Below, in pieces: positions 1 through 64,000 of a stretch of DNA of 64,000 bases (its first letter is position 1; each line of letters opens with the position of its first letter). The stretch comes from an uncultured Bacteroidales bacterium (GTDB lineage: Bacteria > Bacteroidota > Bacteroidia > Bacteroidales > SZUA-534): positions 10,388 to 74,387 of the forward strand of contig CBDUWQ010000001.1 in the NCBI GenBank assembly GCA_965370965.1. Reading direction: 5' to 3'. The position numbers were made by a program, and so were the translations under genes. The notes under the pieces are model-generated. The model ran no database searches. It saw only the letters and a list, made by a program, of their open reading frames with translations, and had not been told where the DNA came from.

Positions 1-782
1 ATTTGTTCGGCCGAGTGTGTATATCCATGTACAAAGTGGTTTTCAAATATTTCAAATGTATTTTCGGCATTGGGACTTACAGTTACTTTTAAAAAACCTT
101 CAGTTTCGCCTCTGCGTATTGCTAACATCCGGTGCGATGGGCATTTTTTTAAAGTCTCTGAATAGTCAAAATAATCGGAGTATTTATCGCCCTCTACCTC
201 TTTACCTTTTACAACCTTAGCATAAATAATTGCCTCATGTGTGAATAACCTCCTTGTTTTATTTCTTGCCACCGAGTTTTCACTAACCCATTCGGCAATA
301 ATATCGCGTGTTCCCTGTAAAGCCTTCTCAACACTATCAACATCGCTGTTTATATATTTTAAAGCCCATTGTTCAACATCACCCGATTGTTGGCGCATAA
401 CCTGTTTTGCCAATGGCTCTAAACCTTGTTCTTTGGCAATGGTAGCTTTTGTTCGCCGCTTGGGTTTATATGGTAAATAAATATCTTCAAGCTCTAAAGG
501 GTCAAAAGTGCGCTCAATTTTATCTCTCAATTCATCAGTAAGCTTACCTTGCTCTTCAATAGTTTCAAGCACGGTGGTTTTTCGTTTTTCAAGCTCAATA
601 AACTTTTTATTTAATAGTTCTATTTCATGTATAGCTACTTCATCAAGTCCTCCGGTGCGCTCTTTACGGTATCGGCTAATAAATGGCACTGTAGCTCCTT
701 CGGCAAACAAGGTAACTACTGCATTAACTTGACTATATTTTATATTGAGGTTTTTTGCTATCTGTTCGAGATATTTATTCAT
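1..782 (-). CDS. tex: Tex-like transcription accessory protein (S1 RNA-binding), N-terminal part; gene continues past the left edge
   Basis: Reverse-strand ATG at 782-780. The frame stays open to position 1 and reads MNKYLEQIAKNLNIKYSQVNA..EGATVPFISRYRKERTGGLDEV..LEDIYLPYKPKRRTKATIAKEQGLEPLA, the conserved Tex/YqgF N-terminus. It is absent from the ORF track because it is edge-truncated; the plus-strand ORFs 17-732 are its antisense shadows. Confidence 0.85.
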   Translation of the reverse strand, partial: MNKYLEQIAKNLNIKYSQVNAVVTLFAEGATVPFISRYRKERTGGLDEVAIHEIELLNKKFIELEKRKTTVLETIEEQGKLTDELRDKIERTFDPLELEDIYLPYKPKRRTKATIAKEQGLEPLAKQVMRQQSGDVEQWALKYINSDVDSVEKALQGTRDIIAEWVSENSVARNKTRRLFTHEAIIYAKVVKGKEVEGDKYSDYFDYSETLKKCPSHRMLAIRRGETEGFLKVTVSPNAENTFEIFENHFVHGYTHSAEQ

Positions 783-836
783 TTTTTAAAAATTTGTTGG
801 CGAATTGTATTTTTTTAATCAATAATTTACAAAATA

Positions 837-1295
837 TTAAATTAGCGAAACTATATTCTCTAACCCATTGGCATCAACTTCGTCAAAAGTGTCTAATTTA
901 TCGCTGTCAACATCAAGCACACCAATAATAATTCCGTTTTTATCTTTAACAGGAATAACAATTTCAGATTTTGTGCGAGAGTCGCAAGTAATATGACCGG
1001 GGAATTCCTCAACATTTTTAACAATAATGATTTTTTGTTGTTTAATTGCAGCCCAACAAACACCTGTGTTTTTTGCAAGTTCCATACATGCAACCGGTCC
1101 TTGGTAATTGCGCACTACCAACCTGTTATCATTAGCAAGCAAATAAAAGCCTGTCCAAAAAAAGCCATCCATTTTATGATGCAATACTGCAGCAATTGAG
1201 CACATGCGGGCTGAGCTATCATCAGATTTTTCCAACAATACCTTTAACTGGTTATAGATACGTTCATATCTGCCTTGTTTTTTATTACTATCCAT
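837..1295 (-). CDS. GAF domain protein, free methionine-(R)-sulfoxide reductase (YebR/MsrC-like) family
   Basis: 152-aa single-GAF protein with FFWTGFYLL..YQGPVACMEL..GVCWAA..FPGHITCDSRTKSEIVIPV..GVLDVDS, which matches the fRMsr pattern. Confidence 0.7.
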   Translation of the reverse strand: MDSNKKQGRYERIYNQLKVLLEKSDDSSARMCSIAAVLHHKMDGFFWTGFYLLANDNRLVVRNYQGPVACMELAKNTGVCWAAIKQQKIIIVKNVEEFPGHITCDSRTKSEIVIPVKDKNGIIIGVLDVDSDKLDTFDEVDANGLENIVSLI

Positions 1296-1446
1296 AATAT
1301 AAAATTAAGATAGCAAATAAATGAAAATTTGTTAGCTAATAAAGTGTATTGAGGTTTTTTTTTGAACAAAGCGTGTGTATCTAAATAGCTCCTGTCCATA
1401 AACTCTAAATACTGCTTGCACAAATTAATGATATTGGAGCATTGTA

Positions 1447-3774
1447 CTATAATTCAAAACCAATAATAGACATGTCATCGGTTTGATCGGTTTGGGCTTT
1501 CCAATCAACAAAAAAGCTTTCAAAGGCTGTAGCTTGCTCTTTTAAAGGTTTTAATTGATATTGAATTAGCAAGGTTTTAAAAATTTTACGTGATATTTTT
1601 GTATTATCAGTACCACCAAACTGATCGTAAAAACCATCGGTTGAAAGGTAAAACCTATCGCCTTTTTGTATTTCAATATTTTGCAAGCTAAACGGTTTTT
1701 CGTTGCGCGAAATTGAAACAGTCATTTTGTCGGCCTTAAGCTCAATAATTTTATTTTGCCTCACTATATAAAGGGGGTTATATGCTCCGGCAAATTCCAA
1801 ATTGGTTTTGTTTTTATTAAATATGCAAAATGAAATATCCAGCCCATCAACATTACCGCTATAATTTTTTTGGTGTAACGATACTTTTATTTTGTCCCGT
1901 AGCTCATCAAGTATTTTGTTGGCTGATAACTTTGGATTTTTATCAACAATTTCATTTAAAAAGGTAATTCCCAAAATACTCATAAATGCACCGGGTACTC
2001 CGTGTCCCATGCAATCGGCAAGGGCAATGTATATTTTTTTGTCAATTTGTTTAAACCAGTAAAAGTCGCCGCTAACAATACTATGGGGTTTTGTTACAAT
2101 AAAAAAATCTTTAAAACCGTTTTTCAGATTTTCTATTGGGTTTAACATGGCTTTTTGGGTTTTACCGGCATAAGTAATACTATCGGTAAAATCCTTATTT
2201 TTTTGCGCTATCTCGTTTCGGTTTTTTACTATTTCTTTATTTTGATTTTCAAGCAGTGATTTTGTTTTTCTGCTAAATACTAATGCATATAGAATAATAA
2301 TAATAAGTATTAAAAATAATATTGATATTATTACTATTCCGGCAATAATTAAGCGTTGCTTATCGACTTTTGCTTTTTGTATCTCATTTTTTTTACTTAA
2401 AAGGTCAATTTCAGCTTTATTTTCATGCAGTTCAAGTTTTGCTTGCAATTCATTTAACTGCTCTCTACTATCTTGAGTTAATAACGAATCTTTTATTGTT
2501 TGATGCTTGCGCATTACTTCTATAGTTTTCTTAAAGTTGCCCAACCTCTCCTCAACCTCTATCATTTTTTCGTAAATGCTCAATTGTTCATGAATAAAAT
2601 TTCCTTTAATAGCTAAATCCAAGGCTTTTTTGTATGCTATTTTAGCATCAGCAAGGCGATTTTTGGTGAGGTAAAGTCCTGCAATATTACTAATAGCATG
2701 GGTAACCCCCTCTTTGTTACCAACCTGTTTTTGGTACTCCAACGATTTTTTAAAATAGTGCATTGCTTTACTATAATTGCCAAACCCTTCGTATGCCAAA
2801 CCAATGTTTCCGGTTACAATAGCTTCGGCATATAAAAAATCAATATCTTCATAAATATTTAACGCTTTTATATAAAACAATAGTGCCTTATTAAAATTTT
2901 TGGTTTCGATGTAAACACTGCCAATATTATTGTAAATACCGGCTACGGATCTTATTTTGCCTTTAATTTCAAATATCTCCGATGCTTTAATAAAGTATTT
3001 TATGGCTTTTGGGTAATCATCGTTATAATAATAAATTGCACCTAAGCTTAAATACGAGTTTGCTATTCCCATGGTATCTTGTATCTCAATAAATATATCC
3101 ATGGCTTTTTGGTTATATTCAATTGCTACTGTATAATAACCCAATTTTCTTTTATTGTCCGAAATGCCATTATATGAATTTGCTATTGCGGCACTGTCCT
3201 TTAGCTCAAGGTTTATTATCAGTCGTTTTTCAATTACCTCAATAGCCTTTTTATATTCTGACTGTATATGATATATACCTACTAATTCGTTATATATTAA
3301 CAAAATGGTGTCGGTGTTTTCGGCTTCTTCGGCTAATGCCAATGCTTGTTTGTAATATTCTATTGGTTTTATTTTGTTATTTAAGCCGGAATAACAATTA
3401 CCCAGTTTTAGTGTGGCTCTTAACAAACTATTTTTGTTATTATTTTTAGTAAAATATTTTTTTGATAGTTTTAGATAATATACAGCACTATCAAAATTTT
3501 CAACATGGGCAAAAACCATTGCCATATTATAAAACGATTCTCCTTCAAGGTTGCTGTTTTTTTGTTTTGCCAACAGGTTTATGGCTTCGCTACCGAATTG
3601 GTATGCCAAAGCAAAACTATCTTGCAATGTTACCTCTGAAAGCTCAATAAGTATCTCAATTTGTTTATTGTGTTCTGTAGTTTGGTTATATAAATTGAGT
3701 AGGCTGTCAACTTCTTTTGCAGAAATAAAAGTAAATGTCAATATTATAAAAAAAAGATGTAATAGCTTTACCAT
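1447..3774 (-). CDS. TPR-repeat membrane protein with C-terminal PP2C/SpoIIE-type phosphatase domain
   Basis: N-terminal signal/TM MVKLLHLFFIILTFTFISA, about 10 TPR-like repeats, a central TM helix and a coiled coil. The C-terminus carries SGDFYWF..ALADCMGHGVPGAFMS..STDGFYDQFGG (SpoIIE). The track start at 3807 is TTG; I prefer the ATG at 3774. Confidence 0.8.
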   Translation of the reverse strand: MVKLLHLFFIILTFTFISAKEVDSLLNLYNQTTEHNKQIEILIELSEVTLQDSFALAYQFGSEAINLLAKQKNSNLEGESFYNMAMVFAHVENFDSAVYYLKLSKKYFTKNNNKNSLLRATLKLGNCYSGLNNKIKPIEYYKQALALAEEAENTDTILLIYNELVGIYHIQSEYKKAIEVIEKRLIINLELKDSAAIANSYNGISDNKRKLGYYTVAIEYNQKAMDIFIEIQDTMGIANSYLSLGAIYYYNDDYPKAIKYFIKASEIFEIKGKIRSVAGIYNNIGSVYIETKNFNKALLFYIKALNIYEDIDFLYAEAIVTGNIGLAYEGFGNYSKAMHYFKKSLEYQKQVGNKEGVTHAISNIAGLYLTKNRLADAKIAYKKALDLAIKGNFIHEQLSIYEKMIEVEERLGNFKKTIEVMRKHQTIKDSLLTQDSREQLNELQAKLELHENKAEIDLLSKKNEIQKAKVDKQRLIIAGIVIISILFLILIIIILYALVFSRKTKSLLENQNKEIVKNRNEIAQKNKDFTDSITYAGKTQKAMLNPIENLKNGFKDFFIVTKPHSIVSGDFYWFKQIDKKIYIALADCMGHGVPGAFMSILGITFLNEIVDKNPKLSANKILDELRDKIKVSLHQKNYSGNVDGLDISFCIFNKNKTNLEFAGAYNPLYIVRQNKIIELKADKMTVSISRNEKPFSLQNIEIQKGDRFYLSTDGFYDQFGGTDNTKISRKIFKTLLIQYQLKPLKEQATAFESFFVDWKAQTDQTDDMSIIGFEL

Positions 3775-3863
3775 TGCAATTTGTCTTTTGATAGGTTCAA
3801 TATACAAAAAAAATGCAAGAATTATTCAGATTACAATGGTTTGCTCATAAAAACCGAAAGTTA

Positions 3864-4445
3864 TTATTGAACAACCCCTAAGCTTGTCTGAAAACAGTCG
3901 CGGCATAAAGGCTCATAGGCGTCTAACTCGCCAAGTAATACTAATTTATCAGTTTTGGTTAACCTGTGTGAAAAATGAGCTAAGTCGCCACATTTAACAC
4001 ATATTGCATGTACTTTTGTAACGTATTCGGCTATAGCAAGTAGTTTTGGTATAGGACCAAACGGTTTACCCGAAAAATCCATATCAAGACCGGCAACTAT
4101 AACTCTAACACCTCTATTGGCAAGGGCATTGCATACTTCAACAAGGGCATCGTCAAAAAACTGGGCTTCATCAATACCCACAACCTCAACATCGTGGGCA
4201 AGCAAAAGAATATTGTGCGGACTGTCAACAGGTGTCGATAAAATAGCATTCTCATCATGCGAAATTACCTTCTCATCCGAATAGCGTACATCAACCTTAG
4301 GCTTGAATATCTCAATTTTTTGTTTGGCAATTTTGGCTCTTTTCATCCTGCGTATCAGCTCTTCGGTTTTACCGCTAAACATTGACCCGCAAACAACCTC
4401 AATCCAACCCTTTTTTGCTAATTTATTATTTTTTTCAAGAAACAT
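3864..4445 (-). CDS. tdk: thymidine kinase
   Basis: P-loop [21 protein letters not shown], and the C-terminal zinc-ribbon cysteines CVKCG..CRDC. Confidence 0.95.
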
Positions 4446-4479
4446 GTTTTTTAAGTATTTTTATATCGGTGTTAGTAGG

Positions 4480-4487
4480 CAAAATTA
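4480..4487 (-). promoter_or_regulatory. candidate Bacteroidota -7 promoter box (TAATTTTG) for tdk
   Basis: The minus strand reads TAATTTTG, matching TAnnTTTG, 34 nt upstream of the tdk ATG. Confidence 0.45.
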
Positions 4488-4578
4488 AACAAAATTTGTT
4501 TTCTTAAATATAATGAAAGTATTGTATTGACCGTTTTAATCACAATTGTTACTTTTACAAAGAAAATAATTCTGAACT

Positions 4579-5508
4579 ATGAATAAAAAGAATTTGGTAA
4601 AAATCATTAATAAAGAGATAGCTATTTTATCTGATTTTGTTGAGGGGTTTAATGATAGTAATGGTATAAATAGCATAGAGATTGATTTAGCGTTGTCAAA
4701 AGCCCGTGATATTTATGACGAACTGCTATTGCTTAAAAATGATAAAAAAACTATTAGCCCATTACTCGCTAAGCCTAATAAAGAATATGAAGATAAAGAG
4801 ATAGACAGAAGCAATATTCCAAAAAATATTGAAAGCCATAAGGCAGATGATTCAGATGACGAAACAGCATTGAAAAGCGAGATGGTTAATCATGAAAAGG
4901 AGGAACAAGCTACTGTTGTTGAAGAATTAAGCTCTGATGAAAAAATAGAGCCTGAATTAACGGATAATAATATTATAGAACATGCCGAGGAGAGTTTACC
5001 GGATAATGAACCTGAAATTGAGGATGTTGAACATGCTGATATACCGGATTTAAAAGAGGAATCCGAAAATATTGAAGTTAACACGCAGCCTGATAAAGAG
5101 GAAGCCAAAGAGGAATTGAATTTGCCTGAACAAAAACAACCTGAACAAAAAAATGAGGTTAAAAGCAAGGGTGTAATTGTAGCCGATAAGTTTTCAAATG
5201 GGGCACCATCGGTTAACGATATGCTTGCAAGTGTTAAAAAGAACAAAAATTTGGCATCGCTATTAGAGGATAGTCCAATAAAAGACTTAAATAAGGCAAT
5301 AAAGCTAAACGATAGGATTTGGTATATCAACGAGCTGTTTAATAAAAATGGGACTACATATGAAAAGGCTGTCGATATAGTTAATCAGTCGCCCGACCTT
5401 GACAAGGCACTTGAATATTTGTTTGAAAATTTTTCATGGGATCAGGATCAAAAAAGCACCATAAGTTTTTTAGAATTGGTATTTAGGCGATTTGCAAAAA
5501 TAAGTTAG
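4579..5508 (+). CDS. hypothetical protein with acidic low-complexity middle region and conserved-looking C-terminal domain
   Basis: 309-aa ORF wedged between tdk and rsmI. The central region is D/E/K-rich and the C-terminus (NDRIWYINELFNKNG..FLELVFRRF) is ordered. No family recognised. Confidence 0.6.
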   Translation: MNKKNLVKIINKEIAILSDFVEGFNDSNGINSIEIDLALSKARDIYDELLLLKNDKKTISPLLAKPNKEYEDKEIDRSNIPKNIESHKADDSDDETALKSEMVNHEKEEQATVVEELSSDEKIEPELTDNNIIEHAEESLPDNEPEIEDVEHADIPDLKEESENIEVNTQPDKEEAKEELNLPEQKQPEQKNEVKSKGVIVADKFSNGAPSVNDMLASVKKNKNLASLLEDSPIKDLNKAIKLNDRIWYINELFNKNGTTYEKAVDIVNQSPDLDKALEYLFENFSWDQDQKSTISFLELVFRRFAKIS

Positions 5509-5510
5509 TA

Positions 5511-6185
5511 ATGGCAAAACTTTATATTGTACCCACACCCATAGGCAACCTTGAGGATATTACCCTTAAGGCACTACGCATTTTAAAGGAAGTTGATTTT
5601 ATTTTAGCCGAAGATACCCGCACATCGGGGCATCTGTTAAAGCACTTTGATATTAAAAACCGGTTACAGGCCTATCATAAATTTAATGAGCATAAACAGA
5701 TTGGTAAACTGGTTAATACAATTAAAGCGGCTAAGTCGGTTGCGCTTATTAGCGATGCCGGCACACCCGGCATTTCCGACCCTGGTTATTTGTTAATTAA
5801 GCATTGCATTGATAACGGTGTTGAGATTGAGTGTTTGCCGGGTCCGGCAGCACTGATACCAGCCATTGTAAATTCAGGGTTACCAAATGACCGGTTTGTT
5901 TTTGAAGGATTTTTACCCCAAAAAAAAGGGAGGCAAAAACGAATTATTGCCCTAAAAAATGAGGTACGCACAATGGTTTTTTACGAATCGCCTCACCGGC
6001 TGTTAAAAACCCTGAGTCAATTGCTTGAGTTTTTTGACCAAGAGCGCAGGGTTTGTGTAAGCAGGGAATTGACAAAAATACACGAAGAGAATTTCAGGGG
6101 AACTTTTTCAGAGGCATTAACTCACTTTTCAAGTAAACCGGTTAAAGGCGAAATAGTTATTGTGGTTGAGGGTTTTAAAGGGTAG
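5511..6185 (+). CDS. rsmI: 16S rRNA (cytidine1402-2'-O)-methyltransferase
   Basis: LYIVPTPIGNLEDITLKALRILKEVDFILAEDTRTSGHLLKHF and SDAGTPGISDPG are RsmI/tetrapyrrole-methylase-fold signatures. Confidence 0.9.
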   Translation: MAKLYIVPTPIGNLEDITLKALRILKEVDFILAEDTRTSGHLLKHFDIKNRLQAYHKFNEHKQIGKLVNTIKAAKSVALISDAGTPGISDPGYLLIKHCIDNGVEIECLPGPAALIPAIVNSGLPNDRFVFEGFLPQKKGRQKRIIALKNEVRTMVFYESPHRLLKTLSQLLEFFDQERRVCVSRELTKIHEENFRGTFSEALTHFSSKPVKGEIVIVVEGFKG

Positions 6186-6530
6186 GTAAAATCAAAAACA
6201 ATACACCGTTAGTAAAATTTGAGAATATAGCCTGAATAATTCATAAACTTTTTGAAAAAGCAGTTAACATATTGATTATCACAACAAAAGGGTATTTTAG
6301 TAAAAAAATTAATTTTTGAAAAAGTTTCCAAGTGCATTTATTTTAATGCATCTGTTTCGTTACGAAACCCTTGAAATATAAAGATATATCGGCGGTTTCC
6401 GATGCCTTACAGCTACATCAAACTAAACGCATGAATTATTCAGGATAGGTATATAATTATTCATGCAAATTAATTAATAATAGCCAGTTTTAAAAATTAT
6501 CTGCAATTTGTTTGTTTGGTTAAATTCGTG

Positions 6531-6538
6531 TATGTTTG
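6531..6538 (+). promoter_or_regulatory. candidate -7 box TATGTTTG for the LytTR regulator gene
   Basis: Exact TAnnTTTG match 52 nt upstream of the ATG at 6591. Confidence 0.45.
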
Positions 6539-6590
6539 GTATGCAATATTCTATTATTGCAAAATGGGTGTTAATTAAGGTTATAAAATA

Positions 6591-7343
6591 ATGTTAAAAG
6601 CGGTTATTGTTGATGATGAGCTTGATGCCATTGAATCGGTTAAGCTTATTTTGCAAGAAAATTTTCCTTATATTTCTATTGCCGGTACGGCACAGTCGGT
6701 TAAACAGGCTTGTGAAGTTATTGATGAGGTAAAACCCGATATTGTATTTTTAGATATAGAAATGCCCGATGGCAATGGTTTTGATGTGTTGGAGCAAATA
6801 CCGGTACGTAACTTTAATGTTATTTTTATTACAGCTTATAACCAATATGCAATAAAAGCCTTTAAATACTCGGCCATCGACTATATTTTAAAACCAATTG
6901 ATATTGATGATTTTATAAATGCAATTGATAAAATTGAGAATGGGAATTCTGACAACCATGTAGTTGAAGACAAAATTGATGTTTTATTAGAAAATATTAA
7001 TGGTACAAAGCCTGATAAAATTGCCCTTTCAACATCAGAAAGCATAGAGTTTGTTAAAATATCTGATATTATTAAAATAGAGGCAGAGGGCAGCTATTCA
7101 ACCTTAAAATTTACTAATCAAACTCAACTATTAGTTTCAAAAAACATTGGTGAGTTTGAGAGCCTGCTTGAAGACCATACCTTTTACCGTCCACATCAAT
7201 CGCACCTGATAAACCTGATGCATGTAAAAAAAATTAACCGTAACGGTAACGAAATTGTTATGGATGATGGTTCAATAGCTTTTTTATCGCGCCGCAAAAA
7301 GAGTCAATTTTTGGAACTTATGTCATCAATGATGCAACACTAA
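6591..7343 (+). CDS. LytR/AlgR-family response regulator (REC + LytTR DNA-binding domain), orphan
   Basis: REC domain with DDE..PDIVFLDIEMPDGNGF and a C-terminal LytTR domain (FYRPHQSHLINL). No histidine kinase is adjacent. Confidence 0.9.
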   Translation: MLKAVIVDDELDAIESVKLILQENFPYISIAGTAQSVKQACEVIDEVKPDIVFLDIEMPDGNGFDVLEQIPVRNFNVIFITAYNQYAIKAFKYSAIDYILKPIDIDDFINAIDKIENGNSDNHVVEDKIDVLLENINGTKPDKIALSTSESIEFVKISDIIKIEAEGSYSTLKFTNQTQLLVSKNIGEFESLLEDHTFYRPHQSHLINLMHVKKINRNGNEIVMDDGSIAFLSRRKKSQFLELMSSMMQH

Positions 7344-7659
7344 GGGTTTACTCATAAATAAGTCCGAAAATTTAGCGAGATTAATTCATAAAACGTGCTA
7401 TTTGGCAGTAAACTATTAATTATTAGTGTGTTACAGATTAAGTAATATTTTTTCATTTTAGATATTTAGGTAATATATTAATTTTCAATGGTATCAGCTA
7501 CCTCAATTGAGCGATAGCGAAATCATAAATGCCTTTGAAATATATTATATGCATGCATAATAATTAACTTTCCGTAAATACGGAATAAACTTCCGCTAAG
7601 GCTGAACAGGTGCTGCATTATGCAGGTTAGGTTAGAGTTTACTTAAAGTTCATAATCGC

Positions 7660-9510
7660 TCAATTTTTGCTTAACTCAATTATCATTGCCGATTTAGCTG
7701 GTATAGTAATAGTTGAAAGGTTTTTAAGCTCTTTGTTTGTTATAATATCTTTACCACTTTTATAGTTTTTCATAATTTCGGTAAACCTATCTGTTTTTAG
7801 CTCTGCATCTTCTTTATTGTTATTATTTAAAATAATCATTACTGCATTATTGTCAGTATATCTAAAAAACACATAAATTCCGTTATGGGGTAAAAAGTGC
7901 AAAAGTTTTCCGGTATGTATTGTTTGGTTGCCTTTTCGCCAGTTCAATAAATCTGATAAATAATTATAGGCATCATCCTGCTCTTTAGTCCTTCCTTCTT
8001 GCAAAAAAGCATTTGTAGAATCGCCTTGCCAGCCACCGGGAAAATCTTTGCGTATAAAGCCATGTCCTTCATGCTCTTTGCCGTCCATTAATATTTCAGT
8101 ACCATAATAAATTTGTGGTATTCCGCGTGTGGTTAATAAATAGGACAAGCCCATTTTATATTTCTTAATATCTTTACCCATAGTTTCATAATAGCGGTTT
8201 AAATCGTGGTTATCGGCAAAAATTAAAAGGTTATTTGGGTCGGGATAAGCAAAATCTTGTGCTAAAACATAGTATAAACGAGCCATTCCTTCTGCCCATC
8301 CTTCGTTTTCATTAAAAGCATTACTTATTGCATTATACATTGAGAAGTCGGTAATGACAGGTATATTTGAGTTATATCCGTCATTATTAGTATTGCTTTT
8401 TTGAAAATATGCCGAAATGGGTATTTTTTGAAGCCATGCCTCGCCTACAATATTAAATGTTGGATATTGTTCCATTATGGTTTTACTCCATTTTGCCATA
8501 AAATCTTTATCCGGATATGGTTGTGTATCAACACGAATACCATCAATACCTGCGTACTCAATCCACCAAATACTATTTTGAATTAGGTAAGTTGCAAGCA
8601 TTGGGTTTTTTTGGTTTAAATCGGGCATATTTTCATCAAACCACCCTGTAAGCATTTTGTCTTTATCGTATTCCGATGCATATGGGTCGGTTACCGTTGA
8701 TGCCCTGAAATTTGAGCGGGTAAAATCATCATGTTGGTGAATCCAGTCATGCGATGGTAAATCTTTGTAAAACCAATGACCGCTTCCACAGTGGTTAAAT
8801 ATCATATCCATAATAATTTTTATCCCTTTTTTGTGAGCTTGGTCAACTAAATTTACAAATAGCTCGTTTGTTCCATGGCGCGGGTCGGTTTTGTAAAAAT
8901 CTGAAATAGCATAACCATGGTATGAAAAGGCCTCTTGATTGTTTTCTAAAAAAGGGTTCATCCATAAAGCTGTAAAACCTGTAGATGCAATATAGTCTAT
9001 GTGGTTTATTACACCTTGTAAATCGCCCCCATGCCTTCCGTTAGGGTTATTACGGTCGGCTTTTTCATGCATGCCTTCTATATTGTCGTTTTTAACATTG
9101 CCATTTGAAAAGCGGTCAGGCATTAACAGGTAAATAACATCTGATGCGTCAAATCCTTGATGTATGTTCTTTTTTGTATTGCGTGCTTTTAATTCATATC
9201 CGTGCTCGGCAACTGTTCTGCCTTCTTTTTTAAAAAATATTTGAAATTCCCCCGGCTTGGTTTCTTTATCAATATTTACATATATAAACAGGTAATTTGG
9301 GTTTTCAACTTTTTCTACCTTTTTAATTGCAACCCCTTTGTATTTTATTTCAGGAGTGGTAGTCGATATTTTATTACCATATACCAAAATTTGCAGTTCG
9401 CTGTTTTGCATCCCAACCCACCAGTTCATGGGCTCAACTTTATTAATACTAACCTTTGCCGATAGTGTAATTGCTATTGCAATAAAATAGATTGTTAAAA
9501 AAGCTTTCAT
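7660..9510 (-). CDS. GH13 cyclomaltodextrinase/neopullulanase (SusA-like), periplasmic
   Basis: Signal peptide and a cyclomaltodextrinase N-domain, followed by GH13 regions GGDLQG, FNHCG, GIDGIRVDT, VGEAW, ADNHD. The 616-aa length is close to my recollection of Bacteroides SusA. Confidence 0.85.
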   Translation of the reverse strand: MKAFLTIYFIAIAITLSAKVSINKVEPMNWWVGMQNSELQILVYGNKISTTTPEIKYKGVAIKKVEKVENPNYLFIYVNIDKETKPGEFQIFFKKEGRTVAEHGYELKARNTKKNIHQGFDASDVIYLLMPDRFSNGNVKNDNIEGMHEKADRNNPNGRHGGDLQGVINHIDYIASTGFTALWMNPFLENNQEAFSYHGYAISDFYKTDPRHGTNELFVNLVDQAHKKGIKIIMDMIFNHCGSGHWFYKDLPSHDWIHQHDDFTRSNFRASTVTDPYASEYDKDKMLTGWFDENMPDLNQKNPMLATYLIQNSIWWIEYAGIDGIRVDTQPYPDKDFMAKWSKTIMEQYPTFNIVGEAWLQKIPISAYFQKSNTNNDGYNSNIPVITDFSMYNAISNAFNENEGWAEGMARLYYVLAQDFAYPDPNNLLIFADNHDLNRYYETMGKDIKKYKMGLSYLLTTRGIPQIYYGTEILMDGKEHEGHGFIRKDFPGGWQGDSTNAFLQEGRTKEQDDAYNYLSDLLNWRKGNQTIHTGKLLHFLPHNGIYVFFRYTDNNAVMIILNNNNKEDAELKTDRFTEIMKNYKSGKDIITNKELKNLSTITIPAKSAMIIELSKN

Positions 9511-9528
9511 ATGTTTATAATTTTGGTT

Positions 9529-9734
9529 TTACTACCAATTTAGTGGGTATATATTAAAACAATGAGAATAACACCACAATTCATTGTGGTGGTTTGAAAG
9601 AAATACCTTTATCGCCAAAGGCGATAAAGGCAGAGGTAAGGGTAAATAGTTTTTGTACAACACAATGTTAAAACATGGTGTTATCCTCATCTTAATTGTT
9701 AATATTTTTTTACCCACTAAGTTTGCAGTAGTAC
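9529..9734 (-). other. structured intergenic element with an outer long-range stem and three internal hairpins, one terminator-like; candidate leader, attenuator or sRNA
   Basis: Outer pairing is TTAGTGGGTA (9539-9548) with TACCCACTAA (9711-9720), plus TACTAC (~9530-9535) with GTAGTA (~9728-9733). Internal hairpins lie at 9572-9591, 9606-9630 (perfect 11-bp stem) and 9659-9682. On the minus strand the 11-bp hairpin is followed by UAUUUCUUUC. Confidence 0.4.
9595..9630 (-). terminator. intrinsic-terminator-like hairpin embedded in the element upstream of the SusA-like gene
   Basis: CCTTTATCGCC-TTT-GGCGATAAAGG is a perfect 11-bp stem, followed on the minus strand by TATTTCTTTC. Confidence 0.45.
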
Positions 9735-9787
9735 CATAATTTTTAACCGCAGACCTGCCTACCGTTAGGTAGGAAAAATATTTTAAT
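9734..9787 (-). repeat. degenerate, internally shortened copy of repeat family A
   Basis: Shares the blocks ccataa / acctgcct / a(c)cgttaggtagga / attttaat with the plus strand of the 18381-18466 copy. Confidence 0.45.
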
Positions 9788-9940
9788 CATTTCAGTACCT
9801 TACCAGTTTAAGTCGGGTTTACCTTAAGTTAGGCGTGTGTGTTAAATATTTTTATAATTTTCTTTTATTTATTGTGCTGTTTGTTCTGCCTGTTCGCCAG
9901 TCATACCAACAATAATACCCCAGTTTACAGTTTAATAAAT

Positions 9941-9968
9941 AAGCCCAATTCCAAATGGAATCAGGCTT
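9941..9968 (-). terminator. candidate terminator hairpin downstream of the GH13 lipoprotein gene
   Basis: AAGCC..AATTCC-AAAT-GGAATT..GGCTT nested hairpin ~45 nt after the stop at 10015. The minus-strand tail ATTTATT is a weak U-tract. Confidence 0.4.
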
Positions 9969-10014
9969 ATTAAACAGGCTAACAAACAACCAAAACCATA
10001 AATTAGCAGTTATA

Positions 10015-11388
10015 CTATTTTTTTACAAAAATAACATATCCCCAAGGGGATAGCTTAATACTGCTACCGTTATTAATAACGACATTAGCCTGATTGAACA
10101 AAGATATATAATTACCTTTAATATTATTACCTGCTAACGAAATAGTTTGTTTAATATCCGAAAAATTTAATACCACAATAATTTTATCATCTCCTTTTTT
10201 GCGAATAAAAGAGTAAACAACCTCAGGCTTGGTATTGTCAATTTTGCTAAAACTTCCGCCATAAGCGCCATTCCAAAGGGCTTTATTCTCTTTTTTAAGA
10301 TGCAAAAGTTTTGTGTAAAAACTGGTATAACCAAAATTACCCCACCCAATTGTATCTTTTTCAAAAAACTCCAGCTTTTTTGTTAGTTTGTTTTCCTGTC
10401 CGGAATAAATAAGAGGCATTCCAGGTACTGTTGCACTCAATACAGCCATAACCTCGGCAGCTTTTCCCATACGATCAAACACGGTTCCGTTCCATGAGTT
10501 TTCATCGTGGTTTGAGGTAAAGTTCATATAATAATCATCGGGACTATAAATTGTATCAATTTTTGCAAAATAAGCATCTAAATCGTCAATCACTTTTTTG
10601 CCCTGTGCTATTTCATTCATAATATGATGTAGCTCCCAACCGTAAACCATATCAAAAGCCTGCAAAATATCTTTCGATTCCCATTCGGCAAGCATAAAAA
10701 CAGGTTTAATTGCATCTAAGTGTATTCGTACATTAACCCAAAAATCGGCAGGCACCATACCAGCAACATCGCAGCGGTAGCCATCAATGTCAGCCTCTTT
10801 AACCCAGTATTCAAGACTCTGAATCATATATTCGCGCAAGTCGGGCATATCATAATTCAAATCTGCCACATCTGTCCAGTCTGTATTTGCCGGTACTATT
10901 TTATTCCCCAACGAATCTTTTGTGTACCAATCAGAGTGTTCGGTAATCAACCAATTATCCCAACCTGTATGGTTTGCAACCCAATCAATAATTACTTTCA
11001 TGTTTAATTCGTGTGCATAATTAACCATGTGCTTAAAGTCGTTTAAAGTACCAAAATCGGGATTTACTTTTTGGTAGTCTTGTACAGCATAGTAGCTTCC
11101 CATGGTTCCTTTTCGGTTTGTTTTACTGATGGGGTGTATGGGCATTATCCAAAGTATTTTTACTCCCATCTGTTTTAATCGGGGCATGTGTTTCTCAAAA
11201 GCTTTAAAACTCCCCTCGTGGGTATATTGCCTTATGTTTACCTCATAAATATTGGCATTTTTGCTCCATTCAACATGTGTGTATATTTTATCTGTTGCAT
11301 CTGCTTTAAGCTGTTTAGCATTTGGTGCGCATGAATATAAAGATACTAAAAGGGCAAGACCGATAATGTATAATTTATTTTTTTTCAT
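10015..11388 (-). CDS. GH13 alpha-amylase lipoprotein
   Basis: Lipobox LVSLYSC, then GH13 motifs DWVANHTG, GYRCDVAGMVP, LAEWE, FTSNHDENSW. Confidence 0.85.
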   Translation of the reverse strand: MKKNKLYIIGLALLVSLYSCAPNAKQLKADATDKIYTHVEWSKNANIYEVNIRQYTHEGSFKAFEKHMPRLKQMGVKILWIMPIHPISKTNRKGTMGSYYAVQDYQKVNPDFGTLNDFKHMVNYAHELNMKVIIDWVANHTGWDNWLITEHSDWYTKDSLGNKIVPANTDWTDVADLNYDMPDLREYMIQSLEYWVKEADIDGYRCDVAGMVPADFWVNVRIHLDAIKPVFMLAEWESKDILQAFDMVYGWELHHIMNEIAQGKKVIDDLDAYFAKIDTIYSPDDYYMNFTSNHDENSWNGTVFDRMGKAAEVMAVLSATVPGMPLIYSGQENKLTKKLEFFEKDTIGWGNFGYTSFYTKLLHLKKENKALWNGAYGGSFSKIDNTKPEVVYSFIRKKGDDKIIVVLNFSDIKQTISLAGNNIKGNYISLFNQANVVINNGSSIKLSPWGYVIFVKK

Positions 11389-11402
11389 ATCACTTCCACA
11401 TA

Positions 11403-13712
11403 TTAGATGTCAATCAATATTTTTTTATTGCCTAATAATTTATATTTTTTATCGAACACCACTAATTCAACATCTATATTGGCAAAGTTTTCAATCTCAA
11501 CTCTGTTTTTAAATGTATTAACCTTAATCAGGCTTCCGCGAAAACGAATCATAAATGAATAGCTATCCCATGGTTCAGGTATGCTAGGATTAAGGTAAAC
11601 TTTATTATTATAAATGCGCAAACCTCCAAAACCTTGAACTACCGACAGCCATGTTCCGGCCATTGATGTAATGTGCAAACCTTCGGCTACCTCGCTGTTA
11701 TAGTCATCAAGGTCTAAACGCGAAGTTCTCAAATACATTTCGTAGGCCTTATCTGTTTTTTTAAGTTTTGCGGCAATAATACTATGCACGCATGGCGAAA
11801 GCGATGATTCATGTACCGTGCGGGCTTCATAAAAATCAAAATTACGTTTAATGGTATCTAAATCATAATTTTCTTCAAACAGATAAATTCCCTGCAAAGT
11901 GTCGGCTTGCTTAATAAAACACGAGCGTAAAATCCTATCCCACGACCATTTTTGGTTTATGGGTCTATGTTTATTATCAAGGTCGGCAACTAGAACCTGC
12001 TCTTTATTTAAATAGTTATCCTGTTGCAAAAATATGCCAAGCTCTTTGTTTTCAGGATAGTGCATATTCTTCGATATCTCATTCCATTTATCTGTTTCAC
12101 TTTTTTCGTTAAAATTTATTTTTTTAATCAAAGTATCGTATTTTTCAGATGCTGCTTTTTTAACGTAACCTACACATTCGCATGTATAGTCTAAGCACCA
12201 ACAAGCAAGCATATTTGTGTACCAGTTATTGTCAACGTTATTTTCATATTCGTTAGGGCCTGTAACACCTAAAATAACATATTTATTGTACTGTTTTGAG
12301 TATGTTATGCGTTGACTCCAAAAACGCGAAATAGCAATTAACACCTCAAGGCCATAGTCCTTAATATATTTTTTATCGTTTGTATAACGAACGTAATTAT
12401 ATATTGCATAAGCAATTGCCCCGTTTCGGTGAATCTCTTCAAATGTAATTTCCCATTCGTTATGGCACTCTTCGCCATTCATTGTAACCATGGGAAAAAG
12501 GGCTGCACCATTGTAAAAGCCAAGTTTTTTTGCATTTTCAATAGCTTTATCCAATTGCTTATATCTGTAAAGCAATAAATTGCGAGCTACATGTTTATCG
12601 GCAGTAGCAAGATAAAATGGCAGACAATAGGCTTCGGTGTCCCAATAGGTACTGCCTCCGTACTTTTCGCCCGTAAATCCTTTGGGACCGATATTAAGGC
12701 GTTCGTCTTCGCCGGTATATGTTTGGTTAAGCTGAAATATACTAAAGCGTATAGCCTGTTGTGCAGCTATATCATCTTCAATGGCAATATCGCTCTCTGC
12801 CCACTTTGCAGCCCATGCCTGTTTTTGCTCCTCAAGCATGGTATTAAAATGCTTATCCAAAGCTTTGTTTAACTCTTTTTTCGAAACTTCCTCTAATCTG
12901 TTTGCAGGATGGTTAAAAGAAGATACATTGGCGGCAAATTTGTAAATAACCAATTCATCGCCCTTTTTTACATCAACTTCAACTTTGCTTTCGGCGTATT
13001 TTTCACTAAATGATGCCAATGGGCTAAGCTCTATTTTTTTGCCGTTTTTCCAAACCTCATAACGCATTGCTGTTGTTACAACAAACCCTGTTTTTTTTGT
13101 TTTTACTGTTACAAAAGCGTCATAGCCTGATGCATATTGCGAAACACTTTCCCAAAATTTTTCATCGTAATTCGAGTCTGTATTAACAACATCGGCATCA
13201 ATATATGGGGTTATTGATATTTTACCATTAAAATCGATAGCTTTAACAGAGTATTTTATGACACCCAAATTATTATCAACAATACTTAAAAAGCGTTGTA
13301 CATTTACCTTTACAGTATTGTTATTTGATAGTTTTGCAACAAATGAGCGGGTTAAATGCCCTTGGTGCATATTTAAAATGCGTACAAAATCTGATACTTC
13401 AGAATTGTTTAAATCCAGTTCAATATCATTTACATGTATATTTATACCTATCCAGTTTGTGGCATTTAATACCTTTGCAAAGTATTCGGGATAACCATTT
13501 TTCCACCATCCAACTTTGGTTTTATCAGGGTAATAAACACCCGCAATGTAGTTTCCCTGTAAAGTATTGCCCGAGTATTTCTCTTCAAAATTGGCTCGTT
13601 GCCCCATCCTTCCGTTCCCAATACTAAAAATACTCTCTGAAGTGGTTACATTTTCACGCACAAACCCCTCCTCAATAATATTCCATTTATCAAGCTTTAA
13701 GTACTTCTTCAT
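11403..13712 (-). CDS. GH65 glycoside phosphorylase, most likely maltose phosphorylase
   Basis: 769 aa with the GH65 N-terminus ESIFSIGNGRMGQRANFEE and catalytic region, directly downstream of pgmB in one operon. That pairing is the classical maltose phosphorylase / beta-PGM arrangement. Confidence 0.85.
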   Translation of the reverse strand: MKKYLKLDKWNIIEEGFVRENVTTSESIFSIGNGRMGQRANFEEKYSGNTLQGNYIAGVYYPDKTKVGWWKNGYPEYFAKVLNATNWIGINIHVNDIELDLNNSEVSDFVRILNMHQGHLTRSFVAKLSNNNTVKVNVQRFLSIVDNNLGVIKYSVKAIDFNGKISITPYIDADVVNTDSNYDEKFWESVSQYASGYDAFVTVKTKKTGFVVTTAMRYEVWKNGKKIELSPLASFSEKYAESKVEVDVKKGDELVIYKFAANVSSFNHPANRLEEVSKKELNKALDKHFNTMLEEQKQAWAAKWAESDIAIEDDIAAQQAIRFSIFQLNQTYTGEDERLNIGPKGFTGEKYGGSTYWDTEAYCLPFYLATADKHVARNLLLYRYKQLDKAIENAKKLGFYNGAALFPMVTMNGEECHNEWEITFEEIHRNGAIAYAIYNYVRYTNDKKYIKDYGLEVLIAISRFWSQRITYSKQYNKYVILGVTGPNEYENNVDNNWYTNMLACWCLDYTCECVGYVKKAASEKYDTLIKKINFNEKSETDKWNEISKNMHYPENKELGIFLQQDNYLNKEQVLVADLDNKHRPINQKWSWDRILRSCFIKQADTLQGIYLFEENYDLDTIKRNFDFYEARTVHESSLSPCVHSIIAAKLKKTDKAYEMYLRTSRLDLDDYNSEVAEGLHITSMAGTWLSVVQGFGGLRIYNNKVYLNPSIPEPWDSYSFMIRFRGSLIKVNTFKNRVEIENFANIDVELVVFDKKYKLLGNKKILIDI

Positions 13713-13795
13713 CTGTTTAAAATTTCATAATTAGCTGATAATGTAACACATTGAAAATATTGCATGCTTGTTTCGTAATTAGTCTTTGCAAAAAA

Positions 13796-13840
13796 CGCCA
13801 CCCTTCCCCGAAATAATCGAGGTAAACTGTGATGTTTTCA
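13796..13840 (+). repeat. repeat family B copy
   Basis: Gapless 35/45 match to 52655-52699 (cgccacccttccccgaaataatcgaggtaaactgtgatgttttca vs cgttaccctcctctgaaatactcggggcaaactgtgagggtttca). A left extension, tgcatgcttgtttcgtaa at 13761-13778, matches 6346-6362. Confidence 0.5.
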
Positions 13841-13949
13841 TTTTTGCAATTTCTCGAAATCAGTATAATCACATTATCATTTTTTAAGTCTTTTTTGCGC
13901 TATAACTCAAATCATGATAAAAAGTAAAAAACTGTATCTCTAATACCGG

Positions 13950-14597
13950 TTAAACCGATAATTTCATTTTTTCAATATTCATTTCATATAACCCTGGTAT
14001 TACTTTATGTGCTTTTCCCAACACGTCGGAAGTGCCAATACCTATGCAATACATTCCTGCATTTAAAGCAGCTTCAACTCCGGCCTCGGCATCTTCAAAA
14101 ACAATACAATTTTCAGGGTTAGTTTTTAAGCCCTTTGCTGCAAGCAAAAACACCTCAGGGTCGGGCTTGGTTTTTACTGTTTTGGTTCCATCAATTATAA
14201 TATCGAACCACTCGGTTATGTTAAGTATTTTAAGAATAGATACTGCATTTTTACTTGCCGAACCCAGAGCTATTTTATATCCCGATTTTTTTAATTCCTT
14301 AAATAAGCTAAGTACACCCGGCAGTATTTCATCGGGGGTCATTTTTGCTATAAACTCTTTGTACCAGCCGTTTTTTTTATCGGCATATGCCAATTTATCT
14401 TTTTCGTTTAATTCTATATCGCCTATTTTAAGAATAATGTTTATTGAGTCCATACGGCTTACCCCTTTAAGACGCTCGTTGTCTTTCTCGGTAAAATCAA
14501 AACCTAACTCTTTGGTAAGACGTTTCCATGCCAAAAAGTGATACTTTGCTGTATCAACAACAACTCCATCCAAATCAAATATGCAAGCAGTAATCAT
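13950..14597 (-). CDS. pgmB: beta-phosphoglucomutase
   Basis: HAD motif I FDLDGVVVDT, and KGVSRMDS, GSASKN, FEDAEAGVEAA as in PgmB. Confidence 0.9.
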   Translation of the reverse strand: MITACIFDLDGVVVDTAKYHFLAWKRLTKELGFDFTEKDNERLKGVSRMDSINIILKIGDIELNEKDKLAYADKKNGWYKEFIAKMTPDEILPGVLSLFKELKKSGYKIALGSASKNAVSILKILNITEWFDIIIDGTKTVKTKPDPEVFLLAAKGLKTNPENCIVFEDAEAGVEAALNAGMYCIGIGTSDVLGKAHKVIPGLYEMNIEKMKLSV

Positions 14598-14605
14598 ATC
14601 TTTTA

Positions 14606-16105
14606 TTAGTTTTTATCGTCAACAAATTGAGTAACAATGGCTGCTATAAACATTGAAAAACCACCTAATATTAAGGCAAATATTGCATTTCCGTCAAAAA
14701 TATTTTTCACTAAAAATCCGAGAATACTTGCAGCCAATATTTGAGGAATTACAATAAAAAAATTAAATATACCCATGTAAACCCCCATTTTGTTTGATGG
14801 TAATGCGCCTGTTAGCATTGCATATGGCATTGATAAAATACTGGCCCATGCTATTCCAATTCCAATTTCTGCAATCCAAAGCAGTTGTGGGTCTTTAATA
14901 AAATAAAAAAGCAATAAGCCTACACCGCCAAGCGACAAATTAATTGAATGAGCCGTTTTGCGCGAGGTTTTGCGTGCAACAATAACAATTAAAAATGCTG
15001 ATAGTGCGGCAACGCCATTGTAAATAGCAAACAAAATACCTACCCAGTCGGCACCATTATTATAGGCTGCTGAAGTAGTGTCAGTTGTTCCATAATGAAA
15101 AGTTGTAATTGCTGAGGTTGAATAAATCCACATTGCGAAAAGGGCAAACCACGAAAAGAACTGAACAATAGCTAATTGCCCCATTGTTTTGGGCATATTA
15201 AACATATCGTCAATAATCTCATAAAAACCATTCTTTGTTCTGTTGATCTTTTGTAAATAGCCGGTTAAATACTGTATTAATCCAAAAATAATACTACCTA
15301 CCCCACCAATAAAAAGCTCTTTTGCAAGACCATTATATAAAATAAGCCATGTAAAAATTGCACCTCCAAGAATCCAAAAGCTGCCATTTCTTATATATTT
15401 AATATCTCTTTTCTTATTATCTTCTTTACCTGCTTCAAGTTTTTCTTGCTTTTCGGCTTTTTCAAATATTTCCAGTTCCTCCGGCGAATACTCTTTGGTT
15501 GAGAAAACCGTCCAAAGTACTGTTAGCAGAAATATCAAACCTCCAATATAGAATGAAAACTTTACTGAATCGGGTATTTCTCCTGCAGCAGCAGTATTAT
15601 CAATATTAAACCAGTTTGTCATCATCCATGGTAGTGAAGATGCCACCACGGCTCCGGTTCCAATAAAAAAGCTTTGCATTGCAAAACCTGATGTGCGCTG
15701 TTCATTAGGCAACATATCGCCCACAAAAGCCCTAAATGGCTCCATTGATACATTTATTGAGGCATCCATAATCCATAACATACCGGCAGCCATCCATAAA
15801 ACAGGCGAGTTGGGCATAACTAATAATGCAAGTGAAGCTAATATTGCTCCAACAAGAAAAAATGGTCTGCGTCGCCCAAGTCTGTTCCATGTTTTATCAC
15901 TTAAATACCCAATTATTGGTTGAATAATTAACCCGGTTACAGGTGCTGCAATCCATAAAATTGGAATATCTTCAATATTAGCACCAAGAGTTTCAAATAT
16001 TCGACTAACATTAGCATTTTGTAATCCAAAACCAAACTGAATTCCGAGAAAACCGAAACTCATATTCCAAATTTGCCAAAAACTTAACTTTGGTTGTTTT
16101 TCCAT
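14606..16105 (-). CDS. MFS/GPH-type sugar:cation symporter (putative maltose/maltodextrin transporter)
   Basis: Twelve-TM pattern with the SLC45/sucrose-symporter-like motif SDKTWNRLGRRRPF. It is the first gene of the pgmB-GH65-GH13 operon. Confidence 0.8.
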   Translation of the reverse strand: MEKQPKLSFWQIWNMSFGFLGIQFGFGLQNANVSRIFETLGANIEDIPILWIAAPVTGLIIQPIIGYLSDKTWNRLGRRRPFFLVGAILASLALLVMPNSPVLWMAAGMLWIMDASINVSMEPFRAFVGDMLPNEQRTSGFAMQSFFIGTGAVVASSLPWMMTNWFNIDNTAAAGEIPDSVKFSFYIGGLIFLLTVLWTVFSTKEYSPEELEIFEKAEKQEKLEAGKEDNKKRDIKYIRNGSFWILGGAIFTWLILYNGLAKELFIGGVGSIIFGLIQYLTGYLQKINRTKNGFYEIIDDMFNMPKTMGQLAIVQFFSWFALFAMWIYSTSAITTFHYGTTDTTSAAYNNGADWVGILFAIYNGVAALSAFLIVIVARKTSRKTAHSINLSLGGVGLLLFYFIKDPQLLWIAEIGIGIAWASILSMPYAMLTGALPSNKMGVYMGIFNFFIVIPQILAASILGFLVKNIFDGNAIFALILGGFSMFIAAIVTQFVDDKN

Positions 16106-16250
16106 CCGATTAAAATTTAATTACCACAGAAAATACACTAAACATATAGTGTTTTTTTATCTATAAGGCAATTTAATTTATTATAAATAATTGATTTAAC
16201 ATGATAAATCAGGTGCGCTATATCAAATCATGTTTAAAAGAAAGGCGATG

Positions 16251-16258
16251 CAAATTTA
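16251..16258 (-). promoter_or_regulatory. candidate -7 box (TAAATTTG) for the MFS-pgmB-GH65-GH13 operon
   Basis: The minus strand matches TAnnTTTG, 145 nt upstream of the ATG at 16105. Confidence 0.35.
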
Positions 16259-16328
16259 AGCTAAAAAAAAGCTTTAACACAAAATAATGTTAACCAAATA
16301 CTAAAAATACCTTGCAAATGATTATCTA

Positions 16329-16342
16329 AAACGATTGCGGAA
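16329..16342. promoter_or_regulatory. candidate LacI-family operator (AAACGATTGCGGAA)
   Basis: CG-centred AAnCGnTTnC core. It matches 13/14 with AAACGGTTGCGGAA in the susC promoter region (18580-18593). Confidence 0.4.
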
Positions 16343-16429
16343 GCTATGTTATTTTTGGTTTTGTTTGATAGAAGAAATAATTAAGTGCTGCATTAATTGC
16401 TGCCAAGCATCAACTGACTATGCTGTTAA

Positions 16430-17274
16430 TTAATCGGTTTTTTTAATCTCAGTATTATTTGCAAGTCCAATATTCTTAGCATTCTTAGAAGAAATAATTG
16501 ATTTTCCTGTTTGCTTTTCAATTTCTAATCGTGCTTTTTTTGCAGCATTACCTCCCTTTTTAGCAACATCTTTATTTTCGGTTAAACTCTGTGGCTTTTT
16601 TACTTTCGAGATCTCTGTTGTAGAAGCTTCTGCTAACATATTCAAAACCAACTCTAAATTGGTCATATTGTCTCGTAAATTTTCTTTTTAAGTCCTTTAA
16701 AAATTTTGTATGCTTTCACATTCCTATCTGCCCATGCTTTTGTTATTTTGTTTGTTAATATTGCATACTCCAATCCTTCTTTCATTCCTTGCATATCTCA
16801 TTCATCTGTAAGTTCTTTTTTTACCTCAATGCTTTTTAATCGCTGATTTACCCATTGCTTAGAATATCCTTTTTTAAGATAAGTTCTCATTGCCCTGTCA
16901 AACACTTTTTCAGGATTTTCTGTTTCTTCAATTCTTTCATATCCAATTTTAGCTAACCATACTTTAAATGGTTCTGCATTAGGAGATGGAATTGATTGAA
17001 TTAATCTCAATAACTGCTCAGTATCAGTAACATCTGTTTTATAAAATTTCCCATCCGATGATGGCATTTTGAGTTGACTACAATTTGTAGTCAACTCACT
17101 TCCTTCTTTTTTAAGTCTGTTTTTTAATACACTTCAATATTTTCTTGGATTTGGACTTCCTGTCAATATACCAACAATATCTATTATTGAAAAATACCAT
17201 TGCTCTTGTTCTTTATCCCAATGAACTCGTACTCTTTTATCTTGAAATAATTTTATTACATTTTCTTTTGTCAT
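16430..17274 (-). pseudogene. DinD-like (DNA-damage-inducible protein D family) pseudogene with two in-frame TGA codons and one frameshift
   Basis: From the ATG at 17274 the reading is MTKENVIKLFQDKRVRVHWD..GSPNPRKY-TGA(17136-17134)-SVLKNRLKKEGSE..MPSSDGKFYKTD..IQSIPSPNAEPFKVWLAKIGYERIEE..ELTDE-TGA(16800-16798)-DMQGMKEGLEYAILTNKITKAW..GLKK. A 1-nt frame change in the A-run near 16684-16690 is then needed to continue ENLRDNMTNLELVLNMLAE... Confidence 0.7.
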
Positions 17275-17286
17275 AGTTCTTTATTT

Positions 17287-18306
17287 TCAAAAACCTGTAG
17301 ATTCACGCTTAATTAAATTAGTTGATATTACCTTTGTTACAGGCGAGTAGTTGTCAATAGTTTTATTAATTCTATCTAACAATAGTTTAGCAGCTTGCTT
17401 ACCCATTTCAAAACCATGCTGGTCTATTGTAGTTAATGTTGGGTCGGTAACATTTGCAACAAAGCCATCGCTAAAACCTACAACCTTAATATCTTTTGGC
17501 ACAATATAGCCATGTTTTTTTACGGCTTTTAACACACCCGAGGCTGTTAGGTCGTTTACTGCAAAAACACCGTCGGGCTTAATGCCCGAATCAAAAATAT
17601 TTTGCATCACTTTAAGTGCTTCATCTCTGCTGTCACATTTCACAATAAGGCTTTCGTCAACAGGAATATTGTATTTTTGCAAAGCCTTTATATAGCCCTC
17701 TTTTCTGCGTTGTCCAATAATAAGGTTCATGGGCGCCGAAAGGTGCACGATTTTTTTACAACCCTCCTGAATTAAATGTTCAGTAATAGTAAATGCGCCT
17801 TTTACATCATCAATTATTACTTTGTCTGTATTTATTTCCTGAATGGCACGGTCAAAGAAAACAAGTGGCAAGTTGTTTTCAAGCAACTCCTTAAAATGGG
17901 TAAAATCGGTAGTGTTTTTTGATACCGATGCAAGAATGCCATCAACCCTACTTGAGGCAAGTGTTTGGATACTTGTTATTTCGCGTTCCTCATTTTCATT
18001 GCTTTGGCAAATCATTACATTATAGCCTGCATTATTACATACATGCTCAATGCCGCTTATTACCGACGAGAAAAAAAAGTGTACTATATTTGGAATTACT
18101 ACACCAATCATATGTGTTTTGCTACTCCTGAGCGAAAGTGCTACGGCATTGGGCTTATAATTATACTTTTTAGCCAAGTTGTGTACTGCCTCCTTGGTTT
18201 TTGTACTTAGGTCGGGGTGGTTTTTTAATGCCCTTGATACGGTAGATGGTGAAATGCCCAATTCGCGGGCAATATCTTTAATGGTAATAGGTCCTTTTTT
18301 ATCCAT
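17287..18306 (-). CDS. LacI-family transcriptional regulator (probable starch/maltose locus regulator)
   Basis: N-terminal HTH ITIKDIARELGISPSTVSRALKNHP plus a periplasmic-binding-fold sugar sensor domain. It is divergent from susC. Confidence 0.9.
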   Translation of the reverse strand: MDKKGPITIKDIARELGISPSTVSRALKNHPDLSTKTKEAVHNLAKKYNYKPNAVALSLRSSKTHMIGVVIPNIVHFFFSSVISGIEHVCNNAGYNVMICQSNENEEREITSIQTLASSRVDGILASVSKNTTDFTHFKELLENNLPLVFFDRAIQEINTDKVIIDDVKGAFTITEHLIQEGCKKIVHLSAPMNLIIGQRRKEGYIKALQKYNIPVDESLIVKCDSRDEALKVMQNIFDSGIKPDGVFAVNDLTASGVLKAVKKHGYIVPKDIKVVGFSDGFVANVTDPTLTTIDQHGFEMGKQAAKLLLDRINKTIDNYSPVTKVISTNLIKRESTGF

Positions 18307-18324
18307 AATAATGGGTTGTTGTTA

Positions 18325-18332
18325 CAAATTTA
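18325..18332 (-). promoter_or_regulatory. candidate -7 box (TAAATTTG) for the LacI-family gene
   Basis: The minus strand matches TAnnTTTG, 18 nt upstream of the ATG at 18306. Confidence 0.4.
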
Positions 18333-18380
18333 ACATTTTAAGGGAAATAAATTGAATCTATTTTGAAAATATTGTATAAC

Positions 18381-18466
18381 CATAAATCCGCAAGCGGATT
18401 ATCTCTATCCACTAATTACACAAACCTGCCTGCCTATAACATTAGGGTAGGATACCACGAATTTTA
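18381..18466 (-). repeat. repeat family A, full-length copy 1 (86 nt)
   Basis: The reverse complement aligns without gaps to 60801-60886 with 77/86 identical positions. It contains the hairpins AATCCG-CTTG-CGGATT and CCT(A/G)(C/T)CC..GGCAGG. Confidence 0.85.
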
Positions 18467-18579
18467 ATTCACTTAAATAGGCGAATTAATTATTGTGCAA
18501 ATTCTTTATTAATAGGCATTAATAAAAATCCTTGCGGATTTTAGGTATAAATACAAAATCTATGTTTCCCAACATAAAC

Positions 18580-18603
18580 AAACGGTTGCGGAAACGGTTG
18601 CAT
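18580..18603. promoter_or_regulatory. tandem candidate LacI-family operators (AAACGGTTGCGG AAACGGTTGCAT)
   Basis: A direct 12-nt duplication of a CG-centred AAACGnTTGC core, 46-70 nt upstream of the susC -7 box. The same core occurs at 16329-16342. Confidence 0.4.
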
Positions 18604-18648
18604 AACCCAACTTGCTGTTTGCCTGTTTAATATGCGGAAAATGATGCT

Positions 18649-18656
18649 TACATTTG
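18649..18656 (+). promoter_or_regulatory. candidate -7 box TACATTTG for susC operon
   Basis: Exact TAnnTTTG match 74 nt upstream of the susC ATG. Confidence 0.45.
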
Positions 18657-18730
18657 TGGTGCGCTATAATTCAATTCATGATTAAAAGGAGAGGCTTAAC
18701 ACTTTTATTTATTTTAAAATTAAAAGGATT

Positions 18731-21700
18731 ATGGTTAAAAAATTACTATCGCTTTTTGCAGTAGTTTTAACTACGGTATCGTTTGTATTTGCGCAAACAG
18801 GAACTGCAGTTGGAACAGTTGTTGACGCAAATGGTGAATCATTAATTGGTACTACCATTGTGGTAAAGGGTACCACAATGGGTACAATTGCCAATATTGA
18901 TGGTAACTTTAAGCTTGCGGGTATAGCTGTTGGGCAACAAACTCTTGTTGCATCGTTTATTGGATATACAAGTCTTGAACAAACCATAACAATTACTGAA
19001 ACAAAAGAGGTTACGGTAAATTTTACTTTAATTGAAGATGTAACTACACTTGACGAACTTATTGTAATTGGCTACGGTGTTCAAAAAAAGGAAGATAAAA
19101 CAGGGGCTGTTACTACTATTTCATCTAAAGATTTTAATCAAGGGGCTATTACATCGGCACAAGATTTGGTTACCGGAAAAATTGCCGGTGTGCAAATAAC
19201 TTCCGGTGGTGGTGCTCCGGGTAGCGGTTCAACCATAAGAATTAGGGGTGGGTCATCATTAAATGCTAGCAACGATCCTTTAATTATTATTGATGGAGTT
19301 CCTATTGACAATAGTGATGTTGCCGGTATGCGTAATCCTTTAAATACCATTAATCCTAATGACATAGAGACATTTACAGTATTGAAAGATGCATCGGCAA
19401 CTGCAATATATGGATCGCGGGCATCAAACGGCGTAATTATAATTAACACTAAAAGTGGTGCCGAAGGAGTCATGAAAATTGATTACCAAGGCTCGGTTGC
19501 CGTTAATACGGTTACAAAAACCGTTGGAGTACTTAGTGCTGATAGTTATAGAAAAACTATAAACGGAAACTTTCCGCTAAATGCAAGCTTAATGGGTGAT
19601 GCAAATACAGTTTGGATGGATGAAATATTTAAACCGTCATTAAATAACAAACATAATTTAGCAATAAGCGGAAAAACAGGCTTTCTTCCTTATAGAGTTT
19701 CTTTAGGTTACGACCAAAATAATGGAATACTTAAAACCTCTAAATTAGACAGGGTTACAACGTCGGTAAACCTAAGCCCATCGTTTTTTGACAAAAAGTT
19801 AAAAGTAAAAGTTAATGTAAAATATATGAATGTTAAAAACCAATTTGCCGATGAAGGTGCAATTGGTAGTGCTATGACAATTGATCCTACTCAAAAACCA
19901 ATAAATAGTAGTTTGTATGCAGATTATGGTGGATATTTTGCATGGGACAAGGAAAATAATGATGGAACAATAGAACTTATACCAATTGCACCAAAAAACC
20001 CATTGGCACAGCTCGAACAAAAATCAAATATAGCCAATGTAAACAGGGTTATTGGAAATTTACAATTAGACTATAAACTACATTTTTTGCCTGATTTAAG
20101 ACTAAACTTAAATATTGGAGCAGATTACTCGTCAAGTGATGGTTTGGAAGAACTATCTCACCTTGCTGCATTTGACGGTGGAGCATTTGGAAATGGAGGA
20201 AGCGTACATAATTATAAGCAAGAAAAAAGAAATGATATTTTGGAGTATTATATGCAATATGATAAAAAACTTACAAGTATAAACTCAAGATTTAGCGTGT
20301 TAGGCGGATACTCGTGGCAACACTTTTGGATACAAGATGAAAATCATACATTTTACAATAAGCCGGATAATCCGGATGCATTAGATCCAAGCCCTTACCG
20401 ACTTGAAAAAACAGAAAACTATCTTGTTTCATTCTTTGGCAGATTTAATTATACGCTTGCTGAAAAATATTTGTTAACAGCTACAATAAGACACGATGGC
20501 TCTTCAAAATTCCAAGGCGAAAATCAATGGGGTACATTCCCTTCGGTAGCCTTAGCATGGAGAATTAATAAAGAGAGTTTTTTAGAAAATGCTACTGCTT
20601 TAAGCGATTTAAAACTTAGATTAGGTTATGGAATTACCGGTCAGCAAGACATTTCCAAAAACGATTATCCGGCATTGGGCATTTATACTATAAGCCAATC
20701 AACTGCAGGATATCAATACATAAACCCAAATAATGGTTTATATGAAAAAATTGAAACATTAGTTTATAGACCAAATGAATATGACGAAAACTTAAAATGG
20801 GAAGAGACAACCACTTTAAATATAGGTATAGATTATGGATTTTATAAAGATAGAATTACCGGTTCAGTAGAGGTTTATAATAGAAAAACAAAAGATTTGA
20901 TAAACAGGGTGCCGGTTCCTGCCGGATCAAACTTTAAAAATCAGGTTACAACAAATGTTGGCAATACCGATAATAAAGGTATTGAGCTTTCAATTTTAGG
21001 ACATTTAATAAGTAAAACTGATTTTAACTGGAGATTTGGAATAAACGGTTCATACAATGATGTTAAAATTACTAAGCTTACTCTTGTTGATGACCCTAAT
21101 TACATTGGTATATTCAAAGGTGATATATCGGGAGGAACCGGAAATAAAGTGCAAATTCATCAAGTTGGGGAAACACCTTATTCGTACTTTGTTTATCAAC
21201 AAGTATATGACGCTAATGGTATGCCAATTGAGGGCGAATATGCAGATTTAGATGGTGATGGTAATACAAACGGAGATACTGATGATTTGCGGATTTATAA
21301 TAGCCGAGCTCCAAAAGTAATTTTTGGATTAAGCTCAAACATAACATATAAAAAATGGGATTTCTCATTTACAGGACATGGCAGCTTTGGAAATTATGTA
21401 TATAACAACGTAGCCTCTAATGGTGCATATACAGATAGGTTAGTTACCAGCGGCATATTTTTAAGCAATATTACTGATGACATTTATAATACAAAATTTC
21501 AAAGACCACAGTATTTATCAGATTATTATGTGCAGGATGCAAGCTTTTTTAGATTTGATAACATAACACTCGGTTACAATTTTGAACCAATTAATTTCAA
21601 AAATATTAGATTCAGAGTTTATACTGCGGTAAATAATGTATTTGTAATTACAGGTTATGAAGGAATTGACCCCGAGGTTTTTGATGGAATTGACAATAAC

Positions 21701-21751
21701 AATTACCCAAGGCCAAGGACATTCCTTTTAGGTGTAAATATGTCATTCTAA
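18731..21751 (+). CDS. susC: SusC/RagA-family TonB-dependent outer-membrane transporter
   Basis: Signal peptide, carboxypeptidase-regulatory-like N-domain (GTVVDANGESLIGTTIVVKGT), plug domain (IVIGYGVQKKEDKTGAV), and C-terminal barrel ending NYPRPRTFLLGVNMSF. Confidence 0.95.
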   Translation: MVKKLLSLFAVVLTTVSFVFAQTGTAVGTVVDANGESLIGTTIVVKGTTMGTIANIDGNFKLAGIAVGQQTLVASFIGYTSLEQTITITETKEVTVNFTLIEDVTTLDELIVIGYGVQKKEDKTGAVTTISSKDFNQGAITSAQDLVTGKIAGVQITSGGGAPGSGSTIRIRGGSSLNASNDPLIIIDGVPIDNSDVAGMRNPLNTINPNDIETFTVLKDASATAIYGSRASNGVIIINTKSGAEGVMKIDYQGSVAVNTVTKTVGVLSADSYRKTINGNFPLNASLMGDANTVWMDEIFKPSLNNKHNLAISGKTGFLPYRVSLGYDQNNGILKTSKLDRVTTSVNLSPSFFDKKLKVKVNVKYMNVKNQFADEGAIGSAMTIDPTQKPINSSLYADYGGYFAWDKENNDGTIELIPIAPKNPLAQLEQKSNIANVNRVIGNLQLDYKLHFLPDLRLNLNIGADYSSSDGLEELSHLAAFDGGAFGNGGSVHNYKQEKRNDILEYYMQYDKKLTSINSRFSVLGGYSWQHFWIQDENHTFYNKPDNPDALDPSPYRLEKTENYLVSFFGRFNYTLAEKYLLTATIRHDGSSKFQGENQWGTFPSVALAWRINKESFLENATALSDLKLRLGYGITGQQDISKNDYPALGIYTISQSTAGYQYINPNNGLYEKIETLVYRPNEYDENLKWEETTTLNIGIDYGFYKDRITGSVEVYNRKTKDLINRVPVPAGSNFKNQVTTNVGNTDNKGIELSILGHLISKTDFNWRFGINGSYNDVKITKLTLVDDPNYIGIFKGDISGGTGNKVQIHQVGETPYSYFVYQQVYDANGMPIEGEYADLDGDGNTNGDTDDLRIYNSRAPKVIFGLSSNITYKKWDFSFTGHGSFGNYVYNNVASNGAYTDRLVTSGIFLSNITDDIYNTKFQRPQYLSDYYVQDASFFRFDNITLGYNFEPINFKNIRFRVYTAVNNVFVITGYEGIDPEVFDGIDNNNYPRPRTFLLGVNMSF

Positions 21752-21777
21752 TTATGAATATACTAAAGATAATAAAA

Positions 21778-23370
21778 ATGAAAAATATAAACATATTAAT
21801 TGGTATTGCAGCTTTTCTTACTATAAGTTTGTTTAGCTGTGTTGATGATTTGAATGTAACACCAATTGATCCAAACTTAGTAACCGCTGAAAAAATTTAT
21901 CAAAATGAAGCAGACTTTTTAAGCGGGCTGTCAAAAATATATGCCAATTTAGCTACAACAGGTCAAAAAGGGCCTGCCGGCGATGCTGATATAGAATCGA
22001 ATGATGAAGGAGCAAATCAATACTGGCGTACATATTGGATAGCACAAGAACTTCCAACCGACGAAGCTATTAACGGATGGTCTGATGCCGGCGTACCTGA
22101 AATGAGTCAAATGACATGGACTTCAAACAATTATGGTATTGGTGCATTATACTATCGTATTATTATTCAGGCTACTTATGCCAATGAGTTTATACGTCAA
22201 GCCAGAAAATATGGAAAGCCGGAATACACAAACTTGGACACTTACCTTGCCGAAGCCAGATTTTTAAGGGCAATGTCGTATTGGCATGCGTTAGATTTAT
22301 ATGGAAATGGAGTACCTTTTGTTACCGAAAATAGCCCCATTGGCGCAGTATTACCTCAACCGGCAGGTTTAGGTCCTGTTGGTAGCGAACTCTTTAATTA
22401 CATTGAAAGTGAACTAATAGCAATTACTGATAACTCTAATAGCGAACAGTTAAATGAACCTAGAGAAGGATATATTGGTGCAGCTAATAAAGGTGCAGCA
22501 TGGATGGTTTTAGCTAAAATGTATTTGAATCATAAAACATATTTGGGTACTGAAAGCTCAGATTACTATGAAAAGTCTCGTAACTATATAAATATGATTA
22601 TTAATGAAGGAGGATACTCATTGTCCGATAATTACGAATATCTGTTTTTAGCAGATAATCATACTATGGATCAGGAAATAATATTTGCTATTTCTCAAGA
22701 CGGTTTAACAATGAAAAATTACGGAGGTACAACTTACCTTATAAATGCAGCTGTTGGTGGGTCAATGCCTGCTGTCGATTATGGAACCAGCGGTGGTTGG
22801 GGTGGTAACCGTGTAACTAAAGCTTTGGTAAACAAATTTGAAGGCCAAGATAAAAGGGCAATGTGGTACACCGATGGACAAAGCCTTGAGATTGAAGAAC
22901 AAGACCAGTTTACACAAGGCTATGCTTGTGAAAAATATAAAAACATAACACAAGATGGTGCACCGGGTTCAAATCTATCAGAAGGATTTGCCGACACTGA
23001 TATACCTGTGTTTCGTTTAGCAGATGCCTATTTAATGCTTTGTGAGCTTGACCTAAGAATTGATGGCTCTTTATCAGCAGCAGCATTTAATTATATTGAA
23101 CAAATTAGGCAGCGTAGTGGTTTAACTACAAACCAAGCCGATGTTAACTTAGCTTTTATATTAGACGAACGAGCCAGAGAGTTATACTGGGAAGCACACC
23201 GTAGAACAGACCTTATTCGTTTTGGACTGTTAACATCGGGTGAATATTTGTGGCCATTTAAAGGAAACGATAAAAATGGAATAGCCGTAAATGACAGATA
23301 TAATTGGTATCCTATACCATATTCTGATATTACTGCCAATCCTAACTTAAAACAAAATCTTGATTATTAA
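21778..23370 (+). CDS. susD: SusD/RagB-family nutrient-binding lipoprotein
   Basis: Lipobox LFSC and SusD-like TPR core (RFLRAMSYWHALDLYGNGVPF, RARELYWEAHRRTDLIRFG), immediately after susC. The track start at 21754 is also possible. Confidence 0.9.
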   Translation: MKNINILIGIAAFLTISLFSCVDDLNVTPIDPNLVTAEKIYQNEADFLSGLSKIYANLATTGQKGPAGDADIESNDEGANQYWRTYWIAQELPTDEAINGWSDAGVPEMSQMTWTSNNYGIGALYYRIIIQATYANEFIRQARKYGKPEYTNLDTYLAEARFLRAMSYWHALDLYGNGVPFVTENSPIGAVLPQPAGLGPVGSELFNYIESELIAITDNSNSEQLNEPREGYIGAANKGAAWMVLAKMYLNHKTYLGTESSDYYEKSRNYINMIINEGGYSLSDNYEYLFLADNHTMDQEIIFAISQDGLTMKNYGGTTYLINAAVGGSMPAVDYGTSGGWGGNRVTKALVNKFEGQDKRAMWYTDGQSLEIEEQDQFTQGYACEKYKNITQDGAPGSNLSEGFADTDIPVFRLADAYLMLCELDLRIDGSLSAAAFNYIEQIRQRSGLTTNQADVNLAFILDERARELYWEAHRRTDLIRFGLLTSGEYLWPFKGNDKNGIAVNDRYNWYPIPYSDITANPNLKQNLDY

Positions 23371-23407
23371 CATAAATAAATTTAAATCTAAACTAAAATT
23401 GAATATT

Positions 23408-24583
23408 ATGAAAAAAATTGGAAAATTTCTGATGATGTTTGCTTTGTTGTCATTTGTTTTTACTAGTTGTAATGATGATGATAATGATGACCCTATTGAC
23501 GTATCAAAAGATGGCGCTTATGTTGCAGGTGCAGCTGTAGGTTCTATCGACGTTAAGTTTGATCAGGCTTTAGTTGAAGGCGCAAGCTTTTCTAGCTATG
23601 AAAGAACAGGAATGCACGAAGTGTATTTTTACTGTGTTGCAGGTGCTTTAGAATTTAAAGTAATTAAAGACGGTGCTGCAACAGTTTATGGACCGGAAAA
23701 TGTAAACGATGTTACTTTAGATGGCAGCGACAGCCAAATAATTGGAACTTTTAAAACCGGGACATTAGCTGCCGGTAAAACGCCAATTAACATTGAAACC
23801 GAAGGATTTTACCACTTAATTTATGATGAAACATCAATGAATTTTTGGGTAATACCTGTTTTAAAATGGGAATGGGTATATGATGATACTGAATTAGAAA
23901 CAGGTGCAGCGTCAGCAGAAAAAGTTGAATGGACAAAAACAGATGTTAAATTCTCAACTCACCAATCGAAATTACGTTATAACGATGGTTGGAAAATTAT
24001 AACCGATGTACCCATTTTACCAGAACATGCTGAATTAACAGATGGCGATTTTGTTGTTATTTTCACTAACTTAGGATTTAACGATCAGGATGCCTTAGAA
24101 CCGGGTGCCGGTAATGGTGATGTTGAAAAAGGTGTATATACAATAACACTTACATGGACTCCAGCTCAAAAATTTGTTATTGACCTAAATAAAACTAGTG
24201 ATGTTGAAAATACCGACTATTCTGAATATTTATTAGGATTTATTGGTAATGGAATAATGGTTTCTGATACTGCATGGGGATGGGGCGACCTTTCTTACGA
24301 AAATCAAACTCCAACCAAAGATGGTGAGATTTATACATGGACATGGAATAGTGTTAAAGTTGCAGCCAATGGTGACCAAGAAAACTCATGGAAATTCAGA
24401 AAAGATAATGCTTGGGATTTTACATTAGGATTTAATGATGTTACAATGTCAGGTAGTGCAGCCGGCGACTTTTTTGCAGGATCAGGTGATGGCAACTTTG
24501 GAGTTGCCGAAGAGGGTGAATATGATTTTGTTCTTACTGTTAATGCAGACAATGACAGTTGGACTCTTGGAGCTACTAAATAA
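23408..24583 (+). CDS. SusE/SusF-like outer-membrane lipoprotein (putative starch-binding)
   Basis: Lipobox VFTSCNDDD, a beta-rich Ig/CBM-like sequence, and the third position of a susCD operon. The assignment rests on context more than on motifs. Confidence 0.55.
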   Translation: MKKIGKFLMMFALLSFVFTSCNDDDNDDPIDVSKDGAYVAGAAVGSIDVKFDQALVEGASFSSYERTGMHEVYFYCVAGALEFKVIKDGAATVYGPENVNDVTLDGSDSQIIGTFKTGTLAAGKTPINIETEGFYHLIYDETSMNFWVIPVLKWEWVYDDTELETGAASAEKVEWTKTDVKFSTHQSKLRYNDGWKIITDVPILPEHAELTDGDFVVIFTNLGFNDQDALEPGAGNGDVEKGVYTITLTWTPAQKFVIDLNKTSDVENTDYSEYLLGFIGNGIMVSDTAWGWGDLSYENQTPTKDGEIYTWTWNSVKVAANGDQENSWKFRKDNAWDFTLGFNDVTMSGSAAGDFFAGSGDGNFGVAEEGEYDFVLTVNADNDSWTLGATK

Positions 24584-24604
24584 AATAAATCTGATTTACT
24601 TATA

Positions 24605-24632
24605 AAAAGGTTCCAAAAGGAACCTTTTTTTT
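24605..24632 (+). terminator. rho-independent terminator after the susCDE-like operon
   Basis: AAAAGGTTCC-AAAA-GGAACCTTTTTTTT. Confidence 0.8.
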
Positions 24633-24720
24633 ACATTTTTCAATACTTTTCCATATTTATTGCTAAACAGATTTGCCTTATAAATACCACTTGTAAAAAA
24701 TTAATTTAAATTTTCTACTA

Positions 24721-27549
24721 ATGAAGAAAATATTAATTATTACCTTTCTATTTATATATTCTCAAGCACGGGCACAATTAATTACAACCAACCCAACCTT
24801 TCCGGATGCAAATAGTGCTGTTACCATAACTTTTAACGCCGCATTGGGCAACCAAGGCTTAAAAGACTATACCGGTGATATTTATGCCCATACAGGTGTA
24901 ACTACCAATAATAGCAGTGGTGGCAGCGATTGGAGATATGTTAAAACCAACTGGGGAACAAATACTGAAGAGACAAAGCTCACAAGAATTGGCGATAATT
25001 TATATACCCTTTTAATAACACCATCAATAAAAGAGTATTACGGAGTACCCAATGATGAAACTATTTTGCAGATGGTCTTTGTTTTTAGAAGTGGCGATAG
25101 TTCAAAAGAGGGAAAAACAGCCGAGGGTGGCGATATATTTGCCAATGTTTATGAAGAATCTCTATCGGTAACAATTATTAAGCCTGAAGATAATATAATA
25201 GTTCTGCTAAACGACCAAATTGATATTGAAGCTGCATCAAATTTAGCTGATAGCTTGATTCTTTATATTGATAATACAAGGATTCAAGCTACTAACACAA
25301 GTACCTTATTGCATACATATAGCGTAAATACCGATGGCAAGCATTGGATTGTGGTTGAAGCAAAAAATGATTCAGAAAGTGTTTTTGATTCGGTTTATTG
25401 CTTTGTAAAAGAGAATGTTGAAATAAAAGAATTACCGGCAGGTGCTATAAACGGAATTAATTATAATAATGATAGTACGGTTACATTGGTACTTAATGCT
25501 CCCGAAAAGGAATATGTTTATTTATTAGGTGATTTTAATAGTTGGGATATTTCCAATATCGGAAAAAACAATGTACCAAAACCATATAATAGACAAATAA
25601 AGGCAGACACTTGGATGATGTATAAAACGGCTAACGGTAACCATTTTTGGCTAACAATTAATAATATAACGCCAATGATTGAGTATCGGTATCAGTATTT
25701 AATTGATGGCGAAATTGTTGTTGCCGACCCGTATGCCGATAAAATACTCGACCCTTGGAACGATAAATATATTGATGAAAATACCTATCCAAATTTGATA
25801 CCTTACCCCGAAGATTTAACATTTAAACCTGTATCGGTTTTTCAAACTGCCCAAAATGATTATGCTTGGCAAGTAACCGATTTTACCCCTCCAAAAGTTA
25901 CCGATATGGTAATTTACGAGATGCTTATACGCGATTTTGTTGAAACACATACATATAAAACAATTGCCGACACGCTCGACTATCTTAAGAACCTTGGGGT
26001 TAATGTATTGGAATTAATGCCAATAAATGAATTTGAAGGCAATTCGAGCTGGGGCTACAACCCTTCGTTTTATTTTGCACCCGATAAATATTACGGACCA
26101 AAAAATAAGCTAAAACTATTGGTTGACGAATGCCATAAACGTGGTATAGCAGTTGTTATTGATTTGGTATTAAACCATTCATATGGGCAAAGTCCGTTTG
26201 TGCGAATGTATTTTGAAAATGGCAAACCCGCAGCAAATAACCCATGGTATAATGTTAACCACAATTTTACTAACCCCGATGCACATTGGGGATACGATTT
26301 TAATCACGAAAGTGTATTTACACAGGCATTAGTTGATAGTATTAACTCATATTGGATGAACCAGTATAAAATTGATGGTTTTCGATTTGATTTTACCAAA
26401 GGTTTTGGAAATAATATTAAAGATGCATCAGACCCATGGGGTAGTATATACGACGCCGACAGGGTTAGGCTGTTAAAGCGAATGGCCAATGAAATATGGA
26501 AACGCAACAGCGATGCATATGTAATTTTTGAGCACCTTTCGGAAAATGATGAGGAGCGCGAATTGGCCAATTATGGGATACTGCTATGGGGCAATATGAA
26601 CTACAATTACCTTGAAGGCGCTATGGGCTGGAACGATGGTGGCAAATCTGATTTTTCATGGATATCGTATAAAAAGAGAGGATGGAGCAACCCTCATGTT
26701 GTTGGGTATATGGAGAGCCACGATGAGGAACGTATGGTATATAAAAACCAACAGTGGGGCAACTCATCGGGTAATTACAATATTACCGAGTATTATACAT
26801 CTGTGCAGCGGGTAGAGCTGGCTGCAAACTTTTTTATACCCATACCAGGACCAAAAATGATTTGGCAATTTGGCGAGTTAGGTTACGATTATTCAATTGA
26901 TTACAACGGACGTGTGGGCGAAAAGCCTATTCGTTGGGATTATTTCAGTTTAGGTTCGCGTAAGCGTATTTATGAGGTAATGGGTTATTTAAATAAGCTT
27001 AAAACTGAGGAAATTGCCTTTGAAACCACCGATTATTCATTATCGGTTAGCAGTGCATTGAAATCAATACATTTAAACCATACCGATATGAATGTGGTTA
27101 TTATTGGCAATTTTGATGTGGTTGAGGATAAAATAAATCCAAACTTTCAAAACACAGGTACATGGTATGAGTTTTATAGTGGACAAACTGTTGATGTTAC
27201 CAACACCCAAGCTGAAATTACTTTAGCACCGGGCGAATATAGGCTTTATACCACAAAACAATTTGATACACCCGAACTTAGCCCGTTTATTGGCGAATCA
27301 AAAAATACCATTTTAAAAGATGGTTTAAAAATATATCCCAATCCTGTTAAAAATAAACTATATATTGACAATGCCCAAAAGCTGGTTCAGGTATCAATAA
27401 TAAATATTTTTGGGCAACAGGTTTTTTTAAGCAGAACAAATACCAACCTTTCAATAATTTCTGTTAACCATTTTACAGATGGCATTTATATAATCTCCGG
27501 TATTGATAAGCATGGTGTTACATATACATCGAGGTTTATAAAAAAATAA
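24721..27549 (+). CDS. GH13 alpha-amylase/pullulanase-type enzyme with N-terminal carbohydrate-binding/Ig-like domains and T9SS C-terminal sorting domain
   Basis: GH13 motifs DLVLNHS, GFRFDFTKG, IFEHL, YMESHDEE, with a C-terminal LKIYPNPVKNKLYI..GIYIISG..FIKK Por/T9SS tail. Confidence 0.85.
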   Translation: MKKILIITFLFIYSQARAQLITTNPTFPDANSAVTITFNAALGNQGLKDYTGDIYAHTGVTTNNSSGGSDWRYVKTNWGTNTEETKLTRIGDNLYTLLITPSIKEYYGVPNDETILQMVFVFRSGDSSKEGKTAEGGDIFANVYEESLSVTIIKPEDNIIVLLNDQIDIEAASNLADSLILYIDNTRIQATNTSTLLHTYSVNTDGKHWIVVEAKNDSESVFDSVYCFVKENVEIKELPAGAINGINYNNDSTVTLVLNAPEKEYVYLLGDFNSWDISNIGKNNVPKPYNRQIKADTWMMYKTANGNHFWLTINNITPMIEYRYQYLIDGEIVVADPYADKILDPWNDKYIDENTYPNLIPYPEDLTFKPVSVFQTAQNDYAWQVTDFTPPKVTDMVIYEMLIRDFVETHTYKTIADTLDYLKNLGVNVLELMPINEFEGNSSWGYNPSFYFAPDKYYGPKNKLKLLVDECHKRGIAVVIDLVLNHSYGQSPFVRMYFENGKPAANNPWYNVNHNFTNPDAHWGYDFNHESVFTQALVDSINSYWMNQYKIDGFRFDFTKGFGNNIKDASDPWGSIYDADRVRLLKRMANEIWKRNSDAYVIFEHLSENDEERELANYGILLWGNMNYNYLEGAMGWNDGGKSDFSWISYKKRGWSNPHVVGYMESHDEERMVYKNQQWGNSSGNYNITEYYTSVQRVELAANFFIPIPGPKMIWQFGELGYDYSIDYNGRVGEKPIRWDYFSLGSRKRIYEVMGYLNKLKTEEIAFETTDYSLSVSSALKSIHLNHTDMNVVIIGNFDVVEDKINPNFQNTGTWYEFYSGQTVDVTNTQAEITLAPGEYRLYTTKQFDTPELSPFIGESKNTILKDGLKIYPNPVKNKLYIDNAQKLVQVSIINIFGQQVFLSRTNTNLSIISVNHFTDGIYIISGIDKHGVTYTSRFIKK

Positions 27550-27630
27550 ACACTATTTTTATCCTACATTATGCACAAATAAAAATTTTGTGTTAATCAA
27601 GGCGTCAAACTGTAAAGTTGTATATTAATA

Positions 27631-27694
27631 CTGCAAGCAGTTTGCAACCTGCCTTGCCGGACAGACAGGCGATGAGTAACGCAAAATTTAATTT
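27631..27694 (-). repeat. degenerate copy of repeat family A lacking the central spacer
   Basis: The plus strand ctgcaagcagttt..caacctgccttgcc..cagg..cgcaaaatttaatt parallels the plus strand of copy 1, ccgcaagcggatt..caaacctgcctgcc..tagg..cacgaattttaatt. Confidence 0.45.
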
Positions 27695-27738
27695 GCTTTA
27701 TAATTGGTATTATAAGCTATAATTAAAATATTTATACA

Positions 27739-28701
27739 GTGTTTAAAAAATACCTTTCATTGCTATTTATCTTATTATTGATGCAGTTTTTTACTAAAAT
27801 TGCCTACTCTTCAAATCAGGATACTGAGCACTTTAAGGTTTTTAATAATAAATATACGCTGATGCCTTACTTTACATTAAGTAAGCTAAAACTAAATATA
27901 TCGGGCAAATACGATATTGTTTATCGACCCGACAGGGGAACAGATTTGGGGCTGTATGGAGCATATAAAAATATGGGTTTTGGTGTTGGCTTAGGAGTTT
28001 TTGATTATTTTAAAGATGAGCAAAAAAGCACGGTTAAATTTTATGATTTCAGGTTTAACTATTATGGCAGAAGGATTGGCGCCGATGGTTTGTTTCAGTT
28101 TTATAAAAGTTTTTTAGTTGAAGAAGCTACTAATACATTACCCGATTCCGTAATTGCAGAAAACAGGGCAAACCAAAAAATGAGTAGTATAGGTTTTAAT
28201 ATATATTACAATTGTAATACCGAACATTCGTTTAAAGCAGTTTTTAGCCATACCGAGAGGCAGCTAAAAAGCAATGGCGCATTTTTGCTTGGGCTGTCAC
28301 AAACATACACTCATTTATATGCTAATGACAATTATTTTTCTGATGAGGAAATAACTATTTATAACATTTCTGATTATTCAAAAAATGCAAGGCTTTATTC
28401 AGTTGTACCAATAATTGGCTATCAGTATAATTTGGTTATGGGGAATTTTTATTTTGCCCCACTTGTTTTACTTGGAGCGGGTTCTCAATTTCAAAAGGTG
28501 TCTGCCGGTAAAGATTTCATAAAAAATGATATCCAATTTATTAAAAAAGTTGTTGTAAATCTGCCAATTGGCTATAATGGCGATAAGTTTTATTATGGGT
28601 TTGTTTTTAAAAATGATTATTCAAAATCAAAAATAGCAAATTCAAACATGATCTATAATTTACTGTCATTAAACTTGTTTTTTGGATTTAGGTTTTTGTA
28701 G
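27739..28701 (+). CDS. putative outer-membrane beta-barrel protein (possibly DUF4421-like)
   Basis: Signal peptide, alternating amphipathic beta-strand pattern throughout, and an aromatic C-terminus FFGFRFL. GTG start. Confidence 0.5.
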   Translation: MFKKYLSLLFILLLMQFFTKIAYSSNQDTEHFKVFNNKYTLMPYFTLSKLKLNISGKYDIVYRPDRGTDLGLYGAYKNMGFGVGLGVFDYFKDEQKSTVKFYDFRFNYYGRRIGADGLFQFYKSFLVEEATNTLPDSVIAENRANQKMSSIGFNIYYNCNTEHSFKAVFSHTERQLKSNGAFLLGLSQTYTHLYANDNYFSDEEITIYNISDYSKNARLYSVVPIIGYQYNLVMGNFYFAPLVLLGAGSQFQKVSAGKDFIKNDIQFIKKVVVNLPIGYNGDKFYYGFVFKNDYSKSKIANSNMIYNLLSLNLFFGFRFL

Positions 28702-28726
28702 ATTTTTATAATAAATTTTCAGACAG

Positions 28727-30409
28727 ATGAAAAATATTAAAAGAACCACAGTAATACTAAAAAGGGTTGTACTCTTTTTTATCCTATTCATATCATTGAT
28801 TTTTGTGGCACCTCTTTTTATGCATAATTGGCTTGAACAAAATCTTATAAAAATAATAAATAAGGAGGAAAATAGAGCCTATGATGTTTCGTTTGCAACC
28901 TTCGATTTGAATTTCTTTTTTACTGGCTTTAAGTTAGAAGATGTAAGCATTATGCCCATAAATAAAAAAGAAGGCACAATTATAACTTGCAAAATTGATA
29001 AACTTATGATTGGAGGTTTTAGTTGGGAAAATTTTCTTTTAAAACGACAGGTAGATTTTACAGAAATGTCGTTTTTAAAGCCTGTTTTTGAAATAATTAT
29101 TGGTTCCGAAGACGTAAAAGAAGAAACTACATCCAAACAGATGCAACAATTCTTTGGCGATATTTTATCAAGGGTTAAGTTGAATAATTTCAAATTAATT
29201 GATGGTTCCTTTATTCTGTATAAATCCGACAAGAAGTTAATGAAGCTTGGACATATTGGTAAATTTAATATTGTGGCAAAAGATATTGAAACCGATTCAA
29301 TACAATGGAAATATCCCATACCATTTAAACTGAGAGAATTCTCATCATCAGTAAAAGATATATTCTTTGTTGTTGATGAATATTCCTCTCTCGCTTGTGC
29401 CGAAATGACATATAAACCAAAAAAATCTAAAATTGAGTTAAAAAATCTTTCATTAAAGCTGAATAAACATTGGACACATGTTAGTGACTTAATTGGAAAG
29501 CAAGTAGATATTATGGAGTTTGACTTAAAATCACTTACAATTAATGGAATTGAAACCAATAGCCAATTGTACGGAGATTATGATATACGCTCAAAATATA
29601 TTGAAATAGATGGCTTAGTATTGAAAGACTATAAAAACAAAAATAAGCCTTTTTACAATAAGCATAAACAAGCAATGTTTTCTGGTTTAGTAGCTAAAAT
29701 ACCCATTGGTCTTAAGGTTGATAAAGTAATCATTAAAAATACCTTTATAATTTATACAGAAATGCCCAATGGTCGTAACACATTTGGAACGATACATTTA
29801 GATGACTTAAAAGGAAGTATTACTCATTTAACAACCCTAGATTCATTGCAAAAAGAATATGGAAAATTTGAAATTGATTTGATAGGTAAAATCAATAATG
29901 AAGGTAAGCTTTCATTAAGTCTTAGCATACCTTATACTGAAGATAAATTTCATCTTAAAGCAAAGTTAGAAGACTATGAAATGACTAAATTGAATAGAAC
30001 CATTGAACCTATGCTAGGTGTTATGGTAGAGTCGGGTCATTTGTTAATGCTCGATTTTGATATGAAAGCGGATCGGGTACGTTCCAAAAATGTACTTAAG
30101 ATGAAGTACACTAACTTAGTATTGAATATATTGAATGAAAATAAAGAGGTTCGGAAAAAAAGAGGATTAATAACAGGTGTTGCCAATTCAATGATTAAAG
30201 ATCAGAATTTACCAGGCGAAAAACACTACCGTGAAGCAAATTATAAAACAGTAAGGAATCAATACCGAGCACCTTTTAATTTTATTTGGCTTGCATTGCA
30301 AGATGGAATACCTGAAGTTATACTAACTGATTTTGCTAAAGAATTGCTAAAGAGCAATGAACGACATAATAAAAAACGTGAACGAAAAGCTAAAAAGCAA
30401 AAGAGGTAG
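28727..30409 (+). CDS. N-terminally membrane-anchored protein, AsmA/DUF748-like by sequence texture
   Basis: Single N-terminal TM helix (VVLFFILFISLIFVAPLF), then ~500 aa of beta-rich repeats (FKLIDGSFILY.., IIKNTFIIYTE.., LDFDMKADRV..) and a basic tail KKRERKAKKQKR. The family call is tentative. Confidence 0.4.
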   Translation: MKNIKRTTVILKRVVLFFILFISLIFVAPLFMHNWLEQNLIKIINKEENRAYDVSFATFDLNFFFTGFKLEDVSIMPINKKEGTIITCKIDKLMIGGFSWENFLLKRQVDFTEMSFLKPVFEIIIGSEDVKEETTSKQMQQFFGDILSRVKLNNFKLIDGSFILYKSDKKLMKLGHIGKFNIVAKDIETDSIQWKYPIPFKLREFSSSVKDIFFVVDEYSSLACAEMTYKPKKSKIELKNLSLKLNKHWTHVSDLIGKQVDIMEFDLKSLTINGIETNSQLYGDYDIRSKYIEIDGLVLKDYKNKNKPFYNKHKQAMFSGLVAKIPIGLKVDKVIIKNTFIIYTEMPNGRNTFGTIHLDDLKGSITHLTTLDSLQKEYGKFEIDLIGKINNEGKLSLSLSIPYTEDKFHLKAKLEDYEMTKLNRTIEPMLGVMVESGHLLMLDFDMKADRVRSKNVLKMKYTNLVLNILNENKEVRKKRGLITGVANSMIKDQNLPGEKHYREANYKTVRNQYRAPFNFIWLALQDGIPEVILTDFAKELLKSNERHNKKRERKAKKQKR

Positions 30410-30737
30410 AAAACCAATACTTGCTAAAACTATAAAATAATCAATTAATGGTGTTCTCTACATATTTTTTAAAAAACAAAAAAATGCCTCTTAAATTTTC
30501 ACACAACCTCTTTAACTCGGCGGATTGAAATTTGAAGATAAAAAATGGCACAAGTAATACATATAGATTGAAAAAGCAGATAGCATATGCCAAAATTTAA
30601 CCTTTTTAATTTAAAAGCGATTTCCCTGCTTATTTTAATCCCTTACTTTACCATTTGATAACAAAAAAGTTGAACTATTTCAATTTTTACCTTGGCAAGC
30701 CCGCCTAAGCTTTTGTTTTATTCTGTTTTTCTATATC

Positions 30738-30745
30738 TATTTTTG
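30738..30745 (+). promoter_or_regulatory. candidate -7 box TATTTTTG for the NifX-like/Trx-like/trxB cluster
   Basis: Exact TAnnTTTG match 27 nt upstream of the ATG at 30773. Confidence 0.45.
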
Positions 30746-30772
30746 TTGCATCAAAATAAAACAGAAACTATT

Positions 30773-31108
30773 ATGGCAAAAGTTGCAATACCGGTCGAAA
30801 AAGATTGCTTAAGTACCCATTTTGGTACATGCAGTCATTATGCGGTATTTACTATTAGAGAATCAAAAGTGGTTGACAAAATACTTGTTGAGCCCGACTT
30901 TAACGAAATTGAAAAATTTGCCGATTGGTTTAAAACTTTAGGGGTTTCCGATGTTGTTACCTATAAAATAAACCCCACAATTATTCATGCCTTTATAAAA
31001 AATAAAATCAATGTGTTTGTTGGCACCAATCAGGTATCGCCCGATGAGTTGGTACAAGATTATATTAAAGGCAAATTAAAATCGAATGGAGATATATTGG
31101 GAAATTAA
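30773..31108 (+). CDS. NifB/NifX-family (dinitrogenase FeMo-cofactor-binding fold) small protein
   Basis: MAKVAIPVEKDCLSTHFGTCSHYAVFTI matches the typical N-terminus of Nitro_FeMo-Co domain proteins (..IAIP...G.+S.HFG.C..F.++). The upstream part of the track ORF (from 30692) looks non-coding. Confidence 0.7.
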   Translation: MAKVAIPVEKDCLSTHFGTCSHYAVFTIRESKVVDKILVEPDFNEIEKFADWFKTLGVSDVVTYKINPTIIHAFIKNKINVFVGTNQVSPDELVQDYIKGKLKSNGDILGN

Positions 31109-31132
31109 TAATAAAAACAAAAAAGTAAAACT

Positions 31133-31474
31133 ATGGATTTATTAACAAACTTAAAGCACTTAACAACTGCTGACGATCACAAAAAATTTATTGAAGAAAA
31201 CGAAAATGTAATGGTATGCTGTGGTCGTATGGGACCTATGTGTATTCCTGTTTATGAGGCTATGGAAGAGATGGAAGAAGATTATACCCATGTAAAATTT
31301 GCCGATATGAATTTTGATATGCCTGAAGCTCATGTAATTCGCAATGCCCCAGAGGCTGCAGGTTTTATGGGATTACCATTTACAATGTTTTATAAAAACG
31401 GAAAAGTTGTTGAGGCTGTTAGCTCAATAATGTCTGATGAACAGATTAAAACACTATTAGACTCAAAATTTTAA
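31133..31474 (+). CDS. thioredoxin-fold protein with atypical active-site region (CCGRMGPMC instead of WCGPC)
   Basis: 113 aa. The cis-Pro loop GLPFTMFYKNGK aligns to the Trx G(I/V)PT..FKNG. The region where CGPC is expected reads VMVCCGRMGPMCIPV. Confidence 0.65.
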   Translation: MDLLTNLKHLTTADDHKKFIEENENVMVCCGRMGPMCIPVYEAMEEMEEDYTHVKFADMNFDMPEAHVIRNAPEAAGFMGLPFTMFYKNGKVVEAVSSIMSDEQIKTLLDSKF

Positions 31475-31539
31475 TAAGCACTAACTATTCAATTCCTCAG
31501 GGTTTGTGGAATTTTTTATATGTAAAAACATATTAAATT

Positions 31540-32463
31540 ATGGATAATAAAATTTTTGATGTTATAATTTTAGGAGCAGGACCGGCTGGCTTGGCAGCAG
31601 GTATTTATGCATCAAGGGCTAAGCTAAGCACCCTAATTTTAAACGAGGGGGCTATTGGCGGGCAATTAACCTTAACCAATGAAATAGCCAATTACCCGGG
31701 GGTTGAAACAACAAGTGGTTATAGTTTGGTAACCACCATGAAAAAACAGGCTAAGGAGTTTGGTTGCAAAATTAAGAGCAATAAGCAAATTGCCTCTTTT
31801 AATATTAATGGTAAAACAAAAAACATTACTGTTAATAAGACTGAAATTTTTGAAGGAAAAACCGTGATACTTGCTACTGGTGGCACTCCGCGCATGTTAG
31901 ACATACCGGGCGAAAAAATCTTTAAAGGCAAAGGAGTTTCATACTGCGCTACTTGCGACGGCGATTTTTTTACCAATAAAGAGATTGTGGTAATAGGAGG
32001 AGGAAATTCGGCACTTGAAGAGGCTGTTGCGTTAACAAATTTTGCAAGTAAGGTTACAGTTGTTCATCAGTTTGCTGAATTTCAAGCGTTTGAATTTGCC
32101 ATACAAGAGGCAAAGCAAAACCCCAAAATCAGTTTTATTATGGAATCGGAGCCACGTGAGATAATTGGCGGTGAATCTGTAAAAAGCATAAAAATTGAGC
32201 ATCTGCCAACAGGCAAAACCTCAGAGATTAAAACAGATGGTATTTTTATTTTTATTGGTTATGTGCCAAATACCGATAAACTGAAAAACAAAATTACATT
32301 GAATAATAATGGCGAAATAATTGTTGATGCAGATATGAATACAAATATACCCGGTGTTTTTGCAGCCGGCGATAGCATCCATAAAAAGTTTAGGCAAGTT
32401 ACTACAGCGGTTGCCGATGGAACCATTGCTGCACTATCGGCAGCGGCATATGTTAGGCAATAG
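31540..32463 (+). CDS. trxB: thioredoxin-disulfide reductase
   Basis: GAGPAG FAD site, redox CATCDG, and GGGNSALEEA NADPH site; 307 aa. Confidence 0.9.
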   Translation: MDNKIFDVIILGAGPAGLAAGIYASRAKLSTLILNEGAIGGQLTLTNEIANYPGVETTSGYSLVTTMKKQAKEFGCKIKSNKQIASFNINGKTKNITVNKTEIFEGKTVILATGGTPRMLDIPGEKIFKGKGVSYCATCDGDFFTNKEIVVIGGGNSALEEAVALTNFASKVTVVHQFAEFQAFEFAIQEAKQNPKISFIMESEPREIIGGESVKSIKIEHLPTGKTSEIKTDGIFIFIGYVPNTDKLKNKITLNNNGEIIVDADMNTNIPGVFAAGDSIHKKFRQVTTAVADGTIAALSAAAYVRQ

Positions 32464-32524
32464 TAAAAAGTACTAATTACTCCCGCCTCAATACTTCAAA
32501 AAATATTATTCTTAAAACAGCTAT

Positions 32525-32562
32525 AAAAAAAGGTGTGCAATAAAATTGCATACCTTTTTTTT
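32525..32562 (+). terminator. rho-independent terminator after trxB
   Basis: GGTGTGCAA-TAAAA-TTGCATACC (one G-U pair) followed by TTTTTTTT. Confidence 0.75.
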
Positions 32563-32601
32563 ATTATCATGATTTTTTTCGAGTTAATTTATTAAAAAAA
32601 T

Positions 32602-32609
32602 TACTTTTG
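32602..32609 (+). promoter_or_regulatory. candidate -7 box TACTTTTG for yebC-family gene
   Basis: Exact TAnnTTTG match 36 nt upstream of the ATG at 32646. Confidence 0.45.
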
Positions 32610-32645
32610 CAGAAGCAAATATATTTTATTTAAAAATATCATAAT

Positions 32646-33353
32646 ATGGGACGTGCATTTGAATACAGAAAAGCGGCAAAAATGAAGCGTTGGGGTAAAA
32701 TGTCGAGGCTTTTCCCAAAGCTTGGCAAAGCTATAACAGCAGCAGCAAAAGACGGCGGGACTGATCCGGAGATGAATGCCAAGCTTAGAACAGCAGTACA
32801 AAATGCCAAGGCTCAGAATATGCCAAAAGACAATATTGACAATGCCATAAAAAGGGCACTTGGCAAAGATGCTACCAGTTATATCGAGATGAATTTTGAA
32901 GGCAAAGGTCCGCATGGAGTATTGGTTTTTGTAGAGTGCATGACTGACAATACAACCCGTACTACGGCAAATGTAAAATCGTATTTTAATAAAGCAGGTG
33001 GGAGTCAATCGCCAAATGGCTCGCTTGAGTTTATGTTTAACCGAAAAATGGTTATCGAATTTGAAAAACCTGACGAAATGGATATTGAGGAGCTTGAATT
33101 GGAGTTTATTGATGCGGGCTTAGAGGAGGTTGAAGACCATGAAGGAACTGTTTATGTTTATGGCGATTACACAAATTTTGGTGTACTTACACAAGCGTTT
33201 GAAGACAAAGGCATTGAGGTAAAGGCCACCCTGCAAAGGTTTGCTACATCGCCGGTTGAATTTTCCAACGAACAGGTTGAAGATATCGAAAAAATGTTAG
33301 ACAAACTTGACGATGATGAAGACGTTCAGGCTGTTTATACCAATATTGCATAA
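32646..33353 (+). CDS. YebC/PmpR-family DNA-binding regulator
   Basis: [48 protein letters not shown] is the canonical YebC N-terminus. Confidence 0.92.
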
Positions 33354-33375
33354 TTTGTGTTAATTATCTATTGTC

Positions 33376-34104
33376 ATGTTTGCATTATATAAAAAAGAAA
33401 TATCAGGTTTTTTTAGCTCTTTAACAGGATATATAGTAATTATCGTTTTTTTAATTGCATCGGGAGTTTTTATGTGGGTAATACCGGGCAATACCAATGT
33501 GCTTGATACAGGCTATGCAAATATCGAAACATTTTTTGTGTTATCGCCCTGGGTATTTATGTTTTTAATACCTGCAATTACAATGAGGCTGTTTGCCGAT
33601 GAAACAAAAAGCGGAACTATTGAACTGTTAATGACACGCCCCATATCAGATTTATCGGTTGTAATGGCAAAATACGGTGCTGCACTATCAATTGCCTTAA
33701 TATCAATAATGCCAACTCTTATCTATTTCATATCAATTTATTTACTTGGCAGTCCGGTAGGCAATGTTGATGTTGGCGGTACTTGGGGTTCGTACATTGG
33801 GTTGGTGTTTTTGGCAGCAGTTTATGTGGCAATAGGGGTGTTTACCTCAACATTAACCGATAACCAAATTGTGGCATTTATATTGGCAGTTGTGCTTATT
33901 TTTACCCTCTTTTATGGGTTCGATGCTTTAAGCACTATGTTTGACTCAAAAACAGAGTTTGTACTTCAAAGATTCAGTATTAACCGTCACTACCAATCAA
34001 TTTCGCGTGGCGTTATTGATACCCGCGATATAGTGTATTTTATTAGCTCAATAGCAATATTTATTATGCTAACTAAGTTTAAACTACAAAGCCGTAAATG
34101 GTAA
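33376..34104 (+). CDS. gldF: gliding-motility-associated ABC transporter permease GldF
   Basis: Six-TM ABC-2 permease with a GldF-like N-terminus (YKKEISGFFSSLTGYIVIIVFL), directly followed by gldG. Confidence 0.8.
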   Translation: MFALYKKEISGFFSSLTGYIVIIVFLIASGVFMWVIPGNTNVLDTGYANIETFFVLSPWVFMFLIPAITMRLFADETKSGTIELLMTRPISDLSVVMAKYGAALSIALISIMPTLIYFISIYLLGSPVGNVDVGGTWGSYIGLVFLAAVYVAIGVFTSTLTDNQIVAFILAVVLIFTLFYGFDALSTMFDSKTEFVLQRFSINRHYQSISRGVIDTRDIVYFISSIAIFIMLTKFKLQSRKW

Positions 34105-34108
34105 TATT

Positions 34109-35863
34109 ATGCAACGCAAAAAAATAAAACAGGATAATATATTCCAATTGGGCATTACTATGGCTATTATTATTTTACTAACCATAGTTTCAAATTACCT
34201 TTTTACTCGTATCGACTTAACATCTGATAAACGTTACACGCTTTCGGAACACACAAAAAGCATGTTGAAAAATGTTGACGATATTGTATATTTTAAAGTG
34301 TATTTAGATGGCGACTTGCCTGCGGGTTTCATAAGGCTGCAAAATGCAACACGTGAAATATTAGACGAATTTAGGGCTTACGGAAAAGATAATATACAAT
34401 ATGAATTTATTGACCCTGCTGAAAGTCCTGATAGGAAAACACGGAATGAGGTTTTTAGGCAATTGTATGAAAAGGGGATTGAGCCCACAAGCCTGCAAAT
34501 AAAAGAAACAGATGGAGGAGATAGACAGAAAACCATTTTTCCGGGGGTAATGGTTTCATACCGCGGCGAGGAGATTCCTGTTAATATTCTGAAAAACTAT
34601 ATAGGACATTCACCCGAGGGTAACCTTAATGCTTCAATTCAGGCTTTAGAGTACGAATTAACATTTGCCATTCACAAATTAACAACCCACATTGCCCCAA
34701 AAATCGGTTTTATTGAGGGGCATGGCGAACTTGACAGTATGCAGGTAAATGATATTGCCTATACCTTGTCGGAATTTTACCACTTAGAGCGGGTGCCAAT
34801 TAATGGCAATTTATATAGCCTGCGCGACACATTTAACCACAATAAGTATGAACTGATAATAATTGCCAAGCCTCAAAATGCTTTTTCTGAAAAAGATAAA
34901 TTTATTATTGACCAGCATATAATGAACGGCGGCAGGGTACTTTGGTTAATTGACAATGTTAATGTTAATATGGATAGCCTTGCATATTCGCGCTCAACAT
35001 TGGGGGTTATTAACAAATTAAATTTAAACGATCAGCTTTTTAAATATGGTGTGCGCATTAACCTCAATTTGGTTCAAGATGTACAGTGTGCTGTTATACC
35101 TGTAAATACAGCAATGGCAGGTCAAAAACCTAAGTTTACTCCTGCGCCGTGGATATACTTTCCAATAATACCACCATCGCAAAAACATGCAATTACCCGT
35201 AACCTTGATATGGTAAAATTGCAATTTGCAAATGTTATTGACACTGTTGGCGAAGATCATGATATTAAAAAAACCATCCTGTTGGCATCATCAAAATACA
35301 GCCGCGCCGTAACTGCTCCCATATTAGTTGATTTATCGCTTATAAGCGAAAAAATTGAACCATCACGTTTTAATAAATCATTTATGCCAACCGGAGTTTT
35401 GCTCGAGGGCAAGTTTAAGTCGGTTTTTGCTAATAGGATGCCATCTGCCATATCAAAAAATAGCGAATTTGCATTTAAAGAGGTTAGCCAACAAACTAAA
35501 ATGATTGTAATTTCAGACGGCGATATTATAAGAAATCATGTGCATGGAGCAGGTAAAAATATTAAGGCACTGCCACTTGGGTACGATAGGTTTACAAAGC
35601 AGACATTTGGCAATAAAGAACTTATTTTAAATTGCGTAAACTATCTTTGCAATATGCAAGGACTTTTAGAGGCAAGAACAAAAGAGTATAAATTGCGATT
35701 ACTTGATAGACCGAAAATTAACGAAGAGCGAACCAAATGGCAGATAATAAATATTGTTTTGCCTGTATTATTGGTAATACTTAGCGGAATATTATTTGTC
35801 TATTTTAGAAAAAGAAAATATTCAAAACTTACATCAAATACTAAAAATAGAAGTATAAAATAA
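34109..35863 (+). CDS. gldG: gliding-motility-associated ABC transporter accessory protein GldG
   Basis: N- and C-terminal TM anchors and RIDLTSDKRYTLSEHTKSMLKNVDDIVYFKVYLDGDLPAGF, as in GldG. Confidence 0.8.
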   Translation: MQRKKIKQDNIFQLGITMAIIILLTIVSNYLFTRIDLTSDKRYTLSEHTKSMLKNVDDIVYFKVYLDGDLPAGFIRLQNATREILDEFRAYGKDNIQYEFIDPAESPDRKTRNEVFRQLYEKGIEPTSLQIKETDGGDRQKTIFPGVMVSYRGEEIPVNILKNYIGHSPEGNLNASIQALEYELTFAIHKLTTHIAPKIGFIEGHGELDSMQVNDIAYTLSEFYHLERVPINGNLYSLRDTFNHNKYELIIIAKPQNAFSEKDKFIIDQHIMNGGRVLWLIDNVNVNMDSLAYSRSTLGVINKLNLNDQLFKYGVRINLNLVQDVQCAVIPVNTAMAGQKPKFTPAPWIYFPIIPPSQKHAITRNLDMVKLQFANVIDTVGEDHDIKKTILLASSKYSRAVTAPILVDLSLISEKIEPSRFNKSFMPTGVLLEGKFKSVFANRMPSAISKNSEFAFKEVSQQTKMIVISDGDIIRNHVHGAGKNIKALPLGYDRFTKQTFGNKELILNCVNYLCNMQGLLEARTKEYKLRLLDRPKINEERTKWQIINIVLPVLLVILSGILFVYFRKRKYSKLTSNTKNRSIK

Positions 35864-36043
35864 ACAATTAAATTCTCTGTGTTCTCTACTAAAAGGCAGG
35901 TAAATCTGCTGTAAAAGATTTTAAATAGATAAGATAAATATTATTAACACACACGAATTATAACGAATTTATTTCGGGAAGCATGATTAAAATTATTAAT
36001 AGTATTAATTTTTATTAGTGCATTCGTGGCATTTCTTAAACAT

Positions 36044-37033
36044 ATGAAAAAAAAGATTCAAATAGTAATAGTTTTAATACTTGTGGTAGTTGTAGGTTAC
36101 TTTACAATAACAGGACAAAATGGTTCCATAAAAAAGGAATTACGCGATTTTGCAGTAGAAGATACCGCATCGGTTAATAAACTGTTTTTAGTTGATAAGC
36201 AAAACAACAGTATTTTATTAGAGCGTAAAAATGGTTACTGGACAGTAAATAAAGACTACGAGGCAAGACAAGACTTGGTTGACTTATTGTTAAAAACATT
36301 GCATAGAATAAAGGTAAAAGAGCCGGTGGCAAAAGCAGCGCATGATAATGTAGTTAAAAACCTTGCTGTAAAATCAACCAAAGTTGAGATTTATCAAAAT
36401 GATAAATTCATAAAAACCATATATGTGGGGGGACCAACAATGGATTCATATGGCACTTATATGATTCTTGAAAACTCATCACGCCCTTTTATCATGGAAA
36501 TACCGGGTTTTAGAGGCTATCTGTCAACACGGTTTTCAACAATGGAAATTGAGTGGCGCACCCAATTGGTATTTCGCATCCCGTTAAACGAGATAAAGCA
36601 GGTAACCATTGAAAACTTTATTGATAAAAGTGAGTCGTTTAAAGTAACGCATAATGATAATAGTTATGAGCTTTTTGATTATTCAAACAAACAGATAGCA
36701 GATTTTGACACCTTAAAAGTTAAACAGTTTTTAATGGAGTTTAGGCAAAAAAACTTTAATAAATATATTGAAGATGTACCTCAAGAGTGGCAAGACTCAA
36801 TAATAGAAAGTAAGCCAATGTATATAATAACGGTGAAAAAAAGCAGCGGTAAAAAACAGTGGGTAAAAGCCTTTAATAAACCGGGATGGGGTAAGCTCAA
36901 TTTTTTTGGAGAGGAGTTAAGTACTGACCCCGATAACTTTTTTATGTTAATGGATAATGGTGATTTTGTTTATGCACAGTATTATAGTTTTGACCCTATT
37001 TTGAAAAAAATTAGTGATTTTGAAAAGGAATAA
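36044..37033 (+). CDS. membrane-anchored protein, DUF4340-like (commonly follows gldG)
   Basis: N-terminal TM KIQIVIVLILVVVVGYF and position after gldFG. I prefer the ATG at 36044 over the GTG at 36026. Confidence 0.5.
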   Translation: MKKKIQIVIVLILVVVVGYFTITGQNGSIKKELRDFAVEDTASVNKLFLVDKQNNSILLERKNGYWTVNKDYEARQDLVDLLLKTLHRIKVKEPVAKAAHDNVVKNLAVKSTKVEIYQNDKFIKTIYVGGPTMDSYGTYMILENSSRPFIMEIPGFRGYLSTRFSTMEIEWRTQLVFRIPLNEIKQVTIENFIDKSESFKVTHNDNSYELFDYSNKQIADFDTLKVKQFLMEFRQKNFNKYIEDVPQEWQDSIIESKPMYIITVKKSSGKKQWVKAFNKPGWGKLNFFGEELSTDPDNFFMLMDNGDFVYAQYYSFDPILKKISDFEKE

Positions 37034-37076
37034 TTCCAGATAAATATTTTTATTATTATTATACTAATATTTTTAA

Positions 37077-37084
37077 TACTTTTG
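37077..37084 (+). promoter_or_regulatory. candidate -7 box TACTTTTG for dnaN
   Basis: Exact TAnnTTTG match 26 nt upstream of the ATG at 37111. Confidence 0.45.
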
Positions 37085-37110
37085 ATTACTAATATTTAAA
37101 TAAAAAAGAT

Positions 37111-38238
37111 ATGAATTTTATAGTTTCCAGCTCAACTTTATTACATCACTTACAAACAGTTAGCCGTGTAATAAGTTCAAAGAACACTTTACCTATTCTT
37201 GATAATTTTTTATTTCATTTGGTCGGTAATGAATTAACTATTACTGCATCTGATTTAGAGACAACATTAATATCAAAAGTGCAGCTTGATAGTGCTACCG
37301 ATGAAGGCTTAGTTGCTGTTGATGCAAAAAGGCTGACCAGTATATTGAAAGAATTTCCGGAGCAACCATTAACTTTTAATATTGATAAAGAAAGTTTGTC
37401 AGTTGATATTATTTCTGAAAACGGTAAGTTTAGTATTGTTGGTCATAATGCTGAAGACTTTCCACAGCTACCCGAGCTTAAAGGCGATGTTCACTCTATA
37501 TCAATAACAAGCGAATTGTTTAACCAAGGTGTTAGTAAAGCTCTGTTTGCTGCATCCGATGATGAATTGCGCCCTGTTATGACGGGAGTTTATATTGAAA
37601 TCTCGCCTGAGCATATGACATTTGTTGCGTCTGATTCTCACAAGTTGGTGCGTTACCGCAGGTCAGATGTTAAAACAGAAGAAAATGCATCATTTATTTT
37701 GCCACAAAAGCCTGCAGGGTTATTAAAAAATATTTTACAAAGCGACGATAGTGCAGTAAACCTTCAGTTTGATGATAAAAATGCATTATTTGAATTGGAT
37801 GGCTACAAATTGGTTTGCCGTTTGGTAGAGGGTAATTATCCTAATTATGAGGCGGTAATTCCAAAAGAAAATCCTAATAAACTTACCATCGACAGGCTCG
37901 ACTTTTATAATTCATTACGCCGTGTATCGGTATTTTCAAATCAGGCAAGCAACTTGGTTAAGCTATCAATGAGCGCAAACCAGCTTACTGTTTCAGCACA
38001 AGATATTGATTTCTCGATATCGGCGCATGAAAGGGTTAAATGCCAGTTTGAAGGAGATGAAATGGAAATTGGTTTTAAATCTCTTTTCTTAATTGAGATA
38101 TTATCAAATTTATCAACAGCCGATGTGGTTATGAACCTTTCTGACCCTACACGTGCAGGTATTTTATTTCCTGTTGATAAAGAAAATGACAATGAAGATG
38201 TTTTAATGCTGTTAATGCCAATGATGGTAAATGGATAA
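37111..38238 (+). CDS. dnaN: DNA polymerase III beta sliding clamp
   Basis: 375 aa with NTLPILDNFLF, TASDLETT, EGNYPNYEAVIP, LLMPMM, the classic DnaN pattern. Confidence 0.93.
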   Translation: MNFIVSSSTLLHHLQTVSRVISSKNTLPILDNFLFHLVGNELTITASDLETTLISKVQLDSATDEGLVAVDAKRLTSILKEFPEQPLTFNIDKESLSVDIISENGKFSIVGHNAEDFPQLPELKGDVHSISITSELFNQGVSKALFAASDDELRPVMTGVYIEISPEHMTFVASDSHKLVRYRRSDVKTEENASFILPQKPAGLLKNILQSDDSAVNLQFDDKNALFELDGYKLVCRLVEGNYPNYEAVIPKENPNKLTIDRLDFYNSLRRVSVFSNQASNLVKLSMSANQLTVSAQDIDFSISAHERVKCQFEGDEMEIGFKSLFLIEILSNLSTADVVMNLSDPTRAGILFPVDKENDNEDVLMLLMPMMVNG

Positions 38239-38288
38239 CAGTAAGTGTTTGTTAATTCTTAACAAGCATTAAATACAATAATAAAACC

Positions 38289-38318
38289 AAAACCGTTTCA
38301 TGACGAAGCGGTTTTTTA
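38289..38318 (+). terminator. rho-independent terminator after dnaN
   Basis: AACCGTTTC-ATGAC-GAAGCGGTT followed by TTTTTATT. Confidence 0.75.
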
Positions 38319-38468
38319 TTGCGTATTTTATTGATATTGTGTAAGTTGCACTATTAGTTAGATTTTGATAAGTTATATGGTTTATTATAAATTGTTGTAA
38401 TCGGCTAATATTTATATCTTTACCCCACAAATAAATAATAAGTACTAAATAAACCACATAATTAAATC

Positions 38469-40022
38469 ATGTTAAAAAAGGCATTGACTTTATTGTTTTG
38501 TTTTTCAATTATATATACAACATTTTCGCAGGATGATATTGAGATGATTCTAACAAAAAAGTATGCTGAAAATAGTTTTCGTGATGGTAATTATGAGTTT
38601 GCCCTTGAAAACTATTTGATACTATATGAAAATGATAAAAATAACATTAACCTAAATTATAAAATTGGCATATGTTATACAGAAACTACTATTGATAAAA
38701 ATAGTGCTATACCTTACCTTGAATTTGTTGTTGGGCATAATAATTACCCCATAAAATCATACTATTACCTTGGCAGGTCATATATGTACAATTACAGGTT
38801 TACTGTTGCTGTTGAGGCTTTTTACGAATACAAAATGATGGGAGTAAGTGAGGCTACCTTAACTGAAGCCGATAGGCTGATTGAGATGTGTTATGATGCC
38901 CTTGAGCGTATTAATACCCCGCATAATGTAACATTTCAATTACTCGATGCTTCTATCAACTCTGAATTTGATGAATACTATCCGTTTATTGATGCAACAC
39001 AAAATAGTTTAGTATTTTCATCGAACAGAACATATGTTGAAGAATATGAAGAGTATATAGCCAATGTATTTTATTCCGACTACAAAAAAGGAATATGGGA
39101 ATCAGCTTTGCCAATACCCATTAACACCTTTGATAATGAAGAGGTTGTTGGTATTCAATCAAATGGTGAAAAAATACTAATTTATGCCAATGGCGATAAT
39201 GCAACACATGATATTAAAATGGCAAACCGCAAGGGGATAAAATTTACCGATGTTTCAAGTAGTGAGCTTCCGTTTGATTTAAACACAGATGGCGTTGAAA
39301 TGGGGGCATGCCTTTCTCCTGATGGAAATACAATATATTTTGCAAGCAATAGGCGTGGAGGGCGCGGAGGCTTAGATATTTATTTTGCCAAAAAAGATGT
39401 TAGTGGTCAATGGAAAGCTGTCGAAAACCTTGGAAGCATGATTAATACCGAATACGATGAAAATTTTCCAAGCCTAAGTGCCGATGGAAGAAAACTATAT
39501 TTTGCATCAAAAGGGCATCCTGGCATTGGCGAGTATGATATTTATGAAACTACTTATATTGACTCGTTGCGATCTTGGACAACACCTATAAATTTAGGTT
39601 TCCCTATAAATACACCACAAGATAATACAACCATATCGTTTGCCGCCAATGGAAAAACAGCATATTTGGCAGCAAATAGAAAAGAGGGCTTTGGAAAACT
39701 TGATATATATAAAGTAACATTTGGAGATGAAAACCAATCTGTAATTGTTATGGTTACCCTAATGATAGGAACAGAATCAAATTCAATACCTTATTCCGAA
39801 GATTTTTTAAAGGCATATGGTACATTTTATGACCAATATGGTAATATTATTGCACAACTGCCGGTTGAAAGTGATGGTAATTTTTATGGAACACTTTACC
39901 CCGGAACATATAAACTTGAAGTTAAGTTTGAAGGATACGAAAAAGGATATACCGAAACCATGGTAATTGGCGAAGATAAACTAGGAGATTTTATCTCATC
40001 TATAGTATATTTAAAGCAATAA
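38469..40022 (+). CDS. secreted TPR + PD40 (TolB-like WD40 beta-propeller repeat) protein with C-terminal carboxypeptidase-regulatory-like domain
   Basis: Signal peptide, N-terminal TPR, and repeated PD40 signatures (NSEFDEYYPFI, DIYFAKKD..GQW..NLGSMINTEYDENFPSLSADGRKLYFAS). Confidence 0.7.
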   Translation: MLKKALTLLFCFSIIYTTFSQDDIEMILTKKYAENSFRDGNYEFALENYLILYENDKNNINLNYKIGICYTETTIDKNSAIPYLEFVVGHNNYPIKSYYYLGRSYMYNYRFTVAVEAFYEYKMMGVSEATLTEADRLIEMCYDALERINTPHNVTFQLLDASINSEFDEYYPFIDATQNSLVFSSNRTYVEEYEEYIANVFYSDYKKGIWESALPIPINTFDNEEVVGIQSNGEKILIYANGDNATHDIKMANRKGIKFTDVSSSELPFDLNTDGVEMGACLSPDGNTIYFASNRRGGRGGLDIYFAKKDVSGQWKAVENLGSMINTEYDENFPSLSADGRKLYFASKGHPGIGEYDIYETTYIDSLRSWTTPINLGFPINTPQDNTTISFAANGKTAYLAANRKEGFGKLDIYKVTFGDENQSVIVMVTLMIGTESNSIPYSEDFLKAYGTFYDQYGNIIAQLPVESDGNFYGTLYPGTYKLEVKFEGYEKGYTETMVIGEDKLGDFISSIVYLKQ

Positions 40023-40124
40023 AAATAAAATCATCTCTGAAAAAAACATGGCAAGCAATTTTTTTAATAAAACTTGCATAAAAGAGCATCATTAAATTTC
40101 ATACACTTACTAATATTTAGTCTT

Positions 40125-41669
40125 ATGATAAAGTATTACTTATCTCTGCTTATTACTGTACTAATCAGTATATCGTTGTTAGCACAAAAAGAAGAGCGTG
40201 AAGCTAACTATCATTTTAAATCGGGCAACTATGCAGTATCGTTAAAACAGTATGAAAAGCTTTATAATAAAGACACCACAAATAAAGAGTACTGTTATAG
40301 GCTGGGTGTTAGTTATTTAAAATGCAACAGTAATCCTACATTTGCTTTAAAGTACTTTAAAATAGTTGAAACTGATAAAAAAACAGAGCCAGAGTTTCTT
40401 TTTGATATAGGCAAGGCCTATTTATATAACCATGATTTTAAAAATGCAAAAATTAAATTTGATGCATGTAAAATCTTGGCTATTAAAAACTTGGCACTAA
40501 AACAAGAGGCAATTACATGGTATGAAATGACCAAAAATGCACAAAAAATGGTAAACATGCCATTAGATGTGTCTTTTATTAATATGGGCAAATATATCAA
40601 TTCCGAAATGGATGAATTAACACCATTTGTTACCCCCGATAATGAAATATTGCTTTATACATCAAACAATAAGTATGATCATAAATACCTGATTTATACT
40701 TATAATGTTTATTATTCAAACAAAAAAGGCTATTTTAAAAAGGGTAGATTATTGTCTGCTGTTAACTCTATGGACGATGAGTTTATGGCAGGAGTATCAT
40801 TAACAAATGAGCGTATTTATGTTCAGTTGCAAGGGTATGATGGCTTTCAGGATTTAATATATTCAGACAGGAATGGCAAAGGCTATCAAGGTAAAACCGG
40901 ACTTAGCAATAATATAAACACCAAATATGCCGAATTTGGAGCCTGCGAGACAGTTAATGGCGATACCCTGTTTTTTTCAAGTGGGCGCGAAGGTGGTTTT
41001 GGTGGAATGGACTTATATTTTAGCCTAAAATTGCCTACAGGCGAGTGGAGTGTACCCCGTAACCTTGGCGATAAAATTAACACCCCATACGATGAGGATT
41101 TTCCTGTATTATCATATAGTGGCAACATTATGTATTTTACATCAAACCGTCCCCAATCAATGGGAGGTTTTGATTTATTCAAAAGTAAAATTGATGGTGC
41201 TTCACGTAAATTTAGTCAACCAAAAAACTTAGGGTATCCTATAAACGATGTTTATGATAATAAAACCATTGCTTTTTCTGATAATAACAGATATGCATAT
41301 GTTTCAGCAATAAAACCAAATGGTTTTGGTTATGCTGATTTATACAGAGTTATTTTTAACCAAAATGATCCGTCGGTAAAAATAATGATATTGAATTTTA
41401 AAAAACTTGAAGGTAATAACAAAGAGCTATTTGCTGCTACCGATACATCGTTAAAAATAACAGCTTTTAAAAAAGGTAAAATTGTGTTTGGCGAATATGC
41501 CTACAATTTTAATAGCAGTTCGTCAACAATAGCCTTACCACCCGGTGATTATTCATTAGAAATAGTTGGGATAAAAACCAAAGAGTTTACTTACAAAGTA
41601 TCAGTTCCAGATATTCCTTCTGGAAAAAAAATAGAAAAAAAGGAGATAGTTTTAGAACTTAAAAATTAA
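40125..41669 (+). CDS. paralogous TPR + PD40 repeat protein
   Basis: Same architecture as 38469-40022 (MDLYFSLKLPTGEWSVPRNLGDKINTPYDEDFPVLS..MYFTSNR). I prefer the ATG at 40125 (MIKYYLSLLITVLISISLLAQ signal) over the TTG at 40074. Confidence 0.7.
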   Translation: MIKYYLSLLITVLISISLLAQKEEREANYHFKSGNYAVSLKQYEKLYNKDTTNKEYCYRLGVSYLKCNSNPTFALKYFKIVETDKKTEPEFLFDIGKAYLYNHDFKNAKIKFDACKILAIKNLALKQEAITWYEMTKNAQKMVNMPLDVSFINMGKYINSEMDELTPFVTPDNEILLYTSNNKYDHKYLIYTYNVYYSNKKGYFKKGRLLSAVNSMDDEFMAGVSLTNERIYVQLQGYDGFQDLIYSDRNGKGYQGKTGLSNNINTKYAEFGACETVNGDTLFFSSGREGGFGGMDLYFSLKLPTGEWSVPRNLGDKINTPYDEDFPVLSYSGNIMYFTSNRPQSMGGFDLFKSKIDGASRKFSQPKNLGYPINDVYDNKTIAFSDNNRYAYVSAIKPNGFGYADLYRVIFNQNDPSVKIMILNFKKLEGNNKELFAATDTSLKITAFKKGKIVFGEYAYNFNSSSSTIALPPGDYSLEIVGIKTKEFTYKVSVPDIPSGKKIEKKEIVLELKN

Positions 41670-41723
41670 GGCATATTCCCGCTATATAAATTACTTTTTA
41701 CCTTTACAAAAAAAAAAGCTTTT

Positions 41724-42530
41724 ATGGATTTAAACCTAAAAAAACCAATTGTAATATTCGACCTTGAAACAACCGGAATTGATGTAGTAAACGATAGAAT
41801 AGTTGAAATTTCATACCTGAAAGTTTTACCCGATGGTAATGAAGAACAAAAGACACAAAGGATAAATCCTGAAATGCCGATCCCCGAAAAGTCAACATCA
41901 ATTCATGGAATTACCGATGCCGATGTAAAAGACATGCCAACTTTTAAAGAATTTGCCAAAAAATTTGCCAAAACTTTAGAGGGTGCAGATTTAGGAGGGT
42001 TTAATTCAAATAAATTTGATATACCACTATTGGCTGAGGAGTTTTTGAGGGTTGGGGTAGATTTTGATTTTCATAAGAAAAAATTTATTGATGTGCAGGT
42101 TATTTTTCATAAAATGGAACGCCGTTCATTAATTGCCGCATACAAATTTTATTGTGGTAAAAAACTTGAAGGTGCCCATGGTGCTGCTGTCGATACTAAA
42201 GCAACTTATGAAGTGCTAAAGGCACAGCTTGACAGATATAAAGGTATTGATTTTGAAGATTTTGAAGGTAATATATCACAGCCAATTGTAAATGATATTG
42301 TGGCACTATCTGATTTTTCGGCACATAATAAAAATGTTGACTTTGCAGGTCGCATAATTTTTAACGAAAAAGGTATAGAGGTGTTTAACTTTGGAAAATA
42401 TAAAGGTATATCTGTAGAAAGTGTGTTCGAAAAAGACCCGGGTTACTATGGATGGATGCTAAAAAGCGAATTTCCCCTTTACACAAAAAAAATATTGACA
42501 CAGATTAAATTAAGGGCAATGCAAAAATAA
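41724..42530 (+). CDS. DEDDh 3'-5' exonuclease (DnaQ/epsilon-like) with C-terminal extension
   Basis: ExoI IVIFDLETTG, ExoII GFNSNKFDIPLL, ExoIII HGAAVDTKATYEV. Confidence 0.8.
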   Translation: MDLNLKKPIVIFDLETTGIDVVNDRIVEISYLKVLPDGNEEQKTQRINPEMPIPEKSTSIHGITDADVKDMPTFKEFAKKFAKTLEGADLGGFNSNKFDIPLLAEEFLRVGVDFDFHKKKFIDVQVIFHKMERRSLIAAYKFYCGKKLEGAHGAAVDTKATYEVLKAQLDRYKGIDFEDFEGNISQPIVNDIVALSDFSAHNKNVDFAGRIIFNEKGIEVFNFGKYKGISVESVFEKDPGYYGWMLKSEFPLYTKKILTQIKLRAMQK

Positions 42531-42671
42531 ATCATACATCGAAAATCGTTAAACGAACAGAGTAAGTACACAGGCTTTTTTTATACTACAATATTTATTA
42601 TTAACGATTTGAGAATTTACCTCATTGCGCTTTTTTACCGATAATTAGTAACATATAAAATTTTAAAACAG

Positions 42672-43283
42672 ATGAAAATAATAGCCATAGGCCGTAACTA
42701 TATTGATCATGCCAAAGAGCTGAATAACCCTGTACCCGATGAACCGGTTATTTTTTTAATGCCCGAGACCGCCTTAATACGAAATAATAAGCCTTTTTTT
42801 TATCCCGATTTTTCAAAAGATATACATTACGAGGTTGAACTGGTTTTAAAAATAGATAAACTGGGTAAAAATATTGCCGAAAAATTTGCGCATAGATATT
42901 ACAATGAAATTGGTATTGGCATTGATTTTACTGCACGCGATATGCAGACAAGCTTAAAAGAGAAAGGCCTGCCATGGGAAAAAGCAAAGGCTTTTGATGG
43001 AGCCGCTCCACTTGGTGCTTTTGTTTCAAAAGAGGAATTTGATAGTGTAAAAAACATAAACTTCTCGTTAGAAAAAAATGGTAAAGTGGTTCAGCAGGGT
43101 AATTCAAAAGATATGCTTTTCTCGTTTGATTCAATAATTGCGCATATCTCAAAATACTTTACCCTAAAAATTGGCGATTTAATTTATACTGGAACACCTG
43201 CCGGGGTGGGACCAGTTAAAATTGACGATAACCTGTTGGCAAAAATCGAAGGCAAAGAGCTGTTAATGGTTGATATTCGCTAA
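42672..43283 (+). CDS. fumarylacetoacetate hydrolase (FAH) family protein
   Basis: KIIAIGRNYIDHAKE..PVIFLMP..YEVELVLKI..DFTARD..KAFDG..GDLIYTGTPAGVG. Confidence 0.85.
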   Translation: MKIIAIGRNYIDHAKELNNPVPDEPVIFLMPETALIRNNKPFFYPDFSKDIHYEVELVLKIDKLGKNIAEKFAHRYYNEIGIGIDFTARDMQTSLKEKGLPWEKAKAFDGAAPLGAFVSKEEFDSVKNINFSLEKNGKVVQQGNSKDMLFSFDSIIAHISKYFTLKIGDLIYTGTPAGVGPVKIDDNLLAKIEGKELLMVDIR

Positions 43284-43479
43284 TTTGCATTATATAACTA
43301 CCAAGTTTAACACTCTTTATAATAGCTTAACTCGGCACTTTCAGTTTAATCGTATTTCATTATTTATCAACAATATGTGTCGATAAAAGTCATTCAATAT
43401 TACTAAGTAGTTAACTATGTTTTGGTTTGAGATAGAATAACCGCTTAAGCTCGCACTACTCATATCCTAACTGTTCAGG

Positions 43480-44229
43480 TTAAAAGTTACTATTTACAAA
43501 TTCAACCTCTTTAAAATAAAAAGTTCTTAATAAACCATCAGTAGTTTCCATTGTTATTTTACCATCGTTATCAACCGATTTTATTTGGGCTTTAAATATT
43601 CTGTTTTCTGCTTTATATTCATAATACGAATTATTCCTATACAGATGCGCAAAATATGTTTTATTTATTTTGTCTGTCAAGCCATTGTTTAATACGTTAT
43701 ACCAAATGCCAATTTGGGTTAAAATATCATTAAGGCACTCATTTAAATCAAAATTTTTGCTAAAAATATTTTTTAACGAAATAGGGTTTGGGGCATTGCT
43801 TTTAAAAACCTCTTGATTAATATTTATGCCAATACCTACTATGGTAAAATTTAATTTATTGCCTAATAGTTGGTTTTCAATCAAAATTCCCCCCAATTTT
43901 TTATTACAATAGTATATATCGTTGGGCCATTTTATGGTAAAGCATTTATCAAGTTTGATTAAATAACTAATAATGCCCAACGAAATAACCTTTGATACCA
44001 TAAATATATTTTCGGCTAATAAAAATGTTGGGCGTAAAAGCAAACTGATTGTAAGGTTGTCTCCGGGCGCACTTTCCCAATAGCTTTCTTCTTGTCCCCG
44101 TCCGTTTTTTTGATAATTTGTTACAACAACATACCCTTCGGGCAAATCCTTTTCAATGGTCAGTTTTTTAAGGTGGTCGTTTGTTGATGCCACCTTTTTA
44201 ACCTTTATGTAGTTAATATCTTTTAACAT
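43480..44229 (-). CDS. birA: biotin--[acetyl-CoA-carboxylase] ligase (group I, no HTH)
   Basis: QKNGRGQEESYWESAPGDNLTISLLL, KWPNDIYY..KLGGILIE. Confidence 0.8.
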   Translation of the reverse strand: MLKDINYIKVKKVASTNDHLKKLTIEKDLPEGYVVVTNYQKNGRGQEESYWESAPGDNLTISLLLRPTFLLAENIFMVSKVISLGIISYLIKLDKCFTIKWPNDIYYCNKKLGGILIENQLLGNKLNFTIVGIGININQEVFKSNAPNPISLKNIFSKNFDLNECLNDILTQIGIWYNVLNNGLTDKINKTYFAHLYRNNSYYEYKAENRIFKAQIKSVDNDGKITMETTDGLLRTFYFKEVEFVNSNF

Positions 44230-44261
44230 TTACTTTGCTTGTTTCGGTTTAAAAAAATCAC

Positions 44262-44282
44262 AAAGTTCATAATCGCTCAATT
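44262..44282 (+). repeat. exact 21-mer repeat AAAGTTCATAATCGCTCAATT (copy 2)
   Basis: Identical to 7645-7665. It lies between birA and the LuxR-type regulator gene, 1 nt from a ...TATTATTCAGGTTA motif. Confidence 0.8.
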
Positions 44283-44297
44283 ATACTATTATTCAGG

Positions 44298-44945
44298 TTA
44301 AACACTAATAAGCTTATTTTTAATTGCATACATAATTAAGTTTGCAGTATTTTTCGAATTGGTTTTGCTTAAAAGGTTTGCCCTGTGTTTGTCAACTGTC
44401 CGTTTGCTTATAAATAAATTATCGGCAATTTCTTGATTCGATAGTCCGTTGCATATCTCCTCAAGCACCTGTAGTTCTCTTTTTGATAGTTTTGCTGTTT
44501 CATCAATAGGCTCTTTATGAGGTTTAAAGTTTTTTATCACATTATATAAAAGCTCCTGTGAAAAATAGCTGTTTCCTGTATTTACCTGATTTATTGCCTC
44601 AATTACCTCGTTTATTTCAGAATTTTTTAGCAGAAATCCCTTTGCCCCGGCATTAATCATTTTATAGTAATACTCCTCCTCGCCAAACATCGACAGGGCA
44701 ACTATTTTAATGTCAGGGTATTTTTCATTTGCCAGTTGTGTGGCTTCAACGCCATCCATAACCGGCATATTAATATCCATTAAAACAATATCTGGCATAT
44801 TGTTTTCAATTTTCTCAATAAATTCTTTGCCATTTTCCGCTTCACTTATTACTATAAAATCAGGATGCGTATCTAATAAAATCTTTAACCCGTTTCTAAA
44901 TAAGGCATGGTCATCAACCAGTGTAATTTTTATTTTTTTACCCAT
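44298..44945 (-). CDS. NarL/FixJ (LuxR-type) response regulator
   Basis: REC domain (DDH..PDIVLMDINMPVMDG) plus C-terminal LuxR HTH (LSKRELQVLEEICNGLSNQEIADNLFISKRTVDKHR). Confidence 0.9.
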   Translation of the reverse strand: MGKKIKITLVDDHALFRNGLKILLDTHPDFIVISEAENGKEFIEKIENNMPDIVLMDINMPVMDGVEATQLANEKYPDIKIVALSMFGEEEYYYKMINAGAKGFLLKNSEINEVIEAINQVNTGNSYFSQELLYNVIKNFKPHKEPIDETAKLSKRELQVLEEICNGLSNQEIADNLFISKRTVDKHRANLLSKTNSKNTANLIMYAIKNKLISV

Positions 44946-44950
44946 AACAT

Positions 44951-45901
44951 TTAATGTATTTTAACTTTAATAAGCGCATTTGTCCCATCACCATGGGCAC
45001 TGGTAATTATAAAAATACCATTTATCGATTTTATGCGCGATGATATATTTTGTAATCCCATTCCACCGGTTTGAATATCTTCACCTTTATCTGTGTCAAA
45101 TCCTAAACCGTTATCATTATATTGAATGGTTAAGGTTCGCAAATGTTTTGATATATTTATAGATATATTTTTAGCCTTTGCATGTTTTAAAGTGTTGTTA
45201 ATCAGCTCGCATGTGGCTCTATATAAAACAACCTCGGCATTGGCATTAAACCGTTCATTTTCCATATTGCTTAGCAGTTCTATTTTAACTGTTTTGGTAT
45301 TGTTAATTTTATGAGTAAAATTTTTTAAAGCACTTACCAAACCAAAATTGGTTAAAACGTGTGGGCTTAAATTGTTCGATATCTCTTTAATACTTGTAAT
45401 GGCCTCGTTAATTACCATATTAGTATTCTCTAATATAGCTTTTTTGTTTTTTTCATTATTGGAATTTAATAGTGCCGAAATAGACATTTTTACCGTCGAT
45501 AATAATGGTCCCAGTCCATCATGCAGGTCTTTTGCAAACCGTTTTCGCTCCCTTTCTTCGGTTTGTGTTATGGTATTAATAAGCCTTTTTTCGGCACGTG
45601 TCCTGTCAATACTTGCCTTTTTAAGCGTATAAAAAATCTCCCCTATTAAAAAAACACCTGCAGTAAATAAAAATGATATAATAACCGCAAGCCACTCGTC
45701 GGCCATAGTCAAATAAAATGAAAAATCGTCTTGTAAAAATTGAATGAGCTTAATAGCCCTTTTTATTGCCATTAATAAAAAACCCAATGATATAAGCACC
45801 CATGATGCCCTATATTTGGTAACACGCATTAATCGTAATGCAAAAATTGCTGCAATAAGTTGCAAAACAATTGAAATAAGAAGTGCTACTAACCTAACCA
45901 T
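44951..45901 (-). CDS. membrane sensor histidine kinase (HisKA_3 / NarX-DegS type)
   Basis: Three to four TM helices, H-box FAKDLHDGLGPLL, and a HATPase_c C-terminus (DNGLGF..GGMGLQNISSR). It lies 5 nt upstream of the response regulator. Confidence 0.85.
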   Translation of the reverse strand: MVRLVALLISIVLQLIAAIFALRLMRVTKYRASWVLISLGFLLMAIKRAIKLIQFLQDDFSFYLTMADEWLAVIISFLFTAGVFLIGEIFYTLKKASIDRTRAEKRLINTITQTEERERKRFAKDLHDGLGPLLSTVKMSISALLNSNNEKNKKAILENTNMVINEAITSIKEISNNLSPHVLTNFGLVSALKNFTHKINNTKTVKIELLSNMENERFNANAEVVLYRATCELINNTLKHAKAKNISINISKHLRTLTIQYNDNGLGFDTDKGEDIQTGGMGLQNISSRIKSINGIFIITSAHGDGTNALIKVKIH

Positions 45902-46004
45902 GTTTTTTTAACAAAAATAGTCATATAATATATTTTTGAAAGTATCTTTGGAAATAAATAATATTAGTGTATTATTATTAATTAAGAAACAAAACAAAAA
46001 TTAT

Positions 46005-46012
46005 TATCTTTG
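46005..46012 (+). promoter_or_regulatory. candidate -7 box TATCTTTG for rsfS-ftsH operon
   Basis: Exact TAnnTTTG match 16 nt upstream of the ATG at 46029. Additional matches lie at 45931-45938 and 45943-45950. Confidence 0.45.
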
Positions 46013-46028
46013 TGGCAAATTTTAATAT

Positions 46029-46394
46029 ATGGCAAATAACAATAAACAAACAATTTTAAAAGATGTGGTGGTTGAGTCCATTAAGGAAAAGAAGGGAAAG
46101 GAAATTATTGTTTTAGATTTGAGAAAACTTGATCAATCAATAGCCGATTATTTTGTAATATGCCATGGCGATTCAAACACACAAGTTGATGCAATCTCTG
46201 ATTTTATTGAACGTCAAGTTAGGTCAGAATTGAAAGAGCATATGACCCATAAAGAAGGTGCTGATAATTTACAATGGGTTTTGCTTGACTATGGGTGGGT
46301 AATTGTTCATGTATTTTTAGAAGAGTACCGTAGGTTTTATAACCTTGAAGATTTGTGGGCAGATGCAAAAATTGAATTAATTAGTGAAGAATAA
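46029..46394 (+). CDS. rsfS: ribosome silencing factor
   Basis: 121 aa with KKGKEIIVLDLRKL..ADYFVICHGDSNTQVDAI..WVLLDYGWVIVHVF. Confidence 0.9.
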   Translation: MANNNKQTILKDVVVESIKEKKGKEIIVLDLRKLDQSIADYFVICHGDSNTQVDAISDFIERQVRSELKEHMTHKEGADNLQWVLLDYGWVIVHVFLEEYRRFYNLEDLWADAKIELISEE

Positions 46395-46412
46395 TTTTTC
46401 ATAACAACTTAA

Positions 46413-48485
46413 ATGAGCGAAGAAAAACAAAACAAAAAGGAATTTGGATTTGGTTTAAAACCGAATAAGGATCAAAAAGGAAATGATAAAAAGCCAAAAT
46501 TCAATATTTCATGGATTTATGGTATGATAGCCATTTTTATTATTGGCATGATGTTTTTACCATTAGGTAATGAGCCAATTGAAATAATGTGGAGCAGGTT
46601 TGAGACTAAAATGGTAAAGACACATTCAATTGAAAAAATTGAGATAGTAAATAAGGAGCGAGCTGAGATATTTATTAAAACTGATAAACTATCTGATCCG
46701 GAATTTAGTGATATAAAAAAGACAAAATCAACAGGGTTAGGTGTTTCGGCGGCTAATTATTACATTACTATTGGGTCAATTGAGCAGTTTGGTATTCAGT
46801 TAAATGAAGCCATGAGTAAATATTCATACTCATCATCCGAATCAATTCCGGTTAGGTATGTTAATCGCGAAAACCATATGGACTGGATAGTTAGTTGGGT
46901 TATTTTCCCACTACTGCTTATAGGCGTATGGTTGTTTATTTTCCGTAGAATGTCAGGTCCCAATGGGCCGGGCGGTCAGATATTCAATATTGGAAAATCG
47001 AGGGCTAAAATGTTTGATAAAGAGGGTACTGAGGTTAAAGTTGACTTTAAAGATGTGGCAGGGCTTGCAGAGGCAAAGATTGAAATTATTGAGATTGTTG
47101 ATTTCTTGAAAAAGCCCGAAAAATACACAAGTCTTGGAGCTAAAATCCCTAAAGGGGCTTTGTTAGTAGGTCCTCCGGGAACAGGAAAAACGCTGCTTGC
47201 AAAAGCAGTAGCCGGTGAAGCTCATGTTCCGTTTTTTTCAATGTCGGGTTCCGATTTTGTTGAAATGTTTGTTGGGGTTGGGGCATCGCGAGTACGCGAC
47301 CTTTTTAAACAAGCTAAAGAGAAAGCACCTTGTATAATATTTATTGATGAAATTGATGCCATTGGGCGCGCACGTGGTAAAAATCCAAACATGGGGGCTA
47401 ATGATGAGCGCGAAAACACATTAAACCAGCTATTAACAGAAATGGACGGTTTTGGAACAAACAGTGGTGTAATTATTTTGGCTGCTACTAACCGTGCCGA
47501 CATACTTGATAGAGCATTATTGCGAGCAGGTAGGTTTGATAGACAGATTCATGTGGAATTGCCCGATTTGAATGAACGCAAAGATATTTTTAAGGTACAT
47601 ATGCGCCCGTTAAAAAAACTTGGACCTAAGGTTAGTCCAGAGTTTTTGTCAAAGCAAACCCCCGGTTTTTCAGGAGCCGATATTGCAAATGTTACAAATG
47701 AGGCTGCACTAATTGCTGCCAGGCAAGATAAAAAGAGGGTTGAGAAACAAGATTTTCTGGATGCTATTGATCGGATAATTGGTGGTTTAGAGAAGAAAAA
47801 CAAAATAATTACTCCTGTTGAGAAGAAAACCATTGCTTACCATGAGGCCGGACATGCCACAGTAAGTTGGATTTTAGAACACGCCAACCCGCTTATTAAA
47901 GTTACTATTGTGCCGCGAGGTCAGACATTGGGAGCTGCATGGTACTTACCTGAAGAAAGACAATTGACAACAAAAGAGCAGATGCTTGATGAAATGTGTG
48001 CTGTACTTGGTGGCAGAGCTGCCGAAGAGCTTTCATTTGGAAGAATATCAACAGGCGCCCTTAACGACCTTGAAAAAGTTACCAAACAAGCATATGCAAT
48101 GGTTACGTTTTATGGTATGAGCAATAAAATTGGAAACCGAAGCTATTACGACTCTACAGGGCAAAATGAGTATTCATTTAATAAGCCATATTCTGAAAAT
48201 ACAGCAAGAATAATTGACGATGAGGTAGAGAAAATAATTAACGAATCATATAAAAGGGCAAAGGCTCTTTTAATTGAACAAAAAGAGGGGCATAAAAAAT
48301 TGGGAGAGTTGTTATTGGAACGTGAAGTTTTGTTTGCTGAGGATTTAGAAAAAGTTTTAGGTCCTAGACCAAATGGCAAAACACCATTCTCAGATGATGA
48401 TTTTATGGATGAAAATCCGATAACTGAAGAAAATCAGGAGACAGTTGAAGATAAGGATGCCGATAATACAACTTCTGAAAAATAG
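46413..48485 (+). CDS. ftsH: ATP-dependent zinc metalloprotease FtsH
   Basis: Two TM helices, Walker [14 protein letters not shown], Walker [13 protein letters not shown], and HEAGH zinc site. Confidence 0.97.
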
Positions 48486-48686
48486 ATGGGAAAGGATTGG
48501 AAACTTGCTTTTTCTACAGGAAAACTGTATCAGGCCGAAATGGTTAAGGATATCTTAGAAAATAATGATATAGAAGTTGTGCTTTTAAATAAACAAGACT
48601 CGTTTTACTTGTTTGGCGATATTGAGCTATATGTTAGACCTGATGATGTAATTAGGGCTAAGTATTTAATGAAAGATTTATTATAG
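48486..48686 (+). CDS. small DUF2007-like protein (putative signal-transducing fold)
   Basis: 66-aa ORF that starts immediately after the ftsH stop and overlaps the cdsA start by 1 nt, so it appears translationally coupled. Confidence 0.55.
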   Translation: MGKDWKLAFSTGKLYQAEMVKDILENNDIEVVLLNKQDSFYLFGDIELYVRPDDVIRAKYLMKDLL

Positions 48687-49498
48687 TGAGTAACTTTTTA
48701 CAACGCTCATTAACAGGGCTTTTTTTTGTGGCTTTTATTACCATTGGTGTGCTATGGCATAAAGCATCGTTTTTTGGCTTATTTCTTATTGTTGAAATAT
48801 TGGCTTTGACAGAATTTTATAAAATTGCTACAAAAAGCAAATCACTACCTCAAAAATATTATGGCAGTGTTGTAGGAGTTCTGTTTTTTATTGCCGGTTT
48901 TGTATGGCATGTTTTCGATTACGGAAACCATTTTAGTCTGCTTTTAATACCTGTTATATCATTTGTATTTATTTTTGAGCTATACCGAAACCTAAAACAT
49001 CCGCTACTAAACATAGCAATTACTTTGTTAGGTGTTTTATATGTATCGGTTCCATTAATGATGCTAAACCATATTGCTTTTCTTAATGGCGTTTTTAACG
49101 GAAAAATATTGCTTGGTATATTTATTTTAATTTGGGCAAGCGATTCAGGAGCATATCTGTTTGGTATTACAATGGGAAAACACCGATTGTTTGAACGTAT
49201 ATCGCCAAAAAAATCATGGGAAGGCTTTTTTGGAGGACTTATTGTTTCGCTGCTTGCAGCATATCTACTTGCTCATTATCTTGGTATTTTGGGGTATGTT
49301 AATTGGAGTATATTAGCTGCAATAGTTGTGGTTTTTGGAACACTTGGCGACTTGGTTGAATCAATGATGAAAAGAAGCATAGGAATTAAAGATTCGGGAA
49401 ATATTTTGCCCGGGCACGGTGGTATTTTAGATAGATTTGATAGTTTTTTATTTACAATTCCAGTAATTTTTACATATTTGTATTTTTTTATTAAGTAA
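48686..49498 (+). CDS. cdsA: phosphatidate cytidylyltransferase
   Basis: Multi-TM protein with SDSGAYLFGITMGKHRLFERISPKKSWEGFFGG and GHGGILDRFDS. GTG start. Confidence 0.88.
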   Translation: MSNFLQRSLTGLFFVAFITIGVLWHKASFFGLFLIVEILALTEFYKIATKSKSLPQKYYGSVVGVLFFIAGFVWHVFDYGNHFSLLLIPVISFVFIFELYRNLKHPLLNIAITLLGVLYVSVPLMMLNHIAFLNGVFNGKILLGIFILIWASDSGAYLFGITMGKHRLFERISPKKSWEGFFGGLIVSLLAAYLLAHYLGILGYVNWSILAAIVVVFGTLGDLVESMMKRSIGIKDSGNILPGHGGILDRFDSFLFTIPVIFTYLYFFIK

Positions 49499-49509
49499 TT
49501 CTATTACTC

Positions 49510-50169
49510 ATGACAATTCATAAAGCAGGTTATAGTATAATACTATTTGTAGTTTTTATAATTGCTCTTGTTATAATTCCTTTAGTATTTTTTAAGGTGC
49601 CAAGTATAGTATTGTACATTACCGGTTCAGTATTTTTTATTTTATTGCTGTTTTTTGTTTGGTTTTTTCGAAGCCCAAACCGCAAAATTAAATTTACCGA
49701 AAATCAGGTTGTGTCTCCTGCCGACGGAAAGGTTGTTGCTATTGAAGAGGTAACAGAAAATGAATTTATTAAAGGTAAATGTATTCAGGTTTCTATTTTT
49801 ATGTCGGTTTGGAATATCCATATAAATTGGTTTCCTGTGCTTGGCAAAATAGTCCGGTCGTTACATTTTAATGGCAAATATATGGCAGCATGGCTTCCAA
49901 AATCGTCATCAGAAAATGAACGCTCGGTTACAATTATTGAGCATCCAAAAGTTGGTAAAATAATGGTAAAGCAAATTGCAGGAGCGGTTGCCCGACGAAT
50001 TATTACCTACGCAACTGAAAATGACTCAATAACAGTAGGAAATCAGCTGGGCTTTATTCGGTTTGGATCGCGTGTTGATGTATTAATTCCGGTTAATTCA
50101 ATAATAAAAGTTAAACTAAACGATAAAACAGTTGGAGGTATAACACTTTTGGCAGAATTAATAAATTAG
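49510..50169 (+). CDS. psd: phosphatidylserine decarboxylase proenzyme (short, membrane-anchored type)
   Basis: SPADGKV.., FMSVWNIHINW.P, and the self-cleavage-region motif GFIRFGSRVD. Confidence 0.88.
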   Translation: MTIHKAGYSIILFVVFIIALVIIPLVFFKVPSIVLYITGSVFFILLLFFVWFFRSPNRKIKFTENQVVSPADGKVVAIEEVTENEFIKGKCIQVSIFMSVWNIHINWFPVLGKIVRSLHFNGKYMAAWLPKSSSENERSVTIIEHPKVGKIMVKQIAGAVARRIITYATENDSITVGNQLGFIRFGSRVDVLIPVNSIIKVKLNDKTVGGITLLAELIN

Positions 50170-50241
50170 GATTCTTAAATTTTACTGTTTTTAAATATGA
50201 AAAAAAGTGTGTTTAAGTTTTAATAATTAGTTTAAGAAATA

Positions 50242-50249
50242 TAAATTTG
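50242..50249 (+). promoter_or_regulatory. candidate -7 box TAAATTTG for the small ferredoxin gene
   Basis: Exact TAnnTTTG match 30 nt upstream of the ATG at 50280. Confidence 0.45.
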
Positions 50250-50279
50250 TGCCTTAATTAATAATTTAACTTTTTTGTT

Positions 50280-50450
50280 ATGGCTTATAAAATTTCAGAA
50301 GATTGTATAGCTTGTGGTACTTGCATTGCCGAATGTCCGGTTGATGCTATTGCTGAAGGTGATATTTACGTAATTGATGCAGACTTATGTACAGACTGTG
50401 GCTCTTGCGTCGAAGTGTGTCCTGTTGATGCAATTGCACCTGTTGAATAG
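50280..50450 (+). CDS. 2x[4Fe-4S] clostridial-type ferredoxin (56 aa; absent from ORF track)
   Basis: My translation is MAYKISEDCIACGTCIAECPVDAIAEGDIYVIDADLCTDCGSCVEVCPVDAIAPVE, with two CxxCxxCxxxCP motifs. It is flanked by its own -7 box and terminator. Confidence 0.85.
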   Translation: MAYKISEDCIACGTCIAECPVDAIAEGDIYVIDADLCTDCGSCVEVCPVDAIAPVE

Positions 50451-50475
50451 AGTAAACAAGAGATATGAAAAAACA

Positions 50476-50509
50476 AAAAGCCCAATTAAATTGGGCTTTT
50501 TGTTTTTTA
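50476..50509 (+). terminator. rho-independent terminator after ferredoxin gene
   Basis: AAAAGCCCAA-TTAAA-TTGGGCTTTTTGTTTTTT. Confidence 0.8.
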
Positions 50510-50583
50510 TCCATACAGGGCTTGTATTAATGTAAAACAAAAGTGTTTAAAAGCTATTTTGATGTTTATTAGCTATTTAATTT

Positions 50584-50591
50584 TACCTTTG
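50584..50591 (+). promoter_or_regulatory. candidate -7 box TACCTTTG for the CapD-like gene
   Basis: Exact TAnnTTTG match 34 nt upstream of the ATG at 50626. Confidence 0.45.
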
Positions 50592-50625
50592 TGTTATAAC
50601 AACTATCTGATAATCTTAGTCCTTA

Positions 50626-52509
50626 ATGATATTTAGTAAAAAATATACACCTCGCTGGATAGTATTTGTAATTGATGTTTTTATAAGCGTTGCAAGTGTT
50701 GCATTGGCTTATTTACTTAGGTTTAACTTTGAAATTCCTGAAACCAATGTTGCATCTTTATATATAATAATTCCATTTGTTGCATCAATTCGTATTATTA
50801 GCTTTCTTGTTGGACGTACCTATTCAGGTATTGTCAGATACACGGGTATGCATGATGCACAGCGGATTTTTATAACCATTTTTATTGGCAGTTTGTTTAT
50901 TGTTGTAGCCAATTTTATTAGCTATTATTACATTACAAAAGCTTTTATAGTACCCATTTCAATTGTTATAATCGATTTTTTGGTTACCGTTTTTTTTATG
51001 ACTTCGTTGCGGTGGTTGGTAAAAGCTGTTTTTTACGAATTCCGCACATCGAATCTGCAAATAAAGCGTGCAGCAATTTATGGTATAGGACCGGCAGCTA
51101 TTGCATCAAAAAACACGTTGGAGCAAGATTCTGAAACACGATATAAAATTGTTACTTTTTTTGATGATGTTACTACACGCAGCAGAAAACAGTTAGAGGG
51201 CATACCTCTGTCGCCAATTTCAAGAATTGAATCATATTTTTCAAATCAAAATTTAGACTTTTTAGTATTGGCAAAGCCGTTTGATACTATTGAAGAAAAA
51301 ACCAATCTTATTGAGTTATCGCTTGCCAATAATGTGCAGGTTTTAACTGTGCCGGGAGTTGATAGTTGGATAAACGGAGAGCTTAGCTCAAAGCAAATTC
51401 GTCAGGTAAAAATTGAAGAGCTTTTGGAGCGCAGTCCTATTAAATTGGATATTGATGCTATTAAGTCGCAAGTATCCGAAAAAGTTATAATGGTTACTGG
51501 TGCTGCCGGCTCAATTGGCAGTGAGATGGTACGCCAGTTAATAAAGTTTAACCCTGCCAAGCTTATCCTTTTTGATCAGGCCGAAACACCCCTTTACGAT
51601 ATTGAGATGGAGTTGGCTGAGCAGAAGCATAGTTGTAATTATAGAGTTGTAATTGGCGATATATCTGATCCTGTAAGGGTTGAGGAGGTGTTTAAGGAAC
51701 TTAAACCCGAAATTATTTATCATGCAGCAGCCTATAAGCATGTTCCTATGATGGAGAATAATGCAGCTGAGGCGATAAAAAATAATGTACTTGGCACAAA
51801 AATAATCGCCGATTTTGCTATAAAGTATGGTGTTAAACGGTTTGTTATGGTGTCAACCGATAAGGCTGTGAACCCAACAAATATTATGGGTGCCTCAAAA
51901 AGGCTGGCCGAAATTTATACTCAATCGTTAAACGGTACTTCTAAAACAGCATTTATTACAACACGGTTTGGTAATGTGTTAGGCTCTAATGGTTCGGTAA
52001 TTCCAAGGTTTAGAAAACAGATAGCAGAAGGTGGTCCAATTACCGTTACTCACCCTGATATAACAAGGTTTTTTATGACCATTCCTGAGGCATGTCAATT
52101 GGTTCTTGAAGCTGGTGCTATGGGAACAGGAGGTGAGATTTTTATTTTTGACATGGGCGAATCGGTAAAGATTGTTGATTTGGCAAAAAAAATGATAAAA
52201 CTATCGGGGCTAAAATTGGGTAAGGATATACAAATAAGCTTTACCGGACTTAGACCCGGAGAAAAACTGTATGAAGAGCTGCTTGCCGATAAAGAGAATA
52301 CTTTGCCTACACACCATTCTCAAATTATGATAGCAAAAGTACGTGGTTATAAATTTGAGGAGGTGTCGGTACAAATAACAAATTTGATTAATATGGTAGG
52401 CAAATATAAAGATTTGAAAATTGTAAACCAGATGAAGGCAATTGTACCTGAATTTATTAGTCAAAATTCAATTTACGAGCAGCTTGATAAGCCTTTAGTA
52501 AAGAGTTAA
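50626..52509 (+). CDS. membrane-bound nucleotide-sugar 4,6-dehydratase/epimerase (CapD/WbpM/PglF family)
   Basis: Four N-terminal TM helices and an SDR-extended domain with VTGAAGSIGSE, AAAYKHVP, STDKAVNPTNIMGASKR. Confidence 0.88.
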   Translation: MIFSKKYTPRWIVFVIDVFISVASVALAYLLRFNFEIPETNVASLYIIIPFVASIRIISFLVGRTYSGIVRYTGMHDAQRIFITIFIGSLFIVVANFISYYYITKAFIVPISIVIIDFLVTVFFMTSLRWLVKAVFYEFRTSNLQIKRAAIYGIGPAAIASKNTLEQDSETRYKIVTFFDDVTTRSRKQLEGIPLSPISRIESYFSNQNLDFLVLAKPFDTIEEKTNLIELSLANNVQVLTVPGVDSWINGELSSKQIRQVKIEELLERSPIKLDIDAIKSQVSEKVIMVTGAAGSIGSEMVRQLIKFNPAKLILFDQAETPLYDIEMELAEQKHSCNYRVVIGDISDPVRVEEVFKELKPEIIYHAAAYKHVPMMENNAAEAIKNNVLGTKIIADFAIKYGVKRFVMVSTDKAVNPTNIMGASKRLAEIYTQSLNGTSKTAFITTRFGNVLGSNGSVIPRFRKQIAEGGPITVTHPDITRFFMTIPEACQLVLEAGAMGTGGEIFIFDMGESVKIVDLAKKMIKLSGLKLGKDIQISFTGLRPGEKLYEELLADKENTLPTHHSQIMIAKVRGYKFEEVSVQITNLINMVGKYKDLKIVNQMKAIVPEFISQNSIYEQLDKPLVKS

Positions 52510-52654
52510 CTAATCAACTTTGTGATTGATAAATTTATGCATAATTCAGGTTAGTAACATTTTATCTTTTTTTTTATTCAAAAAAAGATTAATCAAGTAA
52601 TTAAATATCAATATTTTATTCATCTCCTTTTGGAGAAGCATAAATCAAATAAAT

Positions 52655-52699
52655 CGTTACCCTCCTCTGAAATACTCGGGGCAAACTGTGAGGGTTTCA
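52655..52699 (+). repeat. repeat family B copy
   Basis: 35/45 gapless match to 13796-13840. It overlaps the local hairpin AAACTGTG-AGGGTTT-CACAGTTT (52683-52705) just upstream of the S9 peptidase start. Confidence 0.5.
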
Positions 52700-52719
52700 C
52701 AGTTTAAATTTATATATCC

Positions 52720-55518
52720 ATGAAAAAAATTGTAACACTATCGTTTGCTTTATTCTTTATTATAGGTGTGTTTGCTCAAAAAAAAACATTAACTATTGAT
52801 GATTTTACAGGTTGGAATAAAATTGAAAAACGACAAATTTCAAGAAATGGAAAATTTGTTTGTTATGAGCTTAATAAACAAAAAGGCGATGGCAAGCTAA
52901 TAGTTTATAATGCCATTAAAAAAACTAACGACACGATTTTATATGGTTATAGTGCCAGGTTTTCTCCATATTCAGACTTTATAGCCTTTAAAATAAAACC
53001 ACAAGCAGATACCGTTCGTAAAGCAAAACTAGCCGAGGTAAAAAAAGATAAATTACCAAAAGACAGTATGGCTGTTTTTATTTTATCAACAAAGGAGTTG
53101 ATAAAATACCCTAAAGTTAAATCATTTAAAATGCCTAAAGAAAATAGCTCGTGGTTAGCCTTTTTATTAGAGCATAAGCAAGCTGTTGAAGATACTGCTT
53201 ATACGGATACAAGTAAAACTAAATTGGACATAAAAAAGACTGCTGCTAAAAAGGGAAAAGATAAAAAAAATAACGATTTAATTATTTTAAATCCTTTAAC
53301 TCACAAGCAATTTACATTTAACAGAGTTACCGAATATACAGTTTCAAAAAAAGGGATAAATATAGCCTTATTATCAAAAGTATATGATACAATTGATATA
53401 TTTGCTGTTATAATTATTAATCCTGAAATTGGTTCAATTGATACTCTAATTCAGGATTCAATTACTTTTAAAAAGCTGACATTGGATGAAAGCGGTAAAC
53501 ATCTGGCTTTTTTAGTTAGTAAGGACACCATTGATGATAAAGTTTTTACATTACAGTTTACCCATTTAAACAAGCCTGAAATAAAAACTATTGTTGACAC
53601 TCTAACACCGGAGATGTTTAATGGTTGGGCACCAAGTATTAATGGCAAAGTATATTTTTCTGATGATGGTTTAAAACTGTTTTTTGGTACTGCAAAAAAA
53701 CCTGTATGTCAACCTAAAGACACAGTTCTTGATGATGAAAAACCAAAGGTTGATGTTTGGAGCTGGACTGACATTGATTTACAACCCATGCAATTATTAA
53801 ATCTTGATAAAGAGAAAAAGCGCACATATAAAGCGGTTTATCATATTAAAAATGAAAAATTTGTGCAGTTGGCCGATACTATTGTCAGAAATATTAAGCT
53901 ATTAAATAAAAATAATGGTAACTGGGCACTTGGTTTAAACGATAAAGATTATAGGCGTTCCACATCGTGGAACGGAAAATGGCTGAATGATTATTATCTG
54001 ATAAATGTAAAAACAGGTCATAAAAAGCTATTGTTAAAAGGTAAAAGTCGTGCATATTTATCTCCTACAGGAAAATACATTGTTTGGTACGAGTTAACCG
54101 ATAGCAGCTATTATGCTACCAATTGTGAAACAGGAAAATCAATTTCGCTAACAAAAAGTTTACCCGTAATATTTTGCAATGAATTAAATGACAAGCCAAC
54201 AAATCCGTATCCTTATGGAATAGCAGGTTGGGCAGAAAATGATGCAACAGTATTTATATATGACCGTTTTGATATTTGGAAATTTGATTTAAAAGATAAA
54301 AATAAACCCGAAAATATTACCAACCATTATGGGCGCAAAAATAAAATAAGCTTGCGATACAGAAAACTTGATAAAGAATTGGTTTACATGCCAAATAAAA
54401 TAATTATTGAAGCTTTTAACGAAGAATCTTTTAAGGCAGGGTATTTTTCTGCTTTTTTAACCAGCCGGCAAAATCCTGTAAAATTATATTATAACGATGT
54501 TTATATTGGCTCATTGCAAAAAGCAGATGATGCTGATAGTGTTATTTGGTCAACACAGACAGTTTCTGAATATCCTGAAATAAAAATCAGTAGCTTAAGT
54601 TTTAAAAAAATAGAAACAATATCAAACACCAACCCACAACAAATAGGGTTTAATTGGGCTACAAATGAAATTGTTGAATGGGAATCATTTGCAGGTGATA
54701 GCTTAAAGGGAGTATTATATAAGCCTGAAAATTTTGATGCTTCAAAAAAATATCCAATGATCGTATATTTTTATGAGCGCAGCAGCCAATATAAAAATGC
54801 ACATTCAATACCATCACCCAGCAGAAGCATTATAAACAAAACTTTTTATGCCAGTAACGGCTATTTGGTTTTTGTGCCTGACATTGTTTATACCAACGGC
54901 TACCCCGGGCAAAGTGCATACAATGCTATTGTAAGTGGTGTTAACTATTTAAAAAATAGTTTTAATTATGTCAATTCTGAAAAAATAGCCCTTCAAGGTC
55001 AAAGTTGGGGCGGATACCAAATAGCATATCTTGTAACACAAACCAATATGTTTGCAGCTGCTATGGCCGGAGCACCGGTTAGTAACATGACCAGTGCATA
55101 TGGGGGCATTCGTTGGGGTAGTGGAATGAGTAGGATGTTTCAATATGAACACTCGCAGAGCCGAATTGGCGGTACACTTTGGGAAAAGCCATTGCTATAC
55201 ATTGAGAACAGTCCAGTTTTTTATGCTCCAAAAGTTAACACACCATTGCTAATAATGCATAACGATAATGATGGTGCAGTACCATGGTATCAAGGAATTG
55301 AATATTTTGTAGCTTTACGCCGACTAAATAAACCTGTATGGATGCTTAATTACAATGGCATGAAACATAATATTGAATCAAAATATTGGGCAAACCGAAT
55401 TGATTTAAGCAAAAGAATGTTTCAGTTTTTTAACCACTACTTAAAAGATGAGCCTGCTCCAAAATGGATGATTGATGGAGTTTCTGCAATTGATAAAGGA
55501 ATAAAATTAGGTTATTAA
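52720..55518 (+). CDS. S9-family serine peptidase (prolyl oligopeptidase/acylaminoacyl-peptidase type) with large N-terminal propeller region
   Basis: Signal peptide. The C-terminal alpha/beta hydrolase carries the nucleophile elbow GQSWGGY, then the NDNDGAV Asp and the MKHN His region. Confidence 0.85.
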   Translation: MKKIVTLSFALFFIIGVFAQKKTLTIDDFTGWNKIEKRQISRNGKFVCYELNKQKGDGKLIVYNAIKKTNDTILYGYSARFSPYSDFIAFKIKPQADTVRKAKLAEVKKDKLPKDSMAVFILSTKELIKYPKVKSFKMPKENSSWLAFLLEHKQAVEDTAYTDTSKTKLDIKKTAAKKGKDKKNNDLIILNPLTHKQFTFNRVTEYTVSKKGINIALLSKVYDTIDIFAVIIINPEIGSIDTLIQDSITFKKLTLDESGKHLAFLVSKDTIDDKVFTLQFTHLNKPEIKTIVDTLTPEMFNGWAPSINGKVYFSDDGLKLFFGTAKKPVCQPKDTVLDDEKPKVDVWSWTDIDLQPMQLLNLDKEKKRTYKAVYHIKNEKFVQLADTIVRNIKLLNKNNGNWALGLNDKDYRRSTSWNGKWLNDYYLINVKTGHKKLLLKGKSRAYLSPTGKYIVWYELTDSSYYATNCETGKSISLTKSLPVIFCNELNDKPTNPYPYGIAGWAENDATVFIYDRFDIWKFDLKDKNKPENITNHYGRKNKISLRYRKLDKELVYMPNKIIIEAFNEESFKAGYFSAFLTSRQNPVKLYYNDVYIGSLQKADDADSVIWSTQTVSEYPEIKISSLSFKKIETISNTNPQQIGFNWATNEIVEWESFAGDSLKGVLYKPENFDASKKYPMIVYFYERSSQYKNAHSIPSPSRSIINKTFYASNGYLVFVPDIVYTNGYPGQSAYNAIVSGVNYLKNSFNYVNSEKIALQGQSWGGYQIAYLVTQTNMFAAAMAGAPVSNMTSAYGGIRWGSGMSRMFQYEHSQSRIGGTLWEKPLLYIENSPVFYAPKVNTPLLIMHNDNDGAVPWYQGIEYFVALRRLNKPVWMLNYNGMKHNIESKYWANRIDLSKRMFQFFNHYLKDEPAPKWMIDGVSAIDKGIKLGY

Positions 55519-56042
55519 GTAATATACAAATCAATTAACCCTGCGGGGCTTTCAATTGTAATAGTTTTGTTTTCGGAGCTTATATCCACAATTAAATCGG
55601 GGTGAATAGGTATAAGCACTTCACTTTTTTTATAAGTTATCGACATTAATGGATTGTTTTTATCATCAATAATGTGATTAATAATGCCTAACTCGCCAAA
55701 TTTAGTGTCAATTACTAAAAATCCGGTTAGCATATCAATATCCTCATTAATATCAATTTCTTGAAAGGTAATTTCATTTAATGGAAGGAAAACTTCATGA
55801 CTTGTTAGTTTTTTTGCTTCATTTTCGGTTTTTATCCAATCAAACAATATGCGGAATCGGTGTGAACTTGTTTGTTTAATTTGTTTAATAAAAAAAGGAA
55901 CCAATAACCCGTCAATTTCAACGAGTACTGATTCCTTAATATCTTCAATTAAGCCGGTGCTTGTTATTTCCAAAATAAGTTCACCATGTATTCCATGGGT
56001 TTTTATTATTGTGCCTATTTGAAAATAATCCTGCTTATTCAT
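55515..56042 (-). CDS. rimM: 16S rRNA processing protein RimM
   Basis: MNKQDYFQIGTIIKTHGIHGELILE.. (PRC-barrel RimM). The lysine-rich 39 aa at the start of the track ORF are an alternative-frame reading of the rpsP tail, so I prefer the ATG at 56042. Confidence 0.85.
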   Translation of the reverse strand: MNKQDYFQIGTIIKTHGIHGELILEITSTGLIEDIKESVLVEIDGLLVPFFIKQIKQTSSHRFRILFDWIKTENEAKKLTSHEVFLPLNEITFQEIDINEDIDMLTGFLVIDTKFGELGIINHIIDDKNNPLMSITYKKSEVLIPIHPDLIVDISSENKTITIESPAGLIDLYIT

Positions 56043-56052
56043 GCAGTAGCCC

Positions 56053-56790
56053 TTACTCTTCTTTTTTATCTTCCTTCTTTTCTTCTTTTTTCTCCTCTTT
56101 AGGAGCTTTTTCCTCTTTTTTCGCTTCTGCTTTTGGAGCATCATCTTTTTTTGCTTCAACTACAGGAGTATCATCTTTTTTTGCTTCTGTTTTTGGAGCA
56201 TCATCAGCTTTTTCTTCAACTACAGGTACTTCTTCTTTTTTCTTTTCAACTACAGGAGCATTCTTTGCAGCTTTTTCAGCTTCTTTTGCTTCGGCTTCAG
56301 CTTTAGCTGCATCTTCAGCTTCTTTAGCTAAAGCTGCATTTTTCTCGGTAAAAGCTTTTGCTCTTTCCTCATTAACTTTTCGTTCAGCATCTAAGCGATT
56401 TTTCGAATCTGATGATTGTTCCGCTTTGATTTTATCAACGTTTGCTTGAATTTTTGATGTTTTATCAGCCATCCATTCATTGAATTTTTGTTCGGCAGCT
56501 TCCTCATCAAAAGCACCTTTTCTAACACCTTCCAACAGGTGTTTTTTCATCATAACTCCTTTAAGCGATAAAATCGCCCTTACAGTGTCACTTGGTTGTG
56601 CACCATTTAAAAGCCAATGCAATGCCCGGTCAAAGTTAAGTTCAATAGTAGCAGGATTTGTGTTTGGGTTATAATTCCCCAATCTTTCTATGAACTTACC
56701 ATCCCGTGGCGCCCTGCTGTCGGCTGCAACAATATGGTAGTATGCTCTAGCTTTTCTACCATGTCTTGCTAATCTGATTTTTACAGGCAT
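56053..56790 (-). CDS. rpsP: 30S ribosomal protein S16 with ~150-aa K/E/A-rich repetitive C-terminal extension
   Basis: [42 protein letters not shown] is the S16 core. The tail contains PVVE(E/A)K(A/K)DDAPK(T/A)EAKKDD repeats. I prefer the ATG at 56790. Confidence 0.9.
56125..56265 (-). repeat. in-frame tandem repeats (30/60-nt period) encoding the S16 tail
   Basis: cttctgcttttggagcatcatctttttttgcttcaactacaggagtatcatctttttttg is followed by a diverged second unit. This is a coding repeat, not CRISPR. Confidence 0.7.
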
Positions 56791-56826
56791 AATTAAATAA
56801 TTTATAATTCTTAAAAATTTGAGGTG

Positions 56827-56834
56827 CAAAGATA
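56827..56834 (-). promoter_or_regulatory. candidate -7 box (TATCTTTG) for rpsP-rimM
   Basis: The minus strand matches TAnnTTTG, 36 nt upstream of the rpsP ATG. Confidence 0.5.
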
Positions 56835-56987
56835 TAACTAATTTATCTATCTAAAACTTTTTGTCCTTTTTTTTTTAAGATGCGCTTTAGTAATATTTAT
56901 TAATAAATAATTTTTAAATTACAGATTATTTTTTTTGTGTAACTTAATTAATAAACTGACGACTTATTATTTGAAATTTAGAATTAA

Positions 56988-57488
56988 GTGAGTAGCGAAG
57001 AAGCAATAAAAAAGATTGAAGAACACCAACCTTTAATTAGGAAGGTAAGCTTTATGTATGGACATAATAGTGCTGAATCTGACGATATGTTTCAAGAAAT
57101 ATGTATTCAGGCTTGGAGGGCTTACCCACAATTTAAAGGCGATTCAAAATTCTCAACATGGCTGTATAGGGTAGCCATAAACACGGCAATTTCGTGGATA
57201 CGAAAAGAGAAAAAGCATAAGCTCGATAATAGTGATGACGAAAAGCTGTTTGGTGTGCACGACGATACGCCATTTTATGTTAAGGAAGAGAAAAAGGAGC
57301 AGGTTTCGGCTTTGCACAGGGCAATAAAAAAACTGAATGATATTGACAGAACATTGGTGTTATTGTATTTAGAGGAGGTTGCTTATGCCGAAATTTCTGA
57401 AATTTTAGGTTTAACGGTAAATAACATTAAGGTTAAAATGAGCCGGGTAAAAAAACGGTTAAAAAAAATAATGGACAATGATAAATGA
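56988..57488 (+). CDS. ECF-subfamily RNA polymerase sigma-70 factor
   Basis: Region 2 (DDMFQEICIQAWRAYPQFKGDSKFSTWLYRVAINTAISWIRK) and region 4 (LVLLYLEEVAYAEISEILGLTVNNIKVKMSRVKKRL). GTG start. Confidence 0.88.
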   Translation: MSSEEAIKKIEEHQPLIRKVSFMYGHNSAESDDMFQEICIQAWRAYPQFKGDSKFSTWLYRVAINTAISWIRKEKKHKLDNSDDEKLFGVHDDTPFYVKEEKKEQVSALHRAIKKLNDIDRTLVLLYLEEVAYAEISEILGLTVNNIKVKMSRVKKRLKKIMDNDK

Positions 57489-58107
57489 ATTGGATAATTT
57501 AAAAAATGTATGGAAAACTATCTCCGAAGCAGACTCTAAAAAGAAATATTCTGCCGAGGATTTAAAGCGGATAGTTAAAAAAAGGTCGAATAGCGAGCTG
57601 GAGAAAATACGCCGCAAACTTATAATTGAGTGGACACTTGCCATTGCCCTTTCAGTATTTTTGGTACTATTTATCAGATTTATTAATCCTGCCGATACTA
57701 AATATGCCTTACTGTTTATTGTTGTTATTTTAGCATTAAGCTTTTTTCCATATCTAAATGTTATTCGTCTTAATTTTTCTTCTCACCCCGATTTAAAAAA
57801 TTACCTTGGCGAGTTTTTAGCTCGATTTGATAAACTAGTACAACAATATATCCGCATGGCTGTCATATTAGTTCCGGTAGCAGGGTTAGGTGGCTTTTTG
57901 CTTGGTTTCCATAGTTCAGCAACCCCCGATGAGTGGGATGGTTTTTTTACATTGACCAACCTGCTTTTTGCTTTTTTGACAGTGGCATTTGTATCGGTTG
58001 GGGGGTGTTGGGTGCAGCGCCGCTATTTTAAATGGATTTACGGTAAAAACCTTCAACGTCTCCGCAATTGCCTCCGCGATTTAGAAGAGGTTGAGGAGAT
58101 TGAATAG
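57478..58107 (+). CDS. membrane protein, probable cognate anti-sigma factor
   Basis: Overlaps the sigma gene stop by 11 nt. It has a cytoplasmic N-terminus followed by about four TM helices. No recognisable zinc-binding anti-sigma (ZAS) motif, so the function is inferred from context. Confidence 0.45.
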   Translation: MINELDNLKNVWKTISEADSKKKYSAEDLKRIVKKRSNSELEKIRRKLIIEWTLAIALSVFLVLFIRFINPADTKYALLFIVVILALSFFPYLNVIRLNFSSHPDLKNYLGEFLARFDKLVQQYIRMAVILVPVAGLGGFLLGFHSSATPDEWDGFFTLTNLLFAFLTVAFVSVGGCWVQRRYFKWIYGKNLQRLRNCLRDLEEVEEIE

Positions 58108-58265
58108 AAGCCCTTTAGTTTTATAATTGGTATTATACACATAATTTTGAAATAGTTGGGTGTACGACAAAACCCACAAATTATTGATAATGATGGAGAA
58201 GTAGGTGTTTGGACCACCGGCTTCCAGCCGGTTTGCTAAAGTGTTTTTTTTTCAATTAAATACCC

Positions 58266-58273
58266 TATCTTTG
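58266..58273 (+). promoter_or_regulatory. candidate -7 box TATCTTTG for the T9SS cargo gene
   Basis: Exact TAnnTTTG match 31 nt upstream of the ATG at 58305. Confidence 0.45.
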
Positions 58274-58304
58274 ATTTACATAACATAACCAAAATATAAC
58301 TACT

Positions 58305-60650
58305 ATGAAGAATGTATTATTATTAGTAAGCCTATCACTAATGGTTTTAGGCTTAAATGCACAAGAGCTTACAACCGTTAGCTCAAAAAAAAGCAAAACA
58401 GTTAAACAAAAAGTTACCCAAAATAGTACAAAAACCTATGGCGATGTTATTTGGGAAGAAGATTTTAACAAAGACAAATGGTTTAGTACAGTAAAAGAAG
58501 ACGACCAAGGGTATCTGTTAGATACAACAGCCACTATGCCCGTTGGGTGGACATTTATTGACAACACCAACAACAGCTATTATTGGCATTGGAGCGATGT
58601 GGGACCAAGAGGAGCTTATACCTCTGGATATGATGATGATCCTTTTACTCCTAACAATGATTTGCTTGATATGTTACCCGATGAAACCACTATTGATAAC
58701 GGTTTTATGCTGTTAGAAAGTGATTATTTTAACACAACACCCGAAGGAGAAATGGTGGATAACCCAATTGATATGAATACTTATTTTGAATTTGGACCAA
58801 TTAATTTTAGCAGTTATGAGGTAGTAATGTTTAATTGTAAAATATTAAATTATTTATGCTGTGAAACTAATATTTTGGTGGGACTTTATATTAGTAGCGA
58901 TTATAATCCTACCTCAAATACCGGAAATTGGGAACTGTTTAAACTTAACACCCAATATGGTGGTGATTTTACTATAGATAGAGATATGCATATTGATGTA
59001 AGCAATGTAACAGCAGGGCATAATAATGTGTATTTTAGAATTGGTAAAAAACAAGCATCACATTATTTTGTAATTATTGATGATATTAAGTTTTATGAGC
59101 CACCTGTACACAATTTGGAAGTGGAATATGGTTGGGCCGATTATATTTATGATGCAGAAGATGCGGATTATAAGGTTGATGAAACACTTGCATACAATTT
59201 TTGGGGTGGTTATACTGAAATTCCTTATCCGGCAGTATCAAACTTTGTAAAATTCAGAGCCGCAGTATATAATTTTGCAACTAACGATGCTGAAAACAGT
59301 AAGCTTAATGTTAAAATATTTAAAGATGAGGTATTGGATTACTCCATATCATCAGAACCAAAATTGATATCAACAATGGAAAAAGATACATTAAGGGTTT
59401 TTACCGATTATGCGCCTACCGAGGTTGGTAATTATCAAGTATCAATGACTATTACACAAGGCGACGATGATGAATTGTTCGGCAACAATGGTTGGGGTTA
59501 TAACTTTAAGGTTACCGATGGAAATCGATTCTCAAGAGTACGCCACGGTATGGAGGAAGAATTTATTTGGGCAGGACCAAGAGAATGGGTGCTAGGCGGA
59601 AATGATGGCGACAGATGTGTTCAGCGGTTTACAATATCAGATGTAACAGGTAGTGTTCATGTTAAGGGTATAAGTGTTTATATTGATGATTATACCAACC
59701 GCCCCGATGAGATTGCTGCTATTGAAAATGGTGATTTTTCGATGATTGCACATTTATATAAGGTAAACGAAAACGATTCAATTATTGATACAGGAATATC
59801 ATCTGATGAATATACATTAGTAGTTTCAGATACCGCTACATGGGTAACCCTTGACTTTAAAGATGAAGTCAACTTAGTTATTGGCTCAGGGTTATACTAT
59901 GCAGGAATTGAAATATTTACCGGAAATATTGACTTAAGATTTCAAATAGGGGAAGATACAGGTGCTACTACGCAACCAAATGGTGGTGGTTTAGTTTACT
60001 TTAATCCTACTAATCCTATATGGGTTAAAAGTGGCGATAACTATGCTATTGATTTGATTATTGATACCTATAATAGCATTTATATTACATTTAATGTTGA
60101 TATGACAAATGTTGAAACTTTTAACCCGGATAACGATACAGTTTATGTTACCGGAAATTTTGCAGATTGGGACGTACCCGGCACAGGTCAATCACGGATA
60201 TTGACCGATGTAAATAATGATTTAGTGTATTCAGGTATTATTCCAATGATTTCATATTATGGCGAAATGCAATATAAATACTATATAAATTCGGGTTTGC
60301 TTGGTAGCGAATGGGAAGGTGAACCTAACCGTACCTTAAATATTATTGATACCAATATAGTTATTAATCCACCCGATATATTTGGACTATTGCAGAGTAT
60401 TAATGGTAAAAATTTATTAAATAATATTTTAGTTTACCCAAACCCGTTTAGTGGAAATATAGTTGTTAGTAACCTAAGCAATGCTAAACAAATAATGGTA
60501 AGCTATATATTGGGACAAACTATATTATCAATACCGGTAACAGGTAATAAAATTGATGTTGATACCCAGAATCTTAAAAAAGGAGTTTACCTAATAACTA
60601 TTATTGATAATAATAACAACACCATTACTAAAAAAGTGGTTAAAAATTAA
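58305..60650 (+). CDS. secreted multidomain protein with T9SS C-terminal sorting domain and a CBM20-like carbohydrate-binding module
   Basis: Signal peptide. The N-terminal domain resembles choice-of-anchor-J/MAM-like modules (VIWEEDF..MPVGWTFID). It also has YVTGNFADWDVPG..YKYYI..EWEGEPNRT (CBM20-like) and the C-terminal tail ILVYPNPFSGNIVV..GVYLITIID..KKVVKN. Confidence 0.7.
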   Translation: MKNVLLLVSLSLMVLGLNAQELTTVSSKKSKTVKQKVTQNSTKTYGDVIWEEDFNKDKWFSTVKEDDQGYLLDTTATMPVGWTFIDNTNNSYYWHWSDVGPRGAYTSGYDDDPFTPNNDLLDMLPDETTIDNGFMLLESDYFNTTPEGEMVDNPIDMNTYFEFGPINFSSYEVVMFNCKILNYLCCETNILVGLYISSDYNPTSNTGNWELFKLNTQYGGDFTIDRDMHIDVSNVTAGHNNVYFRIGKKQASHYFVIIDDIKFYEPPVHNLEVEYGWADYIYDAEDADYKVDETLAYNFWGGYTEIPYPAVSNFVKFRAAVYNFATNDAENSKLNVKIFKDEVLDYSISSEPKLISTMEKDTLRVFTDYAPTEVGNYQVSMTITQGDDDELFGNNGWGYNFKVTDGNRFSRVRHGMEEEFIWAGPREWVLGGNDGDRCVQRFTISDVTGSVHVKGISVYIDDYTNRPDEIAAIENGDFSMIAHLYKVNENDSIIDTGISSDEYTLVVSDTATWVTLDFKDEVNLVIGSGLYYAGIEIFTGNIDLRFQIGEDTGATTQPNGGGLVYFNPTNPIWVKSGDNYAIDLIIDTYNSIYITFNVDMTNVETFNPDNDTVYVTGNFADWDVPGTGQSRILTDVNNDLVYSGIIPMISYYGEMQYKYYINSGLLGSEWEGEPNRTLNIIDTNIVINPPDIFGLLQSINGKNLLNNILVYPNPFSGNIVVSNLSNAKQIMVSYILGQTILSIPVTGNKIDVDTQNLKKGVYLITIIDNNNNTITKKVVKN

Positions 60651-60718
60651 TTGCAAATAAAATAGGATATCTGATTGTCCTGTAATTTTAAAATTTGTAA
60701 TTTAAAAGTATAGTTTAT

Positions 60719-60757
60719 CCCTACGAGTGTTTAAAACCCTCGTAGGGATTTCTTTTT
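60719..60757 (+). terminator. rho-independent terminator after the T9SS cargo gene
   Basis: CCCTACGAG-(11 nt)-CTCGTAGGG followed by ATTTCTTTTT. Confidence 0.75.
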
Positions 60758-60800
60758 GTAATTGCTTTTTCTTGGTTGATTTATTATAAATAGAATAGCC

Positions 60801-60886
60801 TAAAATTCGTGGTATCCTGTCCTAATGTTATAGGCAGGCGGGTTCGTGTAATTAATGGATTGGTATAATCCGTTTGCGGATTTATG
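60801..60886 (+). repeat. repeat family A, full-length copy 2 (86 nt)
   Basis: 77/86 gapless identity to the reverse complement of 18381-18466. It ends 101 nt upstream of the dnaE ATG. Confidence 0.85.
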
Positions 60887-60987
60887 AAATAGTAAAATTG
60901 TTTCTTTCCAAACTTATTAACATTCTGATATTTTTCGTCAATAAAACTTTAATTTTACTTTTTCAAAAAGTATAATATCTGCCATAT

Positions 60988-63900
60988 ATGTTTTTAATAT
61001 TTGATACCGAAACAACAGGATTACCAAAAAAATGGAGAGCACCTTTAACTGACTTTAATAATTGGCCACGCATGGTACAACTTGCATGGCAATGCCACGA
61101 CTTAAAAGGCAACCTGCTTTTTGCCAAAAATCATGTAATAAAACCCGATGGTTATACTATACCCGATGAGGTGGTAAATATACACGGTATTTCAAATAAA
61201 ATTGCAAATGAAAAGGGCATCTTGTTAAAGGATGCTTTATTAGACTTTGTTGAAGATGTAAAAAAGGCAAAATTTATTATTGGGCACAATGTTGAGTTTG
61301 ATATTAATATTGTAGGCTGTGAACTTTTGCGTTGTGGTTTGCCCGAAGTTGTATCGAAAGTACCGCATATTTGCACAAAAATTGAGAGTACCGATTATTG
61401 CGCAATAATGAAAAGCGGCCGCCCCAAATGGCCTACCTTAACCGAACTGCACACTAAACTTTTTGGCGTACCTTTTGATGAAGCACATAATGCTGCAGCC
61501 GATGTTGAAGCTACCACTCGCTGTTTTCTTGAGCTTGTAAGGGTAGGGGGGGTAACTGCCCAAAGGCTTGAAATGGCTGAACATGAGGTTGTTGATTTTA
61601 AAAAAAATAACCCGAGTGAAATACAATTGGCAGGCATTGAGTATGAGTCGTTTAAAACCGATAAACTGGCTGATATTTCAATAGAAGAAGAAGAAAAAAA
61701 ACAGACCGAAGCAGCAAAACAGTCGGGCAAAATACCCTTTGTACACCTACATGTTCATTCGCAATACTCTATTTTAGATGGGGCAGTAAGCACAGAGCAA
61801 CTTGCCAATAAAGCTAAAGAGGACGGTATGCCGGCAGTTGCTATTACCGACCATGGAACCATGTTTGGTGTAAAAGAGTTTCATGTGGCATGTAAAAAAG
61901 CAGGGGTAAAGCCAATTATTGGTATTGAAGCTTACGTGGCAAAACGGGGGCATCTCCGTAAAGACGATAAAATTGATGGGTCGGGAGAGCATTTGATACT
62001 GTTGGCAAAAAACAAAAAAGGGTACAAAAATTTATTAAAACTGACATCTATTGCCCATATCGACGGATTTTATTATAAACCCCGTATTGATAAAGAGCTG
62101 TTGGATAAATACCATGAGGGGCTTATTGTGTCGTCGGCATGTTTGGGTGGCGAACTGTCGCAGCTTATTATGAATGGCAATTTTGATAAAGCCGAAGAAA
62201 CTATTTTGTGGTATAAAAATATTTTTGGCAATGATTATTACCTTGAGCTTATGCGCCATCAGAATGACGATGTACGTTTGCGCAAAGATGTTTGGGAAAA
62301 TCAGGTAAAAGTAAACAAAGTGTTGCTTGATATGTCGAAAAAATTGGGGGTTAAAGTTATTGCCACCAACGATGTGCATTTTGCCAATGAGGAAGATGCC
62401 GAATCACATGATTTACTTGTATGCTTAAATACAGGGCGTAATTATGACGACCCTACCCGTATGCGATACACTAAGCAAGAGTGGTTTAAAACCTCGGTCG
62501 AGATGAGCTCAATATTTGCCGATATACCCGAAGCGCTTGAAAATACCATTGAAATTGCCAATAAGGTTGAGACATATAAGTTAGATTCGCAGCCAATAAT
62601 GCCCGAATTTAATATACCCGACGATTTTGGTAATATTACTCAATACACCGAAAAATTTACAGAACAAACTTTAATTGAGGAGTTTGGTGCAGATGTATTT
62701 AAACGCCTTGGAGGATATAAAAAGGTACTTCAAATAAAATTTGAATCAGATTATTTGGAACACCTTACATTTATTGGGGCAAAAAAAAGGTATGGCGATG
62801 ATTTATCGGAGTCGGTTAATGAAAGGCTGACTTTTGAGTTAAATGTCATTAAAACAATGGGTTTTCCAGGCTATTTTTTAATTACCCAAGATTTTATTAA
62901 TGCTGCAAAAGATATGGGTGTAATTGTTGGACCCGGTCGAGGTTCGGCAGCCGGTTCGGCAGTAGCCTATTGTATTGGCATTACCAATGTTGACCCTATT
63001 AAATACAATTTGCTGTTTGAGCGTTTTTTGAATCCCGACAGGGTATCGATGCCCGATGTTGATATTGATTTTGATGATGATGGAAGGCAACAGGTGCTTG
63101 ATTGGGTAACCAATAAATACGGCAAAGATAAAGTTGCTCATATATGTACTTTTGGTACCATGGCCACAAAATCGGCAATAAAAGATGTGGCAAGGGTTAT
63201 TGAACTGCCGTTGAGTGAGGCAAACCGCTTGGCAAAATTAGTGCCCGAAACTCCCAAAATGAATTTTAAAAAAGCATATAAGGAGAGCCATGAGCTGAAA
63301 AAGGAGAGAAATTCGGACGATGAGGTTATTGTCAGAACATTAATGAATGCCGAAAAACTTGAAGGTTCGATAAGGCAGAGCGGTGTGCATGCTTGTGGCA
63401 TATTAATTAGTCGCGACCCACTTGTTGAACACCTTCCGGTAATGCCCACAAAGGGAGAGAAGTTGCTTACCACACAATATGATGGGCGTTTTGTTGAGGA
63501 TATTGGTCTTTTAAAAATGGACTTTTTGGGGTTAAAAACGCTTTCAATTATTAAAGATACTTTAGATAATGTAAAGCACTCAAAAGGTATTACCATTGAC
63601 ATTGACAAAATATCGTTTGAGGATGAAAAAACTTATGAGCTGTTTAGTAAGGGCGAAACTTCGGCTATATTCCAGTTTGAAAGTCCTGGAATGAGAAAAC
63701 ACCTTCAAAACCTTAAACCAGACAGATTTAACGATTTGGTGGCAATGAATGCTCTGTATCGCCCCGGACCAATGGAATATATACCATCTTTTATTGCACG
63801 AAAGCATGGTCGCGAAAAGGTGACATATGACCATCCGTTAATGGAGCCATTTTTGAAAGATACCTATGGAATTACTGTTTATCAGGAGCAGGTTATGCTT

Positions 63901-64000
63901 CAGTCAAGAGCATTGGGAGGATTTACAAGGGGTATGTCCGACTCGCTGCGAAAAGCCATGGGAAAGAAGAAAAAAGCCGAAATGGACAATTTAAAGGAAA
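60988..64000 (+). CDS. dnaE: DNA polymerase III alpha subunit (DnaE) with N-terminal fused DEDDh 3'-5' exonuclease domain; continues past the right edge
   Basis: One uninterrupted frame runs from the ATG at 60988 to the window end. ExoI is LIFDTETTG, ExoII is GHNVEFD, ExoIII is HNAAADVEAT. A linker follows, then PHP FVHLHVHSQYSILDG..AITDHG, then the polymerase core GFPGYFLI..GPGRGSAAGS..PDVDIDF..GVHACG..LKMDFLGL. It is not in the ORF track because it is edge-truncated. Confidence 0.93.
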   Translation, partial: MFLIFDTETTGLPKKWRAPLTDFNNWPRMVQLAWQCHDLKGNLLFAKNHVIKPDGYTIPDEVVNIHGISNKIANEKGILLKDALLDFVEDVKKAKFIIGHNVEFDINIVGCELLRCGLPEVVSKVPHICTKIESTDYCAIMKSGRPKWPTLTELHTKLFGVPFDEAHNAAADVEATTRCFLELVRVGGVTAQRLEMAEHEVVDFKKNNPSEIQLAGIEYESFKTDKLADISIEEEEKKQTEAAKQSGKIPFVHLHVHSQYSILDGAVSTEQLANKAKEDGMPAVAITDHGTMFGVKEFHVACKKAGVKPIIGIEAYVAKRGHLRKDDKIDGSGEHLILLAKNKKGYKNLLKLTSIAHIDGFYYKPRIDKELLDKYHEGLIVSSACLGGELSQLIMNGNFDKAEETILWYKNIFGNDYYLELMRHQNDDVRLRKDVWENQVKVNKVLLDMSKKLGVKVIATNDVHFANEEDAESHDLLVCLNTGRNYDDPTRMRYTKQEWFKTSVEMSSIFADIPEALENTIEIANKVETYKLDSQPIMPEFNIPDDFGNITQYTEKFTEQTLIEEFGADVFKRLGGYKKVLQIKFESDYLEHLTFIGAKKRYGDDLSESVNERLTFELNVIKTMGFPGYFLITQDFINAAKDMGVIVGPGRGSAAGSAVAYCIGITNVDPIKYNLLFERFLNPDRVSMPDVDIDFDDDGRQQVLDWVTNKYGKDKVAHICTFGTMATKSAIKDVARVIELPLSEANRLAKLVPETPKMNFKKAYKESHELKKERNSDDEVIVRTLMNAEKLEGSIRQSGVHACGILISRDPLVEHLPVMPTKGEKLLTTQYDGRFVEDIGLLKMDFLGLKTLSIIKDTLDNVKHSKGITIDIDKISFEDEKTYELFSKGETSAIFQFESPGMRKHLQNLKPDRFNDLVAMNALYRPGPMEYIPSFIARKHGREKVTYDHPLMEPFLKDTYGITVYQEQVMLQSRALGGFTRGMSDSLRKAMGKKKKAEMDNLKE

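Follow-up and report, generated by a model that had tools for sequence, protein, structure and literature searches.

A very probable MITE insertion in the leader of a SusA-like gene in a Bacteroidales maltose/starch locus

The maltose/starch locus and its spacer

The window, by which we mean the whole 64-kb stretch of DNA analysed here, is AT-rich (34% G+C) and contains a maltose/starch locus. On the minus strand, the order is MFS transporter, HAD-family hydrolase, GH65 enzyme, GH13 amylase, spacer and SusA-like gene (Table 1). Named relatives of the SusA-like protein belong to Salinivirgaceae, Marinilabiliales and Bacteroidales MAGs, from which the host would be a Salinivirgaceae-like bacterium within the Bacteroidales (Marinilabiliales in NCBI naming); exact-protein look-ups for other strains, made with the SusA-like and amylase proteins of the window, returned no record. 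Past a LacI-family regulator gene, the plus strand carries genes for SusC, SusD and a GH13 protein with a T9SS tail.

The spacer between the two same-strand GH13 genes is indeed present at its predicted length of 504 nt. The original prediction placed in it a four-way junction of about 205 nt (9529-9734) with an internal terminator, and suggested that this element might act by attenuation or antitermination within the starch operon, encode a PUL-associated sRNA, or represent a structured repeat. Here, we describe the element and its relatives at other loci, and consider which of these readings the evidence favors.

Table 1. Coordinates of the genes and features discussed in the text (positions in the window)
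Feature	Position	Strand	Remarks
SusA-like GH13 cyclomaltodextrinase/neopullulanase gene	7660-9510	minus	Pfam Cyc-maltodext_N, Alpha-amylase, Cyc-maltodext_C
Spacer between amylase and SusA-like genes	9511-10014		504 nt; both flanking GH13 genes on the minus strand
Target-site duplication, left copy	9517-9524		ATAATTTT, 8 bp; same as 9736-9743; abuts element end
Element, very probably a MITE	9525-9735		211 bp, non-coding; alignment A1 with six other copies; long hairpin on both strands
Left terminal inverted repeat	9525-9549	plus	GGTTTTACTACCAATTTAGTGGGTA; 20/25 against reverse complement of right end, ungapped
Internal hairpin	9572-9591		CACCACAAT..ATTGTGGTG, 8-9 bp; kept, slightly longer, in sibling copies
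Central hairpin	9604-9632	minus	11 perfect bp at 9606-9630 (13 pairs with extension), 3-nt loop; then UAUUUCUUUC
Internal hairpin	9659-9682		about 9 positions with one mismatch
Right terminal inverted repeat	9711-9735	plus	TACCCACTAAGTTTGCAGTAGTACC
Perfect Bacteroidetes -7 box TAnnTTTG	9718-9725	plus	TAAGTTTG; motif scan; in right repeat, pointing outward, away from SusA-like gene
Target-site duplication, right copy	9736-9743		ATAATTTT, 8 bp; abuts element end
Terminator-like hairpin	9938-9971	minus	AAGCCTGATTCCA..TGGAATTGGGCTT; inverted repeat just downstream of amylase gene, outside the element; conserved in L024, L027, L029
GH13 amylase gene	10015-11388	minus	
GH65 maltose phosphorylase gene	11403-13712	minus	
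HAD-family hydrolase gene	13950-14597	minus	likely beta-phosphoglucomutase
MFS transporter gene	14606-16105	minus	
LacI-family regulator gene	17287-18306	minus	

Folding of the element

The individual stems of the predicted structure can all be recognized. The outer stem of 10 perfect bp pairs TTAGTGGGTA (9540-9549) with TACCCACTAA (9711-9720), one base away from the coordinates first proposed, and it has the expected 6-bp extension, formed by TACTAC (9530-9535) with GTAGTA (9729-9734). The three local hairpins enclosed by this stem are also present, each within one or two bases of its predicted position. Moreover, when the minus strand was folded, as had been recommended, the structure proved to be far beyond chance: the predicted energy is -71.5 kcal/mol compared to -36.9 +/- 4.3 kcal/mol for shuffled sequences (z = -8.1), with 0 of 200 shuffles as good.

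While the stems hold up, the junction itself does not. The minus strand folds best into a single long, imperfect hairpin that is capped by the central hairpin and in which the segment at 9659-9682 pairs with 9560-9591 instead of closing on itself. Forcing the sequence into a four-way junction gives -61.8 kcal/mol, which is approximately 10 kcal/mol worse. In addition, the plus strand folds nearly as well as the minus strand (-70 kcal/mol, z = -6.8), as would be expected of a DNA palindrome, unlike a strand-specific RNA.

Boundaries, terminal repeats and flanking duplication

The boundaries of the element were established by alignment with six other copies found elsewhere (alignment A1). Similarity opens at GGTT(C/T)TACTACC and closes at GCAGTAGTACC, and the flanks beyond these points are unrelated; the element is thereby slightly longer than the predicted 9529-9734 (Table 1). 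Its left boundary lies 14 nt from the SusA-like ATG, and its pair of ends is GGTTYTACTACC...GCAGTAGTACC.

The terminal inverted repeats are imperfect and 25 nt long, and the inverted repeat can be traced for about 37 nt at 78% complementarity. The right end is identical at 25 of 25 positions in seven copies from four sources; since the six metagenome copies were fetched with a 21-mer from the right arm, the copy in a Bacteroidales MAG (L015), which was found with another pattern, is the one independent test of this identity. The left-end variant of the window copy recurs in L021, L020 and L015. The difference between left and right ends is the same in both of the subfamilies described below, and in this respect the ends resemble the two end repeats of an insertion sequence.

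Abutting the element on each side is the same 8-bp sequence. For two 8-mers located 219 nt apart in the window, the empirical chance of an 8/8 match is 7.8e-5, rising to 1.3e-3 for at least 7/8 and 1.3e-2 for at least 6/8. Flanking duplications also occur at the other three complete copies: AAAAAAGT / AAAAAAAT at L021 (7/8), TAAGTAAT / AAAGTAAG at L020 (6/8), and GCTTTTAA / GTTTTTAA at L015 (7/8, provided that the terminal GG is missing there, a 2-nt shift of the left boundary). The longest open frames vary in strand and frame between copies, and so there is no conserved ORF. The 61-aa ORF of the window copy, which was rightly judged from the outset to be almost certainly an artefact of the palindromes, has no counterpart in the sibling copies.

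Repeat finding and a fuzzy search for the terminal repeats (up to five mismatches) revealed no further copies within the 64-kb window. The copy count for the source organism covers this window only, and the source genome was not among the genome-collection matches.

The window does contain other repeats, which we record as separate observations. One family consists of two inverted 86-nt copies that are 90% identical (18381-18466, plus strand; 60801-60886, minus strand), each with the palindrome AATCCGCAAGCGGATT and a hairpin CCTGCCTA..TAGGGTAGG. The first copy sits between the LacI-family regulator gene and SusC, and the second is located 150 nt downstream of a gene (58305-60650) for a CBM20 (starch-binding) protein with a T9SS tail. 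The 86-nt repeat, which had no Rfam match, may serve as a regulatory site common to the starch regulon, or may be a further small mobile repeat. The stretch at 9750-9795, which adjoins the spacer element, is loosely similar (ACCTGCCTACCGTTAGGTAGGA...TTTTAAT) to the 3' half of the 86-nt repeat (ACCTGCCTGCCTATAACATTAGGGTAGGA...TTTTAAT), a likeness that BLAST did not report and that may be due to chance. Finally, a tandem repeat with a 30-nt period (56081-56341) lies in overlapping ORFs of both strands and probably encodes a low-complexity, repeat-rich protein.

Copies at unrelated loci

Six sites other than that in the window were found, in three metagenomes and one Bacteroidales MAG, all of them in unrelated gene neighborhoods. 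Together with the window copy, this gives seven insertion sites with different flanks: the window, four sites in the metagenome Ga0256845, L020, and L015 (the same locus as L022).

A scan of the genome collection, using the two outer-stem 10-mers as the search pattern, uncovered one true relative, L015, and the MAG that contains it has a single match to the strict pattern. Compared to the window copy, L015 matches at 26 of 26 nt of the right end and at 25 of 29 nt (86%) of the left end; its interior is unrelated yet palindromic. The ATG of a gene of the glycerol-kinase type (FGGY family) lies about 15 nt downstream of this copy. Most matches in the genome scan came from Clostridiales/Ruminococcaceae and are tandem arrays with a 64-nt period, which we treated as an unrelated family caught by the search pattern. 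These rumen arrays (L001 826-1186; also L005, L007-L010, L012-L014, L016 and L017) occur several per genome and have a unit of about 64 nt, consisting of TTTAGTGGGTA, about 35 variable nt and TACCCACTAAA. They have a 10-11-mer in common with the inner repeat of the spacer element, which we think is a coincidence arising from the search pattern.

The scan of metagenomes with the 21-mer from the right arm returned six loci (L018-L023). Four contigs of Ga0256845 carry copies (L018, L019, L021 and L023), each with a different right flank, and three of the four contigs break inside the repeat. Where they overlap, L019, L021 and L023 differ at one of 145 shared positions, while L018 retains the right end only. 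The interiors of the Ga0256845 copies are homologous to that of the window copy, with 79% identity. L020 and L022 constitute a second subfamily, and what the two subfamilies have in common is their ends, with no conservation of the interior. The lengths of the copies other than that in the window range from 190 to 365 bp. With seven copies known, the family is apparently rare.

The sibling copies are also informative about the internal hairpins. The hairpin at 9572-9591 is kept in them, but the central hairpin is private to the window copy, the matching stretch being missing from L019, L021 and L023. As for the predicted internal terminator, a hairpin followed by UAUUUCUUUC does exist, and a simple scan rated it as terminator-like on the minus strand, but its absence from the closest siblings marks it as a feature of this one copy and not a function of the family.

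Copies have been found upstream of ATGs, beside stop codons and, in L021, in place of the last codons of a regulator gene. At L021 2294-2312, the left end of the element provides the final codons and the stop of a 444-aa ORF (978-2312), indicating that the insertion replaced the C-terminus of the protein. A different kind of variation is seen at L020 1629-1993, in which an extra central segment of about 165 nt, including the GC-rich hairpin CGCCCCGATAAAAATACGGGGC, is not found in L015; this segment may be a nested insertion or a longer ancestral form.

Orthologous amylase/SusA-like junctions

A comparison with the spacers of related genomes, also recommended in the original prediction, speaks against conservation of the element. 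We recovered six orthologous loci (L024-L029), with SusA-like protein identities of 67-83%, in which the neighboring genes are kept and the element is absent (6 of 6). The spacer is 110 nt in L024 (83% protein identity) and 13 nt in L025, and in the remaining four loci (L026-L029) the amylase and SusA-like genes are separated by an esterase-like gene. When the window spacer was compared to these loci by BLAST, only 81 nt beside the amylase stop codon matched, with 88% identity to L024. At these levels of protein identity, the orthologues cannot be aligned with the window around the point of insertion, and no base-precise empty site was found among them. An element-free allele would read ...GGTTAAAAATTATAAACATATG..., in which AAAATTAT occurs once on the coding strand.

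Just downstream of the amylase gene, within the 81-nt matching stretch and outside the element, lies a second terminator-like hairpin (Table 1), which bears on transcription of the SusA-like gene. Since it is conserved in three of the orthologous loci, transcription may be partly halted, as a conserved feature, after the amylase gene and before the esterase or SusA-like genes that follow. Separately, about 190 nt of the window spacer (9744-9935) has no counterpart in the 110-nt spacer of the closest relative. A tblastn search for a remnant of the esterase gene in this segment gave no match; the segment may hold the promoter of the SusA-like gene.

Identity and proposed origin of the element

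The element is small, has inverted repeats at its exact ends and a flanking duplication of fixed length, contains neither a transposase gene nor a conserved ORF, and is dispersed over several unrelated sites. On these grounds, we consider it very probable that the element is a MITE inserted in the leader of the SusA-like gene, and that its hairpins reflect inverted-repeat DNA rather than an evolved RNA switch. The third of the originally proposed options, a structured repeat, was thus the right one, and can now be given a more precise form, a MITE bounded by terminal inverted repeats and flanked by a target-site duplication of 8 bp.

Searches for an autonomous partner that shares these ends covered the window, the fetched loci, viral contigs, plasmids and the metagenome matches, and gave no such insertion sequence. 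In particular, scans of viral contigs with either arm gave 0 matches, plasmid BLAST gave none, and a full-text literature search for the end sequences returned chance matches to primers only. Many MITE families are orphans, and a cognate insertion sequence supports membership but is not required for it.

How would such an element have arrived at this position? Based on the established biology of DDE transposons, a transposase encoded elsewhere would bind both terminal repeats and then excise or copy the element. Insertion into an AT-rich target would involve a cut staggered by 8 bp, the repair of which would yield the duplication. In the present case, the element would have landed 14 nt upstream of the SusA-like ATG, in a junction that is otherwise short (13-110 nt) or esterase-bearing in this lineage. 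The hairpins would then simply be the RNA or DNA image of the inverted-repeat architecture, with no selection for regulation of the starch genes.

Transcription of the SusA-like gene and alternative readings

Even if the element arrived as a MITE, it could influence the gene next to it. As the original prediction had noted, the minus strand has no perfect TAnnTTTG box between the central hairpin and the ATG; the best match is TAAATTGG (5/6), located at the left end of the element (9542-9535). The relatives, with their spacers of 13-110 nt or an intervening gene on the same strand, suggest that transcription of the SusA-like gene enters from upstream. If so, the SusA-like leader would carry a hairpin of -71 kcal/mol that includes the copy-specific stem and the U-tract, and this hairpin could lower or uncouple SusA-like expression as a side effect. 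Should the SusA-like gene be attenuated in this way, the effect would be an accidental result of the insertion rather than a regulatory design that has been conserved.

A stronger version of this idea is that the window copy has been exapted as a working attenuator or processing site, with termination at about 9595-9603 on the minus strand or RNase III cutting in the long stem, thereby lowering SusA-like expression or uncoupling it from the maltose operon. Co-transcribed MITEs are processed or terminate transcription in other bacteria, the Correia elements of Neisseria being one example. The 11-13-bp central stem with its terminator-like rating and UAUUUCUUUC tail, the position in the leader without a perfect -7 box before the ATG, the layout of the relatives' junctions, and the fact that the window copy has the central hairpin in addition to what its siblings carry are all consistent with such a role. 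However, a hairpin found in a single copy in a single genome carries no sign of selection, the U-tract is interrupted, and a promoter could sit in or at the edge of the MITE, where the 5/6 match is located. We regard exaptation as unlikely, although it fares better than the other alternatives.

Perhaps the family as a whole acts as a mobile regulatory cassette in Bacteroidales, with an outward -7 box in the invariant right end and a hairpin body that would impose termination or processing on what lies downstream. A perfect box, TAAGTTTG, is present in the right repeat, and in L018 and L020 a gene begins 31-41 nt past the right end, in the same direction as the box. The window averages about 0.93 perfect -7 boxes per kb on each strand, however, and so the box by itself says little. 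We think this proposal somewhat more doubtful than exaptation of the window copy; if it were true, the MITE would have made the SusA-like gene an attenuated unit within the starch regulon.

Another possibility is a dispersed palindromic repeat that was not moved by DDE transposition, either a REP/BIME-like element mobilized by a RAYT-type enzyme or a foldback generated by recombination. The palindromic, intergenic and multi-copy nature of the family would suit this explanation, as would the searches that found no cognate transposase. REP/BIME elements, however, are palindromic units of 20-40 bp that are usually clustered and lack a target-site duplication. The units of the present family, at about 190-365 bp with 25-nt ends, are far larger; they occur singly, and four independent copies have 8-bp direct duplications on their flanks. 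The asymmetry of the ends is also conserved across subfamilies, as in the end repeats of insertion sequences. Considering these differences, an origin of this kind is very improbable.

It is even more difficult to see how the element could be an evolved cis-regulatory leader RNA of the starch/maltose operon, be it an attenuator, an antiterminator target or something riboswitch-like. The strong fold of the minus strand, the terminator-like hairpin within the leader, and the setting in a starch-utilization locus, with a LacI-family regulator gene and SusC/SusD genes nearby, do count in favor of this reading. Nevertheless, the element is absent at all six orthologous junctions and homologous copies lie beside unrelated genes (a glycerol-kinase-type gene, the 3' end of a regulator gene and others). 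In addition, folding of the antisense strand is about as strong, the copies do not conserve the terminator hairpin, and the whole is flanked by a target-site duplication. Covariation is of little use in judging this reading, since the copies fall into just three distinct types and compensatory change is imitated by a palindrome in the DNA. Nor did the suggested search for a known RNA family help this reading: Rfam gave nothing at gathering thresholds over the whole window, and a permissive search of 9400-10100 gave best E values of at least 0.3, with scores far under threshold. Orthologous conservation, strand-specific conserved hairpins and a match to a curated RNA family are thus all missing among the loci and databases compared, and attenuation or antitermination as a designed feature of the operon is highly improbable.

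Least probable of all is an independent PUL-associated sRNA gene in the spacer. In its favor are the stable structure, which on the minus strand has a terminator-like hairpin on its 3' side, and the perfect -7 box of the plus strand. Against it, the minus strand has no -7 box ahead of the structure, and the plus-strand box, situated at the extreme end of the element and facing away from it, would not transcribe the structure. No promoter of its own marks off a discrete transcript, and no Rfam family matches. The two subfamilies share their ends without conserving the interior, and dispersed copies at unrelated loci with a target-site duplication suit a transposon.

With insertion of a MITE as the preferred reading, a strong predicted RNA structure in a polysaccharide-utilization locus would be the footprint of a transposon, and a false riboregulator lead would be removed. 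The family would be one not described before, from marine or sediment-type Bacteroidales, with exact ends and an 8-bp duplication that allow it to be masked in annotation and used in the search for its parent. It would also provide a natural case of a MITE in the leader of a gene for a starch-degrading enzyme.

Comparison with known systems

Bacterial MITEs are well known, and those described from Bacteroidota include the MITEs of Porphyromonas gingivalis (PMC4596501, PMC2575886). The window element has different end sequences from the Bacteroidota MITEs of this kind, while it has much in common with bacterial MITEs generally: a size of about 200 bp, no coding capacity, terminal inverted repeats, a target-site duplication, intergenic location, near-identical copies, and a tendency to break short-read assemblies. 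The 8-bp AT-rich duplication, the ends starting with GG and the repeats of about 25-37 bp would presumably fit the ISL3 family in particular, and also IS1595 and IS256, which we take only as a lead.

The likeness to Bacteroides attenuators and PUL-associated sRNAs consists of the starch-utilization locus, a hairpin with a U-tract in a leader, and strong predicted structure. The window element differs from these systems in that it is neither orthologously conserved nor strand-specific, lacks a promoter that would yield a discrete RNA, and has copies beside unrelated genes.

A closer parallel comes from the Correia elements (CREE) of Neisseria, which are MITEs of about 100-150 bp with 26-bp inverted ends that often lie just upstream of genes. 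They are co-transcribed as long hairpins, have promoter-like boxes in their ends, and can affect the stability or termination of transcripts. Correia elements duplicate TA and are present in hundreds of copies per genome, whereas the present family duplicates 8 bp and is known from seven copies; and RNase III processing and promoter activity of Correia elements have been demonstrated experimentally, whereas the features of the window element are seen here from sequence alone. With these differences in mind, and by analogy, the Correia element appears to be the best functional model for what the window copy may do to the SusA-like gene.
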